DNA of 64,000 nt from Acidobacteriota bacterium (GTDB lineage: Bacteria > Acidobacteriota > UBA6911 > RPQK01 > JAJDTT01). The notes beneath the pieces are model-generated. The model was not told the DNA's origin. It was given only the letters and a program-made list of their open reading frames with translations, and ran no database searches. Of the stretch, positions 1-64,000 are shown in pieces (position 1 is the first letter of the stretch; every line of letters starts with the position of its first letter). A program made the position numbers and the translations under genes. Location of the stretch: the NCBI GenBank assembly GCA_965263035.1, contig OZ253580.1, forward strand, positions 3,424,001 to 3,488,000, given 5' to 3'.

Positions 1-198
1 TCGGATCTGTTCCTATGACGCTCGAACGAGGGTAATCGTTAACTTTGTTCGTAGTCGCGGGCCCGCATTCGGCACGGCTTGAGCACGTTGCCCGCCTCGG
101 TCAGCGAACCCGAGTTGATTCGCCTCAACGAACCAGAACAACTGCGTCCGAACCCGTAGTTGGGGATTCAGGTGAGGACGCGTTACGATCAGCGACCG

Positions 199-966
199 AT
201 GGGAAACGCTACGTCACGGTTCCGAAGGTGGGTACTTTCCGCGGTGGCTGGTGTCGTGATTCTCGTAGTGGTTCTCGTGGCGATTGTTCTCGCCGTTTTC
301 CGTTTCGGCGCCTTGCCACTCGAAGACGGGACGATCTTGGGCGATGGCCGCGTCGAGGCCGTGGTGGAAGAATTGGGCCCGATAGCGATCGGGTCGTACT
401 TGATCGCCCTGGAGAACGGAGGCTACGCCCTGGTGGACGTCGGAATGGATTCGGAAGCCCGCGCGATTCTATCCGTCCTGCGGCGCCGTGGTGCCGAGGC
501 CCGGGAGGTGCAGTTCGTCTTTGTGACCCACGCTCACGGAGACCACATGGGCGGAATCCCGTCGTTCCCCAACGCCGAGGTCTATGCTCTCGAGGCCGAC
601 GCCGACGTCGTTCGTCGCAAGTATTCGCGAGCCGTCCGGGGGCTTGCGGACGGCGATGTGATAACGGCCGTGGGCACGACAGTGGAGGTTTTCGCGTTAC
701 CGGGCCACACGCCGGGCAGCGCCGCCTACTTGGTTTACGGCGTCCTCTTTCTGGGTGACAGCGCCGCCGCCGCGTACGATGGTTCGGTCCAGGCAAATTG
801 GCTTTTCTCCGAGGATTCCGAGTCGAACGAGGATTCGCTTGCCGCTCTGGCCCGCCGCCTGAAGGACAGAGCGACCGAGGTGCAGCAGATCGCGTTCGGC
901 CATCAAGGGCCGGTCGACGGTCTCGGGCCTCTTCTCAAGTGGGCATCCGATCGCGGGCTGCGGTAA
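199..966 (+). CDS. MBL-fold metallo-hydrolase with N-terminal membrane anchor
   Basis: THAHGDHMGG (HxHxDH), PGHTPGS, FLGD and GH motifs; hydrophobic N-terminal helix. Start ATG199 is preferred over TTG160. Confidence 0.85.
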   Translation: MGNATSRFRRWVLSAVAGVVILVVVLVAIVLAVFRFGALPLEDGTILGDGRVEAVVEELGPIAIGSYLIALENGGYALVDVGMDSEARAILSVLRRRGAEAREVQFVFVTHAHGDHMGGIPSFPNAEVYALEADADVVRRKYSRAVRGLADGDVITAVGTTVEVFALPGHTPGSAAYLVYGVLFLGDSAAAAYDGSVQANWLFSEDSESNEDSLAALARRLKDRATEVQQIAFGHQGPVDGLGPLLKWASDRGLR

Positions 967-1012
967 GGACCGCGATCGTAGCGAGCTCCCGAATTTTACC
1001 CCGCCAGACGCC

Positions 1013-1468
1013 TCAGCCCGCTCGCTCGCCGTTCTTGAAGGTGACTACTTCCTGGTTGCCGTCCTTGTCGCGAAGGACCCAGCGCCCGTGGATCCTCCCC
1101 TCTACGAAGGGGCCTTCATGGACGTTACCGGCCTCATCGAATGCAACCCAGTGGCCGTGCTGTTTTCCCTGGTGGAAGCGTCCTGTAGATTCCAGAATCC
1201 TATGGCCGCGGCCGGAGGACTCGATTAGGGTGTCCGATCCCTGGGCCAAGCCGCCGGCACACTCCCCCATCCAAGTCTTGGTCTCATCCGGGATGACGTA
1301 CGAGTCCCAGCCGTAGCATCCCGGCTGGTTGGACAACTCCATCCAACAGGACGCACCGATGGGTCTTCCATGGCACCGGTCCTCCTTGGACGGAAGTCCC
1401 TGTTCCCCAATCAGTCGAGGGACGTTAAAAAAGACGAGAACGGCAAGAAGCGAGAGGACTCTTGGCAT
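1013..1468 (-). CDS. Exported small protein with MORN-like repeats
   Basis: Signal-like N-terminus; GRFHQGKQHGHW and GPFVEGRIHGRW repeats; AGAGAGA upstream. Confidence 0.65.
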   Translation of the reverse strand: MPRVLSLLAVLVFFNVPRLIGEQGLPSKEDRCHGRPIGASCWMELSNQPGCYGWDSYVIPDETKTWMGECAGGLAQGSDTLIESSGRGHRILESTGRFHQGKQHGHWVAFDEAGNVHEGPFVEGRIHGRWVLRDKDGNQEVVTFKNGERAG

Positions 1469-1596
1469 GGTCTCTCTGCTGATTTCTCAGTTCGCTCGGG
1501 CGAGGTTTATTTAACTCCAATTGCAACAGGACCCCGAACCGGAAGGAGCTGTGCCAGTGTAAGTGATGGGGAGAGATTGTCCGGTCGTCAGGCCAT

Positions 1597-2934
1597 CTAC
1601 CCAGTTGTATTTTCGCCGGAAACGTCGGCACCCGGATGCTTCAGCTTCCGGATCGGCACCGTCAGCATGAGCAGTGCGGCCGCGAGCGGAAGGGTGCCGA
1701 TCAGCCAGAACACGAGGCTGTAGAGCTGGAGGTCGATGAAACGGCCGATCAGGGTCTGAACAACGACGGCGCCGATGGTGCCGGCGCATCCCGCCATGCC
1801 GAACAAGGTGCCCACCGAATGGGCCTCCGTCAGGTCGGTGGCCACGGTCTGGACGTTCACCGACCAGATCGCGAAAGCGCAGAAGACGACAGACATCAGG
1901 AAGATGATCAGATAGGGATTGGAAACGCTGTTGACCAGGATTCCCAGCGGCACCACCAAGGTGCCTCCCAACATGCATATCTTTCGGGTTTTTGGGATTC
2001 CCAGGTTGCGCCGGATGAGCAAGGTGGAAATCCAGCCGCCCAGCAGCAGACCCAGATCACTGGCCAGGAACGGGATCCAGAGCAGCCCGCCGATCATCTC
2101 CATGCTGAAGCCCCGCTCCCGCATCAGGTACTCCGGCATCCAGAAGAGGTAGAAGTACCAGGTGCCGTCGGCCAGGGAGCGGGCTGCCAGCAGCGTCCAG
2201 ACCCCGCGATAGCGCAGGAAATCCCGGACCCTCAGCCTTTGACCGGTGTCGTCTTGGATCGCATTGGCCGATTCCTGGAGGTATTCCTGCTCCTCTTCCG
2301 TCAACCGAGGATGCTCTTCCGGTTTTCGATAGATGAAGGTCCAGGGTAGCAACAGCAGAAATCCCAGCAGTCCCGTGATCAGGAACATGGCGCGCCAACC
2401 GACATTCAAGGTGAGCCAACTCACCACCGGCGGACCCAGAAGCGCACCGATGCCCAGACCCAGCAGCATGATGCTGATGGGCTTGCCGCGGTCGCGGGGG
2501 TGGAACCACTCCGATATGGCCTTGACGCCGGTGGGGAAGAATCCCGCTTCGCCCAGGCCCAGCAGAAAACGGAAGGCACAGAGGGAGTAGAGCCCCTGAG
2601 TCAGGGTGTGGAGGCACGCGGCGATGGACCACCAGGTGACGGTCGCGTAGTAGCTGACGCGTGTCCCGAGGAGGTCGGCCAGCTTGCCGCCGAAACCATA
2701 GGAAAAGGTGTACGCGACCAGAAAGACGTTCACCACGAGCGCGTAGTCGCTGGCGCTCAGTCCGAATTCATCCCGGATCATGGGAGCCACGATGGACAGG
2801 GTGATGCGGTCCAGGTAATTGACCACGCTGCCCACGAACAGCATCCCCACGATCCACCAGCGGACCGGAAGTCGCCGCCGAACGGGTGTCCCGGGAGGTC
2901 CGTGAGACGCGAGATTTCCGTCTGTCAGTTGCAT
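1597..2934 (-). CDS. MFS transporter, hexuronate (ExuT)/anion:cation symporter-like
   Basis: VNYLDR, GKLADLLGTR motif A, RFLLGLGEAGFFP, WFHPRDRG; about 12 hydrophobic segments. Confidence 0.9.
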   Translation of the reverse strand: MQLTDGNLASHGPPGTPVRRRLPVRWWIVGMLFVGSVVNYLDRITLSIVAPMIRDEFGLSASDYALVVNVFLVAYTFSYGFGGKLADLLGTRVSYYATVTWWSIAACLHTLTQGLYSLCAFRFLLGLGEAGFFPTGVKAISEWFHPRDRGKPISIMLLGLGIGALLGPPVVSWLTLNVGWRAMFLITGLLGFLLLLPWTFIYRKPEEHPRLTEEEQEYLQESANAIQDDTGQRLRVRDFLRYRGVWTLLAARSLADGTWYFYLFWMPEYLMRERGFSMEMIGGLLWIPFLASDLGLLLGGWISTLLIRRNLGIPKTRKICMLGGTLVVPLGILVNSVSNPYLIIFLMSVVFCAFAIWSVNVQTVATDLTEAHSVGTLFGMAGCAGTIGAVVVQTLIGRFIDLQLYSLVFWLIGTLPLAAALLMLTVPIRKLKHPGADVSGENTTG

Positions 2935-2943
2935 GAAGTGTCC

Positions 2944-4764
2944 TTAATTGGTTCTTCTCTTGCGCATTGCGGTCAGGGCTTCCCGCGCGGCTTCTGCCTC
3001 CCGGGCCATGCCCAATTGACGGTACGCGTCGACCAGAACGGCGAGGGCCTGCATCGCCGGCGGTGATGACTGCTCCAGCCGCACGACTTCCTTCAAGTGG
3101 GTCACGGCATCCTCCCGCCGGCCCGCGTCCAGATAGGCTCGGGCGGCGATCTGGTGCGCCCGTGACTCCGCCCCAACTCCCGTTCCCGCCAACAGCTTCG
3201 CCCGGCGCCAGACCGAATCCCGGTCGGAGAGTTGGACGTACGCATGCAGAAGAGCCCGGTTCGCATCCGGGGTGTCTGCCGGTACCTGGAGCAGATGGCT
3301 CTCGAGTTCCTTCGCAGACTCCTGAAATCGGCCCAATGCCAACCAAGTGAGTCCGAGCCAATAGCTCAACTGGGGGGTGTCGGGCGCCAGCTGCCTCGTC
3401 TTTCGCAACGAGGACAGCGCGCCTTCGAATTGGGAGGTGAGATAGAGGTCCATTCCCAGAAAATAGTGAGCCGCCGGCTGTCTGGGGTCCAGACGGATTG
3501 CGGTCCGAAGCCGGTCGATCGCCGCGTCCAATCGATTCAGATCATGGAGGAGCAGGCCCAGATTCATCTGTGCTTCCGCGAAACCGGGCGCCTCACGTAC
3601 GACTTCCAGGTAGGCGGCCTCCGCTTGGGTGTGATCCCCCTGCTTGTGGGCCTCGACCCCGCGGCGAAACGTCTGGAGGACGGGACTGTCCGGGTCCAGA
3701 CGCCGAACCTCATCGGTGCCGGCGTCTCGAATCAGCAGGCCTTCCGCGGGTCTTGCCGCGGCTTGGCGAAGTTCCTCCGCCCGGCCAAGTTCCTCTCGAG
3801 CCTTCTCGATCTCGCCGGTCTGACTGTACAAGAGCCCCAGGGTGTAGTGGGCCTGGCGGTAATCCGGGTCCAGACTGATGCTGCGCGTAAGTAAGCCTTC
3901 CGCCTGTTGCAACCGGCCGTCCTTCAGAGCCAGGCGCCCCAGGGCCGCAAGTGCTCTGGCATGGTTGGGACGCATCCTGACGATCTCGCGATAGATCTCT
4001 TCCGCCCTCCCCAGATCTCCTTCGGTCTCGCTGATCTTGGCCAGGTAGAATCTGGAGTTGGCGGAATTGGGAGCCAGGTCGAGACTTCGGCGAAGATGCT
4101 TCGCGGCCTCGTCGAAACGTCCCGCCTCGAACAAGTAGTACCCGAGGGAGAAATGGGTCTGACCGTTGGAGTCTTTCCCCACGGCTTCTTGCAGGATGTC
4201 CAGGGCGCCCTGGACGTCGCCTCTCGCATGGAGGCAAGCCGCCAGCAGCGTGGCGTGCGGCTGGTCCAGCCGGTCCGGGTCCTGAATCCGGCGGAGAGCC
4301 TGGATCGCTTCCTGGTAGAGACCTCTTCCGTACGCTTCTTTGGCCAGTTCATACAGGATGGGGTCCGTGGTCTCCGCTTTCAGGGCTCTGAAGAAATAGG
4401 AGTCCGACTCCTCCCGGTTGCCGAGCGACTGCTTGGCTCGCCAAAACCAGAAGAGTGCCTCACCGGACTCGGGAACTCGTTTTAGCGCGTTCTCCAGCGG
4501 AACAACCGCTTCGCCGGGCTGGCCGGTCTCGAGCAGGGTCCGCCCCAGGAGAATGAGCGCCCCAGCGTTCTGCGGCTCCTGCTTCAACAGGCCCTCCAGA
4601 ATCGATCGGGCCTGGAAGAGGTCGCCCCGTGCGAGCGCCGTCCGGGCCTCCCCCAGGCGGTCGCTCGGAGGCGATGGGGAAGGGAAGGCGCGTTGCCCAG
4701 GCCAGAACAGGAGTCCGGCCAGAATCAGAAGGGATGAGGCTCGACGAACCGAAAGGCTTGGCAT
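2944..4764 (-). CDS. Exported tetratricopeptide repeat protein
   Basis: Signal peptide followed by many TPR-like helices (e.g. AHYTLGLLYSQTGEIEKA, AQMNLGLLL). Confidence 0.88.
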   Translation of the reverse strand: MPSLSVRRASSLLILAGLLFWPGQRAFPSPSPPSDRLGEARTALARGDLFQARSILEGLLKQEPQNAGALILLGRTLLETGQPGEAVVPLENALKRVPESGEALFWFWRAKQSLGNREESDSYFFRALKAETTDPILYELAKEAYGRGLYQEAIQALRRIQDPDRLDQPHATLLAACLHARGDVQGALDILQEAVGKDSNGQTHFSLGYYLFEAGRFDEAAKHLRRSLDLAPNSANSRFYLAKISETEGDLGRAEEIYREIVRMRPNHARALAALGRLALKDGRLQQAEGLLTRSISLDPDYRQAHYTLGLLYSQTGEIEKAREELGRAEELRQAAARPAEGLLIRDAGTDEVRRLDPDSPVLQTFRRGVEAHKQGDHTQAEAAYLEVVREAPGFAEAQMNLGLLLHDLNRLDAAIDRLRTAIRLDPRQPAAHYFLGMDLYLTSQFEGALSSLRKTRQLAPDTPQLSYWLGLTWLALGRFQESAKELESHLLQVPADTPDANRALLHAYVQLSDRDSVWRRAKLLAGTGVGAESRAHQIAARAYLDAGRREDAVTHLKEVVRLEQSSPPAMQALAVLVDAYRQLGMAREAEAAREALTAMRKRRTN

Positions 4765-4921
4765 CCTTTACCGTGGCGATCCGAGCCAGTCTACTACGGG
4801 GACCCGGTCCGTCCCACCGGACGCCGGGAAATCCTGGTCCGGACCGCAGTCCAGTTTTGTCGGGTCCGGTTATTATTGCAACGGTCGCGGCCGGTCACAG
4901 ACCGGCGTGAACGGACGTCTC

Positions 4922-6622
4922 ATGTTTCTTCTCGGTATCTGGACACGCACGCTACTGCTCCTGTTCGCCAGCGGCGGAATTTCTCTTCTCGCTGAAGAGG
5001 GTCCCTCTCCCGGCTGGCCGGTATTCACCGATGTTTCGGAAGCTGCCGGGGTCCCGTTTGTCCACCGCTCATCCGCCACGCCGAAGAAGTTCCTGCTGGA
5101 GACCATGGGTTCGGGAGTCGCACTGCTGGATTACGACGGGGACGGGCTCCTGGACATCTACCTGCTGAACGGGGCCAAGCTGACCCCCGGCATGGTCCCG
5201 GGATCGATTCCGGAAAAATCCACGTCCGACTACTGGAACCGGCTCTATGGAAACAACGGCAACGGGAGCTTCCGCGATACCACCGAAGAGGCCGGGGTGG
5301 GCGGCCGCGGCTATGCCATGGGCGTGGCCGTCGGGGACTACGACAACGACGGCCGGCCCGATCTCTACGTCACCAACTTCCCCTCGAACCAGCTCCTTCA
5401 CAACCAGGGCGACGGGACTTTTCGGGACGTGAGCAAGGCGGCCGGCGTCAGCGGCGGCGGCTGGTCCAGCAGCGCCGGATTCTTCGACTACGACGGCGAT
5501 GGAGACTTGGACCTGTTCGTCTGCCGCTATATGCAGTGGGATTTCGACGACATCTTCTGCGGCCGTTCCGATCTCCGCGCCTATTGCGACCCCAAACACT
5601 TCCCCGCCATTTCCAACTTGCTCTATCGGAACGACGGGGACGGAACCTTTACCGACGTGACGCAGAGCAGCGGTGTCGGTGCCCACCCGAGCAAGGGCCT
5701 CGGGGTTGCCTTCAACGATTTCGACCGGGACGGCCGGCCGGACATCGTCGTGGCCAACGACGGGGTGCCGCAATCCCTGTTCCTGAATCAGGGAAACGGC
5801 GCCTTTCGGCAGGAGGCTTTGCTCAAGGGCCTGGCTTTCGATGAAGACGGCAATACCTTCGCCGGGATGGGCGTCGACTTCCAGGACTACGACCAGGATG
5901 GTTGGCCCGACGTGCTCATCACGACGCTTTCGCTGGAAACCTACGCCCTTTTTCGCAATCTCTCGGGCCGGGCCTTCGACTACGTTTCCAAGCGCTCGGG
6001 CGTGGCCGGAGCCACCCGGCTCTATTCGGGCTGGGGAACTTTCTTCTTCGACGCGGACAACGACGGCCGGAAGGACATCTTCGTAGCTCAAGGGCACGTC
6101 ATGGACACCATTGAGTCCACCAACTCGACCCTGAGCTATCTCCAGCCGCCCCTGCTGCTCCGGAACCGGGCCAATGTCTTCGAAGATGTCTCAGCCGAAA
6201 GCGGCCGCCCCTTTGGAAACTCCCATGCCGGCCGGGGATCCGCTTTCGGAGATCTGGACAACGACGGCGATCTGGATCTGATGATCGTCAACATGGACCG
6301 TAGAGTCCAGATTCTCCGGAACGAAACCGCCGGGGCCAATTGGATCAGTTTCCGCCTAAAGGGGAGACGGTCGAATTCCGAAGGGATCGGCGCCGAGATC
6401 CGGATCACACTGGACTCAGGGGATCGCCAATTTGCCCGGGTCTCCCGCGTCTCCAGCTATCTCTCCTCCAACGACGTGCGATGCCACTTCGGCCTGTCGG
6501 GCCATTCGTCCATCCAGGAAGTCAGGATCACCTGGCCCAGTGGAGTCGTGCAGATGCTCCGATCGATCGGCGCAAATCAATTCCTGGAGATCGAGGAACC
6601 AGTGAGTGAGGATCAAGAATGA
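4922..6622 (+). CDS. CRTAC1 family protein (FG-GAP/VCBS repeats + ASPIC/UnbV C-terminal domain)
   Basis: Repeated DYDxDGxxD motifs, ETMGSGVALLD, C-terminal SYLSSND..HFGL..WPSG. ATG4922 gives a signal peptide; the ORF-track extension to 4418 overlaps the divergent TPR gene. Confidence 0.92.
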   Translation: MFLLGIWTRTLLLLFASGGISLLAEEGPSPGWPVFTDVSEAAGVPFVHRSSATPKKFLLETMGSGVALLDYDGDGLLDIYLLNGAKLTPGMVPGSIPEKSTSDYWNRLYGNNGNGSFRDTTEEAGVGGRGYAMGVAVGDYDNDGRPDLYVTNFPSNQLLHNQGDGTFRDVSKAAGVSGGGWSSSAGFFDYDGDGDLDLFVCRYMQWDFDDIFCGRSDLRAYCDPKHFPAISNLLYRNDGDGTFTDVTQSSGVGAHPSKGLGVAFNDFDRDGRPDIVVANDGVPQSLFLNQGNGAFRQEALLKGLAFDEDGNTFAGMGVDFQDYDQDGWPDVLITTLSLETYALFRNLSGRAFDYVSKRSGVAGATRLYSGWGTFFFDADNDGRKDIFVAQGHVMDTIESTNSTLSYLQPPLLLRNRANVFEDVSAESGRPFGNSHAGRGSAFGDLDNDGDLDLMIVNMDRRVQILRNETAGANWISFRLKGRRSNSEGIGAEIRITLDSGDRQFARVSRVSSYLSSNDVRCHFGLSGHSSIQEVRITWPSGVVQMLRSIGANQFLEIEEPVSEDQE

Positions 6623-6665
6623 CGTGCCGCGGGAAGTCGATACCCAATTCCGCGGGGAGAAGGAC

Positions 6666-7892
6666 ATGATCGACGGTCCGCAAGAGTCCCTGAGGCCGAC
6701 CCGGCTGCGAGAAAGGATCCGCTCGCTGGATCTGCTGCGCGGGTTCGCCCTGCTGGGCATTCTGATCATGAACATTCAGTTTTTCTCGATGGTCGGAGCC
6801 GCCTACTTCAACCCCATGGCATTTGGGGATCTGAGCGGCAGTAATGGCTGGGTCTACATTTTGAGTCATGCATTGGCCGATCAGAAGTTCATGACACTGT
6901 TCACGATGCTCTTTGGCGCCGGCATTGTGTTGATGACCTCACGGGCGGAATCCCGCGGGGCGAGCGCCGCGGTCATTCACTATCGGAGGACGTTCATTCT
7001 GTTGGTGTTCGGGCTCCTGCACGCTTATCTGCTGTGGGCTGGCGACGTGCTGGTCTCCTATGCACTCTGCGCGTTGGTGGTCTTCCCATTTCGCAAACTG
7101 TCTCCCAAAACGCTGTTGACATTGGGCCTGGGGAGTGTGCTGATCGGGTCCATCATTTTTCTGTTCATCGGTCTGTCGTTGGGGTATATCCCGCGCGACG
7201 ACATAGCCGAGATGATGAACAACTGGAAGCCGTCCGCGGAACTGGTGCAAGAGGAAGTGACGGTTTACCGGTCGGGGTGGTTGAAACAGATGGAGAAACG
7301 AGTCGACATGGCACTCGCCATCCAAACCAAAGCGTTTCTGATATGGGGACTCTGGCGAATCGGGGGACTGATGCTGGTTGGGATGGCACTTTTCAAGTGG
7401 GGTGTCCTGACGGCCGCCCGCTCGAGTCGTTTCTACTTCGGTCTGGCCGCCACGGGTCTGACCCTGGGGTGGGCCCTGGCGAGCTACGGACTGGTTCGCA
7501 ATTTTGCCAGGAACTGGTCGCTGGACTGCCAATTCATCGGCAGTCAGTACAACTATTGGGGAAGCATTCTGGTGAGCTTGGGCTACCTCAGCCTGGTGAT
7601 GTTGATTTGCAGATCACAGATAGGGGGACGTCTCTTGCGCGCCATTTCGGCGGTCGGACGCACGGCGTTGAGCAATTATCTGCTGCAGACTATCCTCTGT
7701 ACGACGCTGTTTTACGGACACGGCTTCGGACTCTTCGGGAGCGTGGAGAGAACGGGGCAGGCGGCCATCGTCTTGGCCGTCTGGATCGTTCAACTCATCG
7801 CCTCCTCGTGGTGGATCAAGCGGTTTCGTTACGGGCCTATGGAATGGGTGTGGCGCTCTCTGACCTATTGGCAACTCCAACCCATCCGATAG
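6666..7892 (+). CDS. DUF418 (YeiB-like) membrane protein
   Basis: RIRSLDLLRGFALLGILIMNI, LFGAG, GRTALSNYLLQ, RYGPMEWVWR; GGAGAAGG upstream of ATG6666. Confidence 0.9.
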   Translation: MIDGPQESLRPTRLRERIRSLDLLRGFALLGILIMNIQFFSMVGAAYFNPMAFGDLSGSNGWVYILSHALADQKFMTLFTMLFGAGIVLMTSRAESRGASAAVIHYRRTFILLVFGLLHAYLLWAGDVLVSYALCALVVFPFRKLSPKTLLTLGLGSVLIGSIIFLFIGLSLGYIPRDDIAEMMNNWKPSAELVQEEVTVYRSGWLKQMEKRVDMALAIQTKAFLIWGLWRIGGLMLVGMALFKWGVLTAARSSRFYFGLAATGLTLGWALASYGLVRNFARNWSLDCQFIGSQYNYWGSILVSLGYLSLVMLICRSQIGGRLLRAISAVGRTALSNYLLQTILCTTLFYGHGFGLFGSVERTGQAAIVLAVWIVQLIASSWWIKRFRYGPMEWVWRSLTYWQLQPIR

Positions 7893-7922
7893 GGACCGAT
7901 CCGCAGATTGGCGGAATTCCGT

Positions 7923-9554
7923 TCACCGCTTCAGCAGTTCATCCAGCGACAGCTTTTCGAAGACGACGTCCGCCTGGCTTCCCTCATACACGATCCCCAC
8001 GTGCCGGTCGTCGACCCGTGCGATGCTGGGGTAGCCGCGCCCGCGGCCCACGTCCAGCAGAATCTGGTAGTCCTCGGGCCAGGTCATGCCGTCATCGAAG
8101 CTGACCTTGATGGTGTGGTGATGCCGGCCGTCGGTGGCGTTCGGATTGGCGAATAGCAGGATGTGTTTCGACTCACCATCTTCCTGGTAGTCGAAACGGA
8201 AGAGACTGGCGTTGCAGTTCGGTTCAATCAACGCCTTGCGGTCGGTTTCGTGCGGCGTCCAGGTTTGACCCAGATCGCGGGTCAAATAGACGGCCCGGTA
8301 GGGATCCGGCTTGTCATTGCGCATGTTCAGCATGATGGATCCGTCGCCGAGTTCCACCGCCAGGGTTTCATTGCCTCCACTGAAGGACGGATTGCTCACC
8401 GTCCAGGTGGCGCCATGGTCGCGGCTGTAGGTGATATTGCCAAAGGGGTATCCGGTCTCGTCACGCCCCTGAGTCGGCATGATGAGGGTGCCGTCCGAAA
8501 GAGTGATCCCCCGGTTCGGCGCCGGCGCGAAGAGCCACCATTCCGATTTCTTCAGTTTGCGGGTGAGGTTTTCCGGCTCGGTCCAAGTCAGGCCATCGTC
8601 CCGGGAGCGGACCATCAGGAACTGGGCGGTCGTGCCGATTTCGTATCCCGGCTCGGAGCCATCTTCGCGCCATTGGTGTTTGCCCGGTTTGCCCCACATC
8701 CAGACGGCGGTGACGAAGATCTCCCCGGTGTTCTCGTCCACGAGAATGCCGGGGTCGCTGACCCCGTTCTCCTCCTGGGGCAACCCGCCCCATTCCCCCA
8801 TGTCCATGATCGCCCGCTGTGGCTCCCAGGTCCGGCCGCCGTCCGTGCTGCGGGTCAGCCCGATGTCGATGTCTTCCTGCAAGTCTCTCGACTTGCGCCA
8901 CCGCATATCGTAGACGCACAGAAGGGTGCCCTTGGGCGTCGTGGCCAGTGCCGGGATGCGGTAGGTGTGGACCCCGTCGTCCATGTGTTTGCGCAGGGCC
9001 ACGCCGATCCGTTTGCGGACGCCGGGAGTCGTGTCCGTGGGGATCAGCACTCCCGGTGGAATCAGCACTCCTGCGGAGGTTTCGACGGACGTACAGACGG
9101 CATCGGTTCGGTGTCCCAAACCGGCATTTGGCCGCAACCGGACGGAAAGCCAAAAGACATTCTTCCCTGGCGACAATTCCTGATTTCCGGTGAAGACGAC
9201 TTCGTCAGCCGGGCGAGCAGGATCGCCGAATCTGTTCGTGGCCCCGAATTCCTCCTGGTCACCCGAGTAGAACAACTCGAGGGATTCAATGTCGTTCGGA
9301 TCGTCGGTGCCGGTGAGCGTAAAGTGAAATGATTCGGCGGTGTAGCCGGCGCCCTGCGTTTCGATTGATACGCGCAGCAACGGGTTGTGTTCATTTCGGA
9401 TCAGCACCGGATGCACCCGTTGGGAAGCGGTGATTTCCAGGCCGCCGAGGAACATTCCGCTGCATCCAACGAGAGTCAGCAGGAGCAGGATGGAAGCCGC
9501 ATGTCCCATCGCGATCAGACGAGTCGGTTTCGGAAATCCTCTTCCGGTTTTCAT
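7923..9554 (-). CDS. Exo-alpha-sialidase (GH33) with N-terminal beta-sandwich domain, probable lipoprotein
   Basis: YRIP motif; Asp-boxes STDGGRTW, SRDDGLTW, SRDHGATW, TRDLGQTW, SFDDGMTW; LVGC lipobox; GGAGGAG RBS before ATG9554. Confidence 0.9.
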   Translation of the reverse strand: MKTGRGFPKPTRLIAMGHAASILLLLTLVGCSGMFLGGLEITASQRVHPVLIRNEHNPLLRVSIETQGAGYTAESFHFTLTGTDDPNDIESLELFYSGDQEEFGATNRFGDPARPADEVVFTGNQELSPGKNVFWLSVRLRPNAGLGHRTDAVCTSVETSAGVLIPPGVLIPTDTTPGVRKRIGVALRKHMDDGVHTYRIPALATTPKGTLLCVYDMRWRKSRDLQEDIDIGLTRSTDGGRTWEPQRAIMDMGEWGGLPQEENGVSDPGILVDENTGEIFVTAVWMWGKPGKHQWREDGSEPGYEIGTTAQFLMVRSRDDGLTWTEPENLTRKLKKSEWWLFAPAPNRGITLSDGTLIMPTQGRDETGYPFGNITYSRDHGATWTVSNPSFSGGNETLAVELGDGSIMLNMRNDKPDPYRAVYLTRDLGQTWTPHETDRKALIEPNCNASLFRFDYQEDGESKHILLFANPNATDGRHHHTIKVSFDDGMTWPEDYQILLDVGRGRGYPSIARVDDRHVGIVYEGSQADVVFEKLSLDELLKR

Positions 9555-9677
9555 AGGTTCTCCTCCATTGGCCGGGTCGGGCCTGGGTCCGCAGGGAGAC
9601 GATTCTACTCCCATCGCGGCCGCTCCTCCCGAGTCCTGCCCCTGGCTTGGGAACGAGGCCCAACCCGGAAGGCTCGG

Positions 9678-10691
9678 TCAGAGGCGGATCCTGGCCAAGT
9701 AGATGCTGGTCTTGCCCTCATGGGAAGAGTAGTAGCTGATCCAGAGAAGTCCCTGATACCAGACCATCCCCGCGTAGCTCGTGTCGCCACCGCTGGGCAG
9801 CTTGAGCACAGGTTCGTAGCCCGTCAAGGTCAATCTGGCCAGGACGGTGAAGGGCTCCCCCTGGGTCCAGGCTCCGATCACCGGCGTTCCGGGCGGATAC
9901 CCCCGGGACGCGGCCCACAATGATCCGTCCGGTATCCGAATGAAATTGGGACCTCCCAGACGATGTTCCAGCTTGTGAAACGTCCATTCCCGGTAGGGTG
10001 GCGGGCTGCTTCCAACCCAACCCGGCCGGATCAGAGCCACCATCCGGTCGTCCGGCAGGAAACGGACGGTGGTTTCGCTGGGAGCCGTCTTTCGAGCCTC
10101 GGGCGTCAGGCCGGGCAGCTTGAATTCCGTGATCCAGTTCCACTCGATCCCGTCGGTCGTCCAGTAAAGGAACGCACGTCGAGGAGTAGGGGTCTCCCCC
10201 AATTTGGAAACGCCGTAGCCCCGCCCTTTGTGCCAGGTCACGCGCCACACCCAATGGTCCTCCGCCAATACACGGCGGGGCGATGACCAGTCGAATCCGT
10301 TCCCGGACAAGGCCACCCGGGGTGCCCGGGTCAGGTACCGGTCCCCGTCGTAAAGGCTGCCACCGGAGACCAGCCGGAGGCGTCCGTCCGCCATCACCGA
10401 CAATTTGGGATCCCTCAGATCCACACCCTCTTCAGTCAACAAAGCGGCCGATATCCATCCTTCGCCATCCTCGGAAACGAGCACGCGCAACTGGCCGCGC
10501 CGGCCTCCCGCATGCCGCTCTCCCTCCCGGAAGGTGCAGAACCATTTTCCCTGAAAGCGGACCAGATCGGTGAAGGCGTTATGAGGCGCCCGGTCCCAGA
10601 TCTTCCGGACCGATATGATCTCCGGCGAACTGGCGGTCGCTACCGCAGCGCCAACCCAGCAGAAAAGAAGCATGAGGAGAACAGGCGGCAT
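9678..10691 (-). CDS. Exported sialidase-like/beta-propeller glycoside hydrolase-like protein
   Basis: Signal peptide; APHNAFTDL, FREGERH, SEDGEGW, DLRDPKL, LPSGGDTSYAG, YYSSHEGK motifs. Confidence 0.75.
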   Translation of the reverse strand: MPPVLLMLLFCWVGAAVATASSPEIISVRKIWDRAPHNAFTDLVRFQGKWFCTFREGERHAGGRRGQLRVLVSEDGEGWISAALLTEEGVDLRDPKLSVMADGRLRLVSGGSLYDGDRYLTRAPRVALSGNGFDWSSPRRVLAEDHWVWRVTWHKGRGYGVSKLGETPTPRRAFLYWTTDGIEWNWITEFKLPGLTPEARKTAPSETTVRFLPDDRMVALIRPGWVGSSPPPYREWTFHKLEHRLGGPNFIRIPDGSLWAASRGYPPGTPVIGAWTQGEPFTVLARLTLTGYEPVLKLPSGGDTSYAGMVWYQGLLWISYYSSHEGKTSIYLARIRL

Positions 10692-10908
10692 CTCTCGCTC
10701 CGTCTGACAGAAAGAATTTTCTCGGCTCGGAACGTTTCATACTAATCTAGCACTGCAAAATAGCGTCCGCCAGAGCGTCCGCTATGATGCTGCCAACAGC
10801 TTCGAAACAATCACGATTTGGAAGTCATTCACGGTGGATACGTAGTCGGTAGAGAATCACACTAGTATGGAGGGCGGTATGCTGGAGTGGTGGCCGTTGT
10901 TGCTAGCC

Positions 10909-13373
10909 CTGCCCTTTACCCACATATTGCACAGGGCAAATTAGCCTGGGTCTGGTTTCATTCATGTTTCTTCTCGTAAAGCGAAGCCCAGACACATGCC
11001 GTAGAGCGTGACGTAACCCTGCCACAGCAGTTGATGCCCAGGTGGGGGGTCGTGTTTACGAGCCAGATATCCCCCCAGGCGGGCCAGCACGAGCACGGCC
11101 GCCCCCAGGTCTTCCGGCGGTGGGTATCGTCGCGACGCGGCAAACGCCCCCAGGACCCGGATTTCCAGATCGGAAAACAACAATTGCGCCGGCAGGTCCG
11201 GGTCCTCTCGCCCCAGCAGCGTCATCAGCATGATCCGCCAGGCAATGACGGCGTGCATGGCGATGGCCCGTTTCAGACGTTCGGCGGTTTGGTGCTGGAG
11301 CTGTTGTACCCGGCATCCGGTCTTGAGCACCCGGAAATAATCCTCCACCCGCCAGCGCAGCGCATACCATCTCAGCAGTTGCTGCGCCGTCTCGACATCG
11401 GTCACCGGCAGGGTGGTGAGCAGGAACCATTCCAGGCGCTTCCCCTGCGCCGGCGGCGCGACCTCCCGCGCGTGCACCACCGACAGTCTCAGCGAAGGGA
11501 TGCCGGTTGGGTTCCCGCGCGGCGCCGGAATCGTCAGGGTCTCGTAGCGCAGTTCCATCCGAGCCACTCGCGCCGGCCGCCGCGGGCGGGCCGCCTGCTT
11601 GCTGGCCTTGATCCGCGCACTCTGACGCTTCACCTTCAGCAGCATCCGGGCCCGCACCGGCGCCGATCGCAGGCGCCCGAACAGCTTCCGCTTCTGCTCC
11701 TGGTCCGGATCCCCGCTTTTCCCGGCCGCCTTCGCCCGGGTCTTCCGCTTCAGCACCCGATCCTGCTTCGCACGCACCAGCAACTCCACCTCCGGAGACG
11801 CTCGTTGCTCGGCGAACAGTGCGAAAAAATCCGCCTCCCGGTCCACCACGCTGACCACCCGCACCCCGTCGAGGGACCGCGACACCTCGGCGCAGTCCCG
11901 AAGTCCCTCGATCCAGCGATACGTCTTCTTCTTTTTCCGCGTGGCCACCGGTCCCGGCTTCGGCGCGTCCAGCTTCGCCCGCAACACCCCCAGCGGCAGC
12001 CCCGTCTCACTCACCACCAGCGTCGCGTGCAGATGCAGTCCCCGCGCCGTCGCTCCCGTCTGGTTGCGCCCGATCACCCCCAGTCCCTCACACCGACCGT
12101 GCCGCGTGAAGTTCAGATCGCTCCCGTCCTGGATACACAGCACCGTCCGCTGCCCCTGCATCCGCTGTCGGGTCCGCTCCCGGTGCGGGGCCAGGATGTT
12201 GGACACCGTCACCGCCGAGGCTTCCGGCTGGTCGATCAGCCGGTAGTATCCCTTGACCGCCGCAGAATTCCCCCGCGCCACTCCCGTGAACGCCCGCCCC
12301 GGCTCCTGCGTCTGACGGTGCGCACTCTCCACCAGTCGCCGACTCAAGCGCCGGTCTCCCAGCGGCGCCTCACCCAACTCCTGCTGAGCCCAGCCCGCTC
12401 CCTCCAGTCCCTCGCCCTCCGACATCGGTTCCACTCCCCGCCTCGGCGCCGGTCCCACCCCCAACCGCCGCCGCCAATCCCGGCACAACTCATACCCATA
12501 GATCGCCTTGCTCGTCTCCGCACCACGGTGCGCCCGATCTTGCCGGCCTCGACCCTGCGTCTTCCCCAGAACCCTCCAGTTCGTGGCGCGCAAACTGGCC
12601 CCATCGTGGCGAGCCGTCTCCACGAAGGTCTCCACCAGCCAGGGACGGTAGCCGTAGCGCGCCTGGAACTCCGGACCCAGCCGCCGCAACACCTCCCCCA
12701 GCACCCGGGAGGCCAGATTACGACACCTCACTGACGGACGGATCAGAAACCGGCTCAGCCCCACCACCCGGTGCAGGTGCGCCCGGCGTTGTTCCTCATC
12801 CCATCCGATCCAGCGGTCCCGGTCCCGCAACCGCAACGCCGCCGCCCCGAACCCCAAGCCCCCCAGCCAGCCGTGGGCCGAGCCCACCAGATAGCGTAGT
12901 TGAGCACCCACCAACGGCCCCGCGCCCCGTGGATGCTCTCGCGCCATCAACTCGTTCCAGAGCGCTCGTTGCGGACCCGTCTCCACCAGAATCAACTCCA
13001 ACTCCCGCACGCCATCCACCGTCTCGGGCACCCCGACCGGCTCCGGCACCGCACGGCCCAGTCCTCGGGGCCCGCAATGTTTCACCCGCCGTCGCGGCGT
13101 CGGCAGACGAATCCGTCCGCGCGCCTCCAACTCCCGGAGCGCCTTCAGGCAGCCGCTCCGTTGCGCCCGCCCTCGGGCATCGTGAAATCCAAACTCCGAG
13201 CAGACCCGGTCCGCCAGCGCCGTCCGGTGGGCGAACTTCTCCCGCCTCATCACGGCGTGCAAACGATCCAACTCTCGGCCCAAGGTGCGCTTGATCTGGT
13301 TCTGAACTACCATGTCGTAAAGACTACGACAGGCATTCTTGTTTGTCCAGCCCTATTTGTGGGTATAGGGCAG
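10909..13373 (-). mobile_element. Complete IS4-family (IS50/Tn5-like) insertion sequence, 2465 bp
   Basis: 19-bp IRs CTGCCCTTTACCCACATAT (10909-10927) and ATTTGTGGGTATAGGGCAG (13355-13373), 17/19 match; 8-bp TSD TGCTAGCC at 10901-10908 and 13374-13381. Confidence 0.95.
10962..13313 (-). CDS. IS4-family DDE transposase with N-terminal DUF4338 (DruA-like) domain
   Basis: WAQQELGEAPLGDRRLSRRL, IQDGSDL, VDREADF, YALRWRVEDYFRVLK (YREK), ARLGGYL; N-terminal RFLIRPSVRCRNLAS..ETFV..NW..G.T.G. Confidence 0.92.
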   Translation of the reverse strand: MVVQNQIKRTLGRELDRLHAVMRREKFAHRTALADRVCSEFGFHDARGRAQRSGCLKALRELEARGRIRLPTPRRRVKHCGPRGLGRAVPEPVGVPETVDGVRELELILVETGPQRALWNELMAREHPRGAGPLVGAQLRYLVGSAHGWLGGLGFGAAALRLRDRDRWIGWDEEQRRAHLHRVVGLSRFLIRPSVRCRNLASRVLGEVLRRLGPEFQARYGYRPWLVETFVETARHDGASLRATNWRVLGKTQGRGRQDRAHRGAETSKAIYGYELCRDWRRRLGVGPAPRRGVEPMSEGEGLEGAGWAQQELGEAPLGDRRLSRRLVESAHRQTQEPGRAFTGVARGNSAAVKGYYRLIDQPEASAVTVSNILAPHRERTRQRMQGQRTVLCIQDGSDLNFTRHGRCEGLGVIGRNQTGATARGLHLHATLVVSETGLPLGVLRAKLDAPKPGPVATRKKKKTYRWIEGLRDCAEVSRSLDGVRVVSVVDREADFFALFAEQRASPEVELLVRAKQDRVLKRKTRAKAAGKSGDPDQEQKRKLFGRLRSAPVRARMLLKVKRQSARIKASKQAARPRRPARVARMELRYETLTIPAPRGNPTGIPSLRLSVVHAREVAPPAQGKRLEWFLLTTLPVTDVETAQQLLRWYALRWRVEDYFRVLKTGCRVQQLQHQTAERLKRAIAMHAVIAWRIMLMTLLGREDPDLPAQLLFSDLEIRVLGAFAASRRYPPPEDLGAAVLVLARLGGYLARKHDPPPGHQLLWQGYVTLYGMCLGFALREET

Positions 13374-13971
13374 TGCTAGCCTGGCCCGCCGTTTTTTTGT
13401 CGGTGACCTTGGCTGTAGTTGGGATCGTGTCCAGAAAACCTGGTTTGATTGTCGTGGCGGCTGTCTTGGCGGCTCCGTTCAGCCTCTATCTCAGCGCTGG
13501 TTGGAATAATGGTATTTGGGTCTCAGTTGTCTTTGCGGCCTTTCCGCTTACATTTGTTGCCGCTGCTTACGCCGTCAAGCGACGTCGGCCATGGATTGCC
13601 TGGTGTCTGTTGGTTCCCTTCGTAGGTGTGGCCCTAAGACTGGCTATCCACGTGATCAGTCAGTGAAATCAATCTCACCTCTCTAACGGCGTCACGACAA
13701 GTAAGAGGTCCGAAGAGAAGGGGACAGTTGTCATTATCACGCCGCTCGATCCTGTTGGGCAAAAGGCTGATCCCAATCCTGCCCTGCCTGGACCGGACAG
13801 GTCACGTGCGAGTAAGAAGTCGGACACTTCACGTACTAACGACACTGGTACACTCGGACAGGAGTTCCCCCAAAAAATCAGGTCAAAACTCCGCAAGTGG
13901 TTGAAAGCACGAGAGTCAGAAGATTCGACAAGTGGAATCGGTCGAATTTTCCATGGATGGGAGAAGCCCTC

Positions 13972-14053
13972 GTGGGGCGACCCATGTGGTCGCCCTCCCC
14001 GGGCCGATCAGTAAGAGGCGACAGCGGGCACCCACAAGAAGGGGTGCCCCTAC
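13972..14053. repeat. REPIN-like inverted REP doublet (GTAG/GTGG-GGGC family), copy 1
   Basis: GTGGGGCGACCCATGTGGTCGCCC ... GGGCACCCACAAGAAGGGGTGCCCCTAC; highly similar to 43295-43382. Confidence 0.85.
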
Positions 14054-14131
14054 GTCGCGATCCTCGTTCAACCCTGCTTCCCCTGTTCTACTGAACTCCC
14101 AGAAAAATGGGGAAAGTCCTGACTGGGACTG

Positions 14132-14161
14132 TTGACATTGTCGGACGACATCCCTTAGACT
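14132..14161 (+). promoter_or_regulatory. Sigma70-type promoter of TonB receptor with palindrome in the spacer
   Basis: TTGACA (14132-37), 18 bp, TAGACT (14156-61); TGTCG-GA-CGACA inverted repeat at 14139-14150. Confidence 0.65.
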
Positions 14162-14330
14162 GCCAAAATCCCAGGGTTGGTCGAACTCTAAATACTCGGC
14201 GTGGTATATGTTTGCTCCCTTCTATTCGACCAATCTCGACGAGTCCGCCACAACAGTAGGGACACGGCGCAGTCGCGCCGGGTGGTTTCCCTCAGCTTCC
14301 TTACTTCCCACCGATTCGGAGGAAAAGATA

Positions 14331-17300
14331 ATGCGACGTAGTTCAATGGCTGTACTGGTCTTGGTCGTCTTGGTCGTCTTGGTTCTGGGGTCTGCCGGTG
14401 TTCTCCGGGCCCAGGGCGAAGGATCTGGGACCATCACCGGAACGGTGCGCGACAATAGCGGTGCCGTGGTTCCTGGTGCTGACCTGGCCGTTGCCAATGA
14501 GGCGACGGGCCTCAGACGAACCGGCATCTCCGGCGAACAGGGGGCTTTCACTTTCGCCGCCTTGCCGGTCGGCTTGTACAACCTCAGTGTGGAGATGCCC
14601 GGCTTCAAGAAAGCGGTCGTGGAAGGGATCCAACTCGAGGTGTACTCCGTGGTGGATCACACCCTGACTCTTCAGGTGGGTGAAGTCAGCGATACGGTGT
14701 TGGTCACGGCCGAGGCTACGGTGGTGGACCGAAGAACCGCCGAGCTGGGGACCGTGATCGGGAAAGAGTTGGTCGAGGAACTGCCGCTGAACGGCCGGGG
14801 TTTCTTGCAGCTCGCCGGGATTCAGGCTGGCGTGCAGGACGGTAATGCTGCTCCCGGCGTAGCGCAATGGGCTTACGGTCCTCGCCAGACCTCGGCGTCC
14901 ATTTCCGGAACGCGGGTGAGTTCCACGTCGTTCGTATTCGACGGGATTCCTTTCAAGGAGCATTTTTACGGTGCCCCGGGGGCCCTCGTTCAAGTCGATG
15001 CCATCGCGGAATTCAAGGTGCAGAAGGGCTTTTTCACGGGCCGCGGCGCAACCCCGGGCGTGATCAGCGTCGTCACTAAACAGGGAACGAACGCGGTCCA
15101 TGGGAGCGCCTGGTTTTTTCACCGCAACGACAACCTGGACGCCAGAAGCTTCTTTGATCGAGAGATCGGAGAGTTTCGGCAACACCAGTGGGGCTTCGAG
15201 GTCGGGGGCCCGGTACTGAAGGACAAGCTGTTCTGGTACACCTCTTTGGAGGGGTTGGATTCAAGCCGGTTCAACACGCAGTTCCTCACCGTACCGTCGA
15301 CCAGACATCTCCAGGGGGATTTTTCCTCGTTGTCGACTCCCATCATGGATCCGATGACGGGCGAGCCCTTTCCCAACAACCGGATTCCGTCCGATCGCAT
15401 TCACCCCTGGGCCCGGTTGTACATGGAGGATGGCCTGATTCCAGCGCCCAATCTTCCAGTAACCGCCAACAACTTCACCGGTGCCGCACCGACCAATCAG
15501 ACTGACAGGAAATGGATCTGGCGTGGAGACTGGCAGATCACAGAAAACGATAAAGTCTTTGCCCGGGTGATCCACTCCGACTCGCAACTGTACGCCAATA
15601 GAATCAACAAAGGGGCGAATGTCGAGTATCCGCTGGATGGAAGAAACGCCGTCGTCAACTGGACCCACATTTTTGCCAATAATCTGATTCTGGACGCGCG
15701 GGCAGGACTGAACCGCGCTGTGATGTCATTGGCGCAGAACCTGGAACGGGACACGGACCCGATCTGGTCCGAGAGGTACGGCATCAGGAACATCAACACG
15801 ACCAGGACCTGTAACTATGCGCCAAGTGCACGCATGGTCGGCTACTCGTCCTTTGGGGGCGCCGGCAACTGCATCGTCCCCGTCAACAACGACCTCTACT
15901 ACATGGCCGATATGAGCTATTCCCAGGGTCGGCACGAAATGACCTGGGGTATGACCCTTGTCGACCGGTTCACACAGCAGCTGGCGGCCTCCTGGACCCA
16001 GGGTTCATTCAGCTTTACGGGCATCATTTCCGGAAACGATGTGGCCGACTTCCTTTTGGGACATCCCGAGAATTCCACGGGCGCCGCGGCGGCCGGGGCG
16101 AATCGGGTGTCCTGGTGGTGGGACGCCTATTTCGAGGATCGCATCCGCGTGACGCCCAACTTCAGCCTGACCCTGGCCCTGCGTTACCAGGTGCATCCCT
16201 GGCTCGCTTTGGAGGTTGGACCGGAAGGCGGCAACTATCTGGATATCATGGACTTCACGCGTCCGCGCGGAGGCGTGATTTTCGGAGGGCCGGGAAGTCT
16301 GATCGACACCGACTTCAACGATTTCGCGCCACGGATCGGGTTCGCGTGGACGCCCACTGCCAACCAGAATTTCGTGCTCCGGGGCAGCTACGGTGTCTTC
16401 TATGACGAAACCCCGGGCAACGACTTGGCGTGGGACAGCTCCGGTCCGCAAAATGCATTCATTAACAATGCGATCAGCCGGGATCCGAGGAACCCCGTAG
16501 ACATCGGCACGCTGTTTAAGGATCCTCCCGTATTCGATCCGGACAACTTCAACGAAATTCTGGATATGAGCGATCCCATCGGATATGTCTCACTGATTAC
16601 GGATGAGAGACGGAGTCCGTATCTGCAGAACTGGACCTTGAGCATTCAGAACATGCTTCCGGGGCAGGTTCTGCTGGAGACGGCTTATGTCGGATCGACC
16701 GGCAGGAAACTGTCCCAGCGGCAGGAGCTCAATCGTCCGCTTCCCCAACTCGGCGCGCCCCCCTTCGAGCAGGAGCGGCGCCCCTGGCCCAATATCGGTT
16801 TCAATATCCAGGACGCCGGTGCGGGGATGTCCGATTACCATGCACTTCAAGTCACCGTCAGAAAATCCAGCTCCAAACTCAGCTTCCTCATGGGCTATAC
16901 CTGGGGGAAGACGACCGACTGGGATTCCTTTGGATCCGTGACGACGTACCGGCTTACGGACACCAACAACGCCCGAAGCGATTGGGATATGGGACACCGT
17001 TTGTCCTTCAGCTGGAACTACCTGCTTCCGAAGATGGAAAGCCAATCCGGCATTATTCGGAATATCCTGGGTGGTTGGCAGTTTGGTGGGATTACCACGA
17101 TAAACAGTGGACTGCCGATTACGGTTGGCATGTCCAGCGACAACTCCAACACGGGATCCACCTATAACGCACGTCAGCCGAACCGGTTGCGCAACGGCAC
17201 CAAGGGAACCCCCACGATCGAACAATGGTTCAATACGGCCGCTTTTGCAGAAAATCCTCTGAATACGTACGGAAACAGCGGCCGAAATATCATCGATCGA

Positions 17301-17522
17301 GATGGGATCATCAACCAGGATCTGGCCCTGATCAAGAACTGGAGTCTTCCCATGTTGCCGACCGAGGAAGGACAGTTGCAGCTCAGATTCGAGTTCTTCA
17401 ACACCTTCAACCACCCGAACTTCGGCGGCCCAAGCTCCAATATTCAGAGTGCCGCCTTCGGAAGGGTCAGTGGCGCGTTGTCCGGCCGGGTCATACAAGT
17501 CGCTCTGAAGGTATATTTCTAA
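14331..17522 (+). CDS. TonB-dependent receptor with carboxypeptidase regulatory-like N-terminal domain (Oar-like)
   Basis: GTITGTVRDNSGAVVPGA, LPLNGR, VDAIAEFKV, NDFAPRIGFAW, RFEFFNTFNHPNF, C-terminal Phe; GGAGG RBS before ATG14331. Confidence 0.93.
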   Translation: MRRSSMAVLVLVVLVVLVLGSAGVLRAQGEGSGTITGTVRDNSGAVVPGADLAVANEATGLRRTGISGEQGAFTFAALPVGLYNLSVEMPGFKKAVVEGIQLEVYSVVDHTLTLQVGEVSDTVLVTAEATVVDRRTAELGTVIGKELVEELPLNGRGFLQLAGIQAGVQDGNAAPGVAQWAYGPRQTSASISGTRVSSTSFVFDGIPFKEHFYGAPGALVQVDAIAEFKVQKGFFTGRGATPGVISVVTKQGTNAVHGSAWFFHRNDNLDARSFFDREIGEFRQHQWGFEVGGPVLKDKLFWYTSLEGLDSSRFNTQFLTVPSTRHLQGDFSSLSTPIMDPMTGEPFPNNRIPSDRIHPWARLYMEDGLIPAPNLPVTANNFTGAAPTNQTDRKWIWRGDWQITENDKVFARVIHSDSQLYANRINKGANVEYPLDGRNAVVNWTHIFANNLILDARAGLNRAVMSLAQNLERDTDPIWSERYGIRNINTTRTCNYAPSARMVGYSSFGGAGNCIVPVNNDLYYMADMSYSQGRHEMTWGMTLVDRFTQQLAASWTQGSFSFTGIISGNDVADFLLGHPENSTGAAAAGANRVSWWWDAYFEDRIRVTPNFSLTLALRYQVHPWLALEVGPEGGNYLDIMDFTRPRGGVIFGGPGSLIDTDFNDFAPRIGFAWTPTANQNFVLRGSYGVFYDETPGNDLAWDSSGPQNAFINNAISRDPRNPVDIGTLFKDPPVFDPDNFNEILDMSDPIGYVSLITDERRSPYLQNWTLSIQNMLPGQVLLETAYVGSTGRKLSQRQELNRPLPQLGAPPFEQERRPWPNIGFNIQDAGAGMSDYHALQVTVRKSSSKLSFLMGYTWGKTTDWDSFGSVTTYRLTDTNNARSDWDMGHRLSFSWNYLLPKMESQSGIIRNILGGWQFGGITTINSGLPITVGMSSDNSNTGSTYNARQPNRLRNGTKGTPTIEQWFNTAAFAENPLNTYGNSGRNIIDRDGIINQDLALIKNWSLPMLPTEEGQLQLRFEFFNTFNHPNFGGPSSNIQSAAFGRVSGALSGRVIQVALKVYF

Positions 17523-17541
17523 CCCAGCCGGCTATTGCGTA

Positions 17542-17678
17542 GGGAGGGGCGATTTCCAATCGCCCACTGGGAGGGGCGATTTCCAGTCGCCCCGTCCCTC
17601 CTCGCCCCATCGTTAATCCGGAGTGCGGCGGCTGGAAAGCCGCCGCTCCTCTTCGGCGGCTAGGAAGACGCCGTACCC
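17542..17678. repeat. Cluster of GGAG-type REP-like hairpins between convergent genes
   Basis: GGGAGGGGCGATTTCCAATCGCCC, GGGAGGGGCGATTTCCAGTCGCCCC, inverted CGGCGGCTGGAAAGCCGCCGCTCCT and a degenerate fourth copy. Confidence 0.8.
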
Positions 17679-18559
17679 CAATCCGCCAGATCGACTCCTG
17701 ATCGCCGCATGTAATCGCGGATGTATTCGAGGGTGTCCTCCTGCCCGTGGCCCGCGTCTCGAAACCGGGTGAGAATATCTTCCACGAGCAGACCGACCTC
17801 CAGCGGCACGCCGGTTTCCCTGCCCAATTCGACACCCAGGCGCATGTCCTTGACGGCCCCGTCAGTGACGAAGTGCAGCGGTTCGCCGCCGAGGGACAGC
17901 TTCATGCTCCTTTCCAGGAAGGTGCTGTGGCCCATGCTCGGCTTGATGACGTCGAGCAGAGTCCGCGGATCGAGGCCCGCCTTGACACCCATGGCCATCC
18001 CCTCGCAGGCGCCGATGAAGTTGATGTACATCATCAGGTTGTTCACCAGCTTGGTCACATTGCCGGAACCCGCCGGCCCCATGTGGACCACGGTCTTTCC
18101 GAAGCACTGGAGGAGGGTGCGATACCTTTCGAACGTCGCCTCTTCTCCGCCGACGAATACGGTCAGCGTGGCATCTTGCGCAGCCCAAATGCCCCCGCTG
18201 ATGGGTGCGTCCAGGACCTGAATGCCCCTGGATGCGCCGGTTTCCCCGATCCGGCGCATGAGCGCCGGCGCGTTGGTGCTGGTATCGATGCAGGCGCCTC
18301 CCGCGGCCAGACCGGCAAAGACGCCGTTCTCGCCCAGGACGACGGATTCCACTTGCAACGGACCGGGCAGCGACAGCAGCACCACGTCGGACCGGGCTGC
18401 CGTCTCCTCAGGGCTCGTTGCCCAAGTCGCGCCTGAATCCTCGAGGTTTCGGCCCTGCTCGCGACGGATGTCGTGGATGGTCAGTTCGTGTCCGGCCTTC
18501 TGCAGGTTGGCTGCCATGGGATTCCCCATGGCTCCCAGGCCGATGAATCCGACTCTCAT
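17660..18559 (-). CDS. NAD(P)-dependent oxidoreductase, 3-hydroxyisobutyrate dehydrogenase family
   Basis: GFIGLGAMGNPMA, DAPISGG, GSGNVTKLVNN, KD motif. Confidence 0.92.
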   Translation of the reverse strand: MRVGFIGLGAMGNPMAANLQKAGHELTIHDIRREQGRNLEDSGATWATSPEETAARSDVVLLSLPGPLQVESVVLGENGVFAGLAAGGACIDTSTNAPALMRRIGETGASRGIQVLDAPISGGIWAAQDATLTVFVGGEEATFERYRTLLQCFGKTVVHMGPAGSGNVTKLVNNLMMYINFIGACEGMAMGVKAGLDPRTLLDVIKPSMGHSTFLERSMKLSLGGEPLHFVTDGAVKDMRLGVELGRETGVPLEVGLLVEDILTRFRDAGHGQEDTLEYIRDYMRRSGVDLADWGTASS

Positions 18560-18629
18560 TTCGGCACCTCTCTACCGGTCCTGATTTTGTGAGGAACACG
18601 GTCGGCGTGAAGGACGGACCGGTGTGGAT

Positions 18630-19418
18630 TTATGGCGTGCTGCGCCGATCGCCGCCGTCCATGTAGATGGAGCTGCCGAACATGTAGGAGCACACGTCCG
18701 ACGCCAGAAAAGCGACGACGTCCGCAATCTCCTCCGGCTCGGCGATTCGGCCGGCAGGAAGTCCATTCCCGAGCTCCGTGAGGACTTCCTCCACGTCGCG
18801 GCCCTCTTTATCGGCCTTCGCCTGAAACAGATCACGCGCCCTCTGCGTGTTGGTGAAGCCGGGGCAGATGGTATTGACCAGGATACCGTCCCCTGAGACC
18901 GCGTCCGAGAGTGCACGGGTCATGTTGAGAATGGTGATGTTGGCCAGGCTGACCGGGATGTTGCCCTGGGCTGGACTCGCACCTGCGCTTCCGGCGATGT
19001 TGACGATACGCCCCCAGCCGTTCTGTCTCATCTGCGGGATCACGAGTTGGGACATGCGAAGATAGCCGTAGCTCTTCAGACCCAGCGCATCGTCGATCAC
19101 TTCGGTTGGAAGATGCAGGATATCGTGTGCTCGTGCCGCACCCGCGCAATTCACCAAAATATCGACACCCCCGAAATGTTCTACCGATTCTTCCACGACG
19201 CGGCGGCACGCCTCCAAGGTCGTCAGGTCGGCCGAAACGGCATATCCCTCGCCCCCCGCCTCGTTGATCTCCCCGACGGTCTGATCCAGCAGATTCCGGT
19301 CACGAGCCGTGACGCAGATCCGGGAACCCTCGCGGGCAAGCGCCAGGGCACAGCATCGTCCGATCCCCCGATTGCCGCCGGTGACGATAGCGCGTTTTCC
19401 TTTTAATCCGAGGTCCAT
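18630..19418 (-). CDS. SDR family oxidoreductase
   Basis: TGGNRGIG, DILVNCAG, GRIVNIAG, VNTICPG, MDGG; the canonical YxxxK is replaced (VSLAN). Confidence 0.9.
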   Translation of the reverse strand: MDLGLKGKRAIVTGGNRGIGRCCALALAREGSRICVTARDRNLLDQTVGEINEAGGEGYAVSADLTTLEACRRVVEESVEHFGGVDILVNCAGAARAHDILHLPTEVIDDALGLKSYGYLRMSQLVIPQMRQNGWGRIVNIAGSAGASPAQGNIPVSLANITILNMTRALSDAVSGDGILVNTICPGFTNTQRARDLFQAKADKEGRDVEEVLTELGNGLPAGRIAEPEEIADVVAFLASDVCSYMFGSSIYMDGGDRRSTP

Positions 19419-19462
19419 TGATGTTCCTTTTTTCGGGGTGTGTCGTATTGATAAACAGCGGA

Positions 19463-22027
19463 TCAGTGTCGGACCACTTCGAGCAGCGTGATCTCCCAGG
19501 GCTCGAGGGTCAAACGAAGTTCGTCCCCGTCAAGATTTCGATACGTGCCTTCAGTGTCCCTCGGCCAGTGACGCCTGACCTTCCAGCGTCCGCTCTCTTT
19601 GAAGGAACACTCGGCATCCAGTTCGAGGAAGGCTTCCGACGGGCGCGGGGAGCCATTATTGATGGCGATGAAGCCACGGTTCCCCGAGAATCCGAGATAG
19701 CCATAGAGCTCGTCCTGCCAGGGGTTGCCCAGAATGAAACGCCGATTGCGGAAGCACTCGGGGTAAGTCTTCAGTAGCCCGACGAAGTGAGCGAGATCCT
19801 CCCTCTCCTGCGTGGTGAGCCATTTCGGATGGGTCCAGATCTGTGCCATCAGGCTTCCGCGGCAGATGTCCATGACAAAGCCTTCCTGCCAGCGCTCCTT
19901 GCCGATCTTGCTGTTCCAACTGGTCGGGGAGAGCCAGACGCCCAGGGAGTCCTTGAGCAGGGAGGGAATGTCTCCTTCTTCCGAGGTGTACCACTCGGCC
20001 TGATCCAGGATTCTCGTCACCGAGTCGCGCTGGTGCCGGGTGGGCCAGTGGCTGGGCTGGCCGGCTTCGATCAGCAGCCCGGGATCCCAGATGTTGTCCA
20101 TCCAGAGCAGCCACCAGGGAGAGCTGTAGCAGCCTTGTCCCATGATCAGGATGTCCGGATTCTCTTTGTCGACGGCTGTCCAGGTGTCGATGGCGGCATC
20201 GAATATCGATCGGGTGGAGTACTTTCCCGTTTCGTGCCCGTGTCCGGTGTTGCGGCACACCAGGCACATGCCGTCCTGGATCAACACCGAAACGAAGCCT
20301 GAGCGCGCATAGTCCACCATGCTCTTCTTGATCGAGTCCCCGTACGGTCTGGAGCCCCGGCAAAGGCCTGTGGGGCGGCTGCCGGAGGGGCCGCCCGCTC
20401 GAACCTGATCGATGGAACAGACCGCGAAGTCCGGATTCCTGGAGCACTCCCAGGCGTGCTGAGCCTCGAAGCCGATCATGATGGGCACCCCGACCTGGCG
20501 CGACCGTTCGAACAGGCGGACCGGGCCATTGGGCCAACCGCTCCTTCGGAACGGTTCCAGATCCCGAACCTTGTAATCCACGATCAGATGAGAAGCCTCC
20601 TTCCCGCTGCGGTAGAAGGTGCTGTAGTCACGCTTCGTATCCCAGAAGAACCCGATCGAGACTCCATCCAGGTCCAGCTTCTGCTCCCTCTTCATCTCCT
20701 CGATCCCATCCAGGATCCCGAGCATGTGCTGCTCATCGTGCCAATCGCCATGCTCATCCCGCTCCCAGGAACCGTAGCTCATCAACAGGGCGTAAGGTTT
20801 GTCATGGCCTCGCCGGATGCGTCGGGACCGTTCCTGAATATGGTTCCGAAACGCAGCCGAGCTCCCGCCTCGCTCGGCCACCCCGATCACCACTTCGCTC
20901 AGGGCGAGTTCCTGTCCACTGTCCAGTTCGGCGGCCGGAAACTCGCGAAGCCGGACCCGTCCCTCGCCCCCTTGGACCAGACCGGCCGGGTGGGCGATTC
21001 CGAAGAAGAGCTGCTCATTGACGTGGACGGGAAAGCCTTCTCCGCCCTCGCTTGCGGTGCCGCCGGTGTGGTAGTTGCCCAGGTCGACATCGAGCACCCG
21101 GATCGGATCCGTCGCCCGGTTTGCGATGCTGACAAACTTGCGCAAAATGGGACTGCCTTCCCGCCACGTGTAACGCACCTCGCCCTGAATGGAATCCCCC
21201 TGGCTCTGCACATCGAGAATCAGCGAGTTGCTTTCTCCGTCGCGCTCCAGACGGTGCGACGTCACCCCAAAGCTGACCTTGCGCATCGGCTCTCCGATGG
21301 TCACGTACTGGTCGAAGTTGGACTGGTAACCGATCGGCTGGGGGAGCTGCTGGCGATTGCGGGAATCCAGGTTCTTGAGTCGGCGCAGCCGCTCACCTCC
21401 GGCATTCATCCCTTTCATTTGGAGCACGAGCAGGTTATCGCCGCCAAACTTCAGGAGGCCGTAGGCCTTGTCGCCGGTGTCGAGGCGAAATATGCGGGGC
21501 TCGCGCCAGAACCCGGATTCCACACGCGTCCCGATCTCCATTCCATTGAGGAAGACGCGTATCCAATCGGCGTCATTGAGCCCGTGGCCGCCCAGAACGA
21601 TGTGGACCGTCCGGCCGCCGGCATCCGGGAGGCGGAACCGGGTCCTGCCCCAGACATGTTTCGAGGGATCCGCCAGAACAACGGGAGAAGTCTCCCAGTC
21701 CGCGTCATCCACCTCGAGGGAGAAATACCGTTTCTCATAGCCCGGATCCCGTTCCGGGGGAGTCGAACCGAACCCGGCAAACTTCGACGTCACGGTCCGT
21801 TTCCACGGACCGAGTTCGATGCGGGCGTCCGAAGCATCGAGGTAGACGGCCAACTCCTCCCCGTGGCCCAGGGAGCAATATTCTCCGGTGAGTTTGTTCG
21901 CCATGCCGATGGCCTTGAACGTTTGGAGATCCAAATCCCATCGGAATTTCTCATTCTCTACGGAAACACCTGTCTTGCTGGTGCACGCAGGGATCGTCAG
22001 GGCCGCCAGCAGAAGCACGACTCGCAT
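19463..22027 (-). CDS. Putative glycoside hydrolase lipoprotein (galactose-binding-like domain + GH36/GH27-like TIM barrel)
   Basis: IPAC lipobox-like signal; jelly-roll VFLNGMEIG..LKFGGDNLLVL; C-terminal SPWWLLWMD and FILGNPW. Family assignment is by eye. Confidence 0.6.
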   Translation of the reverse strand: MRVVLLLAALTIPACTSKTGVSVENEKFRWDLDLQTFKAIGMANKLTGEYCSLGHGEELAVYLDASDARIELGPWKRTVTSKFAGFGSTPPERDPGYEKRYFSLEVDDADWETSPVVLADPSKHVWGRTRFRLPDAGGRTVHIVLGGHGLNDADWIRVFLNGMEIGTRVESGFWREPRIFRLDTGDKAYGLLKFGGDNLLVLQMKGMNAGGERLRRLKNLDSRNRQQLPQPIGYQSNFDQYVTIGEPMRKVSFGVTSHRLERDGESNSLILDVQSQGDSIQGEVRYTWREGSPILRKFVSIANRATDPIRVLDVDLGNYHTGGTASEGGEGFPVHVNEQLFFGIAHPAGLVQGGEGRVRLREFPAAELDSGQELALSEVVIGVAERGGSSAAFRNHIQERSRRIRRGHDKPYALLMSYGSWERDEHGDWHDEQHMLGILDGIEEMKREQKLDLDGVSIGFFWDTKRDYSTFYRSGKEASHLIVDYKVRDLEPFRRSGWPNGPVRLFERSRQVGVPIMIGFEAQHAWECSRNPDFAVCSIDQVRAGGPSGSRPTGLCRGSRPYGDSIKKSMVDYARSGFVSVLIQDGMCLVCRNTGHGHETGKYSTRSIFDAAIDTWTAVDKENPDILIMGQGCYSSPWWLLWMDNIWDPGLLIEAGQPSHWPTRHQRDSVTRILDQAEWYTSEEGDIPSLLKDSLGVWLSPTSWNSKIGKERWQEGFVMDICRGSLMAQIWTHPKWLTTQEREDLAHFVGLLKTYPECFRNRRFILGNPWQDELYGYLGFSGNRGFIAINNGSPRPSEAFLELDAECSFKESGRWKVRRHWPRDTEGTYRNLDGDELRLTLEPWEITLLEVVRH

Positions 22028-22112
22028 GGTCCCGGAAGTATTTATAGTCGCATCCTCCTCTAAGAATGTGTATCCGAGCAGTTGGGACGAGACATTAATA
22101 AAATCATCTCTT

Positions 22113-22122
22113 CGTATATACG
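22113..22122. promoter_or_regulatory. Palindromic operator candidate (GntR-like) in divergent AT-rich intergenic region
   Basis: Perfect palindrome CGTATATACG. Confidence 0.45.
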
Positions 22123-22224
22123 TATTTCTATCTCAAGACGGCGGCTACATCAAGCAAAGGTCGTAATATTCCGGAAGGGGCGTGGGATGAGTGCGTATAT
22201 AGCAATGCGTGCTAAGATGTTCTT

Positions 22225-24141
22225 ATGCTCCAGGTTCCAACAATGATGGCTTTGGCCGGCATCCTGCTACTGGCGCAGGCTGCCGGCGGTCGCACCGGAA
22301 CTCAAGTCGAGCCGGAGCAGGTCCTTCGGCGGGCGCTGGAACTCCAGCAGGCCGACGATGTGGACGGCGCCATCGAGCAGTACCGGGCCTTGCTGGCCCA
22401 ATACCCGGACCATGCGGAGGCTCGCGTCAAACTGGGCAATGCCTACTCTTCGATCGGCCGCTATCCGGATGCCGCCGTCCAATACCAGCAGGCTCTACAC
22501 AAGGATGGTCTCAGGGATCCGACCGGTCTCGACTACTCCTTGGCTTGGGTCTATTTTCGGATGGCCGAATACGAAAAGGCCAAGCCGATCCTGGACCGGG
22601 TCGTCGCCGCCGGCTCCAAGGGCAGGGAAGCCGTTCAACTGCTGGCGTCCTGTTATTTCAATTTGGGCGAGTGGAGGAAGGTGATCGGCCTTTTGTCTCC
22701 GCTTGAAGCGGGACTGTCCGAGTCGCCCGCCCTGACCTATCTGTTGGGCGTCGCGCTGGAAGAAGACGGTCAGAACGAAAGGGGAACGCCACTCGTAGAG
22801 ACCGCCCTGAAAGGTACCGATTGGCCGACGGCACGGTTCCGGTCCGAGATGCGCTCGGATTGGCTCAATCGTTTGGCTCGTCGAGGAAGGGACCTGATGG
22901 AGAGCGGGGACTACCCTGGGGCCGCCAGGCACTTGGAAAGAGCCCTCTCGCTCGACCCGAGGGTCCCGTCGTTGAACGTCACTTACGGGAAGTTGCTCCG
23001 GCTCATGAACCGGCACGACGTTGCGGATCGAGCCTTCCTGAAAGAGCTCGAAGTCAATCCCGACGATTACGATGCCAATCTGTTTCACGGCATCTATCTC
23101 TTCGAGAACGAACAGAAATATGAGGAGGCGCTGGCCTGCTTCGAACGGGCGTTGCGCACGCGTCCGGGCGACGCCGATGCACGGTTTCAAATGGGACTCG
23201 TCTACAACTCCTCCAACCGGATTGAAGAGGCCATTCAAACCGTGGAGGGCGTGGTGGCGGAGAACCCCAATTTCCTGGAAGGCCATGTCACTCTCGCCGG
23301 TCTGTACTTTCGGTTGGGAAAAGAAGAGGAAGCCGAACGCCACCGGGTCGCCGCCGAGCGGCTTCGAACCAGCAGGGATGGGCAGCACCTGATCAAGCTG
23401 GGACAACTCTCGCAGGCCTCCGAGCTGTTCGAGCGCCAGAAGAAGGCGGACCCGTCGGACCCCGAGCCTTACTTCCATGAGGGTCTGGCTCTTTGGCAAG
23501 AGCAGAACTGGCAGGACGCCGCCGCCGAGTTCAAGGAGGCCGTTCGATTGGGTAACGGCAATCTCAAGTACACCATCTACTATTCGAATGCGCTGGCCCA
23601 GTCGGGTCAGCATGAATTGGCGCGGACCATCGTGGAGTCCCTGCATCGGGATCGTTGGCGTCAACTGGACTCCCGTCAGGCCTGGATTCTGGGAGACACC
23701 TGGTTTCAGATCGGAGACCATGATCAGGTTCTGCAGGTCCTGGATTTCCTGTCTGGCCAGGACCCGAAGAATGCGCAGGTCGATCTGATGCGAGGCCAGA
23801 TCCTTCTCCGTAAAGGGAGCTACGAACGGGCAAGGGCGTCCGCTGAAGGGAGCATCAGGAAACAGCCGGACAACAGCCTCGCCCACGCTCTGTTGGGAAC
23901 AGCCCGGTATCTACTTGGGGACCTGCCTGGGGCCAAAGAAGCCTTTCTCAAAGCCGTGGAACAGGATCCCGGCAACCCGGATCATCTGCGCAAGCTGGGT
24001 GCGCTCTACCTGGAGTTGGGAGAGTACGAACCGGCAATCACGGCTCTTGAGCGGGCCAAGCCGGCCGCTGCCGAAATTCCCAGTATCCACCGTCTTCTCG
24101 AAAGGGCGTACCAGGCAAGGGAGACCGGGTCCAAGAAGTAA
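22225..24141 (+). CDS. Exported tetratricopeptide repeat protein
   Basis: Signal peptide and multiple TPRs; TGC-TAAGAT 6 nt before the ATG. Confidence 0.88.
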   Translation: MLQVPTMMALAGILLLAQAAGGRTGTQVEPEQVLRRALELQQADDVDGAIEQYRALLAQYPDHAEARVKLGNAYSSIGRYPDAAVQYQQALHKDGLRDPTGLDYSLAWVYFRMAEYEKAKPILDRVVAAGSKGREAVQLLASCYFNLGEWRKVIGLLSPLEAGLSESPALTYLLGVALEEDGQNERGTPLVETALKGTDWPTARFRSEMRSDWLNRLARRGRDLMESGDYPGAARHLERALSLDPRVPSLNVTYGKLLRLMNRHDVADRAFLKELEVNPDDYDANLFHGIYLFENEQKYEEALACFERALRTRPGDADARFQMGLVYNSSNRIEEAIQTVEGVVAENPNFLEGHVTLAGLYFRLGKEEEAERHRVAAERLRTSRDGQHLIKLGQLSQASELFERQKKADPSDPEPYFHEGLALWQEQNWQDAAAEFKEAVRLGNGNLKYTIYYSNALAQSGQHELARTIVESLHRDRWRQLDSRQAWILGDTWFQIGDHDQVLQVLDFLSGQDPKNAQVDLMRGQILLRKGSYERARASAEGSIRKQPDNSLAHALLGTARYLLGDLPGAKEAFLKAVEQDPGNPDHLRKLGALYLELGEYEPAITALERAKPAAAEIPSIHRLLERAYQARETGSKK

Positions 24142-24164
24142 CACCGCTGCCATAGCGGGAAACG

Positions 24165-25865
24165 CTAATCTCGTTCCTCGACCCTGAGAATCCGGTCGGG
24201 TGCGACCTCTTTAAGTATCTGCAGCTTGCCCGAAGGCCAGCGGATCTCCAGCGATTCGATGTCCTCTTCCTTCCCCAGGCCGAAGTGAACCCGTCTGTCC
24301 GGTGAGGACATGAGGCCCACCGTTGAGGAAACATGGTTCAGGAGGGTCCTGCCCGAGGCAGTCCGCAGCAAGACAGTGGCTCCGATCGCATCCCGATTGC
24401 TGGCCCGGCCGCGAAGGTCGACCATCAGCCAGTGGTTCCCGTTGTCTCCCGAATTTTGCAGAATCCTCGGATTTTCGTTGAGTGAAGTGACGACAATATC
24501 CAGGAATCCGTCATCATTCAGATCTCCGAAAGAGGAACCGCGCTGGTATGCAATACGCAGAAAATCCTGTCCCAGATTCGTCGAGACGTCGGTAAAGGTC
24601 GTCCCGTCCAGGTTTCGCAGCATGGTGTCGTGCTGGGCGGTATCGGGGCTCAGGTATTCCAGGCCCCCGTTGGCTGAGTAGATGTCTTTCCAGCCATCGT
24701 TGTCAAAATCGATAAATCCGCTGCCCCAGCCCGTGAACTTCCGGCTCAGCTTGGCCACCTGGGTCCGGTAGCTGACATATTCGAAGTAGCGGCCGCCCCG
24801 GTTCTGGAAGAGCCCGTGGAGTTGGTTCTTGAGGTCGTTGTAGAAGATGTCGACCTGCCCGTCGTTGTTGAAGTCCTTGGCGTCGGCGCCCATCCCCGAG
24901 CCGGCCACCGCGGAACCCTTGTAGGCGACGCCGAGGAAAAAAGAGGCTTCCCGAAAGCTGCCGTTCCCCTGATTCAGGTAGAGAAAGTTCTGCACCGTGT
25001 CGTTGGCGACGAACACATCCGGACGGCCGTCCTGATTGAAATCGGCAATTCCCAGTCCCATGCCTTTGCCCAGCGCATTGGTGAGGCCCGCCTTCTGAGA
25101 GACGTCGGTGAATCTGCCGCCGCCCAGATTCCGGTAGAGCGTGTTGGAAACACTGACGACGGTCTTCGGACTGCAGTAGAACGGAGTACCGTCGGGAAAC
25201 AGACAGGGCTTGTCGGTCTGGGCATTCCAGTAGGTGTACTGGGAGACGAACAGGTCCAGCAGGGAATCCTGGTCGAAATCGAGCCAGGCGGCGTCGACGC
25301 TCAACAGATCGGCCGGTTTGTCGTCGAGGCCCGATCCGGCCGTCACGTCGGTGAAAGTGCCGTCGCCGTTGTTTCGATACAGGGCGTTGGGTCCGGCGTT
25401 TCCGATGAACAGGTCGCGGTCGCCGTCATTGTCGTAATCGCCGACAGTCACGCCGAAACAGTAGCCCAGACCGACTCCGGTCAATCCGGCTTTCCGCGTG
25501 ACGTCCTCGAAACTGCCGTTTCCCAAGTTGCGCAAGAGGCAGTTGTGAAACGAACGGTCCGTCTTCTCGACTTCCGGCAGCTTGGCGCCGTTGGTCAGGA
25601 AGATGTCCTGCCTGCCGTCGCGATCGTAATCGAAGATGGCCACGCCGCCGCACATGGGCTGGGGAAAATATTTGCGGCCAGCGAAGCTGTTATTGGATTG
25701 GTAGCGGATATTCGATCTTGGTGCGATGTCGGTGAATTGAACGGACCCCGCGTCCTCGCCGCGCGTGGCGTTTTCGGATTGGGCAGGGAGGACTCCCGTG
25801 ACTGGAAGAGCCAACACCGGCAGGAGCACGGAACTCCAAACCAGCGTCCATCCCATGGGATGCAT
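24165..25865 (-). CDS. CRTAC1 family protein (FG-GAP + ASPIC/UnbV)
   Basis: PMCGGVAIFDYDRDG, GDYDNDGDRD, RDAIGA, HFGLG, IRWPSG; signal peptide. Confidence 0.92.
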   Translation of the reverse strand: MHPMGWTLVWSSVLLPVLALPVTGVLPAQSENATRGEDAGSVQFTDIAPRSNIRYQSNNSFAGRKYFPQPMCGGVAIFDYDRDGRQDIFLTNGAKLPEVEKTDRSFHNCLLRNLGNGSFEDVTRKAGLTGVGLGYCFGVTVGDYDNDGDRDLFIGNAGPNALYRNNGDGTFTDVTAGSGLDDKPADLLSVDAAWLDFDQDSLLDLFVSQYTYWNAQTDKPCLFPDGTPFYCSPKTVVSVSNTLYRNLGGGRFTDVSQKAGLTNALGKGMGLGIADFNQDGRPDVFVANDTVQNFLYLNQGNGSFREASFFLGVAYKGSAVAGSGMGADAKDFNNDGQVDIFYNDLKNQLHGLFQNRGGRYFEYVSYRTQVAKLSRKFTGWGSGFIDFDNDGWKDIYSANGGLEYLSPDTAQHDTMLRNLDGTTFTDVSTNLGQDFLRIAYQRGSSFGDLNDDGFLDIVVTSLNENPRILQNSGDNGNHWLMVDLRGRASNRDAIGATVLLRTASGRTLLNHVSSTVGLMSSPDRRVHFGLGKEEDIESLEIRWPSGKLQILKEVAPDRILRVEERD

Positions 25866-25913
25866 GCGGATATGTTACGACAAAGAATGAGGCGTCGTAG
25901 TCCGTAGCAAAGG

Positions 25914-25940
25914 AGGGCGACCAACAAGGGTCGCCCTTAC
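25914..25940 (-). repeat. Single REP (GTAG-GGGC family)
   Basis: Reverse strand reads GTAAGGGCGACCCTTGTTGGTCGCCC, matching the left half of 43295-43321. Confidence 0.75.
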
Positions 25941-25956
25941 CCGAATTGCTTTCTCC

Positions 25957-27549
25957 TCACGGCTCTTGTTGCCAGATCTGGACCAGCTCCCACTCCACTC
26001 CTTCCCGGGCCAGGCCGAAGTTTCCCAGGATGATGTCGGTGCGGCCGTCGCCGTCGATGTCACCCAACTCGAGAGTCACGTAGTCGCAAGGAATTGCGGC
26101 CAGGGAGCGGGGTTGGAAGGATCCGGGCCGGGTCTGTTCGTACCAGACCACACCCGAAAGATTGTATTGACGGCGTCGTTCCTCGGTCAGATTGGGGAGG
26201 TAGGAAGCTGCAACCAGGTCGATATCTCCATCCCCGTCGAGGTCCCCTGCTTCAGCCCGGAGGGCGCCGTAGTAGACGTCCACCCGATGATGGGCAAAGG
26301 AAAGCTCGCCCCTGTTCTCCAGCCAGGACAGCCCGTGATAGGGCCTCATCTGTGCGCTGTCGTCCAGGGTGTCTCCGTGGGTGAAGATGACGTCCAAGTC
26401 CCCGTCCTGATCCAGATCGATGACCTCGATTCCGCTTGAACCCCAGTGCGGATGAGGAGCCTTGAACAAGTCCTTCTTTTCGAAGACACCGGATCCCCGA
26501 TTGAGGAAAGCAACGACCGCTTCATGTTCCTGGGACAGCAGGGCGATGAAGTCGGGCCGGCCGTCTCGGTCGAGGTCCACGACGGGAATGTGGATCGTCC
26601 CGGCCCGGTCATCCAATTTCACGGATCTGAAATCGTCCGCTCCGAGTCTCGAGGCCTTCTCCGGATGGGATCCGTTCTCCAGATAGTGGATGCCACCCAC
26701 TGTCCTCCAGCCGAACTCGGCTACGATGACATCCAGGTCCCGGTCGCCGTCAAAATCTGCCGCCTGGACGTCAGCGACCCTTCCGACCCCGGTGAGCAAC
26801 CGGTGAACCTCGAACTCGCGCCTCCCGGTCCGCCGGAGCCAGGAAACGGATCCCGTTCGTTGGTCAGTGGGCTTGGGCCATCCGAGTTCGGCAACCAGCA
26901 AGTCGATCCTGCCGTCCCGGTCCAAGTCGACAACCTCGGCATGGCATGGATTGTTGAGTTGGACTATGGGCTGAAGGTCCATCCGGCCGTCGTCGGGATC
27001 CGTCCAGCTCACCCATCCGGAGATCATGTCGCTGACCACCAGTTCGGGGCCCTTCAGGTCTGAAAACAGCTCCAGAAGGCGGACATTGGCTGCCCCGGGC
27101 TGGAGACCGCGAACCTTCTTGCCCGGCAGCAGCCGGCGGTTGAACCGAAGCTCCGGACCCCCGCGCTTCGCCGTCCAGGGCGGCGTCTCCAATTCGGCAG
27201 GTGCCTTCGACCGGAAGTAGGAAGCCACCTGCAAGGCGTCGATATCCCAGATCGGTTTGTTGTGAGATTGGAGGAGAGAGAGATTGGCCAGTCTGAACTT
27301 TCTCTGAATCAGACCGGGCCATTCCTGCTTGGGAAGGATCCCCGGAGGGGTCCATTCGTGGCACTGGGTACAGGCCTTCCGGATCTTTGTTTCCAGGGCC
27401 TCCTCATTCGTCAACTGGAGGCTGGAGTGTGAGGAAAGTGAGGGGAGTCCGGGTGAGCGCCCGCCGGCGACGGATCGGCCGGGCAAAGACAAGAAGACAA
27501 TCAGACACAGAACCGAGAGACAGCCGACGGACCGACCTCGTATCTTCAT
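25957..27549 (-). CDS. FG-GAP/VCBS repeat protein with N-terminal c-type heme motif
   Basis: ACTQCHEWTPP (CxxCH) after a signal peptide; repeats DLDRDGRID, DFDGDRDLD, DLDQDGDLD. Start ATG27549 follows TGC-TACCAT. Confidence 0.85.
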   Translation of the reverse strand: MKIRGRSVGCLSVLCLIVFLSLPGRSVAGGRSPGLPSLSSHSSLQLTNEEALETKIRKACTQCHEWTPPGILPKQEWPGLIQRKFRLANLSLLQSHNKPIWDIDALQVASYFRSKAPAELETPPWTAKRGGPELRFNRRLLPGKKVRGLQPGAANVRLLELFSDLKGPELVVSDMISGWVSWTDPDDGRMDLQPIVQLNNPCHAEVVDLDRDGRIDLLVAELGWPKPTDQRTGSVSWLRRTGRREFEVHRLLTGVGRVADVQAADFDGDRDLDVIVAEFGWRTVGGIHYLENGSHPEKASRLGADDFRSVKLDDRAGTIHIPVVDLDRDGRPDFIALLSQEHEAVVAFLNRGSGVFEKKDLFKAPHPHWGSSGIEVIDLDQDGDLDVIFTHGDTLDDSAQMRPYHGLSWLENRGELSFAHHRVDVYYGALRAEAGDLDGDGDIDLVAASYLPNLTEERRRQYNLSGVVWYEQTRPGSFQPRSLAAIPCDYVTLELGDIDGDGRTDIILGNFGLAREGVEWELVQIWQQEP

Positions 27550-27805
27550 GTTCGAAATGGTAGCAGCCCGTGGTGAAAGTCCCACGAGCACCGAGACCGT
27601 TCCTGCGCCCGCCGGACCAGGCGCAACGGAGGGAGCATGCCGGGAGTATGCGACCGAGTCGCAACGCGGTCCGCGCACGATGCAGGGACGGTCGAATGCC
27701 GTGACGACTTTTGCCACGGGCTGCTAACACCAGCCTGACTTCCACCGGGGCGTAGTCCTCGCCATCGAACTTCGGGGCAGTGGCCGTTTTTCTTCCTGAC
27801 CCGAA

Positions 27806-29995
27806 TCACCCGATGGTCAACACCCCTGCGCCATAGGCCGGCAAGCGGACGCTGAGCGATACGGTGTCGCCGCGGCGGCCCAGTGACACCGGCTTGGGCT
27901 CCTCGCCTTCCACGAAGAGCGACCCAGTGGTTCCGGCCGGTCTGCCGAGGGCCTCGGGAGAGAGCGAGACCTTCACCGTGCTGGGCCGGGGCCGGCCATT
28001 GGCCAGCGTCGCCGCAACGCCGCCGGGCGAGGTGTAAACGTAGCCCTTGCCTCCGTCGACTTGCAGGCCTCGGTCATCGCGAAACTGGCCATGGCTCACA
28101 AAAGGCGCAGTGGCCTTGCGCAATCGCGCCAGCCGGGCGACCTGCGCGGCAAGGTCCGGATCGTCGGAGAGCAGCCCCGTCATGTCTTGAGTGGCGATGG
28201 CCATGTAGCTGCCCAGGCCAAACGCATCGGCGATGACGTCACGCTGGTTCTCGTCAATGCACCAGCAGGGGACCATCGAGGGGAGGACGTACCGAAAGAC
28301 CTGCAGCAGGTCCTCCTCAGGCTTGCGCCAGCCCCAGATCCACCACAGGTCGATATGCTGAGTATTGTAGAGATCCGGGAGCTCCGCGAGGGTGTAGCTG
28401 CCGGGGTGGCGTTCCCGGGTCGTGCGAGTGACCTCCGCATACCATTCGTAGGTGCGGGCCCAGGCTTCCCACGGCGAGGCATGGCCGTGGTCGCGTGAAA
28501 GGCAGTAGTTCCACTCCGACGCCTGGTCGATGGAAATCATGTCGAAGCCGAGATCGAGGGTACGCTCGAGGACCCGGCGCGCGAAGGGAAGGAACCCATC
28601 CGCGCCGCAGCAGACGGCATGCGACCCCATTTCGTAGCCGGGATCGTTGTACCAGCCGCCGTCCAAGGTTCCGCACGGAAAACCGAATATGGGGATGCCG
28701 TACAGACTCTGCTGCACCAGCGGCTTCAGCTCCTCCCAGGAGCTGTTGTACTCCACCGCCAGGCGGTAGTTCGTATAGGAGGTGAGGGAACAGCCGAGAC
28801 GCCGCAGTTCCGCCACGGCACGCCGCAGCGCGGCTTCCCGGTTGGCCGACATCTCCCAGAAACTGCCGCGGTCCGGCCGGTAGTACACCGACGCGGTGTG
28901 ATCCCAGATCATGAGGTCGCGCACGCCGTACTTCATCGAATCTTTGGCGATGGCGGGAAGCTCGGCGAAATCGTGGTAGCGCTCGCCCGAGGGTCCGTGG
29001 GTATGAATATGGAACAACCCGATCTTTTCCCGCAGCGCGGGGGGCGTGTCGCAGGGTTTCCACCATCTCGAAAGCCAGTCCCGAAGGCGGTCAGCCGTAT
29101 CATGCCAGTCGCCCTGGTGGACCCCCACGCCAAACTCGCTGCTGGTCCAGGTCTCCCCCGGCTCGACGAACACGCCGGTGGCCCAGGTCCAGGTCAGGGA
29201 GATCTCCCGGGTGACGTAAAGAGCGTTCTCGAATACGAGGATGTGCGGCGAGGGGCGTTGCTCGTACTTGATGAAGGAGAGTCCACCGCCGTCGTTGCTC
29301 AGATCCATCATCGGCAACTGATGGATCGGAACTTCGCCCAGGCGCAGGTGATGGTGCCCGAACGAATGCGTGCTGGTCCCCATCTCGGCGAGTTTGGCGT
29401 AGATGTCGGGGTACAATTTCTTGCTGGTGGTGATCAGATCGCGGGACTGACCAGGCTTGGCCAGGCGTCCGCCAATCCAGGGGAACCACATTTCGTGGAC
29501 GCGATAGGAACTCTCGTTGCGGATCTCCGCCGTGAAGAGGGCCTCCGGACTGCCCTCGGGCAGGCGCACCCGCACGGTCAGGAACACGCCGGCCTTCCGG
29601 CCGCGAAACTGTAGCTCCGGAAAAACGATTTCGAGCTGATCCCCGTGTCGGTTCAGGGACGGCTGTCCCGCCTTGTGCGACATCAACGGCACCGAGTTGT
29701 GTTCGGGAGTCGGCACGACCAGCTTCGCCAGCCGGTGTCCGCGAGGGTCGTTCAGGTATTGCCGGCCCGTCTTGCGGTCGGTGATCTGGAGCAGGCTCCC
29801 GGTCCCCTCGTCGAACTCGAAACTCACCAGCCCGTTCTCGAGCTGGGTGACGGGCGAATTCACCTGCACTCCGGCGCGGCGCTCCGGCACCCTCAGCCCC
29901 GGCTCAGCTACCGCGGCGGTACGGCCCTCCACGAACCCGTAGGCTCCGGTCCCACCTGCGATCTTCATCAAGTCTCTTCGGTTGATCCTAGCCAT
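27806..29995 (-). CDS. Tat-exported putative glycoside hydrolase (DUF6259-like TIM barrel)
   Basis: INRRDLMK twin-arginine signal; VHQGDWHDTAD, ISIDQ, C..RDHGH motifs; AAGGGG RBS. Confidence 0.65.
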   Translation of the reverse strand: MARINRRDLMKIAGGTGAYGFVEGRTAAVAEPGLRVPERRAGVQVNSPVTQLENGLVSFEFDEGTGSLLQITDRKTGRQYLNDPRGHRLAKLVVPTPEHNSVPLMSHKAGQPSLNRHGDQLEIVFPELQFRGRKAGVFLTVRVRLPEGSPEALFTAEIRNESSYRVHEMWFPWIGGRLAKPGQSRDLITTSKKLYPDIYAKLAEMGTSTHSFGHHHLRLGEVPIHQLPMMDLSNDGGGLSFIKYEQRPSPHILVFENALYVTREISLTWTWATGVFVEPGETWTSSEFGVGVHQGDWHDTADRLRDWLSRWWKPCDTPPALREKIGLFHIHTHGPSGERYHDFAELPAIAKDSMKYGVRDLMIWDHTASVYYRPDRGSFWEMSANREAALRRAVAELRRLGCSLTSYTNYRLAVEYNSSWEELKPLVQQSLYGIPIFGFPCGTLDGGWYNDPGYEMGSHAVCCGADGFLPFARRVLERTLDLGFDMISIDQASEWNYCLSRDHGHASPWEAWARTYEWYAEVTRTTRERHPGSYTLAELPDLYNTQHIDLWWIWGWRKPEEDLLQVFRYVLPSMVPCWCIDENQRDVIADAFGLGSYMAIATQDMTGLLSDDPDLAAQVARLARLRKATAPFVSHGQFRDDRGLQVDGGKGYVYTSPGGVAATLANGRPRPSTVKVSLSPEALGRPAGTTGSLFVEGEEPKPVSLGRRGDTVSLSVRLPAYGAGVLTIG

Positions 29996-30186
29996 GTGGC
30001 ACCCCCTTTATGACATGGATTATCCTCGGTTATTTTGACGAATGAAAGGGTAGTTTCTAAATTCAACTTAGGCCACAAGGGGAGCGTTTCGGTTATGCTG
30101 TTCTGGTCGAATCCGGAACACGTGAGAATATAATCAACGCATTTCCGATCTCGTGGGGCTCTGCCCCGATATACGTCTATTAAATG

Positions 30187-30246
30187 TGTATACAAAAATA
30201 TATATAGTTGTAAAGTATTGACGTTATGTCGGTGGCGTATCATAAT
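30187..30246 (+). promoter_or_regulatory. Sigma70 promoter (probably leaderless) with upstream TGTATACA palindrome
   Basis: TTGACG (30218-23), 17 bp, CATAAT (30241-46), ATG at 30254; TGTATACA at 30187-94 in an AT-rich tract. Confidence 0.7.
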
Positions 30247-30253
30247 CCCAACT

Positions 30254-33200
30254 ATGCTCAGGAAACGCCGGGGCGCTCGCAACCGGCAGCAGAAGAGAAA
30301 GCGAGTTCCACCGAAGTCTGAGAGAAGGCCACCGGGCGGCCGCAAGACCAGCCCTCAGGTCGCTTCGGAGAAACGGTCGCCGGAGCGAAGGTCCAAGAGT
30401 TTCCACCTGGGACTGGCGGTCCTCGGAGCCGTTCTGGCAGTCGGGGCCCTCTATTTTTTCAAAGATCGAAGTGAGCCCTTCCCCGGCGGGATCTGGTCAC
30501 GGGAGTACACGATCCCTCCCAGGAATCTTCCGCTGGGCGACGTCGAGAAAGCCTTGAGGAAAGTTCCGGAAGGGGCTGACGAATGGGATTCCGAAGAGGT
30601 GGACGTCGAAATCGAGAACAGGCTCGAGGAGTTCGCCAGTGCGCTCAAGGGTGAATCGGGTGCCGATTCTTTTCCGCCCGGGCTGCTCAGCTCCGACTTC
30701 ATGGGGACACCGCTGGAGCCGGCGGCCACCCGGAAGGTCAAGGCTGAAGAGGGATTGGAGATCTTCCGAGGCGATCCGGACAGCGAGGAGCGAGTCACCG
30801 CCGCGACGTTTCCCTCAGAGATCGGAAAGCTACTGCAGGCGGCGGAAAAGATCGAAGATGTGAAATTCAAGGTGACGAGGATCGAATCGCCCCGGCTCCC
30901 GGGATCGACCGTCGTCAGCGACGTCATCTACACCATTCTGGGTCAAGGCAAGGATGGCGAATCCTTGCAGTGGAAGGGGGACTGGCGGCTCAACTGGCAA
31001 AAGGACCACGTGGGCCGTTGGAAACTCTCGCGGCTGAAAGTGCTGTCCACGTCGCGGGGACGGAGTGTTCGAGACGCCTTCACGGAGGTCACGCAGCGGG
31101 CGCTGGGGAAGAACAGCTCCTACCGGCAACAACTGCTGCTGGGAGTCGAGTATTGGCAGGGAATCCTCGACTATGTCGCCGGAATGGATATCTATGGTCA
31201 CAACGGCGTCTCGATTGCCGATATCGACGACGACGGCGATGAGGATTTCCATGTCTCTCAGCCGGCAGGCCTACCCAATCTGCTGTTTCGCAACCAGGGA
31301 GACGGCACCTTTCTGGACGTCACCGAAAAGGCGGGAGTCGACGTCCTGGACAATACGGCCTCCAGTTATTTTGCCGACGTGGACAACGACGGCGATCCGG
31401 ACCTGATCCTCGTTGGAACCCGGTCTCTGCTGTTTCACAACGACGGTTCGGGCCGGTTCAGTCTGGTCTCCGATTCCGGGTTCGAGGCGATAGATGACAC
31501 CCAAGGCGGCAAAGTATCGGCCGCCGTGGCCGACTACGACCTGGACGGACATCTGGACGTTTATATCTGCTCATACGCCTTCTGGCGGGGGCAGGAAGAA
31601 TTGGGCAATTATCCCTTTCCATACCATGACGCCAACAATGGCGCTCCCAACATCCTCTTGCGGAACCAGGGGAACGGGTCGTTCCGAGACGTCACCCGGC
31701 GATCCGGAATGAACCGGAACAATCTGCGTTACAGCTTTGCCGCGGCTTGGGGGGATTACGACGGCGACCGGTATCCGGACCTGTACGTCGCCAACGACTT
31801 CGGCCGTAACAACCTCTATCGGAACAACGGTGACGGCACCTTTACGGATGTGGCTCGAGAGGCGGGAGTGGAGGATATCGGAGCGGGGATGAGCGCGGCT
31901 TGGGAGGATTATGACAACGACGGCCGCCTGGACCTCTACGTCGGGAACATGTGGTCGTCGGCGGGTCAGCGGATCACCTCACTACAGCAGTTTCAGACCC
32001 AGCGGCCGCAAGCGGAGATCCAGAGCTATCGACGCCATGCCAAGGGCAACTCCTTGTTCGCGAATCGAGGTGACGGAACGTTTGAGGAAGTTGGCGCACA
32101 AGCGGATGTCGAGTTGGGCCGGTGGGCCTGGAGCAGCGATTTCTTCGACTTCGACAATGACGGCCATGAAGACCTGTACGTCGTGAACGGCTTCATCACC
32201 AACGAAGACACGAAGGATCTCTGAAGCTTCCTCTGGCGGCAGGTCGTGTCGCAATCGCCATCGGAAGCCGCAGTTGCTTCCGCCCCGCCTGGAGCGCGCA
32301 TCGGCTCCGATTACCGGAACGGATGGGATGCGGTGAACCTGCTGATCCGGCAAGGTGGATCTCTGAGTTCACGCGAGACCAACAATTTCTATATCAACTG
32401 CGGCGACGGAACTTTTGCCGACGCCTCGGGCATCACGGGACTGGACTTCCCCGAAGACGGGCGAGCCTTCGCCGTCGGCGATCTCGACCAGGACGGCGAC
32501 CTGGATCTCATTCTGAAGAATCGAAATTCGCCGCAGCTCAGGCTGTTGCGGAATCAGGCCGGGAGTGGCTACAACGCGGCCAGTTTCGATCTCAGGGGCA
32601 CGCGCAGCAACCGGGACGCGGTGGGAGCGAAAATCACCATCGAGACCGATGCGGGTTCCAGGTCGAAATTCGTCAAGATCGGATCGGGTTTCCTGTCGCA
32701 GAGCTCCCGCCGGGTCTGGTTCGGCCTCGGGAACCAACCGGGGATCCGGCGGGTCAAGATCGAATGGCCCAGCGGGGAAGTCCAGACCTTTCGGGATCTT
32801 CCGGTAAACCACCGGATTGTGATCGTCGAAGGGGTGGACAGGACGGAAACCATTCCTTTTCGGTCTCCCCAACAGGACGACGACAGGCCGGACGACGCGA
32901 GGGAAGCGCCGGTTGGTGATCCTCCCCCGTACAGCGGAACCTGGCTGCTGGAAAAACTTGCCGCCCCCAAGTTCCGGTTGCCGAGCGTGAATGGAAGGCA
33001 TCATGACCTGGCCAGGTACAAGGGCCGCCGGTTGTTGTTGAACTTCTGGGCGACCTGGTGCCCGCCGTGCCGGGAAGAGCTGCGCGACCTGCGATCCCAT
33101 CGGGAGGATCTGGAAGACCTCGGCGCCACGATTCTGGCGATCTCCGTCGATGATCCTTCAGACCACGCGAAGGTACGAGAGTATGCCCGGCAGGAAGAGC

Positions 33201-34336
33201 TTCCGTTCCCGATCCTGCTTGCCGACGACGGCGTCATCGCTGCGTATAACCTGGTCAATCGCTTCCTTTTTGAAAAGATACGCGACTTGGCCGTACCCAC
33301 TTCGATGCTTCTGGATCGGGACGGGAACATCATCAAGATCTACCGGGGCAGAGTTCCCGCTCGGCAGATCATTCGGGACCTTCAGGACACCCCTCGATCT
33401 GAAGAAGAGCTGGTCCGGGCGGCCTTTCCGTTTCCCGGTCAAACCTTCGGCATGGAATTCGTGCGAGACTACACTTTGATTGCGGATGCGTTCCGAAGGG
33501 CCGGACTCGACGACCAGGCGGCGGTTTACTACCAGCACCAGCTCCTGGACCAGGGCCACGACACGCCCCAATCGTGGAACAGCCTTGGGCTCCTCTATGA
33601 ACGTGATGGTAGGTTGGACCAGGCTCGTGAGGCCTACGAAAAGGCCCTCCGTCTGAATCCCGACTACGCGGACAGCCACAACAATCTCGGCGCAATTCAC
33701 TTGAGAACGGGGGAGATCGACAAGGCCATAGACAGCTACCGAACCGCCGGCCGACTGGCTCCCTGGTCAGCCGATGTCCAGAACAACCTCGGACATGTGC
33801 TGCTGGAAAAAGGTCTGCGCGCTGAGGCCGTACGTGCGTACCAGCGGGCCCATGAAATCGACGGTCAGGCTCCTCAGCCCCTGGTCAACCTCGGCAACGC
33901 CTATCTTCAGATGAAGCGCTTTCAAGAAGCGATCTCGGCATACGGCAAGGTCTTGCAGATGCGGCCGGATTCCGCGGACGTCCACCACAACTTGGGTTTC
34001 GCATTTTTGGAGTCAGGGCGGCTCGACGACGCTTTGACGTCGTTCGACAGTGCGCTTCGGCTTCGGCCTCAATACGCAAGTGCCTATAACAACAAGGGGA
34101 CGGTCTTCTTGCGAAAGGGCAGGTTTGAAGAGGCGGGACGTGCGTTCAAGGGGGCGATCCAGGTCGACTCCGATTTCAGGCCCGCCTACATCAACCTTTC
34201 CATGACGCACCTTCGAGCAAACGAAATTGAAAAAGCCGTGGACGTGCTCCGCCGGCTGCTCAAGGTGAATCCGGACGATCCGATGGCGCTGGACCTGTTG
34301 GCACAGATCGAGCAAGTGAAGTCGTCGGCGCCGTAG
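30254..34336 (+). CDS. Membrane-anchored CRTAC1/ASPIC-UnbV + thioredoxin-like (CPPC) + TPR protein with in-frame TGA; candidate selenoprotein (~1360 aa)
   Basis: ORFs 30218-32224 and 32246-34336 share a frame: ...NEDTKDL-TGA-SFLWRQVVSQSP. FG-GAP repeats continue on both sides, followed by the ASPIC domain, LLNFWATWCPPCREEL and TPRs. SECIS-like hairpin follows the TGA. Confidence 0.75.
32225..32268 (+). promoter_or_regulatory. Candidate bacterial SECIS element
   Basis: GCTTCC(32226-31)/GGAAGC(32263-68), TGGCG(32234-38)/CGCCA(32256-60); alternative apical stem GCGGCA/TGTCGC with loop GGTCG; GCAGGTC at +15 from the TGA. Confidence 0.65.
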
Positions 34337-34389
34337 AAAGGAATCCGGCGGAGCCGGTCAAATCCTGCGGACTCTTCCGATCTCGCGGG

Positions 34390-34776
34390 CTAACGCGATT
34401 CGTCGTGGGTCTCGAACTCGGCCGGCATGGTGATCTCCAGGACCTGCCAGTCGTCGGAGTATTCCAGCACCTCATGTTTGATCCCGGGCGGCTGGTACCA
34501 GACGTCGCCCGCCTCCACGCGAATCTCGCCGATATCTTCGAAGTAGAGCAGCGCCCAGCCCTTGATCAGGTAGACCATCTGGAATTCCAGATCGTGTGAG
34601 TGGTAGCCCATGGGGCCCCCGCACGGTTGCTCGGCCCGAATGACGTGCGCCAGCACCCTGCCTTCGGTGGCATCCTTGATTCCCAGGTCCCGGTAGGCGA
34701 AATAGGGCCGCAGGTCCTTGCCCCACCGGGCATCCTTTGCATGCGCCGCAAATGATTGGGTCCGCTTGTCAGTCAT
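34390..34776 (-). CDS. Cupin domain protein
   Basis: YRDLGIKDATEGRV, HSHDLEFQMVY..KGW, QPPGIKH; AAGGAG RBS. Confidence 0.88.
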   Translation of the reverse strand: MTDKRTQSFAAHAKDARWGKDLRPYFAYRDLGIKDATEGRVLAHVIRAEQPCGGPMGYHSHDLEFQMVYLIKGWALLYFEDIGEIRVEAGDVWYQPPGIKHEVLEYSDDWQVLEITMPAEFETHDESR

Positions 34777-34910
34777 GGAACAACTCCTTTTTCGGTATCG
34801 TCAGCCGATTCTACGAGGCGCCGATGCTGGCTGCAAGTTCCCAAGTTCTTGAAATACAGTGACTTCTATCGCCTCAGCAGGCTCCATATTCAGGCGCGCT
34901 TTGGGATCCC

Positions 34911-35981
34911 TTACGAGCCCGGGACCACTCGTTCCGCACGGCCGCCGGCCGCCGACCGGTAGGCCGCCTCCAGCAACTCGACGGTGCGGGCGGAGATCTC
35001 TCCCGGCGACCAGTTCTCCCGGCTCCGGCCGAGGATCAGATCGATGAACCGATTGGGCGGACCGTCACAGGCGTAGTCCCCCTCGCCCAACTCGACCTCC
35101 AACTCGAAATTGTCGCCGTCGTCGCGGTGGATGGTCAGGTGCTCATGAAAGAGATCGAGACTCAACTCCCCCTCGCTGCCGTAGATGCGAATGTCCATCT
35201 CGTGCTTGGGTTTGCTGGAAGGCTGGGTGCCGGCGGCGGAAATGGTCGCTATGGAGCCATTGTCGAATTTCGCCACGATCGCGTCGTACATCTCGACCGG
35301 CGCGCCGGCTCCACTCATGTAGGCGAACACTTCACTGCCGCGCAGTCCCGTGAGCCAGAACAGGATCGCCACGCTGTGAGACAACTGGGAGTATCCCTGC
35401 CCGCCGCCGGCGAGATCGGGATCGCTGTAGAAGGCTTCGGGGTCGGGGATTTTTTCCATGGGATAGGGCCATTTCTGTCCCATGTAGAGCGCCCGCAGGG
35501 CCGAGCCCATGTGGCACACGACGTACTCGACTTCGCCGACCGCTCCCTGATCCATCCTTTCTTTGGCGGCGGCGACCATGCGGTTGTAGTGCCAGCCGGT
35601 GGGAATGGAGAGCACCAACCCGTTCGCGTTTGCCGTTTCCACCAGGTCCCAGGCCTCGGCAGCCCGCAGCGTCAAAGGCTTCTCCACCAGGACATGCCGG
35701 CCCGACTCGAGGCTGGCCTTGGATTGCTCGTAGTGAAATCCGTGAGGCGAGGCGATCACCACCGCGTCGATGGGCTGTTCGAGCAGTTCGCGATAGTCGG
35801 AAGTAGCGTAAGGAAATCCGAATTTCTCCACCGCAAGGTCCCGCGATTCCTTCGTGGGCGTGGCGACCCCCGCCAACACCACGTCGTCGCAGGCCTGCAG
35901 CACCGGCATGTGATTCGTCTGGGCCCAGTTTCCCGCGCCGATGAAACCCACTCGGACTTTTTGTCCCGTCTCCAATGTCAT
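34911..35981 (-). CDS. Gfo/Idh/MocA family oxidoreductase
   Basis: VGFIGAG, DAVVIASP..HY, HVLVEKP, AAYRSA; start ATG35981. Confidence 0.92.
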   Translation of the reverse strand: MTLETGQKVRVGFIGAGNWAQTNHMPVLQACDDVVLAGVATPTKESRDLAVEKFGFPYATSDYRELLEQPIDAVVIASPHGFHYEQSKASLESGRHVLVEKPLTLRAAEAWDLVETANANGLVLSIPTGWHYNRMVAAAKERMDQGAVGEVEYVVCHMGSALRALYMGQKWPYPMEKIPDPEAFYSDPDLAGGGQGYSQLSHSVAILFWLTGLRGSEVFAYMSGAGAPVEMYDAIVAKFDNGSIATISAAGTQPSSKPKHEMDIRIYGSEGELSLDLFHEHLTIHRDDGDNFELEVELGEGDYACDGPPNRFIDLILGRSRENWSPGEISARTVELLEAAYRSAAGGRAERVVPGS

Positions 35982-35996
35982 GGTCTTTTGCCTTTC

Positions 35997-36112
35997 GGAG
36001 GGGCGATTTCCCAATCGCCCATTCTTCATGCGCCCGTTCCTTATATTTCCGTGGGAGGTCGGCGGTTAGAAACCGCCGCTCCGCGGTTCGGCGACTGGAA
36101 GTCGCCGCTCCT
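35997..36112. repeat. GGAG-type REP-like cluster
   Basis: GGAGGGGCGATTTCCCAATCGCCC plus inverted CGGCGGTTAGAAACCGCCGCTCC and CGGCGACTGGAAGTCGCCGCTCCT. Confidence 0.8.
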
Positions 36113-37626
36113 CACCGGGGCTCATGGCGGAGGACGGCCGGCCGAAGTCCCGGAATATCCTCCTGTGCCGGGAAATAGGGCCCCTTGAGCTCCGTGAACC
36201 GAACATGGCGCAAAACCGCCGGGGTCGGTCCCGGCGTATCCAGCACCAGTGCCTCCTTGAATTTCCCCGCATAGCCGACGCGGTAGTTCATGGGATTCTT
36301 TACCACGATGAACTTGGCGTTTCGAGTGTCCATTCCCATGGACCGATACTGCTCGTCCGCCCAATCGTAGGTCGGGTACGAGCAGATCAGCACTTCGACC
36401 GAGCCGATCCGGAGCCGCACCGAAGGTCCCATGTTGGCGACCTGGCCTCCCCAGATGCCGCCCGAATAGACGAACTTTCCGTCGGTCAGCCGCTCGATCC
36501 GTCCGGTCACCGACAGTGGCCAGCCCCAGCGCGGATCCACTTTGTGACCCAGCGTCAGGTCGATTTCCGTACCGGCTCCTGCCTGATGGCATCTGGCCGC
36601 GGCTTCCGGATCGACGACAGGAACCAGGGCGGGCTGGGGAACGGAGCTCTCCAAGAGGGCTCTCAACGTGGCCACGCTGTCCCCGGCGGCGCCTCCGCCG
36701 ACGGAATCCGCAGTTTCCAGCAGCAGGATGGGTCCTCCCTCCAACTCCAGGCCATGGGCAATCGCCTCGCGCGGAGTCCAAACTTGGGGTTCCAGGTCGA
36801 ATCTGCGCTGCCAGTACATCTCGGCGATCCGCGTGGACAACTCGACGGCCTTCGAGACGTCGCCGTCGGTGATGACCAGGCCGCCTCCCCCCATGCCGGG
36901 AAGATCGAGATAAGGCTGGACCAGAAAAGTGCTCGTGGACAGCACGCCGGGCCGCTGCTCCATGGCCTTGGCGAAACGCATGACGTCGGCGAAGGGAGCC
37001 GAACCTTCCGTAGAGCCCATGAACCCGCCCACGATGACCGGCACCTTGGCCATGGCCATGGCCGGCCGGACCCTCCCGTCGAGGATATCGAGCAACATCC
37101 GGGCTCCCCGGACTCCGGTCGTGTACGTGTCCCGGTGGGGATAGGTCTCCCAGGCGAGCAGTGCGTCGGTGCATTCGACCATCTGCTCGCTGACGTGGGC
37201 GTGCAGATCGAGCGTCCCGACGATGGGGACCTCGGGTCCCACCTCGTTACGCACGGCCTCCACGAGATCCCCTTCCAGGTCGCCGATCTCCTCGACTGCG
37301 GAGCCTCCGTGCAAGGGGAGCAGCACTCCGTCCACCGGCATGGAATCACGCAACCATTGCAGAAGCTCCGTCTTCAGCGTCAGGTAGCAGTCCCGGCTCA
37401 GGATACCCCCGGGAACGGCCGTGGCCACCAGGAGCGGCACAATGTCCGCGCCACGATCCCTCAAACTGGCCAGCATTCCCCCGACGACGCCGTCCGTCGA
37501 CTCCAAAACCTGTTGCCCCCGGCGCAGCTCCGTCCGTTCGAAGCAGGCTAGTTCGGTGAACGAACCGACCAGATGATTGGACTCCGTAAAGATCGTGCCG
37601 ACGGCGATTCGATACGGTTGGCTCAT
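36112..37626 (-). CDS. M81 family metallopeptidase (MlrC-like)
   Basis: ESN, LHG, DLEGD, TLDLHAH, YPHRD, DSVGGGAAGDS; start ATG37626 (MSQPYRIAV). Confidence 0.9.
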   Translation of the reverse strand: MSQPYRIAVGTIFTESNHLVGSFTELACFERTELRRGQQVLESTDGVVGGMLASLRDRGADIVPLLVATAVPGGILSRDCYLTLKTELLQWLRDSMPVDGVLLPLHGGSAVEEIGDLEGDLVEAVRNEVGPEVPIVGTLDLHAHVSEQMVECTDALLAWETYPHRDTYTTGVRGARMLLDILDGRVRPAMAMAKVPVIVGGFMGSTEGSAPFADVMRFAKAMEQRPGVLSTSTFLVQPYLDLPGMGGGGLVITDGDVSKAVELSTRIAEMYWQRRFDLEPQVWTPREAIAHGLELEGGPILLLETADSVGGGAAGDSVATLRALLESSVPQPALVPVVDPEAAARCHQAGAGTEIDLTLGHKVDPRWGWPLSVTGRIERLTDGKFVYSGGIWGGQVANMGPSVRLRIGSVEVLICSYPTYDWADEQYRSMGMDTRNAKFIVVKNPMNYRVGYAGKFKEALVLDTPGPTPAVLRHVRFTELKGPYFPAQEDIPGLRPAVLRHEPR

Positions 37627-37667
37627 TTCTCGAGATCCGCTCCGGGAGGCGTGAGGTCTGGACGTCT

Positions 37668-37738
37668 GGGAGCGGGGGTTTCCAACCCCCCCGAACAAGT
37701 AAACCAGAAGCAGAGGTCGACTGGAAAGTCCCTCTCCT
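37668..37738. repeat. GGAG-type REP-like doublet
   Basis: GGGAGCGGGGGTTTCCAACCCCCCG resembles the reverse complement of the RAYT-flanking REP; degenerate inverted partner ends CTCCT. Confidence 0.7.
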
Positions 37739-37856
37739 GCGGGCTCCGAAAATTTTCTCGAGAACGTGCCTGTCCCCTTCCAGCCCGCATTTGAGAGGTA
37801 CATGCTTGATATAGTCAGAATTCAAGGTTATTCCAAAAGTCAGCAAGGAGATTCCC

Positions 37857-38573
37857 GTGACTGTTGTTGTGATCATTTCAGACAATATTGAATGGAACGC
37901 CGTCAGGAGAATGTTTCCCGAAGCTGCCCCCCAAGAATCTCCTTATGGACAATGGTTTGAGACGCATCTTGACATTAATGATGACCGGCAGTCAGTCATA
38001 TTTGTTCACGGTGGATGGGGCAAGATTTCGGCGGCAGCATCAGCGCAATATGCGATTGATCGATGGTCTCCAAATCTGGTGGTGAATCTGGGCACTTGTG
38101 GTGGATTTGAAGGAGAAGTCGAAAAGTATGCAGTGATGCTGGTTGAGCGGACGGTTGTATATGACATTATCGAGCAGATGGTGGATGCCGAGGAAGCGAT
38201 CAGAGACTATACGACGGAGATCGATCTTTCGTGGTTACGTGAGCCATATCCCCATCCTGTGATGAGAACCGTTCTCGTATCGGCAGACCGCGACCTAATG
38301 GCAGAAGAAATTTCAGACCTGAAGTCCAAATACGGTGCAGTGGCAGGAGATTGGGAATCGGGTGCAATTGCCTGGGTAGCAAACCGAAATAGGGTCCGAT
38401 GTCTCATTTTGCGTGGTGTTTCGGATTTGGTGGGTGATGGAGGCGGCGAAGCTTATGCGGGCAATGTGCAGATTTATGTAGAAAATACGGAGCAGATTAT
38501 GAACGATCTGATTCTGCACCTTCCCAAGTGGATCGTATTCGGACGGCAAAAGCCGGACCAGTGCATAAGTTGA
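37857..38573 (+). CDS. 5'-methylthioadenosine/SAH nucleosidase (PNP/UDP phosphorylase) family protein; lower GC
   Basis: GWGKISAA, NLGTCGG, DWESGAIA, LRGVSD; AAGGAG RBS. Confidence 0.85.
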   Translation: MTVVVIISDNIEWNAVRRMFPEAAPQESPYGQWFETHLDINDDRQSVIFVHGGWGKISAAASAQYAIDRWSPNLVVNLGTCGGFEGEVEKYAVMLVERTVVYDIIEQMVDAEEAIRDYTTEIDLSWLREPYPHPVMRTVLVSADRDLMAEEISDLKSKYGAVAGDWESGAIAWVANRNRVRCLILRGVSDLVGDGGGEAYAGNVQIYVENTEQIMNDLILHLPKWIVFGRQKPDQCIS

Positions 38574-38743
38574 CAACCGGGTCATAATCGGGTGACGAGG
38601 CACGATTGTAGACGGCCACCTCATCTACCATCCCACCAAGCCGGGTATGCTCGAGCCTGACAAGCAGACGATCCGGCGTTGATCCTGAAGTTGACGCCAC
38701 TCCAGACGACTGCGCCCGGTTGCGGTAGAATGGAGGCCTTAAG

Positions 38744-40345
38744 ATGAAGCAGGCGACATCGGCAATTCGTTTCCTGGCCTTCACACTGTCCTTCCTGGCT
38801 TTCCTGTCGCACTCGGTCGCCCAGTCTCAGGAAGAGCAGATCGATCCCTATGCACAGTGGCTGAAGGAGGACGTCTTCTACATCATCACCGACGATGAGA
38901 AGAACGTCTTCCAAAAGCTGACGACGGCCGTCGAGAAAGAGAACTTCATCGAGCAATTCTGGCGGCGAAGAGATTCGGACCGCTCTACGAACGAGAACGA
39001 GTTCAAGGAAGAGCACTATCGGCGCATCGCGTACGCCAACGAGAAGTTCCGGTACGCCGGAATTTCCGGGTGGGTGACGGATCGGGGCCGCGTCTACATC
39101 ATTTTCGGTGAGCCCCAGAGCCGCGAGCGATACTCGTCGGGATCCATGTATTTCCGGCCCCTGACCGAGGGTGGCGGGAGGACTCGAACCTATCCCTACG
39201 AGAGGTGGCATTACAACCACCTGCCGGGAATCGGTCAGGGAATCGATCTGGAATTCGTGGATCGGTCCCAGACCGGCGACTACAAGTTGGCCCTGCGTCC
39301 CGAAGAAAAGGACGCCCTGCTGATGGTGCCGGCAGGCGGTTGGACGTTCTACGAAATGATCGGTGCGGAGACCCGGCCCGGGCGGCTCATCACCAGGGAT
39401 CTGATGCGAACTTCAGGGTTCGACGGGGAAGGACATCACCGCACGTCATCGAATCCCTTTCGGATGCTGGAAACCTATTTTCAGGTCCAGAGGCCTCCCA
39501 CGATCAAGTTCGAGGATCTCCGGTCCGCGGTCCTGACTCGGATCACGTACGATGAGCTTGCCGTGCAGGTGATCGATTCCTACCAGGTGTTGAACGAGAA
39601 GACCTTCCTGGTGCCGGTGACCGTCGTCGTTCCAGGGGCGCAGTTGGCCTACGAGGACCTGGCTGACGGGACGCGCCGCGCCACGGTTGAGCTGTACGGG
39701 TCCATCACCGCATTGGGTGGCCGGATGGTCCACGAGTTCGAGGAATCGATCTACCGGGACCTGACGAGTGAACGGGACCGCGTTGCTCGTGACGTCTATT
39801 TCCAGAAGAAGCTTCCCCTCCCTCCCGGGCTCTACAAACTCAACGTCATCGTCCGCGATCACGAGAGTGGCCGGATGGGAGCGATCCAACGGCGGTTGGG
39901 CCTTCCCATGAAGGTGGCCAGTGAGTTGAATCTCTCTTCTCTGACCTTGGCCGATTACATCGTCCCGGCAAAGGGGGAAACGCTCTCTGCGCCTTTCGTC
40001 ACGCCGCTCGGCTGGAAGGTCTACCCGTCTATGAACGGAGAGTTTCAGCCCGGAGATCCGCTGGGAACCTATTTCGAGATCTACGGTTACGCCGTCGACG
40101 GCAGCACCCAGGCTCCGGATCTGGGTATTCGCACAAGGATCTGGGACCGGAAAGGCAAGGCGATTCTCGACTCTCCGGGACAGAATCAGGTCGTTCCCTT
40201 CTCCGACCGGGTTCTGGTCGCTCAGGTCTTCGACCTCAAGTCGCTGGAACCGGGCGATTATCGGTTGGAGATCAAGGTCGAGGATCGGATCGGCGGCGCG
40301 GCCGCGGCCGGGGAGGCCCTCTTCCAGGTCAAGGCTCCGCAATAG
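38744..40345 (+). CDS. GWxTD domain-containing exported protein
   Basis: WLKEDVFYIITDDEK, FIEQFWRRRD, EHYRRIAYAN, GWVTDRGRVYIIFGEP; TAGAAT and GGAGG upstream. Confidence 0.92.
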   Translation: MKQATSAIRFLAFTLSFLAFLSHSVAQSQEEQIDPYAQWLKEDVFYIITDDEKNVFQKLTTAVEKENFIEQFWRRRDSDRSTNENEFKEEHYRRIAYANEKFRYAGISGWVTDRGRVYIIFGEPQSRERYSSGSMYFRPLTEGGGRTRTYPYERWHYNHLPGIGQGIDLEFVDRSQTGDYKLALRPEEKDALLMVPAGGWTFYEMIGAETRPGRLITRDLMRTSGFDGEGHHRTSSNPFRMLETYFQVQRPPTIKFEDLRSAVLTRITYDELAVQVIDSYQVLNEKTFLVPVTVVVPGAQLAYEDLADGTRRATVELYGSITALGGRMVHEFEESIYRDLTSERDRVARDVYFQKKLPLPPGLYKLNVIVRDHESGRMGAIQRRLGLPMKVASELNLSSLTLADYIVPAKGETLSAPFVTPLGWKVYPSMNGEFQPGDPLGTYFEIYGYAVDGSTQAPDLGIRTRIWDRKGKAILDSPGQNQVVPFSDRVLVAQVFDLKSLEPGDYRLEIKVEDRIGGAAAAGEALFQVKAPQ

Positions 40346-40396
40346 TCATCGATTCACCTGGATTTCCGACGGCCAGGCATTGCCGGGGCGTCGGCA

Positions 40397-40708
40397 TCAA
40401 TCCATGTGGAAGACTTCTTCCCAGGGTTCTGCCTGCTGGGCTTGGATGCTGCCAACGAAATAATCTGCCATGTACGTGTTCCAGCGCTTGACGACGTCCT
40501 TCTCCGATAGCTCACGTGCGGTTGCCGCGTAATCCTCGGTTTCGAGGTAGATGATCACAGCATTTCCTCGGACGAAACAACTGTGGTTCCTGATTCCGGC
40601 TCTGGTCCCCGCCTCGATCAACTCAGGCCAGACCTGCTGGTGGGCCTCCTTGTAGCCCTGAACCATGTCCGGTTTCAGTCTCGCGATGTAAACGATACGT
40701 TCCATCAT
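40397..40708 (-). CDS. rhaM: L-rhamnose mutarotase family protein
   Basis: YKEAHQQVWPEL, GIRNHSCF, RWNTYM, EEVFHMD. Confidence 0.8.
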   Translation of the reverse strand: MMERIVYIARLKPDMVQGYKEAHQQVWPELIEAGTRAGIRNHSCFVRGNAVIIYLETEDYAATARELSEKDVVKRWNTYMADYFVGSIQAQQAEPWEEVFHMD

Positions 40709-40956
40709 TCCTCATCCAAGTGTGTCGCAACGTTCATGGGCTAGACTTCTTCCGGTCAGTCTATCTCAAGCCGCGCGGCCTGGCCTCGTTTTTGAACGGT
40801 GGGTTCGCCCAGTGCGGTCTGCATGAGGAAGAGGTCGGGAAGACATAAGAAGTAAACTGAAGGGCAGTGCATTTTCGTCATATACTTGCGACGCGGTGAG
40901 AGTTTCCGGCTAACCGGTTTGCGCGTCATCTTCAGGTTCGAAGGGAGAGTCAAGGC

Positions 40957-42396
40957 ATGTCGTCAACACTTTACGCGGGTGTCGCCCGCCGGGTGATCAA
41001 TCCCGAGATCGGCACGGCCATGGGAGGACTGAGACTGTTCGGGAGTCCGATCCAGGCCATCGAAAGCGACTTGACGGGAACCGTTCTGGTGCTGTCGAAC
41101 CAGACCACCAAGGTGGCCATCGCCGCTCTGGATCTTGCCGTGCTCTCCCCGGTCGAGGGCCTCGCCATGCGCGAGAGCATGGGAAACGCCATCGGTGTCC
41201 CCGCGACCAACGTCATGCTGAATCTGAGCCACAACCACAGCTCGCCCTGTCTGCCCGGTTGGGTTCCGGACACCGACGAGCAGACCCGGCTGAAGACTCG
41301 ATACCGGGACCACCTGAATGAGTGGCTCGTAGAGGCGGTGCAAGAGGCAGATTCCGGTCTCCAACCGGCGCGCATCGGCGCCGGCTGGGGGGAGAGCGAC
41401 ATCGGCATTTACCGGCGTGAGACCGGACCCGACGGCCGGGACGTCCTGGGGGAAGTGCCGGAGCACCCCATCGATCCGGCCGTGGGTGTGGTCCGGGTGG
41501 ACGACCTGGACGGCAACCCCATCGCGGTCCTGTTCAGCTATGGTTGCCATCCGGTCACGGTAGGACCACGTTCCATGGTGGCCTCGACCGACTTTCCCGG
41601 TCCGGCACGAGAGGTGTTGGAGACGTGCCTGGGTACGACGGCGGTCTTCCTGCAGGCGTGCGGGGGCAACATCAATCCCCGGCCCGGTATCGGTTACGAG
41701 GTGGATTGCCGGGACGTGAAGGAGCGTATCGGAAAGGCCTTGGGGGCAGAGGCTCTACGGGTCGCCGCCGGGATCCGGACCCACCTGGAGCCCGGAGATC
41801 GAATCCCGTTCGGCAACATTCCAAACATCCTGTTCAGGCCCTGGCTGCACCTGCAAGGGGACACCTGCAGCTACCTGGGGGCCGTTGAAGAGACCATCGG
41901 GCTCGAATACGGGACTCTTCCTTCCCGCGAGGACGCTCAGCGGGTCCGCGACCAATGGAGAGCCGAGCTGGAGCGGCGAAAAACCGGCAATGCCCAGCAG
42001 TGGGAGATTCGTGTCGCGGCCCGGTTTGCAGAGTGGTCCGAGAATCTGCTGGCGGCTGCCATAGCGGACAAACCGACGCTGGATTTGGAGGCGCAGGCCA
42101 TTCGGGTCAATGACATCGTCCTGGTGGGCATGAACATGGAGATCTTCTTCGAGACCGGACTGGCCATCAAGGCGCGGTCGCCCCTGAAGCACACTCTCCC
42201 GTTGGGGTACACCAACAGCTCCATCAGCTACCTGCCCCGAGAAGCGGACTATCCCGAGGGCGGATGGCAACTGGGTGAGACCTACCACGTGCCGGACCTG
42301 TTCTTCCAATCCTATACCGTGCCGGTCGCACCGCGGCCCGATGCCGAGGAGATCGTCGTCGAGAGAGTGTCGGCGCTGGTTCGGGAGCTGGTATAG
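40957..42396 (+). CDS. Neutral/alkaline ceramidase N-terminal-domain hydrolase
   Basis: SHNHSSP, YGCHPV, STDFPG, FLQACGGNINP, GYTN...YLP. Confidence 0.8.
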   Translation: MSSTLYAGVARRVINPEIGTAMGGLRLFGSPIQAIESDLTGTVLVLSNQTTKVAIAALDLAVLSPVEGLAMRESMGNAIGVPATNVMLNLSHNHSSPCLPGWVPDTDEQTRLKTRYRDHLNEWLVEAVQEADSGLQPARIGAGWGESDIGIYRRETGPDGRDVLGEVPEHPIDPAVGVVRVDDLDGNPIAVLFSYGCHPVTVGPRSMVASTDFPGPAREVLETCLGTTAVFLQACGGNINPRPGIGYEVDCRDVKERIGKALGAEALRVAAGIRTHLEPGDRIPFGNIPNILFRPWLHLQGDTCSYLGAVEETIGLEYGTLPSREDAQRVRDQWRAELERRKTGNAQQWEIRVAARFAEWSENLLAAAIADKPTLDLEAQAIRVNDIVLVGMNMEIFFETGLAIKARSPLKHTLPLGYTNSSISYLPREADYPEGGWQLGETYHVPDLFFQSYTVPVAPRPDAEEIVVERVSALVRELV

Positions 42397-42401
42397 CCGC
42401 C

Positions 42402-43229
42402 CTATCCTGAAGAGCTCAGGTAGTCCATCCGTCCCCCGTCGACGGTCAGAATCTGCCCGGTCACGAAGCGGGCCTCGGAGGAGGCGAGGAAGGCTACGGC
42501 GGCGGCGATGTCGGCCGGTTCACCGATCCGTCCCAGGACACTGCGTCCGGCGAACTCTTGAATGACCCGCTCCAATTCCTGGGGCGGGGTTAGCTGCACC
42601 AGGAGATCGGTTCGAACCAGACCGGGCGCCACGGAATTGACGTTGATGTTGTCGGGGCCGAGTTCCAGGGCGAAGCGTTTGGTCAGGTTCATGACGGCCG
42701 CTTTGGTCGCACTGTAAAAGGTCCTCAGTGGGGAGATGTTGCCAAAGCCGGCGATGGAGGCGATGTTGACGATGGAGCCGGAGCGCCGTTTCCGCATCTG
42801 CGGCAGGACCGCCCGGGTGCAGTTGATGATTCCCCGGACGTTGACCCCCCACATGGCATCCAGATCCCGTTCCAGGTCCGCGTCGGAGGCAAACGACGTC
42901 AGGTCCCCGTCGAGCACGATGGCTGCGTTGTTGACCAGAACGTCGATGCGGGAAAATTTCTCCAAGATCCGGTCGACCATGGCATGGACCGCTGAGCGAT
43001 CGGAGACGTCCGCTTGCACTGCCTCGGCCTCCGTTCCCAATTGGTTCACTTGCTCGACGGTCTCGGCGGCGGCCGGCTCGTTGCTCACGAAGTTGACCCC
43101 GATCCGGGCTCCTTCCCGAGCCAGGCGCAGGGACACGGCCCGGCCGATCCCCCGGGACCCGCCGGTGACGAGGGCCACCTTGCCCCGAAATCTTTGACCT
43201 GGATTTCCGCCGTTCGTCCGTGCCGCCAT
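42402..43229 (-). CDS. SDR family oxidoreductase (FabG-like)
   Basis: TGGSRGIG, LVNNAA, YSATK, VNSVAPG, VDGG; start ATG43229 with GAGAGG RBS. Confidence 0.92.
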   Translation of the reverse strand: MAARTNGGNPGQRFRGKVALVTGGSRGIGRAVSLRLAREGARIGVNFVSNEPAAAETVEQVNQLGTEAEAVQADVSDRSAVHAMVDRILEKFSRIDVLVNNAAIVLDGDLTSFASDADLERDLDAMWGVNVRGIINCTRAVLPQMRKRRSGSIVNIASIAGFGNISPLRTFYSATKAAVMNLTKRFALELGPDNINVNSVAPGLVRTDLLVQLTPPQELERVIQEFAGRSVLGRIGEPADIAAAVAFLASSEARFVTGQILTVDGGRMDYLSSSG

Positions 43230-43294
43230 CGAACCTCTCACATGTAGCCTATCAGTCCACCTTGCCGCCATCAAAATCAGGTCAAATCTCTGCC

Positions 43295-43382
43295 GTAGGG
43301 GCGACCCTTGTGTGGTCGCCCTCCCCGGGCCGATTAGTAACGTGCGACAGCGGGCACCCACACACACAAGGGGTGCCCCTAC
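43295..43382. repeat. REPIN-like inverted REP doublet (GTAG family), copy 2
   Basis: GTAGGGGCGACCCTTGTGTGGTCGCCC ... GGGCACCCACACACACAAGGGGTGCCCCTAC. Confidence 0.85.
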
Positions 43383-43585
43383 GTCGCGATCCTCGTTCAA
43401 TCCTGCTTCCCCGGTTCTCCCGAACACTCGGAAATATGGGGAAGGTCCAGATTGAGAGCATATTTCGCCGCGATGGTCTAAAATGACTTCTGTCCGATTC
43501 GCTCTCCGCCCCGGAGAGAGTGGCCACTTTCCAACGCCGGCAATCCGGATCGCGGGGAGTCTCAAAGTCATAGGGAGACAGTCTT

Positions 43586-45901
43586 TTGTCCTCTGTCAGA
43601 CATCGACTCGGAGTTCTGACCCTTCTGGCGGTGCTGGTCGCCGGGATCGGCTACGGCAATGACAAGGGCGTTCGCCTTCCCCACCTGGAAGCCATGCGTC
43701 CCATTGGGGGGCAGGCCGGCGCCCAGGTCGAGGTCGCACTTCTGGGGGACATGCTCTCCAACGCCGAATCGGTCGAGTTCGATTGCGACGACCTCGACTT
43801 CACCTTGACCAAGGCAACGGCGGAACGAATCGAGGGAACGATCCGAATCTCGAAGCATGCCCCCCTGGGACAACACATCTTGAGGGCCAAGACCAAGGAC
43901 GGCTACACCACCGCCCTCTGGTTCACGGTGGGGCAATTCGAACCGGTTCCCGAACAGGAGCCCAACGAGACCCTCGCCGGCGCTCAGGCCATCTCTCCAC
44001 CCTGTGAGATCTACGGGACCATGGAGAAGAAAGAGCGCGATTTCTATGCTCTCAAGGCGAAGAAGGGGGACCGTTGGATCTTCGAAGTTCGGAGCATCCA
44101 GTTCGGATCCATGTTCGAAAGCTATCTCAATCTGCGAGACGAAACCGGGAGAGAATTGGTCTTCAACGACGATCGCGCCGATTTCGATGTGAACTCGCTG
44201 ATCGATCACACGTTCGAGAAAGACGGCACCCATTTCATCGAGGTCGATTCTTTCCGGGGCGTTCGGGGGTGGGGTTTTACCAAGAACAACGGATACGTCC
44301 TGCGTGTCTCCCGGGTCCCCCTGATCGACCACGTCTCGCCTCTGGGAGGCCGCGCGGGCAGCCGGGTCACCGTCCGGTTTTCGGGTCGGGGCTTGCAGCA
44401 GGTGGAACAGGTCTACTTGTCACCCACGCGCCGGGGGGAGCATGTCACCCTGACGATTCCTTGGACCATGGACGTCCGATTTGCCGACGATTATTCCACC
44501 GCGTCGGCCATCCCCAGGGTGGAGGGGAACATTCTGCGTCGAGCATCTGAGGCTATGGAAGTCGAGTTCGACCTGCCGGAGGAACCACTGGGCATCTGGT
44601 CGCTCTTTGTGAAGGACACGAATGGGATCGCGGATCCCAAGTATTTCGAGGTCACACAGTCAGAGGAGATCGCGGAAACCGAATCCAATGACCGGCGCGA
44701 CGAACCGCAGGAATTGCCTTTTTCGGCCGGCAAGAACTTGGTGGTCAACGGCAGGCTTGAGCGGCGAGAGGTTACGGAGCTGAGTCAGGACAAGGATTTC
44801 TATGCCCTCGACGCCAAGAAGGGCGTGTCGCTACGGATTCACACCAACGCCTACCAGCTCCTGTCGCCCAGTATCGACACCGTCGTCAGCCTGTTCGATA
44901 CGGACGGAAAACTGTTGGCGGAGAGTGACGATCTGACGCACGGTCGTGGGTTCTACACGGGAAGTGTCGACAGCAACCTGTATTACATCCCCGAACGGGA
45001 TCAAAAGCTCGTCATCTCCGTATCGGACCGGGTCGGCCGAGGCGGTCCCGGGTATGACTACCGTCTCCATGTCAAGTCGGAGGAGCCGGGGTTTCTCCTC
45101 ATCGTCTCCCCGCAGTTCGGACTACAATCGATCTCCCTGTCCAACTTCACCGTGGAGCAGGGGGGAGAGAGCAACATGGTGGTGGGCATGATCCGGATGC
45201 CCCCCAAGATTCATTCCGACGATCCAGTTCCCGCCGCCCTGGCCCCGCCTCCCGGGGCCGTTATGGAAGGGGAGGTTCGGGTCTGGGTCGAGGGGCTTCC
45301 GCCGGGGGTGACCGCCGAGGAGCATCGGTTTCGCGCCGATGAGATCGTCGAGCCGGGCGGGGATGGAGCCACCTTCATGGTGCCGGAACGGCTGCTCACG
45401 ATTCGCGCCGGTGACGCGGTGCCGCCTGGAACTTACCCCTTTCGTGTTTTGGGCGAAGTCGTTGGAAATGAAGGGGTCACCGCAGTCGGCAGAGCCATGG
45501 ACTCCATGGGCGGCATCACCGAGCTGTACAATTTTCCGGGCCGGCCCGTCGCCGAAACGGCTCTCACCGTCATCGAGCCGGGTGCGGTGACCGTTGAACT
45601 GGATGCGAAAGAGGACAAAGTCGTGGTGATGCAGGGGGAGACCTCCCTGGTCGGGATCAAGAACCGGCTACCCGTCGGGGCGGGCGATAAACCGAGCGTC
45701 TGGCTGACGAACGCCCCTGAAGGTGTTTCGGCGCATCTGGATTCGGACCCGGAGGGGAACCTGCTCGTGGGCTTCCGGGCGGCGGAGGAGACGGGGATCG
45801 AGTCCACCGAGAATGTCTACGTTGAGTTCGACGTCGGCAGGCGAGTCGTCTCGAGCCACCGCTTTACCGTCCAGGTCGTTGCGAGGGAGCATATGCCGTG
45901 A
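43586..45901 (+). CDS. Exported PPC (pre-peptidase C-terminal) domain protein
   Basis: PIGGQAG, EQEPNET..AQ, ETESND, DFY, GRGGPGYDYRL; signal peptide. Confidence 0.85.
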   Translation: MSSVRHRLGVLTLLAVLVAGIGYGNDKGVRLPHLEAMRPIGGQAGAQVEVALLGDMLSNAESVEFDCDDLDFTLTKATAERIEGTIRISKHAPLGQHILRAKTKDGYTTALWFTVGQFEPVPEQEPNETLAGAQAISPPCEIYGTMEKKERDFYALKAKKGDRWIFEVRSIQFGSMFESYLNLRDETGRELVFNDDRADFDVNSLIDHTFEKDGTHFIEVDSFRGVRGWGFTKNNGYVLRVSRVPLIDHVSPLGGRAGSRVTVRFSGRGLQQVEQVYLSPTRRGEHVTLTIPWTMDVRFADDYSTASAIPRVEGNILRRASEAMEVEFDLPEEPLGIWSLFVKDTNGIADPKYFEVTQSEEIAETESNDRRDEPQELPFSAGKNLVVNGRLERREVTELSQDKDFYALDAKKGVSLRIHTNAYQLLSPSIDTVVSLFDTDGKLLAESDDLTHGRGFYTGSVDSNLYYIPERDQKLVISVSDRVGRGGPGYDYRLHVKSEEPGFLLIVSPQFGLQSISLSNFTVEQGGESNMVVGMIRMPPKIHSDDPVPAALAPPPGAVMEGEVRVWVEGLPPGVTAEEHRFRADEIVEPGGDGATFMVPERLLTIRAGDAVPPGTYPFRVLGEVVGNEGVTAVGRAMDSMGGITELYNFPGRPVAETALTVIEPGAVTVELDAKEDKVVVMQGETSLVGIKNRLPVGAGDKPSVWLTNAPEGVSAHLDSDPEGNLLVGFRAAEETGIESTENVYVEFDVGRRVVSSHRFTVQVVAREHMP

Positions 45902-48543
45902 CCCTCAAACTCCGAACCGCCAAGATGACAGCCGTCTCCGGATCCGGCCCGAGACCCAGGCACACACGGGGGATCCTGAGGATCACAGCAACGGCCCTGG
46001 CCGTTTTCTGCCTGATCGGTTTTCCGGGTCGCACGGTGGCCTTGCCGGGGGCTGCGTCAGAGAATCGGGGAGAAACGGCGAAGCCGGATACGGCAACAAC
46101 GGACGCCCGTCAAGCCGCCGAGTCGGCCACGAGCGTACTGACCGACCCGACAGCCGATCTTCGGCGAATCGTCCTGGAGCCGGCGGAACTCGTTCTGGCC
46201 CATCCCGGCGCGACCCAGCGATTGGTGGTCACGGGTTACTACGCCGACGGGACTTCCCACGACGTGAGCCTCTTCTGCCGCTATGTCTCATCCTCTCCTC
46301 AAGTCGTCTCGGTCAGTTCCGATGGCGTGCTCCGGGCTCTGACGCCGGGACGCGCCGAAGTCGAAGCCTGGCTGGGGAAGGCTCGCTCCGGCCTCCAGGC
46401 ACGCGTCTCCGATCAGGCCACCGAGGTGAGCATCAACTTCAGCCAGGACCTGCTGTCCATCTTTACTCAAAGGTCCTGCAACACTCCCACGTGCCACGGC
46501 GCAATCACCGGCCAGGCCGGCTTCAAGCTCTCGCTGTTCGGTTACGATCCCCAAGCCGATTACGGGATGATCGTCGAAGCGGACGACGGCCGCCGGGTCG
46601 ATCTGGAACACCCGGAAAAGAGCCTGCTTCTGATGAAGCCGACATTCAGCGTGCCCCACGGTGGTGGCAAACGGCTGACCCTGGACTCGGCCGAATATGG
46701 CACGATCGCCACTTGGCTGAAGCAGGGAGGCCGTTACAACTCGGACGGACCTCGTGTGACCGACATCGCCATCTATCCCCGGGAGCGGATCCTGCTCGGT
46801 TTGGGGACCACCCAGCGCTGGGTGGTATTGGGGCGCCTGTCCGACGGGACCACGCGGGACATGACCGGGGAAGTCAAGTATCAGGTGGGAGACGACAACG
46901 TCGTCCAGGTGACGCCGGAGGGGGAGTCGAAGGCGGTCGGGCGCGGACAGACTCACGTGATGGTCCGGGCCATGGGCCGGGTCGCAGTGGCCAGGGTTGG
47001 CGTTTTGGATGAGCCCCCCATGGCGGACTATCCTCCCCTGTCGGCTCACAACTTCGTCGATGAGGCCATGATCCGGCAGTGGAAAGAGCTGAATCTGGTC
47101 CCGTCGGAGATCTGCAGCGACGAGGAGTTTCTGAGGCGGGTCTATCTGGATGTAATCGGGTTGCTGCCGACGGTCGAGGAGAGTGAGCGCTTCCTGGCGG
47201 ATACCCGGGCCGACAAGAGGACGGCCCTGATCGACGAACTGTTGGAGCGGGACGAGTACGCCATCTACTGGACGACCAAGCTCGGAGACAGTTTCCGCGT
47301 CCACCAGACAAACATTCCCAGTCGCGCGCAGGGATTATTCAAGAGATTCATCCGGACCTTTCTCAGGGAAGACCGCCCCTACGATGAGTTCGTTCAGGAG
47401 ATACTGACCAGCACCGGAGACCAGACCAGGAATCCTGCAGCCATGTTCTGGTCCCCCATGTCCAACACCGTTCTGGACATCACCAATGTCAATCAGGTGA
47501 CGACCACGGTCAGCCGCCTCTTCCTCGGTATCCGGATGGAGTGCGTGGAATGCCACAATCATCCCCTGGAGAATCTGACCCAGGACGACTTCTTCGACTT
47601 GAGTGCGTTTTTCGGACAGTTGCGTCAGAAACGGGGATACGAGACCTACCGCCGAGTCTGGTGGCTGGACCCGAAGTCCCATTTTGTGCACCCGCGGACC
47701 AAAAAGCCGGTGCAGCCCAGAGTCCCCTTCGACCCCGATTTTCCCGTGAGGGCCAACGGGGACCACCGTAAGGACTTGGCGGCGTGGATCACCTCACCCG
47801 AGAATCCCTTTTTCGCCCGGTCCATCGTCAACCGCATCTGGAGGGAGTATTTCAACCTGGGAATCGTGGAGCCCTACGACGATTTCCGAACCACCAACCC
47901 TCCCTCCAACGAGGCCCTGCTGGACGGATTGGCCAGGCATCTGATCGACAATGGATTCCGTCTGAAGCCGGTGCACCGGGCAATCCTCAACTCCACCACC
48001 TACCAGCGGACGTCCTCGCCCAATCCCCTGAACAAGGTGGATGACCCTCACTTGTTCACCCGCTACAACATTCGGATTCTTCCCGCCGAGGCCATGCTTG
48101 ATGCCTTGTCGCAAGTCGCCGGAGTCGAACACTCTTTCCAAGTCAGTCCCAAGGGAACCCGGGCCCAGGAGGTCATCTACTCCGACTACGCGGGTTATTT
48201 CCTGAGTATTTTCGGTTACCCGGAACGCTTGAGCTTGGAGGAGCGGCCCAAGGAACCCACGCTGAGCCAGGCCCTCCACATGAGATTCGGCGACACGGTG
48301 ATGGACAAGGTCCAATCGGATGAGAATGTAGTGGCCAAGTTGCTCGAGTCCGGCAAATCCGATCGCGAGATCTACGATCATGTCTTCATGAGCGCCTACA
48401 GCCGCAGGGCGACGGATCACGAGTGGGATCTCGCCTCCAACTACCTCGCCAGCATGGATTCGCAGGGCGTGGAACGGAAGCAGATTCTTGATGACCTGCT
48501 TTGGACCGTGATAAACTCCCAAGAATTCCTAGTCAATCATTAG
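45898..48543 (+). CDS. DUF1549/DUF1553 (PSCyt2/PSD1) protein with Ig-like (Big_2) domains
   Basis: CNTPTCHG, FKLSLFGYDP, FLRRVYLD, FLGIRMECVECHNHP, NPFFARSIVNRIW, QALHM; GTGA overlap with the upstream gene. Confidence 0.92.
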   Translation: MTLKLRTAKMTAVSGSGPRPRHTRGILRITATALAVFCLIGFPGRTVALPGAASENRGETAKPDTATTDARQAAESATSVLTDPTADLRRIVLEPAELVLAHPGATQRLVVTGYYADGTSHDVSLFCRYVSSSPQVVSVSSDGVLRALTPGRAEVEAWLGKARSGLQARVSDQATEVSINFSQDLLSIFTQRSCNTPTCHGAITGQAGFKLSLFGYDPQADYGMIVEADDGRRVDLEHPEKSLLLMKPTFSVPHGGGKRLTLDSAEYGTIATWLKQGGRYNSDGPRVTDIAIYPRERILLGLGTTQRWVVLGRLSDGTTRDMTGEVKYQVGDDNVVQVTPEGESKAVGRGQTHVMVRAMGRVAVARVGVLDEPPMADYPPLSAHNFVDEAMIRQWKELNLVPSEICSDEEFLRRVYLDVIGLLPTVEESERFLADTRADKRTALIDELLERDEYAIYWTTKLGDSFRVHQTNIPSRAQGLFKRFIRTFLREDRPYDEFVQEILTSTGDQTRNPAAMFWSPMSNTVLDITNVNQVTTTVSRLFLGIRMECVECHNHPLENLTQDDFFDLSAFFGQLRQKRGYETYRRVWWLDPKSHFVHPRTKKPVQPRVPFDPDFPVRANGDHRKDLAAWITSPENPFFARSIVNRIWREYFNLGIVEPYDDFRTTNPPSNEALLDGLARHLIDNGFRLKPVHRAILNSTTYQRTSSPNPLNKVDDPHLFTRYNIRILPAEAMLDALSQVAGVEHSFQVSPKGTRAQEVIYSDYAGYFLSIFGYPERLSLEERPKEPTLSQALHMRFGDTVMDKVQSDENVVAKLLESGKSDREIYDHVFMSAYSRRATDHEWDLASNYLASMDSQGVERKQILDDLLWTVINSQEFLVNH

Positions 48544-48557
48544 GGATACAGCACGCC

Positions 48558-49847
48558 ATGAGAATCTATCCTGCAGAGTTGTCCTGTAGTCCGTCCCGAA
48601 GGGACTTCATCCGCATCGGCATGGCGAGTCTGGGAGGCTTGAGTCTCGCCAGCCTGCTGCGGCAGCAGAGCGCATTGGGATCGAACAAGAGAGATCTCAA
48701 CTGCATCGTGCTGTTCCAAGCGGGCGGCAACAGTCAGGTCGACACCTGGGATCCCAAGCCGGACGCCGAGGCGGAGATTCGAGGCTATTTCAAGGCGATT
48801 CCGACCGTGATCCCGGGGATCCATTTCTCCGAGTTGTTGCCCGAGTCGGCGAAGCGGCTCGACAAGTACGCGGTGATCCGGTCCATGTACTCGGACGATG
48901 CGGTCCACGAGAGCGCCCAGCAATACGTGATCAGCGGCACCAAGCGTAGAAATGACTTGGTTCATCCCGCTCTGGGTTCGGTCCTGGCCCATGAGTGGGG
49001 CTCCTCGGCAGGCCTTCCACCCTATGTCGCCATTCCCAAGAACAGCCGTTCCGGTGGAGCCGGTTTTCTGGGTTCGGTCTATGATCCCTTCCAATCCGGA
49101 GATCCCAACCAGAAGAACTACTCGGTCAAGGACCTGACTCTGCCGCTGGGAATGAAGCTGGATCAGGCCCGGGCCCGATCGGAGCTGCTGAACGCTTTGG
49201 ACAACCGTTTCCGCAAGGTGGAGAGTTCCGGTCTGTTGGATCGGATGGATCAGTTCTCCCAGAAAGCCCACGACCTGGTGAGTTCGCCCGCCGCCAAGAA
49301 GGCCTTCAACATCTCCGAGGAGAGCGAGAAACTGAGGGACGCATACGGGCACACCACGGTGGGACAGGGAGCCCTGCTGGCGCGCCGGCTGATCGAATCC
49401 GGCGTTCGTGTGGCGACGGTCTTCCACGGCGGCTACGACACGCACTTCGACAACAAACCCGGGATGGAGAAGGTCAACATTCCGTTCGACCAGGCCTTCG
49501 GCGCGCTCTTGGACGATCTTGAGAATCGCGGCCTTTTGGAGACGACGCTGGTCCTGGTCCTCTCGGAGTTCGGACGGACGCCGCGCATCAACAACCAGGC
49601 AGGACGGGATCATTGGCCACGATCGTTTTCCGTGGCTCTGGCTGGAGCCGGAATCAGCGGAGGAGTGGTCTTGGGCAGCACCACACCGACCGGTTCCGAT
49701 CCCCACGACAGGCCGGTGTCGGTGGAAGATCTGATGGTTACGGTCTACCGTATCCTGGGAATCGACCCGGAAGGGGAGTTCCACGCGGGCGGGCGCCCCG
49801 TCAAGATCGCCACCAACGGCAAGTTCGTCCACGAGTTGTTCTCGTAA
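48558..49847 (+). CDS. DUF1501 domain protein (Tat signal)
   Basis: SRRDFIR, GGNSQVDTWDPKP, LLARRLIESGV, YDTH, EFGRTPRIN..GRDHW. Confidence 0.93.
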   Translation: MRIYPAELSCSPSRRDFIRIGMASLGGLSLASLLRQQSALGSNKRDLNCIVLFQAGGNSQVDTWDPKPDAEAEIRGYFKAIPTVIPGIHFSELLPESAKRLDKYAVIRSMYSDDAVHESAQQYVISGTKRRNDLVHPALGSVLAHEWGSSAGLPPYVAIPKNSRSGGAGFLGSVYDPFQSGDPNQKNYSVKDLTLPLGMKLDQARARSELLNALDNRFRKVESSGLLDRMDQFSQKAHDLVSSPAAKKAFNISEESEKLRDAYGHTTVGQGALLARRLIESGVRVATVFHGGYDTHFDNKPGMEKVNIPFDQAFGALLDDLENRGLLETTLVLVLSEFGRTPRINNQAGRDHWPRSFSVALAGAGISGGVVLGSTTPTGSDPHDRPVSVEDLMVTVYRILGIDPEGEFHAGGRPVKIATNGKFVHELFS

Positions 49848-49867
49848 ACCCGGGTTTTCCAATGAAC

Positions 49868-49941
49868 AGGAGCGGCGGCTTTCTTGCCGCCGATCTTACG
49901 ACCAAGCATCGGACAATAGGAGACTGGCAAGTCTTCCCTCC
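49868..49941. repeat. GGAG-type REP-like doublet
   Basis: AGGAGCGGCGGCTTTCTTGCCGCCG ... GGAGACTGGCAAGTCTTCCCTCC. Confidence 0.65.
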
Positions 49942-49971
49942 AGGTCACCCCTCCGATTCGCGTCTCTCAGG

Positions 49972-51942
49972 GTGCAGGCCACGCCGTCCCGCAGATGCGG
50001 CGGACGCGTCAGGATTGCCGTGAATCTCCACTCTTCGGCTTGGAATTCGGGTTTTCTCACCAAAACACTTTCCTCGATCGCCCTGCTCTTGCTGAGTCCC
50101 GCCGGGAAGGCTCTCGCCCAGGATGAGAGCGCCGTGGCCGCAGGCGCTCCCCGGGCGCCGGTGCGTGACGAAATGATGCGTCCCATCACGGCGGGCGGTT
50201 TCGTCGACGGAGCACCCGTGGTCTTCTCCGACGCCACAGCCCGGAGCGGGCTGGACGGTTTCCGCCATAGCGCCGGATCGCAGGTGAAGCGGTTCCTGAT
50301 GGAGGTCCCGTCGGGTGGCGTGGCTCTTTTCGACTACGATCGGGACGGTTGGATAGACATCTACTTGGTCAACGGTTCCAACTTCGAGGCTCTCCGAGGC
50401 CAGCAGGAACATCCGAGGGCGGCCCTCTATCGCAACAACGGGGACGGCACCTTCACCGACACCACGGCGGTGGCGGGAGTGGCCAACCAGGGTTGGGGAT
50501 TCGGCGTCGCCGTCGGAGACTACGACAACGACGGCTGGCCCGATCTCCATGTCACCAACTTCGGCAAGGATCGGCTCTATCGCAACAACGGCGACGGGAG
50601 CTTCAGCGACATCACGGACCGGGCCGGGATCTCGATTCCGGGATGGTCGACGGCGGCGTCCTTCGGAGACTTCGATCGGGACGGAGACCTGGACCTCTTC
50701 GTCTGCGGATACCTGGAATTTCCGCCATGCTCTGAATCGACTTCCAACCCGCCGGAGGAATGTCTACGGGACCGGAAAGCGGAAATGGGGACGGCTCCGG
50801 AGATTCGGCTCTCGGAGGAGGCATTGGCCCGGTCCTTCGCCATGATTCCCAAACACGCCTGCAGCTTCCGCGGGAAACAGGTCCTTTGCGGTCCCCTGGG
50901 CCTCATCGGAATCCGCGACTTCCTCTTCCGCAACAACGGGGACGGTACTTTCACCGACGTCGCGGCCGACGCGGGCGTCGACGATCCGAACCGGTACTAC
51001 GGGTTCGCCAGCACCTTCGTGGACGTGGACGGAGACCGTTGGGTGGACCTGGTGGTGGCCAACGACTCCAAGCCCAACTACCTCTACCGGAACCGGGGGG
51101 ACGGGACCTTCGAGGACATGAGCTATCCGTCCGGTTTCGCGTTCAACCAATTTGCGAAGGCCCAAGCCGGAATGGGATTGGCAGTGGGTGACTACGACAA
51201 CGACGGGCAGGTCGACTTCTACGTGACCAATTTCTCCGACGATCACAACACCCTGTACAAGAACGAGGGAGACAATTTTTTCCTGGACGTGACTTTTCAA
51301 GTCGGATTGGGGGAAGCCACCATCCCCTTTCTGGGGTGGGGGACCGGTTTCCTGGACTTTGACAACGACGGCTGGAAGGACCTGTTCGTGGCCAACGGAC
51401 ACATTTATGCGGCCGTGGACTCCTACGATTGGGGGACGACCTATTCTCAGCGGCCGCTGCTTTTCCGGAACATCGGGGGAGAACGCTTCCAGGCCGTCCC
51501 GCCCGCCACGGGGAGCGGTCTGGCCGCCGTCGTGTCCGCCCGCGGAGCCGCCTTCGGGGACCTGGACAACGACGGGCGCGTCGACGTGGTGCTCAACTGC
51601 GCCGACGGTCCGCCAGTGGTCCTGAAAAACGAGGCCTCGACGCCGGAGCATCACTGGTTGTCCCTGCGGCTGGTGGGTGGGGAGAAGAGTCCCCGCGACG
51701 CCATCGGGGCCACCGTCTTCGTGACCGCCGCCGGCCGGCGGCAGCGGGGAGACGTCATCAGCGGAGCCAGCTATTCCTCTCACTCCGACTTCCGGCTGCA
51801 CTTCGGCCTGGGTCGAGCCGAAAGGGTCGAGTCGGTGGAAATCCACTGGCCCAGTGGCCGAAGACAGACCCTGTCCGATCTGCCCGTGGACCAGATACTC
51901 ACGATCCGGGAGGGACAGGAACCGGCCGGTCCGGACAGTTGA
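49972..51942 (+). CDS. CRTAC1 family protein (FG-GAP + ASPIC/UnbV); start uncertain
   Basis: [56 protein letters not shown]50020 is a possible start. Confidence 0.9.
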
Positions 51943-51965
51943 GTCCGGTTCTCTGGAGAGGGAAT

Positions 51966-53675
51966 GTGATCCAGGAATGGGTCAGAGCGAAGTTGGCCGG
52001 AGGGGTGGTCCGAGCTCGCTTTGGCGGGTTCCGGTTGAGGTGGGTTGCCGCGACGCTGCTCTGGCTCACTCCCGCCGGCGCAGCGGAAGAACCGGCCGGT
52101 CCCGGGATCGTCTTCGAGGAAGTCCTACCTCAGGCCAGCGGCATCCGTTGGGTTCATGAGAATGCCATGTCGGCCCAGCGGCACCTGCCGGAGACGGTGG
52201 GGCCCGGCTGCGCCTTCTTCGACTACGATAACGACGGATGGATGGATCTGTATCTGGTCAACAGCGGAACCTCCGACTTCTACGCTCCCGCGACGCCGCT
52301 CAGGAACGCCCTTTACCGCAACGACCGGGATGGGACCTTCACCAACGTCACCGAAGCAGCGGGTGTCTCAGGGGGGCGATTCGGCATGGGTGTCGCGGTT
52401 GCCGACTACGATGGCGACGGCTGGCAAGATCTCTACGTCACCAACTACGGACCCAACGACCTCTATCGCAACAACGGCGACGGAAGCTTCTCGGAAGTGG
52501 CAAAGGATGCGGGGCTCCTGGCTCCCGGATGGTCCACCAGCGGCGTCTGGTTCGACTACGATGGAGACGGAAGGCTGGACCTGTTCGTCTGCAGCTTCGT
52601 CCGTTACGACACATCCCTCATCCGGCTGTGCTTCGATCACCTGCGAAAGCGAACCTACTACTGCCTGCCGACCCTCTTCGATCCCACCCCCAGTCATCTC
52701 TTTCGCAACGACGGCAACGGCCGCTTCACCGACGTCAGCCGGGAGTCGGGGATCTCCGGGCACCCAGGCAAGGCGTTCGGGGTGGTGGCCACCGACGTCA
52801 ACAACGACGGGCATCTGGACCTGTTCGTCGCCAACGACACGGTGGCCGACTTCCTCTTCGTGAATCAGGGAGACGGGAAGTTCCGGGAGATGGGCCTCTG
52901 GGCCGGCGTCGCATTCGACGACGGCGGCAAGCCGCGCTCCGGGATGGGTGTGGACGCCACCGACTACGACGGCGACGGCTTGCAGGACCTCTTCGTCTCC
53001 AACATCGACCACGAAGTGTTCAGTCTCTACCGGAATCAGGGAGACCTGTCCTTCACCGACGAAGCGGCCGACGTGGGGAAACTGACCTGGCTGCTGAGTG
53101 GCTGGGGATTACGCTTCTTCGATGCGGACAACGACGGCGACGAGGACCTGTTCCTGGCGAATGGACACCCGGACGACATGGTGGAGAAATTCCGGCCGGG
53201 GCTGGGGTACAGGCAACCCCTCCTCTATTTTGAAAACGTCAACGGCCGCTTTCACGACCGCAGCCCCCAATCGGGCGCCGTCTTCTCTCGCACTTTCTCC
53301 GCCCGGGGACTGGCCACCGGGGACCTGGACAACGACGGCGATCTGGACCTGCTCATCACCGACAACGGGGGACCTCCGGTGCTGCTCCTGAACCGGGGAG
53401 GCAACCGCAACCATTGGCTTGGCCTTGATCTGGTGTCTCGCCACGGCCACGCTCCTGTCGGCGCCGTCATCACCTGGTCGGCGGGAGGGGTCGAGCACCG
53501 CCGCTTGAAGCGGGCAGGCGGCAGCTACCTCTCCTCCAGCGATCCGCGAGAGATTCTGGGTCTGGGCTCAGCTGAAGCTCTCGACTGGGTGGAGATCCGA
53601 TGGCCCAGCGGCGCCAAGACCCGCCTGACCGACCTACAGCCGAACCGCTACCACAAGCTCGTCGAGTCGCCATAG
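51966..53675 (+). CDS. CRTAC1 family protein (FG-GAP + ASPIC/UnbV)
   Basis: [40 protein letters not shown]; GTG51966 follows GGAGAGGG. Confidence 0.9.
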
Positions 53676-53741
53676 GAGGGGGGATAGGAGGGGGGACATC
53701 CTTGTCCCCCAAGAGTCGGGGGTTAAAAACCCCCGCTCCCA
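53672..53741. repeat. Left REP doublet flanking the RAYT gene
   Basis: (ATAGGAGGGGGG)x2, GGGGGACA-TCCT-TGTCCCCC, CGGGGGTT-AAA-AACCCCCG-CTCCCA. Confidence 0.88.
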
Positions 53742-53777
53742 TCTCGTCGAATTGACCGTGCGGTCGTTGGGATTATT

Positions 53778-54464
53778 GTGACCGACATCCGCAAGAATCG
53801 GGGCTTGGAAAACCCCCACTCCTATCTCGACCCTTACGGTGAGATCGACGTCACCTACAATCACCTTCCCCACTGGCAGCAAGATGAAGTCTACGTCTTC
53901 GTGACTTGGCGGCTGAAAGATTCTCTGCCCCAAGAGAAACTGGATCAGTGGAAGGAGGAACAGGGTATCTGGCTGAAACGCCGCCCTCGTCCTTGGGATG
54001 CGCGAACGGCAAAACGCTATCACAAGCGGTTTTCACGACGAATCGAGGACTGGTTAGACTAGGGAAGCGGCTCCTGTATCTTGAAGGATCCGGTTCTGGC
54101 GAGGGTGGTGGCTGATGCGCTCCGTCACTTCGACGGCGAACGTTACGAGTTGGCTTCCTTCGTCGTGATGCCCAACCACGTCCATGTCCTGTTTCGTCCT
54201 CTTGGCTCACACCAAATTCCGAAAATCGTGAAATCGTGGAAGTGGTTCACAGCGCGACAGATCAACAGGAGAGCCGGAAATTCGGGCGCCTTTTGGCAGG
54301 AGGACTATTGGGACCGGCTGATCCGGCACCCGCTGCACTTTTCTAATTGCGTCGAATACGTGCGTGAAAATCCGACGAAAGCCGGACTGTGCGATGGAGA
54401 GTTCCTTCTCTTCGAGAGAGTTGGGAGAGGGGACATCCTTGTCCCCCAAAGAATCGGGGGTTGA
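53778..54464 (+). pseudogene. REP-associated tyrosine (Y1/HUH) transposase interrupted by in-frame TAG
   Basis: HLPHW..FVTWRL.DSLP, VMPNHVH (HUH), FWQEDYWDRLIR, YVRENP; frame reads WLD-TAG(54060-62)-GSGSCILKDP. Confidence 0.85.
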
Positions 54465-54480
54465 AAACCCCCGCTCCTAC
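54422..54480. repeat. Right REP doublet flanking the RAYT gene
   Basis: TGGGAGAGGGGACATCCTTGTCCCC ... CGGGGGTTGAAAACCCCCGCTCCTAC (reverse strand starts GTAG). Confidence 0.88.
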
Positions 54481-56057
54481 GGCAAACTCGGATCGATCTT
54501 TCGCATTCCCGGCTTCCGGCTCGACTTGGGCTTTCTCTTCTGCAACAGGTCGAACCGGTCGAAGTATTTCCGGGCAGTGGCCGGATCTTTCAACCGGTGG
54601 TGGAGCCTTCCCAGCAAATAGTGGGTCTCCACGTGGTCGGGATTTTGGGCCAGGGCCTTCTGGAGATGCCCCAGCGCCTCACCGATCTCCTTCCCTTTCA
54701 ACAGGAGGCGGCCCTTCTCCAAGTGCAGCAGGAAGGAATCGGTATTCAACTCGATTCCTTTGTCCAGCCATTCCAATGCTTTGCCAGTCTGACCTGAACG
54801 GGAATGTGCACTGGCGAGCTGGTGCAAGATTTCCTCTTGGCCGGGTCGAAGCCGTAGCGCCTCGAGCAACGCTTCGGTGGCATGGTCGAACTGGTCCAGG
54901 GAGTTCAGGGTGGCTCCCAGATAGTAATGGGCTTCCCAGTTCCCGGGGTCCCGCGCCGTCAGCCGTTGGAGGACCTCCTTGGCTTCTTGGAATCGGCTCT
55001 GGTCTTGATAGAGCGTGACCAGCCGCAACTGGGCCGAGGAGGAAGAGAGGGGCTTCAGAATCCGCTCTCCCTCGTCGTTGTACTTGAAGCGAAGGAGGAT
55101 CCTCGCCGCTTCTTCTTGTTCGTCCGGATTGAGCTGGAGTCGATTCAGATAGGCCAGAGCCTCGTCGGAGCGCGCCAACCAGAAGAGCTGCTCCGCCAGC
55201 CTCAAGCCCAATCTGTTGTCGAGCTTCTTCCGGTCCACCTTCTCCAGCACGGCTGAGGACAGTTCCAGATCGCCCCGCTCGAACGAAAACCTGGACTTGA
55301 GGATCAGCAGCTTGGGATCGCGGGGATTCTGCTTCAGTGCCTGTTCCACCTGTCCGGCCGAGATCTCGACCGCCGCCAACTGGGTCAGGTCGGCGTCCAG
55401 ATTCGCCGCGTTTCTCAAGTGATCGGCGGCTTCCCGCAATTGTCCCTGCGAGACCAGAAACTTCCCCCAACCGTAACGGACCCGGCCTGAATCGGGGGCG
55501 AGCCGAAGAGCTCGGAAGTAGGCCGTCCGGGCCTCCGCCAACTTTCCGATCCGGGCATAGGAGGAGCCGAGTTTGGCCATGGCTTCAGCCAGATTCGGGT
55601 CGCGCTCCAGCGCCTCCCGGTACACCTCGATGGCCCGCTTCCACTCGCCCTCCTGGCGCAACCGGTCTCCCTCTTCCTCCAGACGGCGAGCCCGCTCCTG
55701 GAAATCCGCCGGCATGTGGTAAAGCAGCGCGTAGTCGAAACCGGAACGGAAAATGGAGCTGTAGGCGCCGGGACCCAGCCCCGTGGCGGCCTGTTGAAAC
55801 TCGCGGTTCATCCGGGTCAGGGAGATGCTTCCCAGGTAACCGCCGTCCGCAGCCGTACGGTCGATGGAATGTTGGCGCGCCAGATCCGCAAATGAGGCCC
55901 CACGGTTCAGTTCTTGGAGGATCTGCTCCGCCAGAGAGAGGTTGCGTACCACCAGAATGCGCAGGAACATGCTCTTTCCGTCCGAAGAGGGAAACGCCGG
56001 GACGGAGACGAGCAAGACCAGAAGGCAGAGCACGCCGGCACTGAATGGCCGTCTCAT
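54477..56057 (-). CDS. Exported PpiC/parvulin-type PPIase domain + TPR protein
   Basis: GASFADLARQHSID.TAADGGYLG, followed by many TPRs; signal peptide. Confidence 0.85.
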   Translation of the reverse strand: MRRPFSAGVLCLLVLLVSVPAFPSSDGKSMFLRILVVRNLSLAEQILQELNRGASFADLARQHSIDRTAADGGYLGSISLTRMNREFQQAATGLGPGAYSSIFRSGFDYALLYHMPADFQERARRLEEEGDRLRQEGEWKRAIEVYREALERDPNLAEAMAKLGSSYARIGKLAEARTAYFRALRLAPDSGRVRYGWGKFLVSQGQLREAADHLRNAANLDADLTQLAAVEISAGQVEQALKQNPRDPKLLILKSRFSFERGDLELSSAVLEKVDRKKLDNRLGLRLAEQLFWLARSDEALAYLNRLQLNPDEQEEAARILLRFKYNDEGERILKPLSSSSAQLRLVTLYQDQSRFQEAKEVLQRLTARDPGNWEAHYYLGATLNSLDQFDHATEALLEALRLRPGQEEILHQLASAHSRSGQTGKALEWLDKGIELNTDSFLLHLEKGRLLLKGKEIGEALGHLQKALAQNPDHVETHYLLGRLHHRLKDPATARKYFDRFDLLQKRKPKSSRKPGMRKIDPSLP

Positions 56058-56187
56058 TGGAGACTATTCTAGCAGTCCCAAAATAAGACGGCTTTCCTCC
56101 TGTCGTCGACGTTCCCTCCAGTGCCGTGACGCGCGGTTCCGAGAAGAAAGGGATCCCTGGATTTGGTAGCCTCGTTCCGGAGGCGCC

Positions 56188-57465
56188 ATGAGACATATCT
56201 CTTTTCCGGTCGTCGTTTTCCTGCTTGGAATGGGTCCGGCCTGTCATCCGGAGGCGGAACCGCACGACGCACCGGATCATCGGGTCAAGATCAAGCTGGG
56301 CAAGAGCCTGCAGATGCTGCCGGTGGGCAGAAGCGCCGGAATGATGAAGCTGCTCCGTCATCCCGACGGCACCCTCTACTTGAACACCCAGTCCGCGGAC
56401 CTCTCGCGGGGATTGGCCAAGAGCACCGACGGAGGGAAGACCTGGACCGTCCATCCACTGAGCTTCGAGGGGACGCCGCCGCGGCAATTCGCGTCCGGTT
56501 TCGGCATCACTCGCGACGGACGCCTCTGGATGCTGCACCAGCAGTTGCGGCTGTACGGGCAGAAGAAAGATCCGGACGAGGATAGGACGGTGTTTCTCTC
56601 CCATTCCGACGACGGGGGCATGACCTGGAAGAGCCGGCCGTTCGAGTATGGCCGGTTCTCCCCTGGAGCGCCCGATGATCCCTACACTTCAATGGATGTG
56701 GCGGCCTGCTTCCCCAACTTCGTCCAGAGGCCCGATGGGACGCTCATGTTCTCGGCCAGCATGCGCTATCCTGATTGGGAGGACTACGGGCAAGAGGACC
56801 AGTCACGCCCCGGGATCCGCGATGTCCTGGTCCGGTCCCGGGACGGGGGAGAGACCTGGGGCGATTCGACCATCGTTCACCAACACGCCACCGAGACCGA
56901 TTACGCGGTCGACCCCGCCGATCCGGATCACATCCTGGCCATGACCCGCAAGCAGCGGCTGCTGCTCCCGGGAGAAGACCGGGAACAGGTGGAGAAGGAG
57001 GCCAGCATCCGGGGGACTCGTTTCTCCGGAGCCGAGTGGCTCTGGAAAGGGGGCTTGTTGCTGGAGTCGACCGACGGCGGGCGCAGCTTCCGGGAGATCC
57101 CGGGCAGCTACGCCGGCTACTATGCGCACCGCGGGGCCATCCTTTGGACCACGAACAACGTGGTTATCGTGACCCACAACACCGGCTACTACCATGACTC
57201 GGTACCGCCCGTCCCCACGACCTGTGCCCGGATCAGCCTGGACGGGGGCCGGACCTGGGTGGACGGTACCCGGAGCGGGACCAAGCGGATGAATCAGTCG
57301 ACGCAGTTTCTGGAGATCGTCGGCGCGGCCACCATCGAGCTGGAGCCCGATCGCTTCTTCACCGCGTACAAGATCATGGCGGAGCCCCGGGGGGACCGGA
57401 CCGTGGGGTCGGTGCAAGGGTTCTTCTGGGAGCTGGAACGGGCCTCCGGAAAGCCCTCCGGGTGA
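56188..57465 (+). CDS. BNR/Asp-box (sialidase-fold) lipoprotein
   Basis: GPAC lipobox-like; STDGGKTW, SDDGGMTW, SRDGGETW, STDGGRSF, SLDGGRTW; GGAGG RBS. Confidence 0.82.
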   Translation: MRHISFPVVVFLLGMGPACHPEAEPHDAPDHRVKIKLGKSLQMLPVGRSAGMMKLLRHPDGTLYLNTQSADLSRGLAKSTDGGKTWTVHPLSFEGTPPRQFASGFGITRDGRLWMLHQQLRLYGQKKDPDEDRTVFLSHSDDGGMTWKSRPFEYGRFSPGAPDDPYTSMDVAACFPNFVQRPDGTLMFSASMRYPDWEDYGQEDQSRPGIRDVLVRSRDGGETWGDSTIVHQHATETDYAVDPADPDHILAMTRKQRLLLPGEDREQVEKEASIRGTRFSGAEWLWKGGLLLESTDGGRSFREIPGSYAGYYAHRGAILWTTNNVVIVTHNTGYYHDSVPPVPTTCARISLDGGRTWVDGTRSGTKRMNQSTQFLEIVGAATIELEPDRFFTAYKIMAEPRGDRTVGSVQGFFWELERASGKPSG

Positions 57466-58815
57466 TCACCCGGCCTCGGGCGGTTCCTCCGGGGCGTTCT
57501 CCAAGTGCCAGAACACCGCCCGAAGCCCCAACCAGGGGCAGTCTCCGACTTCAGTGCCCTGTGGACACGGACTCTTGGGCGCTTCGTAGTATCGCTTCAG
57601 CGACTCGTTCTCCCAGTAGGCGTACACTGACATAAAGTGATTGGGCGACAATTCCAACATGGGACTGGTGAAGGAGACGGTGAGGGGCGGCGTGAGGAGT
57701 GGGTGCCTCTTCGCCTGATTGAACTCCCGCGTACCCTCTGAAGTCCCGTCCACCCAGGTCTGGCCTCCGTCCAGGCTGATTCTCAAGACCCGGCTCGAGT
57801 TCTTTCGGTTAAAGTTGGCGGCGACCACCACCAGGTTGTTGCTGCCCCAGACGATAGTCGCCCGGTGCCCGTAGAACTCGGTCAAGCCGCCGGGCACTTC
57901 ATGGAAGGTCCGTCCGCCGTCAGTGGATCCCATCAGCAGGCCGTTCTTGTAGATGGAAGGCATGTCGGAGGGCATATCGGAGGGAGCACCGGTTCTCTTG
58001 ATGGTCGCTTCCCGGTCCTCGCCGGCCAGGAGCTCCCGCTGGGTTCGGGTCATGGAGAGGATCCGGTTGGGATCGAAGGGATCCAGGGCGTGACCCACCT
58101 CGGTGACGTGAGGGTGCATCAGGGTCACGTCTCCCCAGGTCTTGCCCCCGTCGGTGGAGCGGAAGATCATCTCTCCCCCGAAGTCCAGATCGGAACGCAT
58201 GAGACCGTCGATCCGGTTTTTCGGGTCCTTGTAGTAGGACCCGTCGTAGCGTAATCCCACCGAAAACATCAGGGTGCCGTCGGGCTGTTCGATGAAGGTG
58301 TTGTAGTCGTTGTAGGAGTGGACATAAGGAAGTTCCATCCCCCGGGAAGCCAGCGGCGGGAAGTCGATGGGAGTCGTGTTCCAGGTTTCGACGTCGACGG
58401 ACCAGGAGACGAAGAGCTCCTTCGAGGTGCTCTGATGCAGGAGCCAGAGGCGTCCGTCTCGAGTGACCCCCGAACCGATCAGGCGTTGGCCCGGCGGAGC
58501 GTCGGCGAGGTTCACCCGCACCGGTTCCCAGGTCTCGCCCTGGTCCGTGCTCTTGAAATATCCTAACGCCTCATCCGTCCCCTGGGTCTCGGTGTTCACG
58601 AAGATGGTCCCGTCCGGACGGCGGACCATCCCCACCATCTCATGGGCCAAGCCGGTCTCGGGTCCGGGCCCGATGATGTTGATCTCCTTGTCGATCTTGA
58701 GGACCAACCGTTCAGGATCGAGTTCTTGAGCCTCCTGATCGGTTTCCGGCGGTGAGCAGGCAGGGAGAGACAGGAGCAGGGTCAAGATGCTGACGCGACT
58801 AATGGACGAAGCCAT
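57466..58815 (-). CDS. BNR/Asp-box (sialidase-fold) lipoprotein, paralogue of the convergent neighbour
   Basis: LPAC lipobox; STDQGETW, STDGGKTW, STDGGRTF, SLDGGQTW; GGAGG RBS. Confidence 0.82.
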   Translation of the reverse strand: MASSISRVSILTLLLSLPACSPPETDQEAQELDPERLVLKIDKEINIIGPGPETGLAHEMVGMVRRPDGTIFVNTETQGTDEALGYFKSTDQGETWEPVRVNLADAPPGQRLIGSGVTRDGRLWLLHQSTSKELFVSWSVDVETWNTTPIDFPPLASRGMELPYVHSYNDYNTFIEQPDGTLMFSVGLRYDGSYYKDPKNRIDGLMRSDLDFGGEMIFRSTDGGKTWGDVTLMHPHVTEVGHALDPFDPNRILSMTRTQRELLAGEDREATIKRTGAPSDMPSDMPSIYKNGLLMGSTDGGRTFHEVPGGLTEFYGHRATIVWGSNNLVVVAANFNRKNSSRVLRISLDGGQTWVDGTSEGTREFNQAKRHPLLTPPLTVSFTSPMLELSPNHFMSVYAYWENESLKRYYEAPKSPCPQGTEVGDCPWLGLRAVFWHLENAPEEPPEAG

Positions 58816-58984
58816 GATGCCTCCAGGGAAAGGGGGTGAAGATTGGAGTCTAGTCTAGGGTCTTGGCGCTCCCGATACAACCGGACCGGAAACCCGGCTT
58901 CGCAGCCTGACTTGTTCAGTATGAGGATGACTGCTAACTTGAGCCCGAACAGTGATTCTCCCTCCCACTTCGTGGTTTCTTCTC

Positions 58985-59899
58985 ATGAACCGGACACCGG
59001 CTGAGGCCCCAAGTTGCAAGAGATCCAGCGCAACGGCACTTCTGTTCGTGCTGTTGGCCATCGGTGGCGATGGTTCGGTCGCCCAGACGACTGCTGAAGA
59101 GACCGACGATCTCACCGCCATCGGCCGTATCGTGGGCACCGATATCAATCGGATCGCAGCCGTCGTGCGTTACCACAGTGCCATCCTGATGACCCGGATG
59201 GAGCAGTTCGAATCGGCCTACGAGGCATTGCAGCAGTTCGTCTATCAGAACGACACCAGTCCGAAAGTGGTCGAGGCCCTGGGGCTGTCCATCCTGCGCA
59301 TGCGGTATTTGCCTTCCGAGTATCCGCCATCCAAACGGGAACTCGTCATGCTGGCGGGACGGGCCGCTTACGAGACGGCGGCCCGCCGAGCCGAGAACGC
59401 CGATCGGCTCTATCAGGAGCTCGTCTCGCGCTACCCGGACGAAGCGACGGTGCACTATGCCTATGGGGCGTTCCTGATGGGCAGCAAGCCTGACCTGGCG
59501 GTCCGGCAATTCCTACAGGAGTTGAAGAATAATCCTGATCATGCGCCGAGTCTCCTCCAGGTCGCGATGGAGTACCTGCGGCAGGGCAGGTACCAAGAGG
59601 CTTTGCCTCTGGCGGAAAGAGCCCACCGGCTGATGCCGAACTTCTTTACTTCCAGAAAAGTCCTGGGCCGGGTTCTTCTGGAAACGGGCCAAGTTGAACG
59701 AGCCGTCCAGGAACTGGAAGTCGGAATTCAACTGAAACCCGAGGACGCCGAAATGCACTTCGCCCTGTCCCGGGCTTATGCGAGAGCCGGCCGCAAAGCG
59801 GAGGCGGAACGGGCGCGGCGTGAATTCCTGCGGCTGGACCGGATCTACCGGAGCCAGCGAGAGGGTCCGCAGTCCGTCGGTGGTCAGACGCAGCCCTGA
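58985..59899 (+). CDS. Exported tetratricopeptide repeat protein
   Basis: Signal-like N-terminus; VHYAYGAFL, MHFALSRAYARAGRKAEA. Confidence 0.8.
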   Translation: MNRTPAEAPSCKRSSATALLFVLLAIGGDGSVAQTTAEETDDLTAIGRIVGTDINRIAAVVRYHSAILMTRMEQFESAYEALQQFVYQNDTSPKVVEALGLSILRMRYLPSEYPPSKRELVMLAGRAAYETAARRAENADRLYQELVSRYPDEATVHYAYGAFLMGSKPDLAVRQFLQELKNNPDHAPSLLQVAMEYLRQGRYQEALPLAERAHRLMPNFFTSRKVLGRVLLETGQVERAVQELEVGIQLKPEDAEMHFALSRAYARAGRKAEAERARREFLRLDRIYRSQREGPQSVGGQTQP

Positions 59900-59997
59900 C
59901 GCTGCTGGCGATCAAAGACGATGTGGACTCGGCGGAAGCCGCGGCGAGAGATGGTCACAAGGCCCATGAGATTGACGAGTGATTTGTTGGAGCGCCC

Positions 59998-60948
59998 GTG
60001 ATCCGTGAGCACCAAACGGAGGAGGCCTTGGCCGAGGACCGTGTTTCCAGGATACTCGATCCTTACCCCATCACTGAAGTACTGCCGGAATGGATTCGTG
60101 AAGGTGAAGAGATGGGAAGTAAGAGGAAGTTTTGGTACGTCTGCTCGGGTCCGGAAGAGGAAACAGAATGGCTCTTCAAATATCCTCAACCGAACACCGG
60201 TCAGCATTGGTCCGAGAAGATTGCCGCCGAGGTCGCTTCCGTGTTGGAAATCCCCCATGCGAGGGTAGAATTGGCGGTATTATCGAAGCATAAAGGATCG
60301 GTGACCAAGTCATTCGCGGACAATGGCCGCGAATTGGTTCACGGCAACCAGATATTGGAGAGGAAAGTACGGGGCTATGATCCTGAAAGAAGATTTCGTC
60401 AGTCGAGTCATACTCTGGCTAACATCTGGAAGGTACTGGACCATGTGTTTGTAACGCCTGAAGGCGCAAGAGACGCGAAGGTCCGCATGGCAAAGTACGT
60501 GGTTTTGGACGCGGTGATCGGGAACACGGATCGTCACCATGAGAACTGGGGTGTGCTTCGAACGCGGGAGGGTAACCGCTGGGTGGGGAGGGTGGCGCCA
60601 TCGTTCGATCATGCATCGTCTTTTGGGCGAGAACTCCTGGATTCGCGTCGAAGTCGACTCCTGAGAGAGGGGCGCGTGGGTGTCTACGCCGAAAAGGGAC
60701 GAGGCGCGGTCTACTGGTCGGAGGATGAGCGGCGCGGGCCCAGTCCACTGGAGTTGACACGGCGGGCCACTCGCGATTACCCGGACCTCTTCTGTCCGGG
60801 GCTGGTGAAACTTGAAAGATTGGACGTGAAGACCATCAACGATCAGGTTGATCGTGTCCCGACCGATTGGATGTCGCCGACAGCCAGAGACTTCGCGATC
60901 GAGTTGATGCGCTACAATGTTGAACAATTGTCGGAGATGTTCAGATGA
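59998..60948 (+). CDS. HipA-like Ser/Thr kinase (HipA C-terminal domain only)
   Basis: MGSKRKFW, WLFKYP, SEKIA, DAVIGNTDRHHENWG, APSFDHASS. Confidence 0.88.
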   Translation: MIREHQTEEALAEDRVSRILDPYPITEVLPEWIREGEEMGSKRKFWYVCSGPEEETEWLFKYPQPNTGQHWSEKIAAEVASVLEIPHARVELAVLSKHKGSVTKSFADNGRELVHGNQILERKVRGYDPERRFRQSSHTLANIWKVLDHVFVTPEGARDAKVRMAKYVVLDAVIGNTDRHHENWGVLRTREGNRWVGRVAPSFDHASSFGRELLDSRRSRLLREGRVGVYAEKGRGAVYWSEDERRGPSPLELTRRATRDYPDLFCPGLVKLERLDVKTINDQVDRVPTDWMSPTARDFAIELMRYNVEQLSEMFR

Positions 60949-61688
60949 GTGAGAAGACCTTGTTTCTGGCTTGGCAGGACAAAGCGCAGAGCCGCCGGTG
61001 GTTCCCCATCGGTCGGCTGGACGCCGACATTGAACGCCTGCAGTATCGCTTCCGTTACATTGTCGGCGCCGCACGGGCGCAAGAGATGGCGGGATTTCCG
61101 TTGTTGATCGAGTTTCCCGAGTTGGAGGCGGATTATCGATCTCCAGAGCTTTTTCCCGTGTTCCGGAACCGGGTGATGAATCGGAGCAGACCGGACTTCA
61201 ACGACTACCTGCGCATTCTCGATCTTTCTTCCAAGGCGGACCCCGTCGAGATTCTGTCAGCGAACGGCGGCCGCCGCGTGACGGACACCTACGAAGTCTT
61301 CCCGAAACTCGTGAAGCGCGCCGACGGCAGCTTCACTTGCCGCTTCTTTCTGCACGGTTGGCGGCACGTCAATGCATCGGCTCAAGAACGAATCGATCAG
61401 TTGTCCAAGGGCGAAGAATTGTATGTCACATTAGAGTTGACTAATCCGGTGTCCAGAATGGCCGTGCAGATTCAGACGACGGATTACCATATGGTCGGGT
61501 GGGCGGCTCGTTACCTCGTGGCGGATCTGGTCGAGGCGATGGCCGAATCTCCCGAATATGCTGCTCAGGTGGTTCGGGTGAATCCCCAGCCCGCTCCGTC
61601 GAAGCAGCGCGTATTGATCCAGATGCGTGGCAGTTGGGATCAGCATGAACCCATGAGCGGACCGGAATTCCGGCCATTGGTCACTTGA
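60945..61688 (+). CDS. HipS/HipA-N-like + HIRAN domain protein, partner of the kinase
   Basis: LFLAWQD..RRWFPIGRL..YRFRY, LFPVFRNRVMNRSRPD, GGRRVTDTYEVFP, then FFLHGWRH..NPVSRMAV..VGW; ATGA overlap with the kinase stop. Confidence 0.78.
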   Translation: MSEKTLFLAWQDKAQSRRWFPIGRLDADIERLQYRFRYIVGAARAQEMAGFPLLIEFPELEADYRSPELFPVFRNRVMNRSRPDFNDYLRILDLSSKADPVEILSANGGRRVTDTYEVFPKLVKRADGSFTCRFFLHGWRHVNASAQERIDQLSKGEELYVTLELTNPVSRMAVQIQTTDYHMVGWAARYLVADLVEAMAESPEYAAQVVRVNPQPAPSKQRVLIQMRGSWDQHEPMSGPEFRPLVT

Positions 61689-61738
61689 AAGCTTGTTGAG
61701 AGGTCGTCTGTGGCTAGAAGTCGGCGCCACAGGAGATA

Positions 61739-63187
61739 GTGGAGGGACAGTCTCCGGTTCGTATGGTTCTTGGTGCTCTACTGCTCGCGACCTCGATTGC
61801 GCCCTTCCTTCCAGAGCAGCGGCAGCTCCTGACTCCCGTTCCCGATCTGGCCCCTCGGATCCATGAGTTCGACGCACCGAGCCGAAAGCAGATCCGGGAC
61901 GCCGGCGAAAAGGTTCGCCTGAATCCCAGGAATGCGGAAGCCAACGGCAGGTTGGGCATGCTGCTGCATGCTCATCAACGTTACGAGTTCGCGGAACCGC
62001 TCTACCTGCGAGCCCGGCTTCTGGACCCCGACTCGTTTTCGTGGGCCTACTTTCTTGGGATCATTCAGGGACGCTTGGGGAAACCAGCCGAAGCGGTGGC
62101 ATCGCTTCGGCTGGCAACGAAGCTCAAGCCGAACTATCTGCCTGCACGATTGGCGTTGGCCGATTCTCTACGGAAGATGGGAGCGTTGGAGGAAAGCAGG
62201 GACCTCTACCGCGGAATCGTCAAGGACCATCCCGAGTCCGCTTCGGCTTGGGCTGGTCTGGGCCGGATCTCCTGGGAAGTGGGAGAGGTCTCCGAAGCCG
62301 CCGAAAACTACCAGAAGGCTGTCGAGCGGTTTCCCGGGTACGGCGCCGCCCATTACGCCCTGGGGCTGGCGCACCGGAGTCTGAGCAATCTGGAAAAGAC
62401 GCGAGAGCATCTCTCTCAGTTCCAACGCCATTCGGCGCAAGAGCCACCCCTGGAGGACCCTCTGCTGGACGCGGTCCGGTCCTTGGAGTCCCGCGCCGGA
62501 TACTTCCTGAGGGAAGGCTTCGTTCTGAGAGAGGAGCGGAAATTCCGGGAGGCGGCCGCCGCCTTCGAAGAAGTGCTGAAGCTGGAACCCGGCCACGCCA
62601 TCGCGCACGCCAATCTGGTCTCCCTCTACATCGCTCTCCGCAATCCCGCCAAGGCCGAGCACCACTATCGCTCGGCTGTCGCCGGCGACCCCGGCTTGTA
62701 CAAGACTCACTACAATTTCGGGACCTACCTGGGGTGGCGGGGGCGCACCGGAGAGGCCATCGTCGCACTTCGAAAAGCCATCGAGATCAATCCGTTTCAC
62801 GCGGACAGCCACAGCAATCTGGGACATCTGTTGGCGCAGTTGGGCAAAGGCACCGAGGCGGAGAAACACATGCGGCTCGCCATCCGGCACCAACCGAATT
62901 TCCCCCTCCCGCATTTCAACCTGGGACGCCTGTTGCTGACCCAGGGAAGGTATGAAGAAGCCATTCGGCATCTTCACAAGACGCTCGACGGCGAAGACGA
63001 CGGCAACCCCCTGCACCTCTACACTCTGGCTCTGGCCTATGCCCAACTGGGCGATCTGTCGAAGGCCGAACACTATGCCCTGAGGGCGAAGCGTAAAGCG
63101 GTTGCTCCAAACCAAGCCGGAATAGCCCGTGACATCGAGAGCCTGCTGGCCGAGCTCAAGAGAGCGGCCGATTCCCATGGGAATTAG
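61739..63187 (+). CDS. Exported tetratricopeptide repeat protein
   Basis: AGGAG RBS; GRLGMLLHAH, AHYALGLA, DPLL, THYNFG, HSNLG TPRs. Confidence 0.88.
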   Translation: MEGQSPVRMVLGALLLATSIAPFLPEQRQLLTPVPDLAPRIHEFDAPSRKQIRDAGEKVRLNPRNAEANGRLGMLLHAHQRYEFAEPLYLRARLLDPDSFSWAYFLGIIQGRLGKPAEAVASLRLATKLKPNYLPARLALADSLRKMGALEESRDLYRGIVKDHPESASAWAGLGRISWEVGEVSEAAENYQKAVERFPGYGAAHYALGLAHRSLSNLEKTREHLSQFQRHSAQEPPLEDPLLDAVRSLESRAGYFLREGFVLREERKFREAAAAFEEVLKLEPGHAIAHANLVSLYIALRNPAKAEHHYRSAVAGDPGLYKTHYNFGTYLGWRGRTGEAIVALRKAIEINPFHADSHSNLGHLLAQLGKGTEAEKHMRLAIRHQPNFPLPHFNLGRLLLTQGRYEEAIRHLHKTLDGEDDGNPLHLYTLALAYAQLGDLSKAEHYALRAKRKAVAPNQAGIARDIESLLAELKRAADSHGN

Positions 63188-64000
63188 GAAGCTGCCGTCC
63201 GCGTTCGCAATCAATTGCTTGCTCTCCATCGCTGTCCTGGGAGTCTGCTCCCTCTCCCGGGTTCTTTTCGCTACCGGCGACCCGCCTGTCTTTCGAGAAG
63301 CCGCTCAAGAAACGGGTCTGGACTTTCACCACTTCATCGGAGCGACGGGCGAGTATTTCTTTCCTGAGATCATGGGCTCGGGGGTGGGCGTGTTCGACTA
63401 TGACGGCGACGGCGATCTGGACCTCTATTTCGTCCAGGGAGCGATGCTGGACCCGTCCAAGGAAGTGTCCCAATCGGTGTTTCCCTTTTCCGGAGAGGGA
63501 CCGCCCCGGAACCGGCTGTTCCGCAATGAGCTGAATCCGAAGGGAGAACTCAGGTTCACCGACGTCACTCGTGAGGCCGGTGTAGGACACCGGGGGTACG
63601 GCATGGGCATGGCCGTCGGAGATTACGACAACGACGGCCATCTGGATTTCTACCTGACGAACTTCGGTCCCAATGTTCTGTATCGCAACAATGGAGACGG
63701 GACCTTCACCGACGTGACCGATGATGCCGGCGTCGACGATCCCCGTTACAGCGCCAGCTGCACCTTCCTCGACTACGATTCCGACGGCGACCTGGACCTC
63801 TACGTCGCCAACTACGTCTCCTTCACCATCAAGGGAAACCGCAGGTGCGGCGGGGAGCGCCGCGACTACTGCGCGCCCGATGTCTACCAGCCGTTGCCTG
63901 ACCGCCTCTTTCGCAACGAAGGAAACGGAAGATTCACCGACTGGTCGGAGGAGGCCGGTCTGGGCCGGGCCTTCGGCGCCGGTCTTGGAGTCGTGGCCGT
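63177..64000 (+). CDS. CRTAC1 family protein, truncated by the window end (absent from ORF track)
   Basis: ATG63177 MGIRKLPS...; FPEIMGSGVGVFDYDGDGDLDLY, GDYDNDG, DYDSDGDLDLYVANY. Confidence 0.88.
   Translation, partial: MGIRKLPSAFAINCLLSIAVLGVCSLSRVLFATGDPPVFREAAQETGLDFHHFIGATGEYFFPEIMGSGVGVFDYDGDGDLDLYFVQGAMLDPSKEVSQSVFPFSGEGPPRNRLFRNELNPKGELRFTDVTREAGVGHRGYGMGMAVGDYDNDGHLDFYLTNFGPNVLYRNNGDGTFTDVTDDAGVDDPRYSASCTFLDYDSDGDLDLYVANYVSFTIKGNRRCGGERRDYCAPDVYQPLPDRLFRNEGNGRFTDWSEEAGLGRAFGAGLGVVA

Follow-up and report, generated by a model that had tools for sequence, protein, structure and literature searches.

The segment from 30254 to 34336 of the window, i.e., the whole 64,000-nt stretch of DNA analyzed here (Acidobacteriota bacterium, GCA_965263035.1, contig OZ253580.1, positions 3,424,001 to 3,488,000, forward strand), most probably is one gene whose UGA at 32222 encodes selenocysteine (Sec), with SelB and tRNA-Sec carrying out the decoding and a 6-bp hairpin (loop GGUCG) directing it; we put the probability of this reading at 0.86 to 0.88. 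The features of the gene are collected in Table 1.

Table 1. Features of the putative selenoprotein gene (positions refer to the window)
Feature	Position	Strand	Basis
Single gene, 1360 codons, ATG 30254 to stop 34334-34336	30254..34336	+	read through TGA at 32222
Single hydrophobic transmembrane helix FHLGLAVLGAVLAVGALYFF	30401..30460	+	sequence and composition
FG-GAP beta-propeller, CRTAC1-like, broken by the TGA	31208..32521	+	FG-GAP_3 E 2.5e-47; model strands 42-479
UGA, codon 669 of the frame from 30218, very probably read as Sec, first residue of helix USFLWRQ	32222..32224	+	same column in all TGA-bearing homologues; DSSP helix
SECIS-type hairpin GCGGCA / loop GGUCG / UGUCGC, 6 bp, starting 11 nt after the UGA	32236..32252	+	conservation, covariation, loss in stop-free homologues
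UnbV/ASPIC domain, residues 801-867	32618..32818	+	PF07593 E 4.4e-18
TlpA/ResA-like thioredoxin-fold domain, residues 915-1047	32960..33358	+	AhpC-TSA E 2.5e-24, Redoxin E 3.5e-20
CPPC of the WCPPC motif, at helix start	33059-33070	+	model residues 659-662, helix 660-671
C-terminal TPR array, residues ~1086 to 1367	33473..34318	+	TPR_1 E 1e-47 and many other TPR models

One reading frame interrupted by a single TGA

As the preliminary description had pointed out, the 668-aa ORF (30218-32224) and the 696-aa ORF (32246-34336) lie in the same frame and are separated by one TGA at 32222-32224; when read through, the frame from 30218 comprises 1372 codons, with U669 as its sole non-standard step. 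The GTG at 32246, located 8 codons downstream of the TGA, had been judged to lack a convincing ribosome binding site, and inspection by eye of the 21 nt upstream of it (AGCTTCCTCTGGCGGCAGGTC) found no GGAGG. Homology was detected on both sides of the in-frame UGA, across a continuous coding region (Pfam, AlphaFold2 model and Foldseek): the FG-GAP_3 match (PF13517) spans both sides of the TGA, and PF13517 and PF07593 both scored above their cut-offs.

An AlphaFold2 model of residues 290-1070, computed as a single chain across the TGA (pLDDT 91.7, pTM 0.92), has strands of the blades upstream of the TGA and, downstream of it, one more blade and the ASPIC domain, so that the TGA falls inside the propeller and neither half is complete, as had been proposed. 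The location of the Sec in a propeller loop, on the other hand, was borne out with regard to the propeller but not with regard to a plain loop; Sec (model residue 380) opens a short DSSP helix (380-386), which lies in an insert before the last propeller blade and within the strictly conserved motif D-L-U-S-F-[FL]-W-R-Q-V-V. The propeller also contains Dx[DN]xDG calcium-type loops, and the N-terminal region between the membrane helix and the propeller has no domain assignment.

The tail N-terminal to the transmembrane helix comprises 49 residues, with 20 Arg/Lys as compared to 3 Asp/Glu, which suggests, by the positive-inside rule, an N-in anchor with the remainder of the protein outside the cytoplasm. 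The product would consist of an Arg/Lys-rich cytoplasmic tail, the membrane helix, the N-terminal region, the propeller with UnbV/ASPIC, the thioredoxin domain and the TPR array, with all parts past the membrane helix presumably extracytoplasmic. The preliminary description's single membrane-anchored selenoprotein of ~1360 aa is supported by the conserved TGA, the covarying hairpin and the sel genes; its topology and the Sec insertion are predictions. Each sequence-based check proposed in that description favoured Sec.

Conservation of the TGA codon among relatives

The preliminary description had proposed tabulating the aligned codon in homologues. Among 301 sampled genomes of the phylum, 56 contained a match, and 41 of these carried a TGA at the same alignment column within the motif D[LT]-U-SF[FL]WR[QH]VV, the other 15 carrying a stop-free form. 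In loci taken from relatives, the aligned codon was TGA in 31 of 37; the remaining 6 were either non-family paralogues or were not aligned at the TGA position. The 67 rows listed from the phylum sample (49 with one TGA, 18 stop-free) included no TAA or TAG at the aligned codon, and the 39 rows with an internal stop from another homologue search each had one TGA and no TAA or TAG. Thus TAA or TAG in relatives, named beforehand as evidence against Sec, was absent from all 39 + 49 stop-bearing rows listed. Such exclusive use of TGA in the stop-bearing rows would be predicted if the codon specifies Sec, whereas plain termination would not predict it, and the codon is very probably one for Sec. Identity of the TGA rows to the window protein extends down to 37-40%, and a second copy with 40% identity occurs in the same genome (G000:C1:5513007-5514047).

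A search with an IUPAC pattern, consisting of the TGA and part of the motif, matched at least 119 stretches, as compared to a chance expectation far under one match by our own arithmetic. The 80 loci listed, which contain 81 matches, were distributed over Planctomycetota (35), Acidobacteriota (23) and Verrucomicrobiota (21), with 1 unassigned; open frames of at least 200 codons were found upstream in 70 and downstream in 71 of these 81 matches, most of the others being cut by locus ends. The Sec reading had also been expected to fail if the TGA were unique to this assembly and relatives had Trp, Arg, Ser or Gly; stop-free relatives do have mostly Ala, Ser, Gly, Asn or Glu, but uniqueness of the TGA is clearly false.

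The prediction that annotation would split the gene was confirmed by public gene calls, as at least 105 of the best 120 database relatives from the paralogous family terminate directly ahead of the TGA. For the window, we recommend a single annotated gene in place of ORFs 30218-32224 and 32246-34336, the TGA being entered as a translation exception.

Hairpin downstream of the TGA

Two hairpins had been described 3' of the TGA, i.e., a 44-nt fold and an alternative apical one, and both are present in the sequence. The long hairpin (GCUUCC/GGAAGC and UGGCG/CGCCA) is the minimum free energy (MFE) fold of the 60 nt; its energy (-19 kcal/mol) did not stand out from shuffled sequences (z -0.44; 67 of 200 shuffles were as good) and its outer stem is already missing from members of the same genus (alignment A1, rows L011-L018). 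We therefore rejected the long fold as a conserved RNA element. By contrast, the apical hairpin GCGGCA-GGUCG-UGUCGC is conserved. Pairing occurs in 87.8% of the cells of alignment A1 (28 sequences), as compared to 31-47% when the partner is slid by 1 to 3 columns, but 75.5% at -3. All six pairs are formed in 24 of the 28 distinct TGA sequences and in 1 of 15 stop-free homologues that code for a nearly identical peptide, with mean MFEs of -10.0 and -5.5 kcal/mol, respectively. In the loop, G28 is invariant and U29 is found in at least 90% of A1 rows.

Covariation, the check proposed for this hairpin, comes mainly from pair 24-34, the other five pairs scarcely varying. This pair links the silent third position of the Arg codon with the first position of the 7th codon after the UGA, and it is formed in 92 of 93 distinct TGA sequences by five pair types (GU 39, AU 24, CG 16, GC 12, UA 1), as compared to 2 of 15 stop-free sequences. 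The IUPAC search pattern left both columns of pair 24-34 free; it prescribed most of the 5' arm and loop, and for those columns the matches are not independent evidence. As the sequences are related, shuffle and rank tests overstate the signal. Among distant TGA homologues, L036 has its own shifted hairpin (GCGUGC-GGUC-GCACGC), and no clear hairpin was found in L035. The hairpin is counted as SECIS-spaced partly on what we take to be the limits of the bSECIS consensus model.

The arrangement resembles that in E. coli fdhF, where an in-frame UGA is also followed by a short hairpin with the same conserved loop G and U. In E. coli K-12, GCAGGTC starts 16 nt after the TGA, and the identical GCAGGUC starts 15 nt after it in the window gene, in agreement with the spacings given in the preliminary description. 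The two differ in that the protein families are unrelated, the Sec of the window protein does not adjoin a metal cofactor, and its stem is a plain 6-bp helix, whereas the E. coli fdhF SECIS stem has a bulged U.

Selenocysteine machinery

As in E. coli, selA, selB, selC and selD are present: the one-contig genome from which the window derives, in which the sel genes had been proposed as a check, encodes SelA (444 bits), a SelB wing (74.9 bits), SelD (297.5 bits) and tRNA-Sec. The same check in TGA-bearing relatives found a SelB wing in 36 of the 41 genomes with the TGA in the phylum sample, the remaining 5 having SelA (E <= 7e-116) and a tRNA-Sec above the Rfam cut-off. The presence of the machinery is not discriminating, as it occurs in 249 of the 301 phylum genomes and in 11 of the 15 genomes with the stop-free form only. 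No in-frame stop was found in the formate-dehydrogenase-like gene of the window's own genome, which would consequently have no Sec-type formate dehydrogenase; the family described here could be among the main reasons for retention of the Sec machinery in these bacteria.

Association of the TGA with the fused CxxC motif

The CPPC motif (Cys948 and Cys951) lies 279 residues downstream of the Sec, which is in the propeller. A CxxC was found downstream in 30 of 31 TGA loci from relatives and in 15 of 15 further TGA loci (7 of which repeat earlier places), while a WxxxCxxC regular expression was not matched in L085, L109, L124, L141, L148 and L153, which have a TGA and long downstream frames. Among stop-free forms, the CxxC is intact in 8 of the best 120 family-1 proteins and in 2 of 15 genome loci. 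Retention of the CxxC thus tracks the TGA, a pattern that a chalcogen at the TGA would explain, and Sec and CxxC are co-retained in both paralogous families and in three phyla.

To describe the Sec position where the stop is missing, 134 stop-free protein homologues (120 family-1 and 14 family-2, from the best 120 matches of each search) were compared. At the Sec position, Ala (59), Ser (40), Gly (13), Asn (9), Glu (5) and, in a few cases, other residues were found, and Cys in only 3 of these best matches (P0013, P0122 and P0162), i.e., in 1 of 120 family-1 and 2 of 14 family-2 proteins; both family-2 Cys forms retain the CxxC. Judged from these sequences, the position is tolerant of many residues once Sec is lost. 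When the tree was rooted with the paralogous TGA family, all 84 stop-free rows grouped in a single clade (SH-aLRT 94) arising from within the TGA lineages; its basal members have the CxxC and include the one Cys form, and its 64-row crown has lost the motif. Lineages that lose Sec go to Ala, Ser or Gly, almost never to Cys, and then the CxxC decays, which may mean that the whole Sec-CxxC module is given up and the scaffold kept.

Extracytoplasmic redox chemistry is suggested by the position of the Sec at the start of a helix and by its shared retention or loss with the fused CxxC. From co-retention and co-loss, the basis for pairing the two, we infer a Sec-CxxC redox pair, and we give about even odds to a redox-active Sec that works with the fused CxxC. 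In such a mechanism, the thioredoxin-like domain, proposed in the preliminary description as an in-cis reductant, would resolve oxidized Sec (a selenenic acid or selenenylsulfide) and would itself be re-reduced by a membrane electron carrier of the DsbD/CcdA type. Only tentatively do we propose a selenoenzyme whose Sec chemistry Cys cannot replace; if so, the protein would be a new kind of extracytoplasmic, membrane-anchored redox enzyme on a CRTAC1-like propeller, occurring as two paralogues in Acidobacteriota, Planctomycetota and Verrucomicrobiota.

Sec might also be inserted and not partnered with the fused CxxC, serving instead as a metal or chalcogen ligand or as a peroxidatic residue with another reductant, or the thioredoxin domain might serve a client recruited by the propeller or the TPRs. 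Domains of the TlpA/ResA type usually target separate client proteins, mixed-disulfide complexes of TlpA with ScoI and CoxB were among the Foldseek matches, the propeller has calcium-type loops, and a few TGA loci have no CxxC. We consider an unpartnered Sec rather unlikely, given the co-retention across both families and all three phyla, the decay of the CxxC after loss of Sec and its presence in both family-2 Cys forms.

Termination and sequence error as alternatives

The TGA could instead be a conserved, regulated stop. In that case the cell would make an N-terminal product of 668 residues, alone or alongside a C-terminal product with its own start, or the hairpin would drive read-through with an ordinary amino acid, independently of SelB. 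Hairpins downstream of stop codons can promote read-through, a GTG is available shortly past the TGA, and the residues tolerated in stop-free homologues (Ala, Ser, Gly, Asn or Glu) indicate that the protein can fold without Sec or Cys. Against this, the stop is TGA in 39/39 and 49/49 of the stop-bearing rows listed, the hairpin spacing and GGUC loop match those of the E. coli fdhF SECIS, Sec machinery is present in every TGA-bearing genome examined, only both halves together close the propeller in the AlphaFold2 model, the GTG at 32246 has no preceding GGAGG, and the CxxC is intact in 30/31 TGA loci as compared to 8/120 of the best stop-free family-1 matches. A regulated stop is improbable on these grounds.

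An artefact of sequencing or assembly, or a pseudogene newly inactivated by mutation, is what a lone in-frame stop in a large gene would by itself suggest. This explanation has a negligible probability and is refuted by the same codon at the same column in 41 phylum genomes and 80 loci listed from three phyla, by strong protein-level conservation of both halves, and by contigs from four independent public runs. Two of these are DNA runs, each from a different study, and the other two are metatranscriptome runs from a third study. The contigs, which bear on the earlier suggestion to exclude sequencing error by mapping reads, carry the same TGA, with no difference listed at 32222-32224; those from the RNA libraries are not proof of transcription.

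Relation to known protein families

We know of no activity for bacterial CRTAC1/ASPIC-like proteins, and the Sec-CxxC association would be a first functional clue to them. Nor do we know of any report of Sec in CRTAC1, and none was found in the searches made. If the Sec reading is true, the window gene belongs to a large and widespread selenoprotein family, found in three phyla and with two copies in its own genome, that is missing from the catalogues checked. NCBIfam 20.0 has no model for this propeller-thioredoxin-TPR selenoprotein family, and the words FG-GAP and ASPIC do not occur in the searched text of the 2022 review of prokaryotic selenoproteins, the deep-Sep paper and the Haft 2022 preprint (word searches). 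Similarly, the main text of Kim et al. 2016 (PLoS One, PMC4807772; planctomycetes P1 and P2), with 23 mentions of selenoproteins, does not mention UnbV or FG-GAP. Pipelines that need Sec/Cys pairs would leave the family largely unseen, a blind spot in detection.

Murine CRTAC1 (9etn_A), which likewise has an FG-GAP propeller followed by UnbV/ASPIC, was the top Foldseek match (E 2e-28, TM 0.68 on target, 597 columns). Identity is only 20%, however, and the bacterial protein has, in addition, a membrane anchor, a thioredoxin domain and TPRs; furthermore, the helix motif USFFWRxVV is specific to the subfamily, ordinary paralogues having ...TEIELDFLNNVVS... there.

The thioredoxin domain shares its fold and the WCxxC at the helix start with TlpA/ResA (ResA 2f9s_A and 1st9_A, TM 0.88-0.89 on target; TlpA 1jfu_B was also matched), but it is fused behind a propeller and not a free protein. 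It is not a member of the named NCBIfam families (NF047696, NF002854), scoring 75.1 bits against a cut-off of 170 for the ResA subfamily and 54.8 against 230 for the TlpA equivalog. A peroxiredoxin identity (AhpC/TSA, PrxQ/BCP) was also rejected, as the NCBIfam PrxQ/BCP scores were 43.6 bits against a cut-off of 260 and 38.1 against 140; WCPPC is a thioredoxin-like motif, in contrast to that of peroxiredoxins. The domain weakly matched NF041054 (ResA-like WAxxUGC, NCBIfam; 50.6 bits against a cut-off of 300), a selenoprotein judging by its name, which places Sec inside the thioredoxin active-site motif, whereas in the window protein the WCPPC is ordinary and the putative Sec lies 279 residues upstream.

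Gene architecture and families

The ORFs at 30218-32224 and 32246-34336 share one reading frame and are joined by an in-frame TGA at 32222-32224; once this TGA is read as a residue (U669, numbered from 30218), the frame comprises 1372 codons with U669 as its single non-standard step. The ATG at 30254 is the likely start of the gene, giving 1360 codons. Our analyses support the reading of the TGA as selenocysteine (Sec), and with it the view that this is an uncharacterised bacterial selenoprotein gene with a SECIS element inside the ORF. A family of CRTAC1-like Sec proteins was described in no main text found in our literature search (supplements of catalogue papers, including that of deep-Sep, might list it); it was also absent from those portions of the text of selenoprotein-catalogue papers reached by word look-ups and from the main text of Kim et al. 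2016 (PMC4807772), and NCBIfam 20.0 holds no model for it.

The homologues fall into two families, i.e., family 1, which is the type found in the window (about 1360 residues, with TPRs), and family 2 (about 930-980 residues, without TPRs). In the same genome, a second selenoprotein gene from this superfamily encodes a family-2 protein with the motif KDT-U-SFFWRHVV and carries an 8-bp hairpin (GGCGCCAC-GUC-GUGGCGUC). A query with the propeller gave 154 matches in this genome, which indicates a very large paralogous expansion. Two FG-GAP/ASPIC paralogues and a TPR protein are located just upstream of the gene studied here.

Features of the window's gene, its protein and its genome (genome G000, contig C1; positions without a contig name are those of the window; residues are those of the 1372-codon frame)
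Feature	Position	Source	Details
FG-GAP repeats	both sides of the TGA	Pfam	
UnbV_ASPIC	residues 801-867	Pfam	
AhpC-TSA/Redoxin	residues 915-1047	Pfam	motif WCPPC
TPR array	C-terminal to AhpC-TSA/Redoxin	Pfam	
Hydrophobic helix (single)	residues 62-81		preceded by a tail of 49 residues (20 Arg/Lys, 3 Asp/Glu)
TPR protein	22225-24141 (+)		638 residues
FG-GAP/ASPIC paralogues	24165-25865 (-), 25957-27717 (-)		no in-frame TGA
Family-2 gene	G000:C1:5511786-5514590 (fetched locus L030:787-3591)		934 codons; FG-GAP, ASPIC, Redoxin (WCGPC), no TPR
DsbD_TM match (CcdA/DsbD-type), sole one of the genome	C1:1482811-1483452		about 5.4 kb from the SelB wing, opposite strand
SelB wing	C1:1477250-1477369		
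Formate-dehydrogenase-alpha-like gene	C1:1829565-1831610		no in-frame stop; score under the family cut-off

Conservation of the TGA

A sequencing error or a recent pseudogene as the origin of the TGA is excluded by the conservation of this codon and by contigs from public runs. Among 150 rows listed for 40 relatives and the genome itself, 39 showed one TGA inside the match, at identities from 95% down to 34%, and none showed a TAA or TAG, either of which, if seen in relatives, the preliminary description of this DNA had regarded as evidence against Sec. The codon under U669 was TGA in 31 of the 37 loci that were fetched and aligned; the others were four paralogues of the ordinary CRTAC1-like kind, whose local sequence differs and has Leu or Glu there, and two loci that were unaligned at this position. 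Moreover, 56 of 301 genomes sampled from the phylum had a match, which was of the TGA form (i.e., with an in-frame TGA at the U column) in 41 and of the stop-free form in 15, so the TGA extends beyond the window's assembly. The motif at the Sec site is D[LT]-U-SF[FL]WR[QH]VV.

A 27-letter IUPAC pattern, run on one genome per species for 185,579 species, matched at least 119 stretches; 80 loci among the matches listed were distributed over Planctomycetota (35), Acidobacteriota (23), Verrucomicrobiota (21) and one unassigned record. Of the 81 listed pattern matches, 70 had a frame of at least 200 open codons before the TGA and 71 had one after it; the shorter frames were mostly cut by locus ends. 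At the DNA level, the recoding signal appears to be conserved more than the flanking coding sequence.

The site is also covered by contigs of four public runs, two of DNA (two studies) and two of metatranscriptomes (a third study), with no difference listed at 32222-32224; contigs from RNA libraries do not prove that the gene is transcribed. Short contig pieces and apparent joints at 31800-31950 and 32216-32252 represent homologues of other organisms. In some metatranscriptome contigs from other organisms, the match is confined to the 31 nt of 32222-32252 (TGA and hairpin), with one difference, and both flanks diverge from the window. Unpublished genomes G016 (loci L020 and L053) and G182 (L064) contribute one row each to the locus, CxxC and hairpin counts and G063 is counted only in the phylum tally for SelB; no claim rests alone on any of these three genomes.

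RNA hairpin downstream of the UGA

The preliminary description had proposed a 44-nt SECIS-like fold after the UGA. This fold is the minimum free energy structure of the window sequence and is no better than shuffled sequences (z = -0.44, 60 nt folded alone); while its outer stem (GCUUCC/GGAAGC) is lost already in species of the same genus, the short hairpin that had been named as an alternative apical one, GCGGCA-GGUCG-UGUCGC (32236-32252, starting 11 nt past the UGA), is conserved. The likeness drawn to E. coli fdhF also holds, as GCAGGUC is common to both and begins 16 nt past the UGA in fdhF as compared to 15 nt here. An Rfam scan of 32150-32350 yielded a chance-level snoRNA (E = 1.2) as its sole match.

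Because the sequences are related, the hairpin statistics overstate the signal; with this reservation, 87.8% of cells pair across 28 aligned sequences, as compared to 31-47% when the 3' partner is slid by 1-3 columns (but 75.5% at -3). Of the 28 distinct TGA sequences, 24 formed all six pairs, versus 1 of 15 stop-free homologues. As these stop-free homologues encode nearly the same peptide (SFFWRQVV), the encoded peptide is not in itself enough to impose the helix. One pair stands out most clearly; it links the third, silent position of the Arg codon to position 1 of the codon that comes seventh after the UGA. Of 93 distinct TGA sequences, 92 keep this pair (GU 39, AU 24, CG 16, GC 12, UA 1), versus 2 of 15 stop-free sequences; neither of its columns was fixed in the IUPAC pattern, whose fixed letters cover the 5' arm and a portion of the loop. 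The Arg codon tracks the downstream residue, with CGC used with Ala (GCN), CGG with Pro (CCN), CGU with Thr (ACG), and CGG or CGA with Ser (UCG; one AGG exception). The remaining five pairs hardly vary.

Of two distant homologues, L036 has its own shifted GGUC hairpin and L035 has no clear hairpin. In a locus from a Pirellulaceae MAG (L102; JBFILF010000009.1, 4828-4854), the motif is GDC-U-SFFWRQVV, i.e., a CU dipeptide, and one hairpin pair is broken. Another locus (L037, in G029:C3) shows an extra in-frame TGA (DRP-U-CKKC) downstream of the thioredoxin motif in the read-through frame; this TGA may lie past the true gene end or may be a second recoding site.

Residues replacing Sec and co-occurrence of Sec with CxxC

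The family stands out for the unusual set of residues that replace Sec and for a coupled CxxC. Among the best 120 matches of each search, the U column held Ala (58), Ser (35), Gly (13), Asn (9), Glu (4) or Cys (1) in 120 stop-free family-1 proteins, and Ser (5), Cys (2), Leu (2), Arg (2), Val, Glu or Ala (1 each) in 14 stop-free family-2 proteins. Cys forms (proteins P0013, P0122 and P0162) thus exist but are rare. According to the deep-Sep paper (PMC12013277), Cys homologues now seem to exist for every known selenoprotein, and the filter used there asks for two hits with Cys within the top ten; a filter of this type would probably discard the present family.

The thioredoxin CxxC was present in 30 of 31 TGA loci, in 15 of 15 loci of a further set (7 of which repeat earlier places) and in 61 of 81 listed pattern matches, where misses were mostly cut by locus ends and six had long frames. 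Of the 120 stop-free family-1 proteins among the best matches, 8 had it intact, as did 2 of the 15 genome loci without the stop. A quick IQ-TREE run on 97 rows and 569 columns that excluded the U column, with the root on family 2 and L036, placed the 84 stop-free rows in a single clade (SH-aLRT 94) nested within TGA lineages; basal members of this clade keep the CxxC and include the sole Cys form, and a crown of 64 rows has lost it. The simplest reading, which depends on the root of a tree with several unresolved forks, is that Sec is ancestral and was lost once in family 1, and that the partner CxxC decayed afterwards.

Structure model and proposed mechanism

Residues 290-1070 were modelled with AF2 from the 97-row alignment (pLDDT 91.7, pTM 0.92). 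Murine CRTAC1 (9etn_A, E = 2e-28) was the top solved-structure match of the model, and its thioredoxin part matched ResA and TlpA. In this model U669 (model residue 380) opens helix 380-386, which belongs to an insert preceding the last blade, and the CPPC is found where helix 660-671 begins. Redox-active Cys or Sec residues are usually nucleophiles placed at a helix N-terminus.

By the positive-inside rule, the hydrophobic helix is probably an N-in membrane anchor, which would place the remainder of the protein outside the cytoplasm. Stop-free family-1 proteins (P0003, P0009, P0011 and others) start with a twin-arginine-like SRRxFLK signal, where the window's protein has instead its Arg/Lys-rich tail and single membrane helix. 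Judging from the sequences, the Sec-bearing and Sec-less forms appear to differ in their mode of export or anchoring.

That Sec and the CxxC form a redox pair on an extracytoplasmic scaffold is a proposal to which we give even odds. Sec would be the reactive residue and would be resolved by the fused TlpA/ResA-like domain (reduction in cis by the WCPPC motif had been suggested earlier), and this domain would take electrons from a carrier of the DsbD/CcdA type, with the DsbD_TM match (see table) as a candidate. No redox partner was found among the neighbours of the gene. A docking prediction with the propeller and ASPIC domains of the Cys-form protein P0122 and the thioredoxin domain scored 0.00, which is no answer and speaks neither for nor against docking.

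Sec machinery and selenoproteome

SelA, SelB, SelD and tRNA-Sec, for which a search had been advised, are all encoded in the one-contig genome (97% complete). Within the phylum sample, a SelB wing domain was found in 36 of the 41 TGA-bearing genomes, and the other five have SelA and tRNA-Sec. SelB was likewise found in 249 of all 301 genomes and in 11 of 15 genomes with only the stop-free form; the Sec trait is therefore necessary but fails to discriminate between the two forms. A genome-wide screen for an in-frame TGA followed by a hairpin yielded 72 candidates, of which most were noise; it recovered the family-2 paralogue (C1:5513493) but not the gene in the window, and it is uninformative on the remaining selenoproteome.
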